Shown here: positions 1-42,203 of the stretch, one piece after another
Layout: the number at the start of each line of letters is the position of its first letter
Numbering within the stretch: position 1 is the stretch's first letter
NCBI GenBank assembly: GCA_043823375.1
Contig: JBDRAX010000229.1
Span: 1 to 42,203 of the forward strand
Reading direction: 5' to 3'
DNA: 42,203 nt
Origin: Candidatus Omnitrophota bacterium
Lineage (GTDB): Bacteria; Omnitrophota; Gorgyraeia; Tantalellales; Tantalellaceae
Translations under genes and position numbers: made by a program
Notes under the pieces: generated by a model
The model's database searches: none
Told to the model about the DNA's origin: nothing
What the model saw: the letters and a program-made list of their open reading frames with translations, nothing else

Positions 1-1
1 C

Positions 2-112
2 ATACAACAGGCGCTGGAAAGGCTTCAGCACGAGATCGACCATATCGAATCCGAGATAGGCGACCATCATGAGAAGGGTGAGTACGGCCGAAGCGGAGAA
101 GTTGAGGAATGA
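2..112 (+). CDS. 3' end of an upstream CDS, possibly serine O-acetyltransferase (partial)
   Basis: Open frame from the window edge reads IQQALERLQHEIDHIESEIGDHHEKGEYGRSGEVEE, stop TGA at 110-112. A helical tail and a position before cysS fit cysE, but no diagnostic motif is visible. Confidence 0.45.
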   Translation: MQQALERLQHEIDHIESEIGDHHEKGEYGRSGEVEE

Positions 113-211
113 TCCCGCGCCCGGGGCTGAAAGTAAAAAAAAACATAAATAGGTAGTGCCAAAAATTATATGAGTGCGCCGAGCAAGAATAATGAAAAGA
201 AAGAGGGATGG

Positions 212-480
212 AATTGAACCACAGAGAGCACAGAGAGGATTAATGATCGGGGAGAGAAAAGCTCTGTGTTCTCAAGATAAGTATCCATTAAGAGGTTTAA
301 CAAAAGAGACAAATTTTTGTTGTATAAAGGTAGGGCTTTTGATTAATTTTAATGTTTTGAGACTGAAAGAAGGCATTAAAAGACTATTTCTGTGAGAACA
401 CAGAGAAAAAAAGGGGAGGGCATATGTTTTTGCCTGACCTCTTTATTTTAAAGAACCTCTGTGAACTCTGTGGTTAAATT
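212..480. mobile_element. MITE-like cassette bounded by nested inverted repeats (GxxExxY-associated CACAGAG-type repeats)
   Basis: Outer IR AATTGAACCACAGAGAGCACAGAG (212-235) vs CTCTGTGAACTCTGTGGTTAAATT (457-480), 21/24 complementary. Inner perfect 13-bp IR CTCTGTGTTCTCA (262-274) vs TGAGAACACAGAG (393-405). Mobility is inferred. Confidence 0.6.
243..395 (+). pseudogene. Internally deleted GxxExxY (PD-(D/E)XK-like nuclease) gene remnant, 50 aa
   Basis: ATG at 243 after GAGAGG. The C-terminus IKVGLLINFNVLRLKEGIKRLFL matches the typical GxxExxY C-terminus, and KYPLRGLTKET resembles the N-terminus. The GPGxxExxY core is absent. Confidence 0.7.
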
Positions 481-494
481 TTCGAGGAGACAAA

Positions 495-1973
495 ATGATA
501 TCGATCTATAATACCCTTACAAGGCGGAAAGATGAATTCAAGCCTATGCGGGAAGGCAATGTAAGCATGTATGTGTGCGGGCCTACAGTGTATGATGTCC
601 CTCATATCGGCCATGCCAGAAGCGCCTATTCTTTCGAGGTTATACGCAAATACCTTGAATATTCGGGATATAAAGTATTTTTTGTCAGGAATGTGACGGA
701 TGTAGATGATAAGATAATCAAAAAAGCTGTCGATGAACTTAATGAAATAGGGGAAAAAATATCCGCCCCGCGCCTAAGGGAAAGAGTTAAAGACGTCGCT
801 GAGCGGTACCTCGGGGTATATCATAATGAAATGGATATATTCGGGATACGTAAACCTACCAGAGAGCCGAAGGCCACGGAAAACATAAAAGAGATGCTGG
901 ATTTTATTAATGTGCTTATCGCGAAAAAGTTCGCTTATGCCGCGGGCGCGAATGTCTATTTCAGCGTTGAATCGTTCCCGGAATACGGTAAATTGTCGAA
1001 ACAGGACAGGGAGCAGATGCTGCACGGCGCGCGTGTGGGCCTGGACGAAAAAAAACGCCACCCTCTTGATTTCGCTCTATGGAAAGAAGCGGCGGAAGAT
1101 GAACCTTACTGGGAGAGCCCTTGGGGAAAAGGCCGCCCGGGATGGCATATAGAGTGTTCCGTTATGAGTACGGGCATCCTTGGGGCGCAGTTCGATATAC
1201 ACGGCGGCGGGCTGGACCTTATCTTTCCGCACCATGAAAATGAGATAGCTCAGGCTGAGGCGGCGACTGGGAAACCTTTCGCCAATTACTGGATACACAA
1301 CGGGCTGCTTACCGTTTCCGGTGAGAAAATGTCAAAGTCTCTGGGAAATTATGTCAGGATCTCGGATTTCCTCACGAAATACAGCGACCCTGACCTTCTG
1401 AAAATAGCTTTTCTTTCGAGCCATTACAGAAGCCCCATGGATTACAGTGATGAAAAAATGGATAGCGCGGGCCGTTCCAGGGAACGCGTAATGATCTTTT
1501 TTGACAAGGTTGACAGGATGACGCGCGAATGCCCGGGCGCGGGCGGCATAATGCTGGAAGACATGTCGGCGGTTGAAAAAGCACAGCGCGTGGTGAACGA
1601 ACTCCAGGAAAAATTCGAAGCGGCCATGGACGATGATTTTAATACTCCGCAGGCCCTCGCCGTGATATTCGAAGCCGTGAAAACGGGAAATGATCTTATG
1701 TCAGAAGAAGGCGCGGCTTTACCGGAAAGAGCGTATAAGGCGAACGCCGTGAAAAATTATGTATTGAGAGCGGCGGATATACTCGGCCTGTCGCTGAACG
1801 CGGCAAAAATGAACGCGTCGGAAACGGGCGAGATAGGCCGCCTGGTTCTACTCAGGGAAGAGGCGAGAAAAAACAGGGATTTCGCGTCAGCGGACAGGAT
1901 ACGTAAAGAGCTCGCGGATAAAGGCGTGACTGTCGAGGATACTCCGGAGGGGCCGGTATGGCGAAAAAAATAA
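495..1973 (+). CDS. cysS: Cysteine--tRNA ligase
   Basis: MYVCGPTVY, HIGH, GRPGWHIECS, DIHGGGLDLIFPHHENE and KMSKS motifs; RBS GAGGAG. Confidence 0.98.
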   Translation: MISIYNTLTRRKDEFKPMREGNVSMYVCGPTVYDVPHIGHARSAYSFEVIRKYLEYSGYKVFFVRNVTDVDDKIIKKAVDELNEIGEKISAPRLRERVKDVAERYLGVYHNEMDIFGIRKPTREPKATENIKEMLDFINVLIAKKFAYAAGANVYFSVESFPEYGKLSKQDREQMLHGARVGLDEKKRHPLDFALWKEAAEDEPYWESPWGKGRPGWHIECSVMSTGILGAQFDIHGGGLDLIFPHHENEIAQAEAATGKPFANYWIHNGLLTVSGEKMSKSLGNYVRISDFLTKYSDPDLLKIAFLSSHYRSPMDYSDEKMDSAGRSRERVMIFFDKVDRMTRECPGAGGIMLEDMSAVEKAQRVVNELQEKFEAAMDDDFNTPQALAVIFEAVKTGNDLMSEEGAALPERAYKANAVKNYVLRAADILGLSLNAAKMNASETGEIGRLVLLREEARKNRDFASADRIRKELADKGVTVEDTPEGPVWRKK

Positions 1974-2620
1974 AAAAAGGGCTTTTCCTGACTTTCGAGG
2001 GCCCTGAAGGCAGTGGTAAAAGCACCCATTCAGCAAGGTTGACGGAAGACCTGAGAGCCGATGGATTTGACGTTATACATACGGCTGAACCGGGAGGTAC
2101 GGCGCTGGGAGACAGGATAAGAGATATACTGCTGGTAAGGGATGAAATATCACTCGGAAAGAACGCGGAACTTTTTCTGTTCGAGGCGGACAGGGCCCAG
2201 CACGTCGAAGAATTGATACGCCCGGCTGTCGAGTCGGGAAAAATTGTCATATGCGACCGTTTCAATACGGCGACATTCGCTTATCAGGGTTACGGCCTGG
2301 GTATGGACATGGGCCTTATCAGGATGATCGATTCAGCCGCTACGGGAGGGCTTTCTCCCGATATGACCCTGCTTCTTGACGTGGATATCGCTACAGGGCT
2401 CAGCCGCGCGTGTTCAGAACACGCCGCGGACAGGATGGAAAAAAGGAATGTCGAGTTCCATAAGAGGGTAAGGGCGGGATATCTTTCCCTCGCTAAAATC
2501 TTTCCGGACAGAATAAAAGTCGTTCAGGTTACAGGGGACATAGAGGAAACTTATTGCATAGTGAAGGAAAAAATTTATGGCTTTATTGCGGGATATAAAA
2601 GGGCAGGACACGGCGGTTAG
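1958..2620 (+). CDS. tmk: Thymidylate kinase
   Basis: TFEGPEGSGKST P-loop, EPGGT, ICDRF and AYQG motifs. Confidence 0.97.
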   Translation: MAKKIKKGLFLTFEGPEGSGKSTHSARLTEDLRADGFDVIHTAEPGGTALGDRIRDILLVRDEISLGKNAELFLFEADRAQHVEELIRPAVESGKIVICDRFNTATFAYQGYGLGMDMGLIRMIDSAATGGLSPDMTLLLDVDIATGLSRACSEHAADRMEKRNVEFHKRVRAGYLSLAKIFPDRIKVVQVTGDIEETYCIVKEKIYGFIAGYKRAGHGG

Positions 2621-3551
2621 CCTGCTTTCCAGCACGCTGGCTTCTGGAAGGACCGCCAAGAGTTATCTTTTCTGCGGCCCGGCCGGTGTAGGAAAAGCTC
2701 TTACGGCAAAAGCGTTTATCATGGGGCTTTTCTGCCGTATGAAGGATATGGAAGGCGGCGCGTGCGGGGTTTGTCCTTCCTGCCTGAGGGTGAAGTCCCT
2801 TTCTCACCCCGATGTCAAATGGATCGCGCCGGAAAAAAATAAGAAAATAAAAATAGAACAGATACGCGATATTAAGGATATACTTAACCTTAAGCCCTAT
2901 GAATCCCCCGCGAGCGTATGCGTGATAGAGGACGCGCACATGATGACGGTAGAGGCGTCCAACGCGCTTCTGAAAATACTTGAAGAGCCGCCGGGGCATT
3001 CATTGATGATCCTTACGACGGACAAGAAAGAACTCGTGACCGAAACCGTGGTCTCGCGATGCGCTGAGGTCAGGTTCAGGTATCTGTCCATGCGGGAAAC
3101 CGCGGAGATCATAAAAAGCGGTTCTGGAACCGACGAGCGACAGGCGTTTTTTCTGGCGTGTTTTTCCCAGGGTTCACCGGGTAACGCGCTCAGGATGCTT
3201 AATGACGGGATACTCGAGAGGCGTGATAAAGTCATACGGATGATGGAAGAGATCGTGGAAGAAAAGAACTCATCCTGCATGAACTGGGACGAAGAAGACA
3301 AAGATGTTCTTATCGAGGATCTCGACCTGATGATAATGATCTTCAGGGATATATCGCTCGGCAGGGAGGGGCTCACGGAAATGGTCATGGACAAGAATCT
3401 GGTCGGTACTTCCATATACAGGTTTTTCGTGAAATACCCCGCCCGGAAAATGTTCGGTACGCTTTCAAGGCTTGTGGAGCTCAAGCTCGCGGTACTGTCC
3501 AATGTTAACCCTAAACTTGTGGCGCAGAGGCTGCCGGGATGTATAAAATGA
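2577..3551 (+). CDS. holB: DNA polymerase III delta' subunit
   Basis: LFCGPAGVGK, CGVCPSC Zn motif, HPD, ASNALLKILEEPP and SRC; follows tmk. Confidence 0.95.
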   Translation: MALLRDIKGQDTAVSLLSSTLASGRTAKSYLFCGPAGVGKALTAKAFIMGLFCRMKDMEGGACGVCPSCLRVKSLSHPDVKWIAPEKNKKIKIEQIRDIKDILNLKPYESPASVCVIEDAHMMTVEASNALLKILEEPPGHSLMILTTDKKELVTETVVSRCAEVRFRYLSMRETAEIIKSGSGTDERQAFFLACFSQGSPGNALRMLNDGILERRDKVIRMMEEIVEEKNSSCMNWDEEDKDVLIEDLDLMIMIFRDISLGREGLTEMVMDKNLVGTSIYRFFVKYPARKMFGTLSRLVELKLAVLSNVNPKLVAQRLPGCIK

Positions 3552-3664
3552 AAGAGGGAAAAACGGAAAAATCCCGGTCCGGGCGGTCCCGGGCGCGAGG
3601 CGGGCGATCTTGTGAACTATTGGAAAAAGAGCTGTGACGTTTTTTACTATACAGGGAGAATACC

Positions 3665-4468
3665 ATGCATGAAATAGTAAAGGTGAGATTAAGGTCAGCC
3701 GGCGAAACGCGGTTTTTTTTAACGAACGGCCTGAAGCTTGAAAAAGAAGATAAAGTCATAGTCGAGGCTGACAGGGGCCTTGAATACGGAGTAGTGATAT
3801 CTCCCAATGAAATGGCCGAGTCGCTTCCTCCTGAGGAAAACCCGATAAAGAAGATCATACGGAAGGCTAACCCATGGGATGAGGACCAGATATCCAAGAA
3901 CGAATCAAAAGCTAAAGACCTCATAAAGGTGTGTTATGAAAAGATACAGGAACACAAACTGCCGATGAAGCTTGTGAACGCCGAGTATTCTTTTGACAGG
4001 TCAAAAATAATTTTTTATTTTACGTCCGAAAACAGAGTGGATTTCAGGGATCTTGTAAAAGACCTCGCGAGTATTTTCAGGGTGCGCATAGAACTCAGGC
4101 AGATAGGCGTGCGGGACGAGGCTAAAATGCTGGGCGGCCAGGGGCCGTGCGGCAGGACGCTCTGCTGTATGGCGTTTCTCAAGGATTTTGAGCCTGTTAC
4201 GATAAAAATGGCTAAAATACAGAATCTGCCGCTTAACCCTTCTAAAATATCGGGCCTTTGCGGAAGGCTTATGTGCTGCCTGGGATACGAATATAAATGC
4301 TACAGGCATTATTCGAAGGGCCTTCCGAAGATAGGGAAAGAGATCAAAACTGAACATGGTAAAGGAAAAGTTATAGCTGTCAACCCTTTGAAGAGGACGA
4401 TTTCAGTCGATTACGGCGACGGGGTGGTAAAGGATATAGTGGTTGAGGATAAGGAGGAAGGAAAATAG
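3665..4468 (+). CDS. ricT: PSP1-domain protein, RicT/YaaT (stage 0 sporulation family)
   Basis: RVDFRDLVKDLA, RIELRQIGVRDEAK, GPCGRTLCC and KISGLCGRLMCCL motifs. Confidence 0.93.
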   Translation: MHEIVKVRLRSAGETRFFLTNGLKLEKEDKVIVEADRGLEYGVVISPNEMAESLPPEENPIKKIIRKANPWDEDQISKNESKAKDLIKVCYEKIQEHKLPMKLVNAEYSFDRSKIIFYFTSENRVDFRDLVKDLASIFRVRIELRQIGVRDEAKMLGGQGPCGRTLCCMAFLKDFEPVTIKMAKIQNLPLNPSKISGLCGRLMCCLGYEYKCYRHYSKGLPKIGKEIKTEHGKGKVIAVNPLKRTISVDYGDGVVKDIVVEDKEEGK

Positions 4469-4471
4469 ATC

Positions 4472-6049
4472 ATGAAAAAGTTCTACATAACTACGCCTAT
4501 TTATTATGTCAACGCCAACCCTCACATAGGACACGCTTATACGCAGATAGCGGTAGACGCTTTAGCCAGATATCACAGGATGCTCGGAGAAAAAGTTTTC
4601 TTCCTGACAGGGACGGACGAACACGGTGAAAAAATAGAAGAGGCGAGCCTTAAGGCCGGGTACGAAAAAGGCGGAGAAAAAAAATTTGTCGATTCCATAG
4701 TGCCTAATTTTCTAAGGGTGTGGGAGGCCCTTGAGATCGAATATGACGGTTTCCTGCGTACTACCGACAAAGAGCATGAAGAAGAGGTGCGGGAGATCCT
4801 GATCAGCATGAAAGAAAAAGGGGATATTTATCAGGGCCATTATGACGGCTGGTTCTGTACTCCTTGTGAAACTTTCTGGACGGACACGCAGGCCGGGGGC
4901 GGGCTGTGCCCTGACTGCAAAAGGCCGGTCAAAAGGATCAGAGAGAAAAACTATTTTTTCAGAATGAGCGGATATCAGGACTGGTTGAAAGGATACATAA
5001 ACGAAAATCCCGAATTCGTGATGCCGGATTTCAGGCGCAATGAAGTTCTGGGTTTTCTGCGGGAAGAACTTACGGACCTCTGCATATCCCGCCCCAAAGA
5101 CAGGATGTCATGGGGTATAGAAATACCGTTCGATAAGGATTATGTCGTCTATGTATGGTTTGAAGCGCTCATTAATTACATTTCAGGGCTTAAAAAAGTC
5201 AACAAAATGGACGAATTCTGGCCGGCTGATTTTCATGTGATCGCTAAGGATATAATCAGGCATCACGCGGTATTCTGGCCCATTATGCTTAAAAGCGCGG
5301 GTATACCTCTGCCCCGTACCATCTTCGCCCATGGATGGTGGAAAATGGGAGAAGAGAAGATGTCAAAATCAAGAGGTAACATCGTTGACCCTGTCGCGCT
5401 TATACAGAAGTACGGGGTTGATCCCCTGAGGTATTTTCTTCTTAAAACCGTGGCGTTCGGTATGGACGGATCCTTTTCAGAGGAAGCCATGGTGTCAGTG
5501 TATAACAGCGACCTGGCGAACGACATGGGAAACCTTTTGAACCGGACTCTTACCATGGTGGAGAAATATTTCGGCGGAGTTTCTCCCGAAGCCCCGCCCG
5601 GGTCGGGAGACAGCGGCCAGGACGCGCGGAGCGCGGACATGATACGCGAAGAGGCCGTTAAACTTTTTCCTGTTATGAACAGTTTGCTGATATCTCCGGA
5701 GCTGCGTCTCAAGGAAGCGCTTGAAACTGTAATGCGGCTTATAGGGAACGCGAACAAATATATCGAGGTTTCCGCTCCCTGGAATTTTTCCAGGCAGGGA
5801 AATATGGAAGCGATAAAGCTTATCATGGCGGATCTCCTGGAGGTTCTCAGGTCGGCCGCGATCGGCATGCTTCCGTTCATGCCCGCCACCGCGCAGAGGA
5901 TGTGGGGCCAGCTGGGGCTGGGAGGGCGTATAGCGGATAGCATAGATCCCGCGGAACTTACCGGGGACAAGGCTGAGCGGGACTGGAGGCGTTTCCCGCC
6001 GGGTACCAGAGTTTCAAAAGGAGAGGCTCTTTTCCCGAGGATAATTTAG
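4472..6049 (+). CDS. metG: Methionine--tRNA ligase (short form without C-terminal tRNA-binding domain)
   Basis: YITTPIYYVN, HIGH, GTDEHG, CTPC/CPDC knuckle and KMSKS; 525 aa. Confidence 0.97.
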   Translation: MKKFYITTPIYYVNANPHIGHAYTQIAVDALARYHRMLGEKVFFLTGTDEHGEKIEEASLKAGYEKGGEKKFVDSIVPNFLRVWEALEIEYDGFLRTTDKEHEEEVREILISMKEKGDIYQGHYDGWFCTPCETFWTDTQAGGGLCPDCKRPVKRIREKNYFFRMSGYQDWLKGYINENPEFVMPDFRRNEVLGFLREELTDLCISRPKDRMSWGIEIPFDKDYVVYVWFEALINYISGLKKVNKMDEFWPADFHVIAKDIIRHHAVFWPIMLKSAGIPLPRTIFAHGWWKMGEEKMSKSRGNIVDPVALIQKYGVDPLRYFLLKTVAFGMDGSFSEEAMVSVYNSDLANDMGNLLNRTLTMVEKYFGGVSPEAPPGSGDSGQDARSADMIREEAVKLFPVMNSLLISPELRLKEALETVMRLIGNANKYIEVSAPWNFSRQGNMEAIKLIMADLLEVLRSAAIGMLPFMPATAQRMWGQLGLGGRIADSIDPAELTGDKAERDWRRFPPGTRVSKGEALFPRII

Positions 6050-6114
6050 CCCGCTTATCAGGCAGGCTGCCGCGGGAGGGCGTAGATCCGGAATATCATT
6101 TAAAGGTGCCGTGA

Positions 6115-6447
6115 ATGGGGAATAAAAATTCATACAAGGAACAGATCGCCGCGAACCCGCGTTTTACAAAGTTCATGAAAAAAGTGCTCTTCGCGGTTCT
6201 GGATATCCCGGAGGGAGAGGTAAGGCCGTACGCCTGGGTGGCTCAAAAGTCGGGATATCCGGGAGCGGCGCGCGCGGTCGGGCAGGTTCTCAAAAAGAAC
6301 CCTTACGCGCCTCATGTGCCGTGTCACAGAGTTGTCCGTTCAGACGGTTCTATCGGAGGATATTCCGGGGGGCTTGAAAAAAAACGGGCGCTCCTCAAAA
6401 AAGAAGGTTTAGAAAATGAAGCTGATAGATACACACTGCCATCTTGA
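6115..6447 (+). CDS. Single-domain MGMT family methylated-DNA--protein-cysteine methyltransferase
   Basis: IPEGEVRPY, AARAVG, PCHRVV active-site motif and GGYSGG. Confidence 0.9.
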   Translation: MGNKNSYKEQIAANPRFTKFMKKVLFAVLDIPEGEVRPYAWVAQKSGYPGAARAVGQVLKKNPYAPHVPCHRVVRSDGSIGGYSGGLEKKRALLKKEGLENEADRYTLPS

Positions 6448-7792
6448 TTTCCCGGATTATAAAGACGATCTGGATGAAGTGATAAAAAGGGCGGAAGACG
6501 CGGGGGTTGTAAGGATCATTTCTCCCGGTACGAATATTGAGAGCAGTCAAAAGGCCGTGGAGATCGCTCATAAATTCGCCCCTGTTTACGCCGCGGTCGG
6601 GATACATCCGCATGAAGCCGCTAAATCGGACAGCGCTTCAGCCGGAAAGATAAGGGCGATGGCGATAAACAGCGAGAAAGTCGTGGGCATCGGAGAAATA
6701 GGGCTCGATTATTGCAAGGCGTATTCTCCGCGTGAGGATCAGAAAAAACTTTTTCGGACGCTGCTATGCCTTTCGAAAGAACTTGATCTGCCGGTTATCA
6801 TGCATAACAGGGACGCTGACCCCGATTTCACGGATATCATTAAAAGCGATGAGTTCGCCGGTATACGCGGCGTGGTGCATTGTTTTTCGGCAAGCCGTGA
6901 ATTCCTGAGAGAAGTCCTGTCAAAAGGCCTGTATGTATCCTTCACAGGGACTATCACGTTTGAAAACGCTTCCCTTATCCGGGAACTGGTAAAATATACG
7001 CCCGTGGAAAGCCTTCTTCTTGAAACGGATTCCCCGTTCATGGCGCCGGTCCCGCGGAGGGGGAAAAGGAACGAGCCCTCGTTCGCGCGGCACCTGCTGA
7101 AAACGCATGCCGGTATTTATTCTTTGTCGGAAGAAGATATAGCGAGGGTCACGACTCATAACGCGAACCGCCTGTTCCATCTCGGTATGGAAGAAAAGGG
7201 AATGGTAGCGTACAAAATAAGAGATTCTCTGTACCTTAATATTACTAACAGGTGCACGAACAGGTGCGTTTTCTGTACGCGGGATATTTCGAATTATGTG
7301 AAAGGCCATAACCTGAAACTCGAAAGAGAACCTTTGGCGGAAGAAGTTATAAAAGCCATATCGGAAAAGTCGGGATACAGCGAAGTAGTATTCTGCGGGT
7401 TCGGAGAGCCGACACTGAGGCTTGAAGTCATAAAGAAAATAGCGGGGTATGTTAAATCTTCGGGCCGCAGAGTAAGATTGACGACTAACGGCGAAGGAAA
7501 CCTTATAAACGGGAGAAACATCGTGCCGGAACTGAAGGGCCTTATTGACAGCTGTTCCGTAAGCCTGAACGCTCCTGACGGGGACAGATACGAAAAACTG
7601 TGCCGTCCTGTTTCCGGAAAAGGCGCTTTCAGCGCTATCAGCGCCTTCATCGGGGACTCTGCCGCCTGTGGCATAGAAGTGGAAGTCACATGCCTCGATA
7701 TGATAGGGGAAGAAGCTGTGGCGAGGTGCAGAGAGATCAGTAATAGCCTGGGCGCGCGGTTCAGGCTCAGGCATCTTAACGTGGTGGGATGA
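6416..7792 (+). CDS. TatD family nuclease fused to a TatD-associated radical SAM domain
   Basis: IDTHCHL, GEIGLDY, HCFS and LETDSP in the N-terminal part. LYLNITNRCTNRCVFC (CxxxCxxC) and FCGFGEP in the C-terminal part. Confidence 0.92.
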   Translation: MKLIDTHCHLDFPDYKDDLDEVIKRAEDAGVVRIISPGTNIESSQKAVEIAHKFAPVYAAVGIHPHEAAKSDSASAGKIRAMAINSEKVVGIGEIGLDYCKAYSPREDQKKLFRTLLCLSKELDLPVIMHNRDADPDFTDIIKSDEFAGIRGVVHCFSASREFLREVLSKGLYVSFTGTITFENASLIRELVKYTPVESLLLETDSPFMAPVPRRGKRNEPSFARHLLKTHAGIYSLSEEDIARVTTHNANRLFHLGMEEKGMVAYKIRDSLYLNITNRCTNRCVFCTRDISNYVKGHNLKLEREPLAEEVIKAISEKSGYSEVVFCGFGEPTLRLEVIKKIAGYVKSSGRRVRLTTNGEGNLINGRNIVPELKGLIDSCSVSLNAPDGDRYEKLCRPVSGKGAFSAISAFIGDSAACGIEVEVTCLDMIGEEAVARCREISNSLGARFRLRHLNVVG

Positions 7793-8922
7793 CGCGCCGC
7801 CGTCCGGCGCGCCGGGAGAGCGCATATATGGGCAGGATCGCTGATATTGTCAGGCGTAATAAATTATACCTATTCCTTACAGTTTTCATTTTAGGTATAA
7901 ATCTCATGGTTCTTGTCGACAGCAGGCTGGACAGGCCGCCGGGGGAAAGGGCAGAGGATCTTTACGGCGCGGTCATGCCAGCGGGCAGAGAAACGGAGCC
8001 GGAGGGGCCGGAAATATTTGATCCCGATGACCTCAGGGCGCGGCAGGAAAAACTGCAGAGCCTCGCGCGGGGAAAACCTCTTCTTTACGTTTTTCTCGCG
8101 ATCGTCAACCTGACGGTTATGTTCATGATACTGGTGGGGCTGATCATTGATATATATTTTTCGGCGCGCTTTTTCAGGAAAAAACCGCCTGATATCCGCG
8201 TGAACCCTCAGCCGGCGCCGTTATGGGGCGTGCCTGATATCCTGAGGGTAACAATTATTTTTTTATCGTTCGCTTATTTATTCGCGGTGTTACAGGCCTT
8301 CGCCATAAAAAAATTCGCGGTATTGGGAAACCAGAATTTCAACATGGTATTTAATACTTCCCTGGCTAATATCGTGGGGATAAGCGTTATATTATATTTT
8401 GTGCGTAAGAAATACGGGCAGGGCGTCTCGGCCCTGGGGCTGACCGTAAAAGGCGCCGGTAAAAGCGTGTTTTACGGCATAATAGGTTATCTTGCGCTCA
8501 TACCGGTACTTATCCTTATTATGGCCCTGACTTACGCGGTAACAAAATTGATCAAATACCAGCCGCCTGTTCAGCCTATAGTGGAATTATTCATGAAAGA
8601 AAAAGAGACGTCCGTTCTATGGATGTCAACGGTATTCGCGGCTGTTTTCGGCCCTGTGGCGGAAGAGATCTTTTTCAGAGGGTTTATTTACGGCGCTTTG
8701 AAGAAAAACCTGGGGGTATTCGGGGGCATACTGGTGACGGCTTTACTGTTTTCAGCCCTGCACGCGCATATAGTGGGGCTTTTGCCGATACTGGCTCTCG
8801 GTATTTTACTTTCTTATCTGTATGAGAAAACCGGGTCTCTTGCCGCGCCGATCACAGTGCATATAATCCATAATCTCGGCATGGTATTCCTTGTATTTCT
8901 CGTTAGAATGATAGGGCTGTAG
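7789..8922 (+). CDS. CPBP (Abi/CAAX) family intramembrane metalloprotease
   Basis: Multiple hydrophobic segments; EEIFFRG, FSALH and HIIHN motifs. ATGA overlap with the upstream stop; alternative start at 7828. Confidence 0.88.
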   Translation: MTRRRPARRESAYMGRIADIVRRNKLYLFLTVFILGINLMVLVDSRLDRPPGERAEDLYGAVMPAGRETEPEGPEIFDPDDLRARQEKLQSLARGKPLLYVFLAIVNLTVMFMILVGLIIDIYFSARFFRKKPPDIRVNPQPAPLWGVPDILRVTIIFLSFAYLFAVLQAFAIKKFAVLGNQNFNMVFNTSLANIVGISVILYFVRKKYGQGVSALGLTVKGAGKSVFYGIIGYLALIPVLILIMALTYAVTKLIKYQPPVQPIVELFMKEKETSVLWMSTVFAAVFGPVAEEIFFRGFIYGALKKNLGVFGGILVTALLFSALHAHIVGLLPILALGILLSYLYEKTGSLAAPITVHIIHNLGMVFLVFLVRMIGL

Positions 8923-8956
8923 CACGGTGCGTTAAGGATGAAAAGAAAGGAAAAAA

Positions 8957-9997
8957 ATGAATATAGAAACGATCATATGGGATAATAACAGGGTCCGGCT
9001 GATCGATCAGCGGTTCCTGCCGTCCAGAGTGGTTTACTCCACGTGCGTTACGGTGAAAGATATGTATGAGGCCATAAAAAAAATGAAGGTGCGGGGGGCT
9101 CCGGCCATAGGGATCGCCGGAGCGTACGGGGTTTATCTGGGGATAAGGAATAGCAGGGCAAAGACCTTTCCCGCTTTCAGGAAAGAACTGGAAAAAGTTA
9201 TTGAATATCTTTCGGATTCGCGGCCTACCGCGAAAAATTTATTCTGGGCAGGGGAAAAGATGGCCGAGGCGGCGGAAAACAGCAAGAATCTGCCTGTCGA
9301 AAAACTGAAAGAAGTACTCCTTGATGAAGCCCATTCGATACTGGAAGAGGATACGAAGATATGCCGCGCGATCGGGCGTTACGGAGCGCGCCTCTTACCT
9401 CGGGGCGCGAATGTCCTCACGCATTGCAACGCGGGCGCCCTGGCGACCGGCGGATACGGTACAGCGCTTGGGGTACTGTATTCAGCGCGAAAAAAAATAA
9501 AGATGGTCTACGCGGATGAGACACGCCCCGTGCTTCAGGGGGCGAGATTGACAGCGTGGGAGCTTGTGAAAGCGGGCATACCTGTTACCGTTATCTGTGA
9601 CAATATGGCCGCTTCACTGATGGCGGGAGGGGATATCGGCGCTGTGATCGTGGGAGCGGACAGGATAGCGGCGAACGGGGATACAGCCAATAAAATAGGG
9701 ACTTACAGCCTCGCGATAGTTTCAGCGTATCATAAGGTCCCGTTCTATGTAGCCGCTCCTTTTTCGACTTTCGACCTTTCCATGCCTTCAGGGAAAATGA
9801 TCCCGATAGAGGACCGTTCTTCTCTGGAAGTGAAGAAGATAAACGGTAAGTATATAACGCCGGAAAAAGCGGCGGCCAAAAACCCTTCTTTTGACGTCAC
9901 GCCCGCGGGCCTTATCACAGCGATCATTACTGAGCGCGGGGTTATAGATAAACCGTCGAAAAAAAATATAGAAAACATTTTGAACCGGAAGCGATGA
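8957..9997 (+). CDS. mtnA: S-methyl-5-thioribose-1-phosphate isomerase
   Basis: VRGAPAIG, RPTAKNL, THCNAGALAT, DETRP and GADRIAANGDTANKIGTY motifs. Confidence 0.96.
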   Translation: MNIETIIWDNNRVRLIDQRFLPSRVVYSTCVTVKDMYEAIKKMKVRGAPAIGIAGAYGVYLGIRNSRAKTFPAFRKELEKVIEYLSDSRPTAKNLFWAGEKMAEAAENSKNLPVEKLKEVLLDEAHSILEEDTKICRAIGRYGARLLPRGANVLTHCNAGALATGGYGTALGVLYSARKKIKMVYADETRPVLQGARLTAWELVKAGIPVTVICDNMAASLMAGGDIGAVIVGADRIAANGDTANKIGTYSLAIVSAYHKVPFYVAAPFSTFDLSMPSGKMIPIEDRSSLEVKKINGKYITPEKAAAKNPSFDVTPAGLITAIITERGVIDKPSKKNIENILNRKR

Positions 9998-10047
9998 AAT
10001 GCGCCTTGCCCGGAAAAACCGGGCCCGGTCAGGGTGTGGAGGCTGAG

Positions 10048-10944
10048 ATGAAAGAGCTGGATCTGGTAAATGAGATCAGAAGGCGCGCCGGCGGGAGTTC
10101 CGGCGCGTTAAAACTCGGTATAGGCGATGATTGCGCTGTCCTCGATTATAAAAGCGGGAGATATCTTTTGTGGGCGGCGGACATGCTTGTCGAAGGGACT
10201 CACTTTCTGAGGCGTATGGCCGGTTACCGTGAGATAGGCAGGAAAGCCGTAGCGGTAAATATCAGCGACATAGCCGCCATGGGAGGGAACCCGGAATATA
10301 TAACTGTGTCAATAGGCGTAAGGCCTGACATGACGCGGGCTGATATCATGAAACTTTATGACGGTATATTCGGCATATGCCGTGAATTTAATGTCTCTGT
10401 GGCGGGAGGCGATACGAACTTGTCCGATAAACTGGTAATAGATGTTTCGATCCTGGGCACGGTTGATAAAAAAAGGCTTGTCACGCGTTCCGGAGCGAGG
10501 CCCGGGGACCTTATCATGGTTACCGGCCCGGTAAGGGACGGTAAGGCGTGTCATCTGGATTTTACGCCGCGCCTCGCGGAATCCCGGTTTATTGCCGGGA
10601 GATACAGGCCGACCGCGATGATCGACGTGTCGGACGGCCTCGCGCCGGACCTCGGCCGTATCTGCGCGGAAAGCGGGGTTGGCTGTGTCCTCAGAGAAAC
10701 GGCAATACCTCTTTCCGAAGGTTTATCCCTTGATGACGCGCTTTATTACGGGGAGAGTTTTGAACTATTGTTCACGATGCCGCGCCCAGAATCTGAAAGA
10801 ATGATACGTGGCCGGAAAAGGCATAAAGCTTTGTGCGGTTTTTTTGTGGCGGGAGAAATAACTGAAAAACACAGGGGGATGTCGCTGGTTAAAAAGAACG
10901 GCAGGATAACACGGCTTAAAATGAAAGGGTTTCGGCACCTTTAA
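10048..10944 (+). CDS. thiL: Thiamine-phosphate kinase
   Basis: GIGDDCAV, EGTHF, NISDIAAMGG, GGDT and MIDVSDGL. Start moved to ATG 10048 after GGAGG. Confidence 0.92.
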   Translation: MKELDLVNEIRRRAGGSSGALKLGIGDDCAVLDYKSGRYLLWAADMLVEGTHFLRRMAGYREIGRKAVAVNISDIAAMGGNPEYITVSIGVRPDMTRADIMKLYDGIFGICREFNVSVAGGDTNLSDKLVIDVSILGTVDKKRLVTRSGARPGDLIMVTGPVRDGKACHLDFTPRLAESRFIAGRYRPTAMIDVSDGLAPDLGRICAESGVGCVLRETAIPLSEGLSLDDALYYGESFELLFTMPRPESERMIRGRKRHKALCGFFVAGEITEKHRGMSLVKKNGRITRLKMKGFRHL

Positions 10945-10955
10945 AAAAGAACGTT

Positions 10956-11438
10956 ATGGAAAAAAGCAAAATAGCGGTTACAAATTCACCTGAAGAGACG
11001 GTAGCGCTGGGGGCCAGGGTAGCCTCAGGGCTTTCGGCCGGGGATCTTGTGGCCCTTAAGGGCGGCCTTGGCGCCGGCAAGACCATGTTTGTCAAGGGTG
11101 TGGCGAAAGGGCTGGGTATTAAAGAATACGGGTATGTGAACAGCCCTTCTTTCGTAATACTCAAAGAATACCGGGGTGAAAAGGATCTATATCATTTTGA
11201 CGTTTACAGGCTGGATGAGAAAAGTTTCCGCGAAACGCTGGATTATGAAAAATATTTTTACGGCGGCGGCGTGACCGTAGTGGAATGGGCGGATAAAATA
11301 AGCGGTGAATTGCCGGATGAATACCTCGAGATCTCTATCGCTTACGGCGAAGGTGACAGCAGGGTTTTTACTCTGCGCCCTTCGGGCAGGCGCTTTGAGG
11401 ACCTCATCAGCCGGATATTCGAAAAAGAGGAAGCATGA
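10956..11438 (+). CDS. tsaE: tRNA threonylcarbamoyladenosine biosynthesis ATPase TsaE
   Basis: GGLGAGKT, VNSPSF, YHFDVYRL and VVEWA motifs. Confidence 0.95.
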   Translation: MEKSKIAVTNSPEETVALGARVASGLSAGDLVALKGGLGAGKTMFVKGVAKGLGIKEYGYVNSPSFVILKEYRGEKDLYHFDVYRLDEKSFRETLDYEKYFYGGGVTVVEWADKISGELPDEYLEISIAYGEGDSRVFTLRPSGRRFEDLISRIFEKEEA

Positions 11439-11442
11439 AAAT

Positions 11443-12126
11443 ATGAAAGTACTGGCGTTCGACACATCCACAAAATTTCTCAGTATCGCGTGCCTTGAAG
11501 ACAGTAAGGTGCTGTATTCTTTCCATGAAGACGCCGGCACGCGGCACAGTGAAATGCTTATGCCCGTTATCAGGGATATGCTCGCGGGAGCGGGTTGGAA
11601 GATGCCGGATATAGGTCTTATATGCGCGGGGACAGGCCCCGGGTCTTTTACCGGACTCAGGATCGCCGTCGCGACAGCCAAAGGGATGGCCGCGGCCATG
11701 GGGACAGGTGTTACAGGCGTTCCCAGTATGGACGCCATGATAATGAACGCGCCCTCAGGAGTTAAATTCGCGGCTCCTTTTCTGGACGCGCGTAAAGAAA
11801 AGATCTATACCTGCGTATACGATTGTTCCGGAAGCGTACCGGAGCGCCTTACGGATTACCTTCTGGTTAAGGCGGATGATTTCCTGCGCGGGCTCGATAA
11901 GGAAGTCCTCTTCTTCGGGGACGGGATAGAAAAGTACAAAAAAACTCTTGATATGTGCGCTTTCGCGAAATATGATAGCAGTATCGACTGGTATCCCAAA
12001 GCCGCGGAAACAGGCAGAATAGGTTTTGAAAAGTCCGCGGCAGGAACGGATGACCCCGAACTTTTAGACCCCTTATATCTGCACGCTAAAGAGTGTAATA
12101 TAACCCTTAAAAAATTCGCGGGATAA
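11443..12126 (+). CDS. tsaB: tRNA threonylcarbamoyladenosine biosynthesis protein TsaB
   Basis: MKVLAFDTST start, HSE, GPGSFTGLRI, DARK and PLYL. Confidence 0.95.
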   Translation: MKVLAFDTSTKFLSIACLEDSKVLYSFHEDAGTRHSEMLMPVIRDMLAGAGWKMPDIGLICAGTGPGSFTGLRIAVATAKGMAAAMGTGVTGVPSMDAMIMNAPSGVKFAAPFLDARKEKIYTCVYDCSGSVPERLTDYLLVKADDFLRGLDKEVLFFGDGIEKYKKTLDMCAFAKYDSSIDWYPKAAETGRIGFEKSAAGTDDPELLDPLYLHAKECNITLKKFAG

Positions 12127-12169
12127 GAAAAACCGCGGTATTTACACAGCGCGTCACGGGAGACATTAT

Positions 12170-13291
12170 ATGAGGAACGAAAAGATCAGGCCCACCTGGG
12201 CGGAGATCAATTTAGGCGCGATCAGGAAAAATTTAAACTGCATAAGAGGGCTCCTCGACCCGGGCAAAGACATAATGGCTGTTGTTAAGGCCAATGCCTA
12301 CGGACACGGCCTCTGCGAGATAAGCAAAGTGCTGGTCGAGGAAGGAATAGATTATCTTGGAGTGGCTACGGTTGACGAGGCGTTGGCCTTAAGGCGCGCC
12401 GGGATCAGAAAACCGGTACTTGTCCTTGGGGCTACCATGGCGGAAGAAGCGAGGGCCGCTGTCGCTCACGACATAACCATTACCTTGTGTGACCGTGAGA
12501 TCCTGAAGGTACTGGTTAATTCCGCGGTGGAAATGAAGAAGCGGCCTAAGGCCCATATCAAAATAGATACCGGGATGGGGCGTATCGGCGTGTGGCATGA
12601 GGACTCGATCGCTTTTATCAGGGAAGTTTTTTCCCGTAAAGAAGTTGATCTGGAAGGCGTTTACACGCATTTTTCTTCAGCCGCGCGCGATAAAATGATG
12701 ACTCTCCTCCAGATAAGGGATTTCGGAGATGTGATTGACGATATGAAGCTTTCAGGTATTAATGTGAAATATACGCACGCGGCTAACAGTGTTGCGGTAG
12801 TTGACTGGGAAAAATCTCATTTGAATCTTGTAAGGACAGGCATCCTTCTATACGGCGTCTACCCTAAAGAAGCGTTCCGCAGAGAGTTCCGGCTGGAACC
12901 TGTCCTGAGCCTGAAGACTAAAATAGTTTTCCTGAAGGACACCCCTCCCGGCAGATCGATAAGTTACGGCCGTACGTATATAACACAGAACCAGACACGG
13001 ATAGCGACGATCCCGATAGGTTACGCGGACGGTTACGGAAGGATACTTTCAAATAAAGCCGAAGCACTGATAAGGGGACAGTTTGTAAGGATCGTAGGAA
13101 TGGTCACAATGGACCAGACTCTTCTTGACGTGGGCCATATCCCGGGCGTAAAGGTCGGGGATGAAGTTGTATTGATCGGCAGGCAGGAACAATCGGAAAT
13201 CCCCATAGAAAAAATAGCTAAACTCGCCGGGACTATTCCCTACGAAATACTTTCACAGATAACCGACAGAGTCCCCAGGATCTATAAATAA
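12170..13291 (+). CDS. alr: Alanine racemase
   Basis: AVVKANAYGHG PLP lysine motif, KIDTGMGRIG, SYG, PIGYADG and GTIPYE. Confidence 0.97.
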   Translation: MRNEKIRPTWAEINLGAIRKNLNCIRGLLDPGKDIMAVVKANAYGHGLCEISKVLVEEGIDYLGVATVDEALALRRAGIRKPVLVLGATMAEEARAAVAHDITITLCDREILKVLVNSAVEMKKRPKAHIKIDTGMGRIGVWHEDSIAFIREVFSRKEVDLEGVYTHFSSAARDKMMTLLQIRDFGDVIDDMKLSGINVKYTHAANSVAVVDWEKSHLNLVRTGILLYGVYPKEAFRREFRLEPVLSLKTKIVFLKDTPPGRSISYGRTYITQNQTRIATIPIGYADGYGRILSNKAEALIRGQFVRIVGMVTMDQTLLDVGHIPGVKVGDEVVLIGRQEQSEIPIEKIAKLAGTIPYEILSQITDRVPRIYK

Positions 13292-13468
13292 CTGTTCCCG
13301 AAAGCTCCGGTTTCCGGAATTAATGTAAAGATCAGTCTGAAACCTGAGCGGCCATTCATGAAAACAGAGAAAAGAACTTGTTGCAAGGAGTGCTATCCGG
13401 TTTCTCTAACCTGTTTACCGTTTGTCCCGCAGTATCCGGGCGACATTCTACGCGAAGAGCGAGTGTGC

Positions 13469-13496
13469 TTGACAATAAAAGGCGATATGTTATACT
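13469..13496 (+). promoter_or_regulatory. Sigma70-type promoter of the ilv-leu operon
   Basis: TTGACA (13469-13474), 16-bp spacer, extended -10 TGtTATACT (TATACT at 13491-13496). Confidence 0.75.
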
Positions 13497-13566
13497 TATC
13501 AACATGCGCGGTATGGCGGCATATATATAGTACTTAATTATTACTATTAATTTTAAGGGGAAGAAA

Positions 13567-15264
13567 ATGGCTAAAATAACTGGAGCTGAGATACTGGTAA
13601 AAAGTTTATGTGAAGAAAAGGTAACCCATATTTTCGGATATCCCGGGGGAGCCGTACTGCCGCTTTATGATGTCCTGTCCCAGGAGAAGTCTATCAGGTT
13701 TCATCTTACAAGGCATGAGCAGGGAGCGGCCCACGCGGCTGACGGGTATGCCAGGGCTACGGGAGAGGTCGGAGTCTGTATGGCTACATCCGGCCCCGGG
13801 GCTACTAATCTTGTTACGGGTATAGCTACCGCTAATATGGATTCCATTCCTTTAGTCGCTATTACGGGGCAGGTCAAGTCCGTTCTTATAGGAAACGACG
13901 CGTTCCAGGAAGCGGATATGGTAGGGATAACCAGGCCGATCACAAAGCATAATTATCTGGTGAGGAACGTGGAAGATATCGCGCGCATTGTTAAGGAAGC
14001 TTTCCACATAGCCAGGACCGGAAGGCCGGGGCCTGTATTGATAGACTTTCCCGTGGATGTGCAGCTTCAGCAGGCGGAATATAAATATCCTAAAACCGTT
14101 GATATTAAAGGCTATAAACCGACGTATAAAGGGCATCCCGGGCAGATAATGAAAATAGCCAAAGCGATAGCCAGGAGTGAACGGCCTGTTATTTACGCGG
14201 GGGGCGGGGTTATCCTCTCCGGCGCGGATAAGGAATTGACAAAATTCGCGAGAAAAACCAATATACCGGTTACAACCACTCTCATGGGGCTGGGCGCTTT
14301 CCCCGAAGATGACAAACTGAGCCTCGGTATGCTCGGTATGCATGGTACAGCTTACGCGAATCACGCGGTACAGGAGTCGGATCTGATAATAGCTATAGGC
14401 TCGAGATTTGATGACAGGGTTACCGGCAGGATAGACGATTTCGCTCCTTCAGCGATAATAGTCCATATAGATATAGACCCTTCGAGCGTGAGCAAGAATG
14501 TGCCCGTGCATATTCCCGTTATAGGGGACGCCGGGGACGTGCTCAGGGAACTGGTGAAACACGTGTCAAAAAAAGATTACTCTTCATGGCACAAAAAAAT
14601 AGCGGGCTGGAAGGAAGTCTTGCCGCTTCGGTATAAAAAGGATGATGAAGCGCTCAGGCCGCAGTATATTATTGAGCAGATCTATGAGCTTACGAAAGAT
14701 ACGGATGTTATCATATGTACCGAAGTCGGCCAGAACCAGATGTGGGCGGCGCAGCATTTTACTTACACGAAACCCAGGACATGGCTTTCCAGCGGCGGGC
14801 TTGGGACAATGGGATACGGTTTGCCCGCGGCTATAGGAGCGCAGGTCGGAAAACCGGGGAGTGTCGTTTTCGATATAGCGGGTGACGGAAGTATCCAGAT
14901 GAATATCCAGGAACTGGCGACCGCTGTCATGGAAAAACTGCCTGTCAAGATAGTTATTTTGAACAACGGCTGTCTGGGCATGGTAAGGCAGTGGCAGGAA
15001 TTGTTTTACGAAAAGCGCTACGCGTATACGATATTAGCCGAAGACGCGTCCAAGATGTGCCCTGATTTTGTCAAGCTGGCTGAGAGTTACGGCGCTCGCG
15101 GCATAAGGGTTACCGGCAAGAAAGAAGTTAAGAAGGCTATTAAGGACGCGTTGAAAGAAAAGAAACCGGTAATACTGGATTTCTGGATCGAAAGGGAAGA
15201 AAATGTTTTTCCGATGGTGCCTGCCGGAGAATCGATAAGCAATATGCTCCACGGGCTGGCTTAG
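13567..15264 (+). CDS. ilvB: Acetolactate synthase large subunit (biosynthetic)
   Basis: [29 protein letters not shown] and the GDGS...NN TPP-binding motif. Confidence 0.97.
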
Positions 15265-15304
15265 CGTACGCGTAAAAAAAAGAGAGAGGCGGAAGGAGAA
15301 TTAT

Positions 15305-15787
15305 ATGTCGAAATTTGTGCTTTCTGTTTTAGTCGAAAACAAGTTCGGAGTTCTGGCAAGAGTGGCAGGGCTTTTCAGCGCCAGAGGTTTCAATATAGAT
15401 TCTCTGGCCGTAGGGGAAACGGAAGACCCTGATGTGTCACGTATGACGATAGTCGTCGAAGCTGATGAAAGGATACTGGAACAGATAAAGAAACAGCTCA
15501 ATAAACTTATAGATGTTATCCGGGTGCAGGACCTTACAGGAGGGAAATACGTCGAGAGAGAGCTGGTTATGATCAAAGTCAAGTCTGAGGATACCAAAAA
15601 AAAGGAAAAGATAGTTCAGGTGGTGGATTCTACGGGCGCTGAGATCGTTGACGCGGGCAGTAAATTCCTTACGGTTGAAGAGACGGGGGAAGAACATAAG
15701 ATCAACGCGCTTATTGAACTTCTCAGGCCTTACGGTATTCTGGAAATAATAAGAACAGGAAAAATAGCCTTATCATCGGAGACGTAG
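15305..15787 (+). CDS. ilvN: Acetolactate synthase small subunit
   Basis: ACT domain LVENKFGVLARVAGLFSARGFNIDSLAV; ERELVMIKV. Confidence 0.96.
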   Translation: MSKFVLSVLVENKFGVLARVAGLFSARGFNIDSLAVGETEDPDVSRMTIVVEADERILEQIKKQLNKLIDVIRVQDLTGGKYVERELVMIKVKSEDTKKKEKIVQVVDSTGAEIVDAGSKFLTVEETGEEHKINALIELLRPYGILEIIRTGKIALSSET

Positions 15788-15875
15788 TTTTCCGCGTGGT
15801 ACCGGCCCGGGTGTATTTGTGTGACGGATACGCTCAGGCGGTGCCGGGGCTGTGTTACGAAAAAAAGGAGGAAGC

Positions 15876-16862
15876 ATGGCAAAAATGTATTACGATAAAG
15901 ACGCGGACCTGGAACTTGTCAGGAACCTTAAAGTAGCGATCATAGGATACGGTATCCAGGGCCGCGGGCAGGCATTAAATCTCAGGGACAGCGGAGTGAA
16001 AGTGCTTGTCAGCGAACTGGAAGGAACGCCTAATCATGCCCAGGCCAAAAAGGACGGTTTTGACGTGCTGCCGGCGCAGGAAGCGGCGAAACAGGCGGAT
16101 ATCATACAGATATTGACACAGGACCATGTCCAGGCCGAAGTATATAAAAAGGCCATAGAAAAAAATCTGGAACCGGGGAACGCGCTTTGTTTTTCCCACG
16201 GTTTTAATATCCATTTCAAACAGATAGTGCCTCCTGCAAATGTGGATGTTTTTATGGTGGCGCCCAAGGGCCCGGGAGCGCTGGTAAGAGAGATGTATGA
16301 GCAGAATAAAGGCGTGCCGTGCCTTATTGCCGTGTTCCAGGATCACTCCGGCAAGGCAAAAGCTAAAGCTTTAGCGTATGCCAGGGCTATCGGCGGGACC
16401 AGGGCCGGTGTTATTGAGACAACGTTCAAAGAAGAGACGGAAACGGATCTTTTCGGAGAACAGGCTGTTCTCTGCGGGGGCGCTTCAGAGCTTATAAAAG
16501 CGGGCTTTGACACTCTGGTGGAAGCCGGATATCAGCCGGAAATAGCGTATTTCGAATGCCTTCACGAATTGAAACTCATAACCGACCTTGTCTATAAGTA
16601 CGGTATTTACGGCATGAGGAAGAGAGTTTCCGATACGGCGGAATACGGCGATATAACAAGAGGTAAGAGGGTTATCAACAGGAAGACCCGCGAAGAGATG
16701 AAGAACATACTCGGTGAGATACAGTCCGGCAGTTTCGCGGAGGAATGGATAAAAGAAAACAAGGACGGAAGGCCGAATTACAACAGGATCACGGAAGAAG
16801 AAAAGAAGCATCAGATAGAAACGGTCGGAGAAAAACTCCGCGGTATGATGCCGTGGATGTGA
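15876..16862 (+). CDS. ilvC: Ketol-acid reductoisomerase
   Basis: [14 protein letters not shown] and [16 protein letters not shown]. Start ATG 15876 after AAGGAGG. Confidence 0.97.
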
Positions 16863-16882
16863 GGATATAACTATCCGTAAAA

Positions 16883-16909
16883 ACCGGGCCGGCATTTTGC
16901 CGGCCCGGT
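16883..16909. repeat. Perfect GC-rich hairpin between ilvC and leuA
   Basis: ACCGGGCCGGCA-TTT-TGCCGGCCCGGT, a 12-bp stem with A-runs on both sides. Confidence 0.7.
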
Positions 16910-16990
16910 AAAAAACGGCGGTTCACAAGAAAAACCTTTTGAGCGTTTGGTAATACTGCCCGCGGCGAGCGCGGCGGAAAGAGGGAAAAC

Positions 16991-18553
16991 ATGGATAACA
17001 AAATACTGATTTTTGATACAACTTTAAGAGACGGAGAACAGACCCCGGGGGCAAGCCTTACGGTAAATGAGAAACTCCAGATAGCTATCCAGCTGGATAA
17101 GCTGGGGGTTGACATTATTGAGGCCGGGTTCCCCCGGACCAGCCCGGGAGACCTTGAGGCGGTTAAAACCGTAAGCAGGCATGTCAGAAGGCCCGTGATC
17201 TGCGGCCTTGCCAGAGCCACAAAACAGGATATAGATGCCGCGTATGAGGCCCTGAAAAAAGCTGACAAGCCCAGAGTCCATGTTTTCCTCGCGACTTCAA
17301 AGATACACCGTGAATACAAACTCAGGAAAGCCAAGGAAGAAATATTGAGGATATCGGTCGAAGCCGTAAAATACGCGCGGAAAAAATTCCCTCAGGTGGA
17401 ATTTTCTCCGGAAGACGCTTCCCGTACCGAAAAGGATTTTCTTGCCCGGGTGGTGGAAGGTGTTATTAAAGCGGGCGCTACGACCGTTAATATCCCGGAT
17501 ACGGTAGGGTATTCTGTCCCGCGGGAGTTCGGCAGCCTCATCGGGTACCTTATGGAAACGGTCCCGAATATCAATAAGGCCGTTATAAGCGTGCATTGCC
17601 ACAATGACCTGGGGTTAGGGGTCAGCAATTCACTGGCGGCTGTTCTTTCCGGCGCTCGTCAGGTTGAATGCACGATAAACGGCCTTGGAGAACGCGCGGG
17701 GAACGCGGCACTGGAAGAGATCGTAATGGGCCTCAGGATGCGGCGGGATATCTACCGTGGGATCGGCACGAACATCCAGACAAAAGAACTTTATAAGACA
17801 AGCCGTCTTGTGAGCAAATTAACCGGTATTGCCGTTCAGCCGAATAAGGCCATAATCGGGGAGAACGCTTTCAGCCATGAGTCCGGGATACATCAGGACG
17901 GTATCCTTAAAAAGAGGACCACATATGAGATAATAAGGCCTCAGGATGTGGGGTTTGAAGGGAGCAGGCTTGTGCTGGGTAAGCTTTCAGGCAGGCACGC
18001 TTTTTCAGCGAGGCTGAAAAAGTTAGGCTATTCGCTTTCCGATAAGGAACTGGACCAGGCGTTCACGCGCTTCAAGGTTTTAGCGGATAAAAAACACAAT
18101 ATATTTGACGATGACCTCGCGACTATCGTTGAAGACGAGCTGGCAACTATACCGGAAGAGTATAAACTGGTGAATTTCCAGGTTACAAGCGGGAACAACA
18201 TTAACCCTTTGGCGATCATTGCCCTTGAAAAGGAAGGGCAGGTAATAACCGCGACGGGTACGGGTGACGGCCCGATAGACGCGTGTTTCAAGACTATTGA
18301 TAAGGCTGTGGGGGAAAAAGGGAAACTCATAGATTATAAGGTCAACGCCGTTACCAGCGGCATGGACGCACTCGGCGAGGCGAATGTGAAGATCGCGTTT
18401 AAAAACGAGGTCGTCCCGGGCAGGGGTTCAAGCACCGATGTTATCGAGGCCAGTGTCCTCGCGTATGTGAACGCGATAAACCATCTGGCAATAAAGAAAA
18501 GAAGGCTGGGGCCTCGTGAAAATACAAAGAAGCCGGCGAAGAAAAAAAAGTAA
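16991..18553 (+). CDS. leuA: 2-isopropylmalate synthase
   Basis: DTTLRDGEQ, HCHNDLG, GERAGN, HESGIHQDG and a C-terminal regulatory domain. Confidence 0.95.
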   Translation: MDNKILIFDTTLRDGEQTPGASLTVNEKLQIAIQLDKLGVDIIEAGFPRTSPGDLEAVKTVSRHVRRPVICGLARATKQDIDAAYEALKKADKPRVHVFLATSKIHREYKLRKAKEEILRISVEAVKYARKKFPQVEFSPEDASRTEKDFLARVVEGVIKAGATTVNIPDTVGYSVPREFGSLIGYLMETVPNINKAVISVHCHNDLGLGVSNSLAAVLSGARQVECTINGLGERAGNAALEEIVMGLRMRRDIYRGIGTNIQTKELYKTSRLVSKLTGIAVQPNKAIIGENAFSHESGIHQDGILKKRTTYEIIRPQDVGFEGSRLVLGKLSGRHAFSARLKKLGYSLSDKELDQAFTRFKVLADKKHNIFDDDLATIVEDELATIPEEYKLVNFQVTSGNNINPLAIIALEKEGQVITATGTGDGPIDACFKTIDKAVGEKGKLIDYKVNAVTSGMDALGEANVKIAFKNEVVPGRGSSTDVIEASVLAYVNAINHLAIKKRRLGPRENTKKPAKKKK

Positions 18554-18674
18554 CCGGCATGAAATACCGGGGGGCGCGCGAAATTCGCGGTACGTTTTTT
18601 TCTCCGGCAGAGATACAGGCGGACAGATACGGAGATGATGCGTATTTTGAACCCGCCGGTTTTTCAGGAGCTTT

Positions 18675-19571
18675 ATGCGGAATGCTGATCATGACAGAAA
18701 AAAATACGGGCTGCTTGGAAGGAATATAAGTTATTCTTTATCTCCTGCCATGCATAACGCCTGTTTTCGGCATTTCGGAATACCGGCTGAATATGGTATT
18801 TTCGATGTGCAGGGCGCGGACAACTGGAATAAATATTTCACGGAGCTTGTTTCCGGTGAAAATGTCGCGGGACTTAATGTCACTGTCCCGTATAAGATAG
18901 AGATCCATGATATGCTGAAAAATATGGGAAAAGCGCACCGGCTTGACGATATCGCCGCGTATCTGGGGTCTGTAAATACCGTGAAAATAGAAAACGGGGA
19001 GTATACCGGATATAACACCGATGGCCCGGGTTTTTATGGGTCCCTTATCGATGATGCCGGTTTCGACCCGGCGGGGAAGAAAGTTTTTATATGCGGCGCC
19101 GGGGGAGCGGGGCGGGCTATCTGTATGTATCTTTCATATCTTGAAGACAAAGGGCCTGAATGTATTTTTATCTATGATACTGACAGCGCTACGGCGTCCA
19201 GGCTTGAGGCCGATTGCGCCGTGAAGTCTGAAAAAATAAAATGCAAGGCCGTAAAAGAAGATGATATACCTGATGCTATGGCAGGGTGCGGACTGGCGGT
19301 AAACGCTACGCCCCTCGGGACAAAACCCGGGGACCCGGACCCTCTGCCTGTGGATCGCATAAAGGCCGGTATGGTCATTTATGATCTTGTTTACGCGAGG
19401 GAAACCGGGATCATAAAAAGCGCCAGGCAAAAAGGCGCGCGTGCCGTTAACGGGATCGGTATGCTGGTCAATCAGGGAGCTTTAGCTTTTAACATATGGA
19501 CTGGATGCCCTGTTAACGAAACAAAAAAAGTTATGCGGGCGGCTCTTAAAAATCTGCCGGGCGGGGAGTAA
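18675..19571 (+). CDS. aroE: Shikimate dehydrogenase
   Basis: SLSPAMHN, NVTVPYK, SVNT, NTDG, GAGGAG, NATP and DLVY. Confidence 0.95.
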   Translation: MRNADHDRKKYGLLGRNISYSLSPAMHNACFRHFGIPAEYGIFDVQGADNWNKYFTELVSGENVAGLNVTVPYKIEIHDMLKNMGKAHRLDDIAAYLGSVNTVKIENGEYTGYNTDGPGFYGSLIDDAGFDPAGKKVFICGAGGAGRAICMYLSYLEDKGPECIFIYDTDSATASRLEADCAVKSEKIKCKAVKEDDIPDAMAGCGLAVNATPLGTKPGDPDPLPVDRIKAGMVIYDLVYARETGIIKSARQKGARAVNGIGMLVNQGALAFNIWTGCPVNETKKVMRAALKNLPGGE

Positions 19572-20342
19572 ATGGAATTGATCCTGATATTTATTTTTGG
19601 GGCGATAATCGGCAGTTTTCTCAATGTATGTATTTACAGGATCCCTCTTGGCAAATCCATTGTTTTTCCCGGGTCGTTCTGTCCTGTCTGCAAGAAGCCT
19701 ATACCGTGGTTCTCTAATATACCTCTTTTGAGTTTTATCGCTCTGAGGGGAAAATGCCGGTACTGCCGTACTCCTATACCATTGAGATATTTTCTCGTTG
19801 AACTCGTAACGGGCTTGAGCGGTATCGGCCTGTTCCTGTTCTTCGCGTTCAATATTAAGTTTGTTATTTTCTGGTTTCTGGTTTGTATCCTGATAACTGT
19901 AACGGCCATTGATATCGAACATCAGGAGATCCCGGACGTGATAACGATACCCGGGATAGCGGCAGGAGTTTTGTTGATGACGATTTTTAAACTTGACGGC
20001 GCTGTTTCCTGCCTTTCTTCGTTCCTCAATTCAGCCGCGGGGGTTGCCGCCGGCGGGGGAAGCATGTTCCTCCTTGGCGTCGCGGGTGAACTTATTTTCA
20101 GGAAAGAGGCTCTTGGCGGCGGGGATGTCAAGCTGATGGCCATGCTCGGCGCGTTCCTGGGATGGAAACTCATTCTTGTGACATTTTTTATAGCTCCGCT
20201 ATTCGGAGCATGTGTCGGGATATTCATGAAGATAAAATTCAGGAGTGAAATAATACCATACGGGCCGTTTTTGTCTCTGGGGGCTGTGTTCAGCCTGTTG
20301 TACGGAGAACAGGTCCTGAAATATTTATTTGCCGGCTATTAG
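19572..20342 (+). CDS. pilD: Type IV prepilin peptidase (A24)
   Basis: GSFLNVCIYRIP, CPVC/CRYC, GGGDVKL and PYGPFL. Confidence 0.93.
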   Translation: MELILIFIFGAIIGSFLNVCIYRIPLGKSIVFPGSFCPVCKKPIPWFSNIPLLSFIALRGKCRYCRTPIPLRYFLVELVTGLSGIGLFLFFAFNIKFVIFWFLVCILITVTAIDIEHQEIPDVITIPGIAAGVLLMTIFKLDGAVSCLSSFLNSAAGVAAGGGSMFLLGVAGELIFRKEALGGGDVKLMAMLGAFLGWKLILVTFFIAPLFGACVGIFMKIKFRSEIIPYGPFLSLGAVFSLLYGEQVLKYLFAGY

Positions 20343-20385
20343 CGTGTCATCCGGAAAAACTCCTAACTGCAAGGGGGATACATTT

Positions 20386-21522
20386 ATGTTGAGATATATG
20401 ACAGCGGGGGAATCACATGGCAAAGGTATAATGGTTATCCTGGACGGTGTCCCCGCGGGACTTAAAATGGACGAAGGAGCTATCCGTTCTATACATTCCG
20501 ACCTGAGGCGCAGGATGCACGGATACGGCCGCGGAGGCCGTATGAGCATCGAAAACGATAAAGCTGAAATTATCTCAGGCATAAGGAAAGGCGTGACGAT
20601 CGGAAGCCCCGTGGGGATGATAATACTCAATAACGATTATAAGATCGACGAACTTCCCGATGTGAAAGACCTCAGGCCCGGGCATGCCGATCTGGCGGGT
20701 ATTCAGAAGTACGGGTTTAACGATGCCAGGGATGTCCTCGAAAGGGCAAGCGCGCGTGAGACGGCTTTGAGGGTAGCGGCGGGCGCTGTAGCCAGGCTCA
20801 TACTGAAGGAATTCAGCATAAGGATCTTGAGCCATGTTACTATGATAGGCGGGGTCGAGGCTGATACGTCTCAATTATCCTTTGATGAGATACTCGAGTT
20901 GTCGGACATATCTGTGTCAAAGGTCAGATGCGCCGATAAAAACGCGGAAAAGCTGATGGTCGGCGCGATCGACCTCGCGAGAGAACAGGGCAATACCCTT
21001 GGCGGAAGTTTCGAGGTGCTGGCTGTCGGAGTGCCTCCGGGGCTGGGAAGCTACACCCAGTGGGACAGGAGAATAGACGGCGCTCTGGCGCGCGCGCTTA
21101 TGTCCATCCCGGCGGTTAAAGCGGTGGAAACAGGCAATGGGATAAAGAACGCGTATAAAAAAGGTTCCGAGGTCCATGACAGGATAGTATTTGACGGTAA
21201 ATCTTTTTCCAGGCTGTCCAATAACGCCGGCGGGGTGGAAGGCGGTGTGACAAACGGCCAGACGCTTGTCCTGAGAGCTTTCATGAAACCGATAGCCACA
21301 CTGGCTTCTCCGCTTAAATCGGTTAATATCGATACCGGGAAAGAAAGCTACGCGTCTTGCGAAAGGTCGGATGTTTCGGCTGTAGGGGCGTGCGGCGTGG
21401 TGGCGGAAGCGGTTACCGCGATAGAGATAGCATCCGCTTTCCTTGAGAAGTTCGGGGGAGATTCCATGGAAGATGCCGGAAGAAATTATGCCGGGTATCT
21501 GGGGCGGTTAATAAAAATATGA
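20386..21522 (+). CDS. aroC: Chorismate synthase
   Basis: MLRYMTAGESHG start (ATG 20386 after AAGGGG), RPGHAD, ERASARETA and NNAGGVEGG. Confidence 0.97.
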   Translation: MLRYMTAGESHGKGIMVILDGVPAGLKMDEGAIRSIHSDLRRRMHGYGRGGRMSIENDKAEIISGIRKGVTIGSPVGMIILNNDYKIDELPDVKDLRPGHADLAGIQKYGFNDARDVLERASARETALRVAAGAVARLILKEFSIRILSHVTMIGGVEADTSQLSFDEILELSDISVSKVRCADKNAEKLMVGAIDLAREQGNTLGGSFEVLAVGVPPGLGSYTQWDRRIDGALARALMSIPAVKAVETGNGIKNAYKKGSEVHDRIVFDGKSFSRLSNNAGGVEGGVTNGQTLVLRAFMKPIATLASPLKSVNIDTGKESYASCERSDVSAVGACGVVAEAVTAIEIASAFLEKFGGDSMEDAGRNYAGYLGRLIKI

Positions 21523-21562
21523 GCGCCCGGCGCGCGGCGTTCTGAAGGATAAAGGGGATCGG

Positions 21563-22081
21563 ATGAAAAATATCGTACTGGTCGGATTCATGGGGACCGG
21601 TAAAACGGAGATCGCCAGAGGGTTGGCCAGGGACCTGGAGAAAAAATATGTAAGTGTGGACGCGCTGATAGAGTCCGTGGAAAAAAGAAAAATAAAAGAT
21701 ATATTCAGCAGTGACGGGGAACCTTATTTCAGGCGCGCGGAGAAACGCGTCATAAAGGAGCTGAGCGAAAAAACGGATCTTATAATAGATACGGGCGGCG
21801 GCGCGGTCCTGGACAGCGAAAATATGGTTTCGCTTAAAAAGAACGGTATCATAGTCTGCCTCTGGGCTTCGCCGGATGTGATCTACAGGCGGACAAAGTC
21901 GCACGGGCACAGGCCGCTTCTTAACGTGGAAGACCCTGAAAAACGCATAAAAGAAATGCTGGAGTACAGGCGCCCTTTTTATGAAAAAGCCGACGCGCAC
22001 ATAGATACTTCGGGCCTGACTAAAAAAGAAGTAAGAGAACGGATAAAAGAGATCATAGGTGAATATGGCCGGGAAAACTGA
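21563..22081 (+). CDS. aroK: Shikimate kinase
   Basis: GFMGTGKT, GEPYFR, TGGG, RPLL and RRPFY. Confidence 0.96.
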   Translation: MKNIVLVGFMGTGKTEIARGLARDLEKKYVSVDALIESVEKRKIKDIFSSDGEPYFRRAEKRVIKELSEKTDLIIDTGGGAVLDSENMVSLKKNGIIVCLWASPDVIYRRTKSHGHRPLLNVEDPEKRIKEMLEYRRPFYEKADAHIDTSGLTKKEVRERIKEIIGEYGREN

Positions 22082-23078
22082 AAAAAAGAAGATAGTGAAG
22101 ACCGATAAAAATACGATTTTGTGGGGTATCTTTTTCAAAAAACTGCTGCAGAATTTCGAAGCTATGGTAGCGGTTGTGGATCCGGGCGGCAGGATCATAT
22201 TCGCCAATGAGAAATATGTCGCGGTATTCCGGCCGGAAACGGGGAATGTTTTCGGGAAGGAATGGATAAAGATCAGCATCCCGGCAAACAGGCACACTGC
22301 CGCGCGCGTCATTTTCGGCAAACTTGAAAAAGGGAAAAATATACAGTGTATTGAATCTCCCTCTTCAGCAAGGTGCGGAAAGATGTCCTGGTTCTGCATA
22401 CCGCTGGCGGATAAAAAAAGTTTTTATAATATGATAATAGGCCGTGAGATAAAAGGTAAACGCGCCGGGGTTCCCGGGCCGGGCATATCCGCGTCTCAAA
22501 AACCGGGCGCTTTGTCACGGATGATAATCAACGATATTTTTAACGCTTCCCGCGCGAGTGACCCTCATACCGCGGAACATTCCGAGCGCGTCATGCTTTT
22601 CGCTGTAAAGCTCGCTAAAGAACTTAAGATGGATAACACTTCGATAGTGCGCCTTAAGATCGCCTCTCTTCTGCATGATCTCGGTAAGCTGGCGGTTGAC
22701 CGTAAGATCCTTTTAAAAAAAGGGAAATTGACCAGGCGTGAATTCCTGGAGATAAAAAAACACCCGAGATGGGGGGCTGAAATAGTAGGCCTTATATATT
22801 TTCTGCGGGATATCATTCCGATCATGGTAAAACATCATGAAAATTTTGACGGCAGCGGGTATCCCGAAGGTATCGCGAAAAATAACATACCTCTTGAAGC
22901 GAGGATATTGAGCGTGGCGGATATTTATGAGGCGCTTACAGCGGACCGCCCTTATCGAAAGGGTTTTTCACGCGAAGAGGCTATCGCGATCATGAAGTCC
23001 GAAAAAGGCAAAAAACTCGACCCGGAAATAACGGATATATTTATCGGCATGTTAAATTCCGGGAAGATCAAAGGATAG
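22059..23078 (+). CDS. PAS-like sensor plus HD-GYP cyclic dinucleotide phosphodiesterase
   Basis: VVDPGGRIIFAN (PAS-like), HSERV, LHDLGK, HHENFDGSGYP and ADIYEALTADRPYR. Alternative start ATG 22065. Confidence 0.88.
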   Translation: MNMAGKTEKKKIVKTDKNTILWGIFFKKLLQNFEAMVAVVDPGGRIIFANEKYVAVFRPETGNVFGKEWIKISIPANRHTAARVIFGKLEKGKNIQCIESPSSARCGKMSWFCIPLADKKSFYNMIIGREIKGKRAGVPGPGISASQKPGALSRMIINDIFNASRASDPHTAEHSERVMLFAVKLAKELKMDNTSIVRLKIASLLHDLGKLAVDRKILLKKGKLTRREFLEIKKHPRWGAEIVGLIYFLRDIIPIMVKHHENFDGSGYPEGIAKNNIPLEARILSVADIYEALTADRPYRKGFSREEAIAIMKSEKGKKLDPEITDIFIGMLNSGKIKG

Positions 23079-23083
23079 GAAAA

Positions 23084-24208
23084 ATGCTTAGCAAAACCTG
23101 CAGAGATATGATCGCGCTTCTTTTCGTGCCCGGGATAGGCCCCCGGAAGCTGATGTCTTTACTGTCAGAAGTGAAAGACACGGAAGAAATATTTTATCTG
23201 CCGGATGACGTCATTTACCGGATAATCGGCAGATACCCTGGCCTCGCGGCGGGAATAAGGAACGCGCGGAAAACCGCCGAATATGAAAAAGAGATGATGT
23301 TCCTCTCCGATGAAGGGATAAATGCCGTGTGTTGCGAGGACCCGGGGTATCCTGAAGCGCTAAGTACCCTGTACAGTCCGCCTCCCGTGCTTTTTATGAA
23401 GGGCGCTATCGATGTAAACGATATGAACGCCGTCGCGGCCGTAGGGTCCAGGCGGTGTTCTTTGTACGGCCTTCAGGCCGCGGAAAAACTGGCGTTTGAA
23501 CTCGCGCGGAACGGTGTAACGGTTGTCAGCGGCATGGCTAAAGGGATAGATTCAGCCGCGCACAGGGGCGCGATAAGGGCGGGCGGGAGGACTATCGCTG
23601 TTATGGGGACGGGATTCAGGAATATATATCCCGCGGGGTCCGAAAGACTTTTGAGGGACATATCTGAAAACGGCGCGGTCATTACCGAGTTCTCTTCTGA
23701 CGTGGGAGCTTCGAAATCCAACTTCCCCAGAAGGAACCGTATAATAAGCGGCCTGTCGAAAGCTGTAGTCGTGGTCGAGGCGGAGGCGCGGAGTGGCGCT
23801 TTGATAACTGTTGATTTTGCTCTGGAACAGGGGCGTGATGTTTTTGCCGTACCGGGCAGAATAGGAGAGAGGACCAGTATGGGGACGAACCGTCTTATTC
23901 AGTCCGGCGCCAAACTTATAACGTGCGTGGAAGACATACTGGAGGAAATAAATGTCACGGCCGCGGTTGAGAGAGATAATAAAAATAATAGTACAGAAAC
24001 TTTAGATATGTCAGGGTTGAGCGATGAAGAGAGGGCGGTTGTCGGCAGGATAGGCGGAGACGCCGTGCATATAGACGATATCGGTGAAGGTATAGATATC
24101 AGAAAAGAAGTTTTACCTGAAATCCTGCTCAGGCTTGAGCTCAAAGGGAAAGTTAAGGCTCTCGCGGGAGGGAGTTTTAAATTGCGCGGCGCGGTTGTGG
24201 GCCGGTAA
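23084..24208 (+). CDS. dprA: DNA-processing protein DprA
   Basis: VGSR, VSGMAKGIDSAAH, FPRRNRIISGLS, SGALIT and GRDVFAVPG. Confidence 0.96.
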   Translation: MLSKTCRDMIALLFVPGIGPRKLMSLLSEVKDTEEIFYLPDDVIYRIIGRYPGLAAGIRNARKTAEYEKEMMFLSDEGINAVCCEDPGYPEALSTLYSPPPVLFMKGAIDVNDMNAVAAVGSRRCSLYGLQAAEKLAFELARNGVTVVSGMAKGIDSAAHRGAIRAGGRTIAVMGTGFRNIYPAGSERLLRDISENGAVITEFSSDVGASKSNFPRRNRIISGLSKAVVVVEAEARSGALITVDFALEQGRDVFAVPGRIGERTSMGTNRLIQSGAKLITCVEDILEEINVTAAVERDNKNNSTETLDMSGLSDEERAVVGRIGGDAVHIDDIGEGIDIRKEVLPEILLRLELKGKVKALAGGSFKLRGAVVGR

Positions 24209-24327
24209 CGGCTTCAGCCCGTGGTGAAACGGCCGGTTGTTTACGGCTTATCCTTAAAGGGTTGAAAAAAAGTTAAGAACGGGCGCGCGCCCCGTAATGC
24301 CCTTAGAAAAACAGGGAGGAGATTGGC

Positions 24328-26490
24328 ATGCCTGATAAAAAAGAAGAAAGGCCTGTAGGCGGCGCTGAGGACACGACTAAAAAGAAACGGGCGAAAAAAG
24401 TTCCTTCATCTCCCGTGAAATCGCCGCGGAAGAAAAAAACATCTTCCGCTCCGCGCCGGTCAAAGTCCACTAACCTTGTTATTGTCGAGTCCCCGGCAAA
24501 ATCCAAGACGATAAACAAGATCCTGGGTAAGGAATATAAAGTCATGGCCAGCATGGGGCATATAATCGATCTGCCGGAAGGGCGCATGGGCATAGATTTC
24601 GAAAACAAGTTTAAAGCCGAATATACGGTAATGAAAGGCCGGAAAAAGTACCTTATGAGCCTGAAGAAAGAAGCGAAAGCCTCAGGATCGATCTATCTTG
24701 CCGCTGACCCTGACAGGGAAGGAGAAGCGATCTGCTGGCATCTGAAAAATCAGCTGGCCGGCAAAGGCCTTGATGTGTTCAGAGTGAGTTTCGATGAGAT
24801 AACGGAGAAAGCTGTAAAAGAGGCGTTTAAAAACCCGAGACAGATCGACATGAAACTTGTCAACGCCCAGCAGGCCAGGCGCATCCTCGACAGGATAGTT
24901 GGGTATTCTCTCAGCCCGCTTTTATGGAAAAATGTCACCCGTGGTTTAAGCGCCGGAAGGGTCCAGTCCATGGCTGTCAGGCTGATCACAGACCGTGAGG
25001 AAGAAATAAGAAAGTTCAAACCCGAGGAGTACTGGAGCATAGATGTACTTTTAAAGAAGATCAACGAACCTCCGGCAGGCTATAACGGGACTCTTACCTT
25101 CAGGGCCAAGCTTCATAAGTATAAGGATGAAAAGGTCCAGATACCGGATAAAGAGTCTTCGGACGCGATCCTGGCCGGTTTGAAGGACGCGAAATTTATT
25201 ATAACGGAAATAAGCAGAAAAGAGAAAAAAAGCTATTCCCGGTCGCCGTATACCACGTCGATATTACAGCAGGACGCGTTCAATAAACTTAATTTTTCCG
25301 CCAGTAAGACAATGCAGGTAGCCCAGAGGCTTTATGAGGGCATAGAACTCGGGGAAGAGGGGAGCATAGGTTTGATCACTTATATGCGTACGGATTCTGT
25401 GCGCGTATCGGATGACGCGCTGAATGAAGTACGCTCGTATATAGTATCGAAATACGGTAAAGAATACTGCCCGGACAGCCCGCCTCAGTATAAATCGAAG
25501 AAGCGGGCCCAGGAAGCGCATGAGGCCATACGCCCTACACTGCCTTTGAGGAGCCCGGCTGAACTCAGTAAATTTCTTGGCCCGGATGAATACAAGCTCT
25601 ATAATCTTATCTGGAAACGGTTTATTTCCAGCCAGCTTAAAAGCGCGGTTTTTTCCGTTTTAACGATAAATATAGACGCGGGCGAATGCAGGTTCAGGGC
25701 CGGAGGAGCCACTCTGCTTTTTGACGGTTTTCTGCGTCCGTACAGGGACGATGGCGAGTTAGGCACGGAAATGACGGAAATACCGCCTCTCGCGGTCGGA
25801 GAAGAAACAAATCTGGAAGAGATTATACCGGAGCAGCATTTTACCAAACCCCCGCCGCGTTTTACCGACGCGTCGCTTGTTAAAGACCTTGAAGATAAAG
25901 GGATAGGCAGGCCGTCAACCTACGCGCCGATCATTAAGACCATAATCACGAGGAATTACATAAAGCGCATCGGGAAGAGCCTTCAGCCTACGGAACTGGG
26001 AGAGCTTGTGAATAAGCTTCTTGTCGACAATTTTTCTGATGTCGTTGACGCGGATTTCACGGCCAGGATGGAAAATGAGCTGGACAGTATTGAGGACGGC
26101 AAGCTGGATATGGAATATGTGCTTAACGATTTTTATTCGTCTTTTATAAAACAGCTTGAAGAAGCTAAAAGTACGATAAAGAACGTAAAACGGCAGGAAG
26201 TGCATACTGACCAGGTCTGTGAATTATGCGGGAGGCCTATGGTCATTAAGTGGGGCAGGCGCGGCCGGTTTTTAAGCTGTTCGGGTTTTCCCGCCTGTAA
26301 AAACGCCAAATCAATAAGTACAGGCGTAAAATGCCCCCAGGAAGGATGTGACGGCGAGCTTGTGGAGCGAAAATCCAGCCGGGGCATGTTTTACGGGTGT
26401 ACCCGGTATCCGAAATGCACGTATATTTCCAAAAAGCTTCCGCAGGATGAGGAAAACCGGGAGGACAGCGGGGAAAAAATAGAAAATTAA
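24328..26490 (+). CDS. topA: DNA topoisomerase I with a basic N-terminal extension and C-terminal Zn ribbons
   Basis: IVESPAK, DPDREGE, SAGRVQS, ITYMRTD catalytic Tyr, GIGRPSTY and two C4 ribbons; RBS GGAGG. Confidence 0.97.
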   Translation: MPDKKEERPVGGAEDTTKKKRAKKVPSSPVKSPRKKKTSSAPRRSKSTNLVIVESPAKSKTINKILGKEYKVMASMGHIIDLPEGRMGIDFENKFKAEYTVMKGRKKYLMSLKKEAKASGSIYLAADPDREGEAICWHLKNQLAGKGLDVFRVSFDEITEKAVKEAFKNPRQIDMKLVNAQQARRILDRIVGYSLSPLLWKNVTRGLSAGRVQSMAVRLITDREEEIRKFKPEEYWSIDVLLKKINEPPAGYNGTLTFRAKLHKYKDEKVQIPDKESSDAILAGLKDAKFIITEISRKEKKSYSRSPYTTSILQQDAFNKLNFSASKTMQVAQRLYEGIELGEEGSIGLITYMRTDSVRVSDDALNEVRSYIVSKYGKEYCPDSPPQYKSKKRAQEAHEAIRPTLPLRSPAELSKFLGPDEYKLYNLIWKRFISSQLKSAVFSVLTINIDAGECRFRAGGATLLFDGFLRPYRDDGELGTEMTEIPPLAVGEETNLEEIIPEQHFTKPPPRFTDASLVKDLEDKGIGRPSTYAPIIKTIITRNYIKRIGKSLQPTELGELVNKLLVDNFSDVVDADFTARMENELDSIEDGKLDMEYVLNDFYSSFIKQLEEAKSTIKNVKRQEVHTDQVCELCGRPMVIKWGRRGRFLSCSGFPACKNAKSISTGVKCPQEGCDGELVERKSSRGMFYGCTRYPKCTYISKKLPQDEENREDSGEKIEN

Positions 26491-26495
26491 CCATT

Positions 26496-27368
26496 ATGAG
26501 ACGGCTTATAGAAAAATTCAGGAATTTTCTTGTGGTAGAAAAGAACTATTCCGGGCATACGGTCAGAGGATATATGACGGACCTTGAGGAACTCGCGGTT
26601 TTCAGCGAGGACAGGCCGCCGTCCGAGTTAACCCATCTTGACTTGAGGCGTTTTCTCGCTGAACTTAAAAACAGAAATTGTTCCAGAAGGACCGTGGTGA
26701 GAAAGCTCGGGGCGGTACGGTCTTTTTTTCGTTTTCTGTTCAGGGAAAAACACATACGGGTTAATCCGGCTGATAGTATTTTTACGCCTAAAGTCGATAA
26801 GCGCCTGCCTGAATTCCTTGATGAAGAAAAGATCATGAAACTTATTGTATCACCGCCTCTTGACAGTATATCCGGCCTGAGAGACAGGGCTATCCTTGAA
26901 GTGCTCTATTCCACGGGTATACGTGTCAGTGAACTCGTAGGGTTTAACCGGCAGGATATCGATCTTATAGCGGGTGTCGTAAAAGTCCGCGGAAAAGGAA
27001 AAAAAGAACGGCTGGCGCTTCTGGGAAAAGAATCCCAGAAAGCGTTGAGAAAATATATTATGGCTGTTGAAGGCCAGCCCGTGGACTCGTCCGGGGCTGT
27101 TTTTTTAAACACGAAGGGCACAAGGCTTACTGACAGAAGCGTGAGAAGGCTGATAGATAAATATGTGAAAAAATGCAGTATAGAGCAGCATATTTCTCCT
27201 CATTCCATCAGGCATTCTTTTGCAACGCATCTACTGAATAATGGCGCGGATCTGAGGAGTGTGCAGGAACTTTTGGGGCATAAAAATCTTTCGACCACAC
27301 AGATATATACGCATTTAGGGTCGAAAAGGATAACAGAGATGTATTTAAAAGCGCATCCGCGCGCGTAG
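26496..27368 (+). CDS. xerC: Tyrosine recombinase XerC
   Basis: GIRVSE, GKGKKER, HSIRHSFATHLL and LLGHKNLSTTQIYTH; dprA-topA-xerC synteny. Confidence 0.9.
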   Translation: MRRLIEKFRNFLVVEKNYSGHTVRGYMTDLEELAVFSEDRPPSELTHLDLRRFLAELKNRNCSRRTVVRKLGAVRSFFRFLFREKHIRVNPADSIFTPKVDKRLPEFLDEEKIMKLIVSPPLDSISGLRDRAILEVLYSTGIRVSELVGFNRQDIDLIAGVVKVRGKGKKERLALLGKESQKALRKYIMAVEGQPVDSSGAVFLNTKGTRLTDRSVRRLIDKYVKKCSIEQHISPHSIRHSFATHLLNNGADLRSVQELLGHKNLSTTQIYTHLGSKRITEMYLKAHPRA

Positions 27369-27398
27369 AGGCGTCCTGGAGAAAAAGGCATACATAAA

Positions 27399-28676
27399 AT
27401 GAGAGCGTTATACGACATATTTTTTGTGTTTTTCAGTATCGTTTATATACCCGGCCTTTTGTTCGGGAGAAAGATGCACAGGGGATTTATCCAGAGATTC
27501 GGTATACTGCCCGGTGGATTGACAGGCCCGGAGGACAGGCCCTTGTGGATACACGCCGTAAGCGTGGGGGAAGCGGCAGTGGCCGCGAAGATAGCGGCGC
27601 GTTTTAAAAAAATGATGCCGGGAATAAAAATACTGGTCTCCGTTACAACGAGGACAGGGTATAATATGGCCCTTAAGGCCGGCAAAAACGATATTGACGG
27701 CGTTTTTTATAGTCCGCTGGACATAAGCGCGGTAGTATCCCGCGTAGTCCGTAAAATAAATCCGCGCGCGTACATTATGATCGAGACTGAGTTATGGCCC
27801 AATATCCTGGAACAGATGCGGTTACGGGGCGTGCCTGTCGCGCTTGTCAACGGAAGGATATCGGATCATTCTTTCAGGAATTACATGAAAATAAAGTTTT
27901 TAACCCGGAGGATCCTGGGCTGTATAGGCTGTTTCTGCATGCAGTCTGATGACGACGCGTGCAGGATAAAGGAACTCGGAGCTCCAAAAGCCGGAGTTTT
28001 CGTTACCGGGAATGTTAAATTCGATGAAACGCCTCTATCCACTGAGTCACGCGTGTTCGATAAGAAAACTTTTGGCTTTAACGAAAATGAAGAGGTTTTC
28101 GTCGCGGGTAGTACGCATTTCCCGGAAGAGAGGGTTTTGATCGGGGTTTATAAAAAACTCAGGGACAAATATCCGGGCTTGAAATTCATATTGGCCCCCA
28201 GGCATATAGAAAGGGCATCCGGGATACGCGAACATTTCCTGAAGGAAGGTGTTAAATGCCGTTACCTGTCGGAGATCCTGGCCGGCGCGGGGAAAAGAGC
28301 GGAGGGCTGTGATGTCGTCCTGGTTGATACCATAGGGCATTTGAAAACGCTTTACAGTATGGCTTCCGTCGTTTTTATCGGGGGAAGCCTCGCCGGAAAA
28401 GGCGGCCAGAATCCGATCGAGGCCGCGGTGTGGGGAAAGCCCGTTGTGTTCGGGCCTAATATGCAGAATTTCAGGGAAATAGCGCGTGTTTTCACGGAAA
28501 GCGGCGCGGCCGTAAAAATCAATGACGCGGGGGAACTGGGAACCGTATTGGACGGCATCCTGGGAGATGCCGGTAAAAAAACGCTTATGGCAAAAGCCTC
28601 GGCGGAAGTAATAGAAAAAAATTCCGGAGCACTGGGCAGGACTGTTGACAGGATAAAATGTTTTCTGGGGCTGTAG
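27399..28676 (+). CDS. waaA: 3-deoxy-D-manno-octulosonic acid (Kdo) transferase
   Basis: WIHAVSVGE, ETELWPN, GNVKFD, GSTH, APRHIER and GGQNPIE. Confidence 0.95.
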   Translation: MRALYDIFFVFFSIVYIPGLLFGRKMHRGFIQRFGILPGGLTGPEDRPLWIHAVSVGEAAVAAKIAARFKKMMPGIKILVSVTTRTGYNMALKAGKNDIDGVFYSPLDISAVVSRVVRKINPRAYIMIETELWPNILEQMRLRGVPVALVNGRISDHSFRNYMKIKFLTRRILGCIGCFCMQSDDDACRIKELGAPKAGVFVTGNVKFDETPLSTESRVFDKKTFGFNENEEVFVAGSTHFPEERVLIGVYKKLRDKYPGLKFILAPRHIERASGIREHFLKEGVKCRYLSEILAGAGKRAEGCDVVLVDTIGHLKTLYSMASVVFIGGSLAGKGGQNPIEAAVWGKPVVFGPNMQNFREIARVFTESGAAVKINDAGELGTVLDGILGDAGKKTLMAKASAEVIEKNSGALGRTVDRIKCFLGL

Positions 28677-28677
28677 C

Positions 28678-29718
28678 ATGGGGATTCGGAAATATATTTA
28701 TGATCTTATGACAGACAGGCGCGGCGGATTTTTGGGATCCGCGGTTAAACATATGCTTTTTGTCATTTCGCTGTTATACGGCTCAGGCATAAAGATAGTG
28801 AACCTTTCGTATGCCGCGGGGATAAGAAAAAGGCATAAAGCCGGTATACCGGTAATAAGCGTAGGCAATATCACGCTTGGAGGTACCGGCAAAACTCCTT
28901 TTACGATATTCCTGGCTGATCACCTCGTGTCATCGGGCGTGAAGCCCGCGATACTTACGCGCGGATACGGCGGGGACGAAAGCAGGATGATGAAAGATGA
29001 CCTTCCCGACGTTCCGGTGTTTGTCGGGCAGGACAGGGTGAGGAACGCGCGGAAGGCTGCCCGGGCGGGTATAGATGTTATTATACTTGATGACGGGTAT
29101 CAGCACAGGCGGCTGGAAAGAGATCTTAATATAGCTATGATCGACAGTATGGTGCTGTTCGGGAACGGGCAATTGTTCCCGAGGGGGATACTCAGAGAAC
29201 CGGTTTCTTCCCTGCGGCGCGCGGATATTCTGGTACTGACCAAGTCTGATATGGCAGGGGAAGAAAGGCACGGGGAAATAATGGAATACCTTAAGGTTTA
29301 TTGCCCTGGTAAGCCGGTCATTCGCGCGGAACACCGTGCCTGTTCTTTTACCGATGTTTCCGGCGCGATATACCACGCGGATACGGTTAAGGGCCATAAG
29401 GTGTTACTGGTAAGCGGGATAGTAGACCCGGAGTATTTTAATTTTATGATCGCCGGGCTTGGCGCCGGGGTTGTATCGCGGTTTGATTTTATGGACCATC
29501 ATAAATACACTCAGGCGGATGTGACCGAGATATATAACAGATGCTCCGGGGCCGAAAAGATCATTACGACTAAAAAAGATTATGTTAAACTGCGCGGCCT
29601 TGATATATCCTGTATCGAAGATAAACTGTTCGTGTTTGATATAGTTATCGATATTGTTGAAGGAAAGGAGGAACTACTTGCTGGACTTAATAGCCGCGGC
29701 ATTTGTAAGAGGCCTTAA
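28678..29718 (+). CDS. lpxK: Tetraacyldisaccharide 4'-kinase
   Basis: SVGNITLGGTGKTP, RGYG, LDDGYQH, PRGILRE and TTKKD. Confidence 0.95.
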   Translation: MGIRKYIYDLMTDRRGGFLGSAVKHMLFVISLLYGSGIKIVNLSYAAGIRKRHKAGIPVISVGNITLGGTGKTPFTIFLADHLVSSGVKPAILTRGYGGDESRMMKDDLPDVPVFVGQDRVRNARKAARAGIDVIILDDGYQHRRLERDLNIAMIDSMVLFGNGQLFPRGILREPVSSLRRADILVLTKSDMAGEERHGEIMEYLKVYCPGKPVIRAEHRACSFTDVSGAIYHADTVKGHKVLLVSGIVDPEYFNFMIAGLGAGVVSRFDFMDHHKYTQADVTEIYNRCSGAEKIITTKKDYVKLRGLDISCIEDKLFVFDIVIDIVEGKEELLAGLNSRGICKRP

Positions 29719-31612
29719 TATCTTTTTTCATGTAATGCCTATGCGTTTTAATCTATGGCTCGGGCGGCAGTTCGGGACATTGGTGTATTTAATGAGCGGC
29801 AGGAGGAGTAACATAGCGTACGCTAACCTTAAGGCCGCTTTCCGCGGAGAAAAATCACCGGGAGAGCTGAAACGAGTGACGAAAAATTCGTATAAAAATA
29901 TGGCGCAGGTATTCGTGGAAATAATGTCCATGACCAAGGTCGATAAGGCGTACACGGATAAATATGTGCGTATTAATAATCTGGAGCGTATTGAAACGGC
30001 TTCAAAACACCCGGGAGGGATGATCCTTATTTCCGCGCATTTCGGGAACTGGGAACTCAGCACGGCGACGAGCGCGATAAAAGGGTTCCCCATTTATATG
30101 CTTACCAGAGATCAGAAAATGCGAAGGCTTAATGAGCTTTTGAATACTCTTCGCGAACTTAAGGGAAATCAGGTTATCCGTAAGGGAACGGATGTAAAAA
30201 ATATTTTCAGGGTACTTAAAGAAGGCAAAAGCGTGGGAATGCTCGCGGACCAGAACGCGGGATCGGGAGGAGAACTTATCGAATTTTTCGCGCGGCCCGC
30301 TTCGACGGCTGTCGGGCCTTACCGTATCGCGCAGAAATGCGGGTCTGTCATACTTCCCGCGTTCATCCACAGGGTAAAAGGCCCTTATCAGGAACTTCAG
30401 CTTGAAGAACTGATGTTCCCGCAAAAAGGGGAAGATATTAAACCCTTCATGCTTGAATATAATAAACTGCTGGAAAAACATATAAGGGCGTATCCGGACC
30501 AGTGGTTGTGGATGCATAAAAGGTGGAAATTAACGACTTCAAAAACAATAATGATACTTGATGACGGTAAAAAAGGGCATTTGAACCAGTCTCTCGCTGT
30601 TTTGGAACAGATAAAACGTTACAGAAAAGACGGAGGCTATAAAAGCGGGGATATCCGGGCGGAAATAGTGCCCGTAAGGTTCAAAAACGGGGCAGCGAAG
30701 GTGCTGTTCAACGCGATGAGCTGTTTTTTCTCTTCCGGATGCCAGGGGTGCCTGAAATGCCTGAAAGCCGCGTTAACTCCGGACAGTTATAATGAGGCGG
30801 TCAGCCGTTACGCGGATGTGATCATAAGCTGCGGGTCGTCTTTATTCGGCGTAAACAAAATGCTTAAGATGGAAAATAACGCGAGGAATGTTTCCGTGCT
30901 GGACCCGGGCCGTTTAAACCGCCGCGCTTTTAACCTTGTGATCATGCCGCGGCATGACGGGCGCGGTGGCGGGGCTGAAGCGGAGAATGCGGCCGTTACG
31001 GACCTGGCGCCTAATCTTATAACTCCGGAAAGGCTGAAAGAAGTCAGGGATAATAACCGGGATCTGACAGCCGGTAAAAAATGTATCGGGGTTTTGTTCG
31101 GAGGGGATAACGCCTGTTTCGCTTTTACTGAGGCCTTCGCGGGCAGGATCATGGACGCGATAAAAAAAGCGTGCGCGGAAATGAACGGTAAATATTTTGT
31201 TACTACTTCACGCAGGACACCGGGCGATGTTGACGCCTTTATGGAACGGTCTTCCGTTAAAGACCCCATGTGCTTGAAATTTGTTTCCGGCATTAAAGAT
31301 AAAGACCCAGGGACAGTCGAAAATCTCCTTGCCGTGAGTGATGTCATAGCCGTATCAGGGGAAAGCATATCCATGGTTTCCGAGGCGGTTTCTTCCGGCA
31401 AACCCGTACTGGTTTTTATGCCGGATAAAAAAACAGGGCGGGAAACCAAATATGAAAAGTTCGCCGCGTCATTAAGCGGCAGGGGATTTGTCAGGATAGT
31501 CAGGCCTTCTGACATGGCGGGAGAGATCCGTGACGCGATCACCAGAAAAACCATATTTGCTTTGCCGGAAGATAATGAAAAAATATACGGCAAACTGTAT
31601 AAACTGTTTTAG
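29654..31612 (+). CDS. Lipid A acyltransferase (LpxL/HtrB family) fused to an ELM1/GtrOC1-family domain
   Basis: HFGNWE, ADQ and PDQWLWMHKRWK in the N-terminal part. DGKKGHLNQS, TTSRRTP and SISMVSEAVSSGKPV in the C-terminal part. True start may be TTG 29678 after AAGGAGG. Confidence 0.88.
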   Translation: MLKERRNYLLDLIAAAFVRGLNIFFHVMPMRFNLWLGRQFGTLVYLMSGRRSNIAYANLKAAFRGEKSPGELKRVTKNSYKNMAQVFVEIMSMTKVDKAYTDKYVRINNLERIETASKHPGGMILISAHFGNWELSTATSAIKGFPIYMLTRDQKMRRLNELLNTLRELKGNQVIRKGTDVKNIFRVLKEGKSVGMLADQNAGSGGELIEFFARPASTAVGPYRIAQKCGSVILPAFIHRVKGPYQELQLEELMFPQKGEDIKPFMLEYNKLLEKHIRAYPDQWLWMHKRWKLTTSKTIMILDDGKKGHLNQSLAVLEQIKRYRKDGGYKSGDIRAEIVPVRFKNGAAKVLFNAMSCFFSSGCQGCLKCLKAALTPDSYNEAVSRYADVIISCGSSLFGVNKMLKMENNARNVSVLDPGRLNRRAFNLVIMPRHDGRGGGAEAENAAVTDLAPNLITPERLKEVRDNNRDLTAGKKCIGVLFGGDNACFAFTEAFAGRIMDAIKKACAEMNGKYFVTTSRRTPGDVDAFMERSSVKDPMCLKFVSGIKDKDPGTVENLLAVSDVIAVSGESISMVSEAVSSGKPVLVFMPDKKTGRETKYEKFAASLSGRGFVRIVRPSDMAGEIRDAITRKTIFALPEDNEKIYGKLYKLF

Positions 31613-31691
31613 TTTTTTATGCCGCGGGAATATGCCCGGGCGTATAAGAGGCTGTAACGTAAATTGAAGATCATATCCGGGAAAAGTAAAA

Positions 31692-33797
31692 ATGAATATT
31701 ATGCAGTTATTGCCGGCGCTTAATGTCGGAGGAGTCGAAAAAGGCACTATAGAGATCGCCAGGTATCTCACCCTGAACGGGCATAAATCGGTCGTTGTTT
31801 CAGGCGGTGGCAGGCTGGAAAAGAATCTCGTGGCGACCGGGTCACGGCATTATAAGCTTCCCATCGGAAAAAAAAATCCGTTTATTATGCTTTACTGCTA
31901 TTTTCGTTTATGCGGTATTATCAGGAAAGAGAATATCGATATAGTCCATGGGAGGAGCCGTATACCGGCATTAACGGGTTATTTCGCGTCAAGGTCCACG
32001 CACCGCGCGTTTATTACGACCGCGCACGGCCAATACCGGAAACATTTTATCAGCAGGGTAATGGGGTGGGGTAAAATAGTTATCGTGGCTAATGATATGA
32101 TGGCAAGGTATATGAAGGAAAATTTTGAAGTCCCGTTAAGCAGGATAAGCGTCATCCCCAGGGGCGTGGACCTCGGGAAGTTCAGTTTTATCCCTCCGTC
32201 GGAGAGAAAGAACGCGGAATTTACTGTCGGCATGATATCCAGGTTTACCGCGTTGAAAGGGCACCCTGATTTTCTTGAGGCCGCTTCTTATGCCGCGCGT
32301 AAAATGCGGAATATTAAAGTAATACTCATGGGCGACGCCTCTTCCGCCAAGCCCGAATATATTAAAAAAATAGGCCTGACTATCCGGAGGCTCTTTCCTG
32401 AAGGAGCGGTTGTTTTTAAAAGCAGTGAAGAAGATGTCGCGGAAATCCTCAAACAGATGGATGTTCTTGTTTCCGCTAACAGGGTCCAGGAAGCTTTCGG
32501 CCGTTCGGTTATCGAGGCGCAGGCCAGAGGTACCGTGGTAGTGGCGACTAAAGTCGGCGGAGTCATGGATAACGTGGAGGACGGTGTAACAGGGCTTCTG
32601 TGCGAGAGCGGTAACGCGCGTGACATGGCGGATAAGATAACGAGGCTCGCGCGGGACCGGGCTCTTCGGGAAAAATTAGCTCTTTCCGCGCGGGAAAACG
32701 TGGAAAAAAAATATTCACTGGATAAAATGGCCACTATGACCATGAAAGTATATTCACAGGCGCTTAACACGAAAAAGATCCTTATTTTTAAAATGAGCTC
32801 ACTGGGGGATATTATCCTCAGCACACCTTCAATACGGGCGTTACGGCGGCGTTTTCCCACAGCGAACATTAAAGTGCTTGTCGACGCGCGTTTCAGGGAT
32901 ATTTTTGAAAATTGTCCGTATATAAACGAGGTTATAGCCTGCGATTTCAGGAATAAAGATAAAAAAACAAGTTCGGGGGGAATAGCCTCGCGCCTCCGTT
33001 CGGAGGATTTCGATATTTCGGTCGATCTGCAGAATAACCGCAGGAGCCATCTGCTTTCTTTCCTTAGTTTAATACCTGAGAGATACGGATATGATAACGG
33101 GAAACTCAGTTTTCTGCTTAACAGAAAAATAAGCCTCCCCGGAAAATCCATATGCCCGGTAGACCATCAGGCCCATGTGCTGGGCCTTCTGGGTATAGGG
33201 ATACTGGATAAAAGCCTGGAGGTATCTGTGGATAAAGCGTCGGAGGACTGGGCCGCCGGTTTTCTCCAGAAAAACTGGCTCAAACAGGGGCAGAAACTTG
33301 TGGCGATAAGCTTAGCGGCCAGCAGGCGGTGGGCTACTAAGAACTGGGGCGTATCCTCTTTCGTCGAATTGACTAAAATGCTGGCGGAGAGGAACGGCAT
33401 ACGCGTTATTTTGCTCGGCACGGGAGAAGACCGCGATGAAGCTGATGAATTTCTGGAGCTGTCTGACGCCAAACCCATAGACGCGGTCGGTAAAACGGAT
33501 GTTTCACAGCTTATGGCGCTGATTAAAAAAAGCGACGCTCTTGTTACGGGCGACAGCGCCCCCATGCATATAGCCGCGGCGCTGAATATCCCTTTTGTGT
33601 CTATTTTCGGCCCCACTGATCCGGAAAGGCACTTGCCGCCCTGCGGTAAATGCCGTGTGCTGTATGAAAAAGTCAAATGCGCGCCGTGTTACAGGCCTGA
33701 TTGCCATAAAAATATGGAATGCATGAAGTCTGTTACCCCGGAGCAGGTTTATATCGCGTTAATGGAAATAATGGAACAGGTTTTATGCGGATCCTGA
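31692..33797 (+). CDS. Fused GT4 glycosyltransferase and GT9 heptosyltransferase
   Basis: GGVE and EAFGRSVIEA (GT4); from about 32772 KILIFKMSSLGD, DLQ, DSAPMHIAAA and FGPT (GT9). Confidence 0.88.
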   Translation: MNIMQLLPALNVGGVEKGTIEIARYLTLNGHKSVVVSGGGRLEKNLVATGSRHYKLPIGKKNPFIMLYCYFRLCGIIRKENIDIVHGRSRIPALTGYFASRSTHRAFITTAHGQYRKHFISRVMGWGKIVIVANDMMARYMKENFEVPLSRISVIPRGVDLGKFSFIPPSERKNAEFTVGMISRFTALKGHPDFLEAASYAARKMRNIKVILMGDASSAKPEYIKKIGLTIRRLFPEGAVVFKSSEEDVAEILKQMDVLVSANRVQEAFGRSVIEAQARGTVVVATKVGGVMDNVEDGVTGLLCESGNARDMADKITRLARDRALREKLALSARENVEKKYSLDKMATMTMKVYSQALNTKKILIFKMSSLGDIILSTPSIRALRRRFPTANIKVLVDARFRDIFENCPYINEVIACDFRNKDKKTSSGGIASRLRSEDFDISVDLQNNRRSHLLSFLSLIPERYGYDNGKLSFLLNRKISLPGKSICPVDHQAHVLGLLGIGILDKSLEVSVDKASEDWAAGFLQKNWLKQGQKLVAISLAASRRWATKNWGVSSFVELTKMLAERNGIRVILLGTGEDRDEADEFLELSDAKPIDAVGKTDVSQLMALIKKSDALVTGDSAPMHIAAALNIPFVSIFGPTDPERHLPPCGKCRVLYEKVKCAPCYRPDCHKNMECMKSVTPEQVYIALMEIMEQVLCGS

Positions 33798-34891
33798 TTT
33801 TAACTACACATCTCGATAAAGGAGGCGTAAGCTTCTACGCCCTGAATCTCGCCAGAATACTTAAATCCTCCGGGATTTACGCGGCGGTCGCCTCAGGCGG
33901 CGGGGAACTTGAGGAAGAATTGAGAAAAGCGGGTATAGACCATTATCCTCTGGATATAAGGACAAAATCCGAATTCGGTATTAAAATGTGGAAGGCTCTG
34001 CCTGTCTTAAAGCGTCTTGTCGTAAAAGAGGGTTTTGATCTTATCCACGCGCAGACAAGGGTCGCGCAGGTTCTCGCGGAGCTGTGCGGAAAAAGCCTTT
34101 CCATACCTTTTATTTCAACCTGCCATGGTTTTTTTCGGCACAGGAAGCTGTCGCGGAGACTCTTCCCATGCTGGGGGAAAAAGGTTATAGCGGTGAGTAA
34201 AAGCGTGGAAAAACACCTGGTTTCGGATTTTTACGTTCCATCCGGCGATGTGGAACAGATATATAACGGTATAGGCCTTGACCGTTTTCTTTTCCTGCCG
34301 CCGGGTAAAGACGCCGAAGCGGCGGAGAGAGTGGGAATCAATTCCGACGCGCTGGTTGTAGGGGCTGTGGGAAGGCTTTCTCCGGTTAAAGGATATGAAT
34401 ATCTCGTGGAGGCGTTCAAGGGGTTTTCAGAAACAGAGAAGAGATCCGTCCTTCTTCTGGTAGGGGACGGGCCTGAAAAGTTTAAGCTGTCGAGGCAGAT
34501 ACAAAAACTGGGTATTACGGACAGGGTACGCATGGTTCCAGGAAGCCTCGCGTTGGAAAAATATATGTCGCTGATAGATATATTCTGCATGCCGTCGATC
34601 CATGAAGGGCTGGGGCTTTCGCTTATGGAAGCCATGGCGTCCCGGAGATCATGTGTGGCAAGCGATGTCGGAGGGCTGTCTGAACTTATTGTCAGCGGAG
34701 AGGACGGTATACTTGTGCCGGTTAAAAATGCCGCGGCGCTGGGAGAAGCCATAAAGGCGCTGGCGTATGACCCGGGGCTTCGTGAAAAACTCGCGCGTAA
34801 CGCGAGAGAAAAAGCCGGGAGGGCGTTTTCAATAGAAGACAGCGTAAGGCGTACAGTGGAAGTTTACGAAAGAGTATTAAGAAAATCATAA
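33785..34891 (+). CDS. Glycosyltransferase family 4
   Basis: MRILILTTHL start, GRLSPVKG and EGLGLSLMEAMA (EX7E). Confidence 0.9.
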   Translation: MRILILTTHLDKGGVSFYALNLARILKSSGIYAAVASGGGELEEELRKAGIDHYPLDIRTKSEFGIKMWKALPVLKRLVVKEGFDLIHAQTRVAQVLAELCGKSLSIPFISTCHGFFRHRKLSRRLFPCWGKKVIAVSKSVEKHLVSDFYVPSGDVEQIYNGIGLDRFLFLPPGKDAEAAERVGINSDALVVGAVGRLSPVKGYEYLVEAFKGFSETEKRSVLLLVGDGPEKFKLSRQIQKLGITDRVRMVPGSLALEKYMSLIDIFCMPSIHEGLGLSLMEAMASRRSCVASDVGGLSELIVSGEDGILVPVKNAAALGEAIKALAYDPGLREKLARNAREKAGRAFSIEDSVRRTVEVYERVLRKS

Positions 34892-34977
34892 TACTGAACG
34901 GTATATTTTCGCGCGGCGCGCTTACTGATAACCCGGGATAATAACGGCGGTTTTAAGAGAGAAAGGGGGGAGCTTGT

Positions 34978-36027
34978 ATGGATAGCGGTATAGCGCGGCC
35001 AGGCCGTATTCTTGTCTATGAGCTGAACTGGCTCGGTGATATTCTGTTCTCTTTCCCTTTGCTGCGTACGCTGAGAAACTCTTTTCCCGGAGCGCATATT
35101 TCATGCGCGGTCGTTCCCAGGTATAAAGAACTTCTTGCCAATGTCCCATGGGTTGACAGTGTGTACACTCTGTCTGATAGAACAGGTATTTTTTCGGTTT
35201 TCGAGAAAACCGTATTTATAAGAAAATTGCAGAAAGACAGGTTTGATATGTGTTTTCTGCTTAAACCGTCCAGAACAAAAACCCTTATGGCGGCGATGGC
35301 AGGTATACCCGTAAGGATAGGCTTCGAGGGAAAAAACGCTCCGCTTACGGAACAGGTTGAAATGCCGGAAGAAAAACTTCACCGGGCTGAACAGATACTC
35401 ACGCTCGCGGTACCGGCCGGTATTTCAAGGGCCGAGTCCCATTATGAATATTTTGTTAAAGACGAAGACGTGAAAAAAACCGATAAACTGCTGAGTTCCA
35501 TGGGCGCGGGAAACAGGCGCATAGTAGCGCTTAACCCCGGCGGGAACTGGGGATCAAAACGCTGGCCCGCGGAGAACTTCGTCAAGCTTGCCAGGATGCT
35601 GCTTGAGCGTTTCCCTGACGTGGAAATAATGGTGACAGGCGCGGGAAAAGATCTTTCTCTGGCGTCTGCCATAGCCTCGCGCGCGGGATCTGACAGATGC
35701 TATTCCATGGCAGGGAAAACAGGGTTGAACGAATTAGCGGCACTTTTGAAAAAAAGCGCGCTTATGATAAGCGCTGATTCCGGCCCTCTGCATCTGGCTT
35801 CCGCGGTAGGCGCTACTACAATAGCTATCTTCGGCCCCACATCCTGGAAGATCACAGGGCCGCGCGGAACAGGCAAAAGTATTATATTGTCCAAAAAAGT
35901 TTCCTGCGAGATACCGTGTTATGAAGCTGTCTGCGGAAAGGATTACGAGTGTATGCGTTTAATAACGGCCGAAGAAGTATTTAAAGCGGCTGAACTTGAA
36001 CTCTTATCTCAGGATGAGCGGCAATGA
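34978..36027 (+). CDS. GT9 lipopolysaccharide heptosyltransferase (WaaF-like)
   Basis: NWLGD, NPGGNWGSKRWP, DSGPLHLA and FGPT. Confidence 0.88.
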   Translation: MDSGIARPGRILVYELNWLGDILFSFPLLRTLRNSFPGAHISCAVVPRYKELLANVPWVDSVYTLSDRTGIFSVFEKTVFIRKLQKDRFDMCFLLKPSRTKTLMAAMAGIPVRIGFEGKNAPLTEQVEMPEEKLHRAEQILTLAVPAGISRAESHYEYFVKDEDVKKTDKLLSSMGAGNRRIVALNPGGNWGSKRWPAENFVKLARMLLERFPDVEIMVTGAGKDLSLASAIASRAGSDRCYSMAGKTGLNELAALLKKSALMISADSGPLHLASAVGATTIAIFGPTSWKITGPRGTGKSIILSKKVSCEIPCYEAVCGKDYECMRLITAEEVFKAAELELLSQDERQ

Positions 36028-36986
36028 AAGATATAAAAACCATATTATTGATCACGTTAAATAATCTCGGGGACATAATATTGACGACGCCGGTCCTGGA
36101 AAGGCTATCATCCTTATTCCCAGAGGCCCGGATAGATGTTATTACCGGAGAACCGGGAAAGGCTGTTTTTTCCGGGCATCACGCGGTGCGTGAAGTTAAT
36201 ACACATAGACGCGGAAATTTGCGCCGGCGCGTGGAACAGATAATCATGCTCAGAAAAATGAAATATGACGTTGTCGTTGATCTTAAAAACTCCCTTCTGC
36301 CGTACCTGGCCGGGGCGAAATACCATTCCGGCCTTTTTCGGCCGCGCTATTCCGGGCCGCGGCACAAGGTTTTTGAACATCTTTCGAAACTTTCATTCAT
36401 CGATAAAAATGCCGCGTATGGAGAACCGGTTTTTTTTATCCCGGTTACGGAAGAAGACCGCCGCTTTGCCGGCGGTATAACGTCGGATAAACGCGGAAAG
36501 ATTGTCATCATAAACCCCGGAGCTAAAAGCCACCTCAAAAGATGGCCGGCTGTTAAATACGCGGCCCTCGCGGACAGGCTTATTTCGGAATTGAAGTGTG
36601 AAGTTATCATTACCGGGAACGAAGATGATAAAGACACCGTAAAAGAGTGTCTGTCCCGGATAAAGGGAAAGGTTGAGGACCTTTCTTGTAAAACCACTCT
36701 TGGCGCGCTGTACCAGCTTATGAAAACCGCTGACCTGGTTATCACGAACGACAGCGCGCCTCTTCATGTCGCCGGTGCCGCCGGCACCCCTGTTATCGCT
36801 CTTTTCGGGCCTACGGATGAAAAAAAATACGGCCCGTTGTCACGTAAGAGCGCTGTTATCAAGCCGCCTGTTCCATGCCGGCCCTGCGGGAAGGCCCTGT
36901 GCGGTAAGGGGCCCGCTGAAGGCTGTATAGCGGGCATTGAAAGCGGAGAAGTTTTAGAAGAAGCGAAGAGGCTGCTTCAGGGATAA
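36024..36986 (+). CDS. GT9 family heptosyltransferase
   Basis: NNLGD, NPGA..KRWP, NDSAPLHVA and FGPT. Confidence 0.87.
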   Translation: MKDIKTILLITLNNLGDIILTTPVLERLSSLFPEARIDVITGEPGKAVFSGHHAVREVNTHRRGNLRRRVEQIIMLRKMKYDVVVDLKNSLLPYLAGAKYHSGLFRPRYSGPRHKVFEHLSKLSFIDKNAAYGEPVFFIPVTEEDRRFAGGITSDKRGKIVIINPGAKSHLKRWPAVKYAALADRLISELKCEVIITGNEDDKDTVKECLSRIKGKVEDLSCKTTLGALYQLMKTADLVITNDSAPLHVAGAAGTPVIALFGPTDEKKYGPLSRKSAVIKPPVPCRPCGKALCGKGPAEGCIAGIESGEVLEEAKRLLQG

Positions 36987-36990
36987 AAGG

Positions 36991-37512
36991 ATGGGGATGG
37001 GCAGGATCACAATTAAAAAGGGAGATATTACGCGGGAAGAAGTTGACGTGATCGTTAACGCCGCGAATACGGGATTGAGGGGCGGGGGAGGCGTTGACGG
37101 AGCGATCCACAGGGCAGCCGGGCCTTCCGTGATGGATGAATGCGGGAGGATCGGAGGGTGTAAGACCGGGGAAGCCGTGATCACAGGCGCCGGAGATCTG
37201 AAGGCCGGAAAGATCATTCATACTCCCGGGCCCGTATGGCGGGGAGGCGGGAACGGCGAGCCTGAACTTTTAAGAAAATGTTACGAGAATAGCCTGAAAC
37301 TGGCGAAGCAAAACTTTCTGCGGACAATAGCCTTCCCATGCATAAGTACGGGAGTTTACGGCTATCCCGTCGAAAAGGCGGCGGTAATAGCGCTGAAAGC
37401 GGGCATTGAATTCGCGGATAGTTTTGATGATATACGCTATATATGTTTTTCGGGCCAGGATTTACGCGTGTATCAACGGGTTTACATGGAAATGACGGGA
37501 AAAAATAAATAG
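36991..37512 (+). CDS. Macrodomain O-acetyl-ADP-ribose deacetylase / ADP-ribose hydrolase (YmdB-like)
   Basis: GDIT, VNAAN, GGGGVDGAIHRAAG, GPVW and AFPCISTGVYGYP. Confidence 0.93.
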   Translation: MGMGRITIKKGDITREEVDVIVNAANTGLRGGGGVDGAIHRAAGPSVMDECGRIGGCKTGEAVITGAGDLKAGKIIHTPGPVWRGGGNGEPELLRKCYENSLKLAKQNFLRTIAFPCISTGVYGYPVEKAAVIALKAGIEFADSFDDIRYICFSGQDLRVYQRVYMEMTGKNK

Positions 37513-37552
37513 TTCACGCCGGCGGGGGACAAAAGGCGCGTGACGCCTGCAT

Positions 37553-38614
37553 ATGAATATGGAAAAAACGCCAGAGAAAAAACACATGGGACGTATACTC
37601 ATAACACGCACAGACCGTTTGGGGGATGTAGTGCTTTCCACGCCTGTTATACGTTATTTCCGGGAGCGATACCCGGACGCGTATATAGCCTTCATGGTCA
37701 GGCCGGAGAATAAAGGGGTAGTGATGAATAACCCGCATCTTGATGAGGTGATAACATATGATAAATACGGGGCGCATAAGAGTTTCCTGGATACGGTGAA
37801 ATTTTCATTCGCGTTAAGGTCCCGCGCTTTCGATACGGTTATTATCCTTCATCCCACCAACCGCGACCATATGATCGCGTTCCTCGCCGGGATCCCACGG
37901 AGGATCGGTTACGACAGAAAGATGGGATTTCTTCTGACCGACAGGGTTCGGCATTTGAAACACGAAGGCGATATGCATGAAGCGCGGTATAATTTTAAAT
38001 TGCTGGAAGAAGCCGGATTTGAAGTCGGAGAGCCGGATATAAAGCCTTACATAATTACCGCGCCTGAAGATAAACAAATAGTTGACCGTGTTATGAAAGA
38101 CTTCGGGATACGTGAAGATTTTGTGGCGATACATGCCGGAGCGAGCTGTATTTCGAAACGATGGGAAGCCGGCAGGTTCGCGAAAGTAGCGGATGTTATC
38201 GCGTCTAAATACGCGGTGGATATTGTGCTTGTCGGAGGAGATGAAACCGCGGCGTACAGTTCCGAAGTAGTGTCGGGCATGGTTAACAAGGCGATAGATC
38301 TGACCGGAGTACTTCTTCTCAGCGAACTCGCGGAGCTTCTTTCAAGAGCGAAGCTTTTTATTTCCAATGATTCCGGCCCGGTACATGTCGCGGTGGGTTC
38401 CGGCACTCCGGTCATAAGCATTTTCGGGCGCAAAGACCCCGGTCTTTCTCCCAAAAGGTGGGGCCCCCTTGGCGAAAAAGATAAAGTGGTACACAAAGAC
38501 GCCGGGTGCCGTATTTGCCTGGCCCATAACTGTGAAAAAAACTTTTCCTGCCTGAAAGCCGTTACGCCGGAAGAAGTTATAGAAGCGGCTGAAGTTTTGC
38601 TCAACACTAAATAG
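37553..38614 (+). CDS. GT9 family heptosyltransferase
   Basis: RTDRLGDVVLSTP, HAGAS..KRW and NDSGPVHVA; alternative start 37586. Confidence 0.88.
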   Translation: MNMEKTPEKKHMGRILITRTDRLGDVVLSTPVIRYFRERYPDAYIAFMVRPENKGVVMNNPHLDEVITYDKYGAHKSFLDTVKFSFALRSRAFDTVIILHPTNRDHMIAFLAGIPRRIGYDRKMGFLLTDRVRHLKHEGDMHEARYNFKLLEEAGFEVGEPDIKPYIITAPEDKQIVDRVMKDFGIREDFVAIHAGASCISKRWEAGRFAKVADVIASKYAVDIVLVGGDETAAYSSEVVSGMVNKAIDLTGVLLLSELAELLSRAKLFISNDSGPVHVAVGSGTPVISIFGRKDPGLSPKRWGPLGEKDKVVHKDAGCRICLAHNCEKNFSCLKAVTPEEVIEAAEVLLNTK

Positions 38615-38622
38615 CCCCGCTC

Positions 38623-38650
38623 CCGCCTGCTGCAGGCTGCGGATCTTTTT
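38623..38650 (+). terminator. Possible intrinsic terminator after the LPS block
   Basis: GCCTG-CTG-CAGGC hairpin followed within about 8 nt by TTTTT; geometry is imperfect. Confidence 0.35.
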
Positions 38651-39006
38651 ATGCCAGCCTGACAGATCCTGAACTTGATTTATGATGGGCAAAGATATAG
38701 ACTATAACAGAAATATAATGAAGCAGGCATTTAGAAATGTAATGGGGGAAGGTATCGATGTATGATTTTTGTTAGCGTGGCCCCATTTTATCGATTATGA
38801 CAGCACAGGGATGCCGGGGATCAATTTGAATTGATATAAAAAAAGGCAGCCCTAAGAAGAAAAAAGTGTCCTTATTTTATGTCGGGCCATGGAGCGGGAA
38901 TGCCGAACTACGAGACAAGTGATCTTAACGTGAAATGGAACAGGAAAACATGATAATTATTTTTTTCTGTTGATTCTGGCGCGGAAGGATACACAGGGAG
39001 ATAAAA

Positions 39007-40548
39007 ATGAATTTACCGATTAACGTTAATGACCTTATAAACGCACGGACAGTTGAATGGGAACGGCTTGAATTCAAGGAGGGGTGGAATCCTGAAGATG
39101 TTCTGCATACCATGTGCGCGTTTGCCAATGATGTCCATAATCTGGGCGGAGGTTATATCGTTGTTGGTATCGGGGAAAAGAAAGGGAAAGCTGATCTGTC
39201 GCCTTGCGGTTTAAAGATTAACCAGATCGATAAAATCCAAAAAAAGATAGTCGAACTGGGGTATAAAATACAGCCATACTATCATCCTATTGTTGTGCCG
39301 GGGGTGTACAAACGTAAACATATTGTTGTCTTGTGGTGTGTCGGCGGCCAGACCCGGCCGTACAAAGCGCCGGTTTCATTGTCAAAAACAAATGAACGGT
39401 TCGCGTATTATATCCGCAAAGCGTCTAAAACGGTTATGGCAAGATCTCAAGACGAAAAAGAATTATTTGCCCTTGCGGCTACTGTTCCTTTTGATGACAG
39501 GATAAACCATACGGCAGATCTTAAAGAACTTGATCTGGGGCTGATACGTGCTTATCTGCAGCAGGTTAAGAGTGATTTGTTCGAGGAAACCGCTAAAATG
39601 GATTTTGTCCAGCTTTGCCGGAATATGAATATTATTGACGGTCCTGATGAATTTTTGCGCCCTAAAAATGTGGGGCTCATGTTCTTTAACCGGAAACCGT
39701 ACAAATATTTTCCGCAGACTCAGATAGATGTTGTTCACTTCCCGCAGGGCGCGGGAGCGGACACTTTTTCGGAGAAGGAATTTAAAGGCCCGATCAATGT
39801 AATGTTGCGTGAAGCTTTAGCTCATATACGTAGTCAGGTTATTCAGGAGAAGATAGTTAAACATCCGGATCGGCCGGAAGCGGACCGGTTCTTTAACTAT
39901 CCATTCGGAGCTATTGAAGAAGCTTTATGTAATGCGGTATATCATCGTTCATATGAAATACCGGAGCCTGTTGAGGTTCGGATATTTCCTGACAGGATTG
40001 AAATCAAAAGTTTTCCCGGGCTTGATCAGTCTATCCGGAAAAAAGATATAAAAAATCTTAAGTTTGTAACGCGCAGGTATCGTAACCGGCGTATAGGTGA
40101 ATTCTTAAAAGAGCTTGATATGACTGAAGGCAGAGGTACCGGGATACCGAAAATGCTTCGGGAAATTGCGAAGAACGGTTCCGCGAAACCTGTTTTCCAT
40201 ACGGATGATGACCGCGCATTTCTTACGGTTGAATTTCCTGCGCATCCGTTGTTTTTAAAGGAAGATGATGCAGAGGCGATTTCTGTGTCACCGGCCCAGT
40301 CGGGGGCCCAGTCGGGGGCCCAGTCGGGGGCCCAGTCAGAACAGATATTGTACGCGCTTGCTGTGTCTCCCTTATCCATGGGTGAAATAGTCCATGTGTT
40401 AAAATTGAAAAGCAAAACGGGAGCGTTAAAGAGAGCTGTGAATGAGTTGCTTTTCGAAAACTATATTGAATATACTATTCCGGGAAAACCAAATAGCCGT
40501 TTGCAGAAGTATCGTTTAACAGAAAAGGGCAAAAAATATAAGAAATGA
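39007..40548 (+). CDS. Schlafen/AlbA_2 domain + HATPase_c_4 (RecG C-terminal-like) + winged-HTH protein
   Basis: EWERLEFK and CAFAN..GGGYIVVGI (AlbA_2); EALCNAVYHRSY and GRGTGIPKM (HATPase_c_4); PNSRLQKYRLTEKG C-terminal wHTH. Confidence 0.85.
   Translation: MNLPINVNDLINARTVEWERLEFKEGWNPEDVLHTMCAFANDVHNLGGGYIVVGIGEKKGKADLSPCGLKINQIDKIQKKIVELGYKIQPYYHPIVVPGVYKRKHIVVLWCVGGQTRPYKAPVSLSKTNERFAYYIRKASKTVMARSQDEKELFALAATVPFDDRINHTADLKELDLGLIRAYLQQVKSDLFEETAKMDFVQLCRNMNIIDGPDEFLRPKNVGLMFFNRKPYKYFPQTQIDVVHFPQGAGADTFSEKEFKGPINVMLREALAHIRSQVIQEKIVKHPDRPEADRFFNYPFGAIEEALCNAVYHRSYEIPEPVEVRIFPDRIEIKSFPGLDQSIRKKDIKNLKFVTRRYRNRRIGEFLKELDMTEGRGTGIPKMLREIAKNGSAKPVFHTDDDRAFLTVEFPAHPLFLKEDDAEAISVSPAQSGAQSGAQSGAQSEQILYALAVSPLSMGEIVHVLKLKSKTGALKRAVNELLFENYIEYTIPGKPNSRLQKYRLTEKGKKYKK
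40293..40337 (+). repeat. 12-bp in-frame tandem repeat, 3.75 copies of GGCCCAGTCGGG
   Basis: Exact copies encoding AQSG-AQSG-AQSG-AQS. Confidence 0.95.
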
Positions 40549-40793
40549 AAACATAAGAAAAACAGGATAATTTTCTTATGCTGAGAACTGAAAACAAAAA
40601 CATTTAAAATCCTGCTGTTCGGATAGTCCATGAAAGGGCTGTCTGACTGAGCCCATCGAAAACACACCTGGTGTCTCGGTTGAAACGCGTTGCCGCATAG
40701 TTGGTTACATCGTTCGCAACTGTTTTTCGCGCCTAAGTGTGCGTGTTCCTGAAATACGTGCCCGGGCCCCGCGGTTGATTTCGCTTAATATTC

Positions 40794-40822
40794 TTGCCCC
40801 TTATCGCGGAAGGTATTATAAT
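40794..40822 (+). promoter_or_regulatory. Sigma70-type promoter of trxA
   Basis: TTGCCC (40794-40799), 17-bp spacer, TATAAT (40817-40822); RBS GGAGG at 40849-40853. Confidence 0.65.
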
Positions 40823-40857
40823 ATTTTCAAAATATTATAGAAGGAAACGGAGGCATA

Positions 40858-41175
40858 ATGGAAACGGTCATAAATGATAACAATTTTAAACAGGAAGTGC
40901 TGGAATCCGATATACCGGTGCTCGTGGATTTCTGGGCCGAATGGTGCGGGCCGTGCCGCATGATCGCGCCTTCCATTGAAGCTGTAGCAAAAGAATACAG
41001 CGGCAAGATGAAAGTTTGTAAACTGAACGTGGAAGAGGGGCAGAAAATATCCGCGGATTATGGGGTTATGAACATCCCTACATTGTTATTTTTCAGACAG
41101 GGCAAAGTCGTTGATAAGGTTATCGGGGCTATTTCCAAAAGCGACCTTGTCGCGAAGATAAACGCGAATTTATAA
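40858..41175 (+). CDS. trxA: Thioredoxin
   Basis: VDFWAEWCGPC active site and IPT; 105 aa. Confidence 0.97.
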   Translation: METVINDNNFKQEVLESDIPVLVDFWAEWCGPCRMIAPSIEAVAKEYSGKMKVCKLNVEEGQKISADYGVMNIPTLLFFRQGKVVDKVIGAISKSDLVAKINANL

Positions 41176-41304
41176 TAAACAGTATAAATATGCTGCCGGG
41201 GAAAGAACAGTGTTTTTCCGTCTGTTTGTTCCGTATTTTTTCCGGAGATAACAATAGCATTGGGTATATATAATACATACGTAATGCAGGCAAATCAGGA
41301 AAAA

Positions 41305-41334
41305 TTGACATGCCGCATGACAGCATGTTAGAAT
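41305..41334 (+). promoter_or_regulatory. Sigma70-type promoter of rfaE/hldA
   Basis: TTGACA (41305-41310), 18-bp spacer, TGtTAGAAT extended -10. Confidence 0.65.
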
Positions 41335-41379
41335 ACCTGTTTACTTTTATATAAATATAGCGCGGATGAAGGAGGAGCA

Positions 41380-42203
41380 GTGAAACAGTTTAAATTTTCC
41401 AGTTTGAAAAATATAGTTGATAAGTTTGACGGAAAAAAGAGAGTGCTTGTTATCGGGGATCTTCTTCTCGACCAGTTTATCTGGGGGGATGTGTCCCGTA
41501 TTTCTCCGGAAGCTCCCGTACCTGTAGTCTGGGTCAAAAAAGAAGGTTTTATGCCGGGCGGGGCGTGTAATGTGGCTAATAACCTGGCGCATCTTGGCGC
41601 GGAAGTCAGTATAATCGGGATAGTCGGGGAGGACGATAACGCGGGTATCCTGCTCAGCCTGCTCAAGGAACGGGGCATTTCGACAGACGGTATCCTGGAA
41701 GATAATAGGCGGCCCACTATCCTCAAGACACGCGTTATCGCGCATCACCAGCAGGTGGTAAGGATAGACAGAGAAAATGTTGACCATATTGACGGCAGAT
41801 ATTTCAAAAAGATTAAGGAATATATTGATCGTAATATCCATAATTTCGATGCCATCATAATCGAAGATTACGGAAAGGGGCTCATCTCGCCGGCTCTCAT
41901 AAAATATATAGTCCAGCTCGCGAAAAAATACGGCAAGCTGGTTTCGGTTGACCCTAAAGAAAACCATTTTTCTTATTACAAAGAAGTAGGAGTAATAACT
42001 CCGAACCATCATGAAGCGGCAAAAGCTGTCGGGTTCCCTGTCAACAACGAGGAAAGCAGGATGAAAGCGGGGCGTAAGCTTCTTAAGGACAATAAAGCCG
42101 AAGTTATACTGCTGACACTCGGAGAAGAAGGTATGATGGTCTTTGAAAAAGGCAAAAAAGCTCCTCATAAGATACCTACTCTCGCGCAGGAAGTTTTTGA
42201 TGT
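41380..42203 (+). CDS. rfaE1: D-glycero-beta-D-manno-heptose-7-phosphate kinase (RfaE domain I / HldA), partial and running off the window
   Basis: Absent from the ORF track. GTG at 41380 after AAGGAGG; reads MKQFKF..VLVIGDLLLDQFIWGDVSRISPEAPVPV..PGGACNVANNL..DYGKG..TPNHHEA..TLGEEGM. Confidence 0.93.
   Translation, partial: MKQFKFSSLKNIVDKFDGKKRVLVIGDLLLDQFIWGDVSRISPEAPVPVVWVKKEGFMPGGACNVANNLAHLGAEVSIIGIVGEDDNAGILLSLLKERGISTDGILEDNRRPTILKTRVIAHHQQVVRIDRENVDHIDGRYFKKIKEYIDRNIHNFDAIIIEDYGKGLISPALIKYIVQLAKKYGKLVSVDPKENHFSYYKEVGVITPNHHEAAKAVGFPVNNEESRMKAGRKLLKDNKAEVILLTLGEEGMMVFEKGKKAPHKIPTLAQEVFD

What the first reader, a model, noticed from the sequence alone, without database searches (positions are those of the whole stretch)
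243..395. In-frame internally deleted GxxExxY nuclease gene, a candidate non-autonomous element
Seen: a 50-aa ORF with its own RBS, whose tail IKVGLLINFNVLRLKEGIKRLFL follows directly on a KYPLRGLTKETNFCC segment. Knowledge: GxxExxY (PDDEXK_3-type) proteins usually start like KYPxxELTxxIIGCAIxVH and end like GIKVGLLINFNVxxLKDGIKR. Inference: the central GPGxxExxY and catalytic region was deleted, plausibly by microhomology between the two I-K/E-V segments (ATAAAGGT at 324-331), while both ends and the flanking repeats were kept. This is how MITEs relate to autonomous elements, and would imply GxxExxY cassettes are a poorly described mobile or selfish element family.
Basis: partly seen in the sequence, partly recalled or inferred. 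Interest (0 to 1): 0.75.

Follow-up and report, generated by a model that had tools for sequence, protein, structure and literature searches.

The report
Gutted nuclease gene in transposon relic
The small ORF is the two joined ends of a nuclease gene whose catalytic middle was deleted, and it lies in a decayed copy of a tiny mobile element that lands just upstream of ribosome-binding sites and seems undescribed in print.

Summary
ORF 243-395 aligns with 12 full-length GxxExxY (PF13366) proteins at both ends and lacks 85 central residues, in frame (junction CCI|KVG). The missing part holds every invariant catalytic-type residue.

The ORF lies in a 340-bp element (152-491) between cysE and cysS. 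These genes abut or overlap in 8 of 21 relatives read. The genome holds 11 decayed copies and no intact gene.

Six of the 8 copies that keep both ends carry 9-bp target duplications. A 543-bp metagenome copy with an intact gene has the same inverted ends and a duplication matching at 8 of 9 bases.

Defective versions did spread. Three copies share the same interior junk at different sites, and a related genome holds at least 7 near-identical copies of another in-frame deletion.

New here: 21 of 26 right ends lie 22-25 nt before a co-oriented start codon, and GGAG starts at +15 in 15 of them. This looks like oriented insertion next to Shine-Dalgarno sites.

The window copy itself shows no target duplication, has a damaged right end and has a unique deletion, so it is probably a dead relic. 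The mobilising enzyme is unknown.

Earlier notes of this scan found the same cassette type on other DNA. I found no description in the papers searched.

The parts
2..112 (+). 3' end of cysE (cut by the contig start)
   Evidence: The tail IQQALERLQHEIDHIESEI... is shared with the gene upstream of cysS in 21 of 24 relatives' loci. The full ORF of relative L114 scores 243.7 bits on TIGR01172 cysE.
152..167 (+). Left terminal inverted repeat, the start of the element
   Evidence: It matches the family's left end with 0 mismatches. Equivalent ends are seen in C1, C31, C48, C73, C143 and C235.
168..217 (+). Left subterminal region, with an 11-nt insertion relative to the other copies
   Evidence: MAFFT alignment of 9 copies.
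218..236 (+). Left outer arm with two CACAGAG heptamers (220-226 and 229-235)
   Evidence: Inverted repeat I1, 212-235 with 457-480. The same heptamers flank full-length genes in 46 of 76 loci from other genomes.
243..395 (+). 50-aa remnant ORF: N-part 243-326, deletion junction 324-331, C-part 327-392, stop 393-395
   Evidence: Alignment A1 with 12 full-length PF13366 proteins shows an 85-column in-frame gap. HMM hits are on the tail only.
262..274 (+). Left inner arm (CTCTGTG...), lying inside the ORF's 5' codons (the conserved 'LC')
   Evidence: Inverted repeat I3, 13 nt, 100% complementary to 393-405. 'LC' is conserved in the full-length N-termini.
393..405 (+). Right inner arm, overlapping the stop codon
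   Evidence: Inverted repeat I3. The same TGAGAACACAGAG follows the stop in L029 to L031.
406..456 (+). Right subterminal region
   Evidence: Conserved in C1, C31, C48 and C73.
457..476 (+). Right outer arm with two CTCTGTG heptamers, ending in GGTT
   Evidence: Inverted repeat I1. It is present in the other copies.
477..491 (+). Damaged right terminal inverted repeat, which now holds the cysS Shine-Dalgarno (GAGGAG, 485-490)
   Evidence: It has 4 mismatches of 15 to the family's right end. The start codon follows after 3 nt, against 22-25 nt in the other 10 copies. The cause is either point changes or a deletion of about 20 bp.
495..1973 (+). cysS, the co-oriented downstream gene
   Evidence: TIGR00435, 522 bits.

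Best explanation
Window 152-491 is a dead, defective copy of a small transposable element. Its complete form is about 0.54 kb. It consists of terminal inverted repeats, nested arms built of CACAGAG heptamers, and a single gene for a GxxExxY PD-(D/E)XK nuclease of about 125 aa. A copy landed in the cysE-cysS junction. An in-frame deletion of 255 bp then removed residues 40-124 of the nuclease, which include all catalytic-type residues, and left the first and last codons joined as a 50-aa ORF. The right tip of the element was also damaged and now supplies the cysS ribosome-binding site. Shown: the deletion, the repeat anatomy, the multi-copy family, the 9-bp target duplications in other copies, the spread of defective versions, empty sites in relatives, and the fixed spacing to the downstream Shine-Dalgarno and start codon. 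Inferred: the family moves by staggered cleavage of a target 5 to 14 nt upstream of a GGAG, in one orientation; the enzyme responsible is most likely the element's own nuclease acting in trans on defective copies; the remnant peptide has no function; and cysS is expressed by read-through from cysE.
For: Deletion: and the tail HMM hits. The invariant E51, E55, D90, E100 and K102 of a 76-sequence alignment all lie within 40-124. Family: 11 copies in G000 share the left and right ends. Target duplications: same-copy 9-mers match at 9, 8, 7, 4, 8, 8, 5 and 8 of 9 in the 8 two-ended copies. The 56 cross-copy control pairs have a mean of 3.1 and a maximum of 6, and the best offset is 0,0. Gene-bearing form: L150 is 543 bp with an intact ORF, the same ends and an 8 of 9 duplication, and has no room for another gene. 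Spread of defective forms: C1, C31 and C143 share the same interior junk module at the same place but have different duplications. G023 has at least 7 near-identical copies of a DFL|INF in-frame deletion before 7 different genes. Empty sites. Targeting: of 26 right ends (11 in G000, 7 in G023, 8 elsewhere), the start codon of a co-oriented ORF lies 22-25 nt away in 21. GGAG starts at +15 in 15, at +14 or +16 in 4 and at +21 in 1, and there is no exact GGAG in 6. Nuclease fold: the AF2 model has pLDDT 87.0, and the top structural matches are PD-(D/E)XK enzymes (Cas4 SSO0001 Z 8.0, rmsd 4.3, 100 aligned; BglII Z 7.7, rmsd 3.1, 106 aligned). No + strand promoter-like or terminator-like site lies in 1-700.
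Against: The window copy itself has no demonstrable target duplication (5 of 9) and no intact right end. C56 also fails (4 of 9). Of the two independent full-length loci with both ends recognisable, only L150 shows a duplication; L031/L032 give 4 of 9. No intact cognate gene was found in G000 (85.7% complete) or G023 (96% complete), yet G023 had a recent burst, so a trans-acting nuclease was not seen where it was needed. A PD-(D/E)XK protein alone is not known, to my recollection, to carry out transposition with target duplication. Structural Z scores of 8 or less are middling. Neighbour strands and start codons come from my own ORF rules, not from a gene caller. The Shine-Dalgarno spacing could partly reflect selection to keep downstream genes expressed. 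No RNA data exist.
Confidence: 0.82

Rival explanations
1. The element is an ordinary MITE moved by a conventional transposase (a DDE enzyme of some IS family) that recognises the terminal inverted repeats. The GxxExxY gene is only a passenger.
For: Terminal inverted repeats with 9-bp target duplications are the usual signature of DDE transposition. Bacterial MITEs are known (for example MITEAba12, PMC6382973, search listing and abstract start only). DDE_Tnp_1 genes exist in both genomes: 1 broken in G000 and 6 in G023. Defective copies multiplied in G023 without a visible cognate nuclease gene.
Against: None of the 13 transposase loci examined (DDE_Tnp_1, rve, Y1_Tnp) carries the element's ends or heptamers nearby. 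IS1-type DDE gave 0 of 2 genomes. The same nuclease gene sits inside the same arms in many phyla (46 of 76 loci), which is unlike a casual passenger. The full-length element has no room for a transposase.
Confidence: 0.25
2. The remnant has been co-opted. The retained in-frame ORF and nested stems are kept because translation through the insert, or the RNA structure, serves expression of the essential downstream cysS, for example by avoiding polarity.
For: Three independent internal deletions are all in frame: this one, DFL|INF in G023 and IIS|EAQ in P0014. The region folds far better than shuffles, with the ORF enclosed by both stems (DNA z -5.41, RNA z -6.51). The element's right tip supplies the cysS ribosome-binding site.
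Against: P0014 could only be found because it is in frame, so the effective sample is two. Most other copies in G000 are full of stops. The junction is unique to this locus. The strong folding follows from the inverted repeats that any such element has. No expression data are available.
Confidence: 0.08
3. It is a REP/RAYT-like system. The hairpin arms are moved by a Y1 (IS200-like) transposase, as REPINs are.
For: Y1_Tnp matches over the cut-off occur in both genomes, 5 in G000 and 8 in G023. The arms form hairpins. Earlier notes of this scan named REPIN/RAYT as the closest known system.
Against: As I recall, Y1 transposition makes no target duplication, while 6 of 8 copies here have 9-bp duplications. 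No Y1 locus carries the heptamers or the ends. The Y1 genes more likely go with the separate palindromes of this genome, which give 39 and 32 hits.
Confidence: 0.05

Closest known systems
Bacterial MITEs derived from insertion sequences (for example MITEAba12 of Acinetobacter, PMC6382973, search listing and abstract start only; Correia elements, recalled)
   Same: Both are short, have terminal inverted repeats and target-site duplications, and occur in many copies. Both arise from a longer element by internal deletion, lack a working enzyme gene and sit in intergenic DNA.
   Different: Here the longer form is only about 0.54 kb. Its single gene is a PD-(D/E)XK nuclease of about 125 aa and not a DDE transposase. 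Insertions are oriented and sit at a fixed distance from the downstream Shine-Dalgarno. The arms are arrays of a heptamer shared across phyla.
REPIN / RAYT systems
   Same: Both are hairpin-forming repeats dispersed in intergenic DNA and associated with one small enzyme gene that is itself flanked by the repeats.
   Different: The enzyme fold differs (PD-(D/E)XK, not HUH/Y1). These elements make 9-bp target duplications and have terminal inverted repeats outside the hairpin arms.
Intergenic heptamer direct repeats just upstream of start codons (TAACTGA repeats; MacGregor 2015, PMC4679880, passages read through 'find')
   Same: Both are heptamer arrays in 'forward' orientation within a few to some tens of nucleotides of start codons. 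Both are scattered across distant phyla, and that paper notes no evident transfer mechanism.
   Different: That paper reads them as possible translational regulators. It has no occurrence of the word 'nuclease' in its main text. The heptamer also differs.
Free-standing homing endonuclease genes and Type IIS restriction nucleases (recalled)
   Same: In both, a small nuclease is the only gene of a selfish unit. A Type IIS enzyme cuts at a fixed distance to one side of a short asymmetric motif, which would fit the oriented GGAG spacing seen here.
   Different: Homing needs homology to an empty allele and makes no target duplication. No recognition or cleavage activity is known for GxxExxY proteins; Steczkiewicz 2012 (PMC3424549, one table passage) lists PF13366 with function 'Unknown'.

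Membership tests
GxxExxY / PDDEXK_3 protein family (PF13366, TIGR04256) | A whole-protein HMM score over the curated cut-off | tested here: not met
   The 50-aa ORF scores 16.5 bits against 22 (Pfam) and 15.2 against 35 (NCBIfam), on the tail only. The full-length relative P0001 scores 145.3 bits.
GxxExxY / PDDEXK_3 protein family (PF13366, TIGR04256) | The GxxExxY motif and the D...ExK catalytic-type residues | tested here: not met
   Invariant G46/E51/Y54 and D90/E100/K102 (P0001 numbering) all lie in the deleted stretch 40-124. The ORF is a remnant of a member and not a member itself.
GxxExxY / PDDEXK_3 protein family (PF13366, TIGR04256) | Homology of the retained ends to family members | tested here: met
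   The tail is 86-95% identical to 12 full-length PF13366 proteins, and the N-part aligns with their conserved KEYPL..T..II.CCI.
MITE (non-autonomous deletion derivative of a TIR transposon) | Terminal inverted repeats | tested here: inconclusive
   The left end is perfect. The right end has 4 mismatches of 15 or is truncated in the window copy. Both ends are present in 7 other copies.
MITE (non-autonomous deletion derivative of a TIR transposon) | Target-site duplication | tested here: inconclusive
   The window copy gives 5 of 9, within the control range. Six of the 8 two-ended copies give 7-9 of 9, against a control maximum of 6 in 56 pairs.
MITE (non-autonomous deletion derivative of a TIR transposon) | Derived from a longer, gene-bearing element with the same ends | tested here: met
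   L150 is 543 bp with the same ends and arms, an intact gene and an 8 of 9 duplication. L029 to L031 have the same architecture.
MITE (non-autonomous deletion derivative of a TIR transposon) | Amplification after loss of the gene (several copies sharing one defect) | tested here: not met
   This is not met for the window's own deletion, which is unique in G000. It is met for other defective versions of the family: C1, C31 and C143 share a module, and G023 has at least 7 copies.
MITE (non-autonomous deletion derivative of a TIR transposon) | A cognate autonomous element in the same genome | tested here: not met
   G000 (85.7% complete) has 0 PF13366 matches over the cut-off. Absence from an incomplete assembly is weak evidence.
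REPIN / RAYT | A Y1 transposase gene flanked by the same repeats, and no target duplication | tested here: not met
   Y1_Tnp loci lack the arms and ends, and 9-bp duplications are present.
IS1-family derived MITE (ends and 8-9-bp duplication recalled, not from a call) | An IS1 DDE transposase in the genome | tested here: not met
   PF03400 gave 0 of 2 genomes, G000 and G023. Both are draft assemblies.

The most novel reading that the evidence does not exclude
GxxExxY cassettes are a widespread, undescribed class of minimal transposons whose only protein, a PD-(D/E)XK nuclease of about 125 aa, mobilises them and their gene-less or gutted derivatives. They home to DNA encoding Shine-Dalgarno sites. 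Insertion is 14 nt upstream of GGAG with a 9-bp staggered cut, always pointing at the downstream gene, so they colonise operon junctions across many phyla. This would also explain the long-noted heptamer arrays just upstream of start codons.
Probability: 0.3. Interest if true: 0.9.

Novelty: new variant of a known kind. Interest (0 to 1): 0.7.

Why it matters
GxxExxY proteins are among the commonest 'function unknown' small proteins in environmental bacteria. Steczkiewicz 2012 lists PF13366 as 'Unknown' with multiple transfers. This locus and its relatives give base-resolved evidence that the gene travels inside a 0.5-kb element with inverted ends and 9-bp target duplications. They also show that gutted versions still spread, and that insertion is oriented and set at a fixed spacing from ribosome-binding sites. 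If the nuclease is the mobilising enzyme, this is a new and very small kind of transposon with built-in targeting of translation-start regions. That would interest work on mobile-DNA mechanisms and on operon evolution, since formerly coupled genes get split, and it might offer a tool for site-directed insertion. It also makes a concrete experiment possible: one small protein, one mini-element, one predicted target.

Tried and rejected
Rfam on 1-700 at E up to 1 gave only a chance-level snoRNA hit (E 0.81).

Sequencing runs: no RNA holder is listed. The contigs laid showed neither an empty allele nor a full-length allele at this locus. The other joints seen there match other genomic copies, for example the C235-type deletion.

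The PDB sequence search with profile A2 gave 0 hits. The AF2 model from the shallow 12-sequence alignment was useless (pLDDT 45.9) and was not searched. Foldseek on the good model gave no match at E of 0.001 or better.

A target duplication for the window copy could not be shown at any offset; the best was 7 of 9 at a shifted, A-rich offset. Among 160 loci from other genomes and metagenomes, only L150 and L031/L032 had both terminal repeats recognisable by my pattern, so duplications could not be tested more widely.

In more distant subfamilies without these terminal repeats, the distance from the last heptamer to the start codon is not one fixed value. It ranges from 6 to 50 nt, with many at 6-22.

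The left half of the G023 burst element could not be recovered, because all 7 copies sit at contig ends.

I considered integron attC sites, because the right arm ends in a GTTAAAT-like word. I dropped this reading because the copies are single and dispersed, have terminal repeats and target duplications, and the left arm does not fit the inverse core (by eye).

A chance ORF was rejected on the homology E-values.

That leaves the target consensus beyond 'GGAG at +15' undetermined.

Literature: 'GxxExxY' gave 3 papers, none on mobility. PDDEXK_3/PF13366/TIGR04256 gave 2 papers. PDDEXK+MITE, CACAGAG+heptamer, STRR/heptanucleotide and Shine-Dalgarno+MITE gave nothing that describes this element. 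Supplements were not available.

Full report
THE OBSERVATION

The stretch 243-395 is an open frame of 50 codons inside a longer frame, 174-395. Its last 23 residues hit the C-terminal 20-22 positions of PF13366 (E 0.0074-0.011; 16.5-17.1 bits, cut-off 22) and of TIGR04256 (E 0.015-0.02; cut-off 35). Taken alone this is below threshold.

A search for longer proteins settled the question. It found 12 PF13366 proteins of 133-150 aa among 73 candidates, with 86-95% identity to the tail and E down to 6.4e-8 against 5.8 billion sequences. In alignment A1 the window's ...ALCSQDKYPLRGLTKETNFCCI lines up with the consensus SLCxPKEYPLKDVTEKIISCCI. Then comes a gap of 85 columns, and then KVGLLINFNVLRLKEGIKRLFL lines up with the C-end. 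The ORF is therefore the two ends of a GxxExxY gene joined in frame, lacking residues 40-124 in P0001 numbering.

In a 76-sequence alignment the invariant residues include E51, Y54, E55, D90, E100 and K102. All of them lie in the missing part. An AF2 model of the full-length protein (pLDDT 87.0; residues 1-22 disordered) matches only PD-(D/E)XK nucleases, at middling scores. Examples are Cas4 SSO0001 (Z 8.0, rmsd 4.3, 100 aligned), BglII (Z 7.7, rmsd 3.1, 106 aligned) and Hjc (Z 6.7, rmsd 3.3, 86 aligned). The Foldseek top hit is lambda exonuclease at E 1.4e-3. The remnant cannot be a nuclease.

Contigs of three runs from two studies cover the junction unchanged.

THE SURROUNDINGS

The ORF is enclosed by nested inverted repeats: outer arms 212-235 / 457-480 and inner arms 262-274 / 393-405. 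Both the DNA and the RNA folds pair outer arm with outer arm and inner with inner (z -5.41 and -6.51). The arms are built of the heptamer CACAGAG.

Outside the arms lie a perfect left terminal repeat (152-167) and a damaged right one (477-491), which now contains the cysS Shine-Dalgarno. The upstream gene is cysE and the downstream gene is cysS.

A FAMILY OF COPIES

The genome (2.37 Mb, 275 contigs, 85.7% complete) holds 11 copies with the same left and right ends and different, decayed interiors. No PF13366 match reaches the cut-off. Only fragments of the GLLEGIYEEAL region remain, in C31 and C108.

Eight copies keep both ends. For these, the 9 nt before the left end and the 9 nt after the right end match at 9, 8, 7, 4, 8, 8, 5 and 8 positions. 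The 56 cross-copy control pairs have a mean of 3.1 and a maximum of 6, and the best offset is exactly 0,0. Six of the eight copies thus carry 9-bp target-site duplications. The window copy (5 of 9) and C56 (4 of 9) do not.

A metagenome contig, L150, carries a 543-bp copy with the same ends and arms, an intact ORF of about 135 codons, and a duplication matching at 8 of 9 positions. The other full-length locus with recognisable ends, L031/L032, gives 4 of 9.

DEFECTIVE VERSIONS SPREAD

C1, C31 and C143, and in part C108 and C48, share the same interior junk: a palindrome and an unrelated module inserted at the same place in the gene's 5' part. They sit at different sites with different duplications.

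Of 40 other genomes searched, only G023 (same family, another genus) has matches. It holds at least 7 near-identical copies, all at contig ends, in front of 7 different genes. Their frame reads ...YKGKEAGLHRIDFL|INFTVLRLKQAIKRLIL, which is another in-frame internal deletion.

A third, independent in-frame deletion (IIS|EAQLL) is the 71-aa metagenome protein P0014. That one could only be found because it is in frame.

The window's own deletion occurs once, so nothing shows that this copy moved after the deletion.

EMPTY SITES

cysS was found in all 25 family relatives searched. In 21 of the 24 loci read, the same cysE tail precedes it. The spacer is 0 (the genes abut or overlap) in 8 loci, 9-48 nt in 5 and 70-542 nt in 8. 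In the window it is 382 nt. None of the non-empty spacers holds the CACAGAG heptamer (by eye). Several hold arrays of other short words instead.

WHERE THE ELEMENT LANDS

In G000 the start codon of a co-oriented ORF lies 22-25 nt after the right end in 10 of 11 copies. The window copy is the exception, at 3 nt.

A pattern search over G000 and all fetched loci gave 31 hits. I set 5 aside as not being elements (G000 C15 and C118, L141, L040, L106). Of the 26 remaining right ends, 21 have the start codon at 22-25 nt. GGAG begins at +15 in 15, at +14 or +16 in 4 and at +21 in 1, and 6 have no exact GGAG; G-rich or AGGA/GAGG words stand there in five of those six.

The bases between the end and GGAG differ from copy to copy and include the duplicated 9-mer, so they are host DNA. 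Some copies have 26-73 nt of further spacer on the other side. Selection alone therefore does not explain the exact offset. I read this as oriented target choice next to Shine-Dalgarno sites.

In 80 loci from many phyla, the downstream neighbour is co-oriented in 65 of 72 that could be called and the upstream neighbour in 66 of 71. CACAGAG arms bracket the gene in 46 of 76 loci. These neighbour calls come from my own ORF rules. In distant subfamilies without these terminal repeats, the last heptamer lies 6-50 nt from the start codon, without a single fixed value.

WHO MOVES IT

The complete element has room for the nuclease gene only. IS1-type DDE was found in 0 of 2 genomes. DDE_Tnp_1 gave 1 broken match in G000 and 6 matches in G023. 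rve gave 0 and 1, and Y1_Tnp gave 5 and 8. None of the 13 loci fetched carries the element's ends or heptamers. The nuclease is therefore the leading candidate, but this is an inference. G023 had a burst without a visible cognate gene; its one intact GxxExxY gene (C98) belongs to another subfamily with different arm words.

The microhomology idea cannot be checked. The N-side parent reads ATAGAGGT in copy C48 and in L030 and L031, while the C-side parent is known only from distant relatives. The 'own RBS' is weak, as described under the observation check.

PRIOR KNOWLEDGE

The searches listed under Tried and rejected found no description of this element. Steczkiewicz 2012 (one table passage) lists PF13366 as function unknown with multiple transfers. 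MacGregor 2015 (passages) describes other heptamer arrays just upstream of start codons with no mechanism evident.

Earlier notes of this scan reported the same cassette type on other DNA, one of them with a 9-bp duplication. They are leads, not evidence.

VERDICT

This copy is a dead relic. The family is a real mobile element, apparently undescribed, with a notable target preference.

Noticed in passing
G000 copies C1, C31, C48, C56, C73, C92, C108, C143, C149, C235; G023 loci L006-L018; L029, L030, L031, L150, L153, L155, L193: The right end of the element lies 22-25 nt before a co-oriented start codon in 21 of 26 right ends, and GGAG begins at +15 in 15 of them. This looks like oriented insertion next to Shine-Dalgarno sites.
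   Followed up: partly
G000 C143:3174-3450 and genome-wide: Two further palindromic repeat families occur, with 39 and 32 hits at up to 3 substitutions. One forms a tandem array in C143, and copies are inserted inside several GxxExxY elements. The genome also has 5 Y1_Tnp matches, which may go with them.
   Followed up: partly
L112, L113, L116, L126, L127, L129, L132 (cysE-cysS spacers of relatives): In 8 relatives the same junction holds 70-542 nt filled with arrays of other short words, with a different word in each genome. The junction seems to be colonised repeatedly by word-array repeats.
   Followed up: no
L025 (G023:C98) 1486-1860, minus strand: An intact 124-aa GxxExxY gene sits between miaB and miaA, flanked by inverted arrays of a different word (ACACGGAT-like). 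The architecture is the same but the arm word is not.
   Followed up: no
P0014 (71 aa, 850-bp metagenome contig): This is an independent in-frame internal deletion of a close relative (junction IIS|EAQLL) that keeps both ends of the gene.
   Followed up: partly
L073, L077, L093, L097, L099, L102 and others (Acidobacteriota-type loci): In distant subfamilies the last heptamer is followed after only 8-11 nt by the start codon of the next gene. The intervening letters are similar between unrelated genes and show no GGAG.
   Followed up: no
L022 and L024 (G023:C116, C120): Further decayed copies are present. One has both arms around a non-GxxExxY interior and one keeps only a right arm. Both are again just upstream of a ribosome-binding site and start codon.
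   Followed up: no
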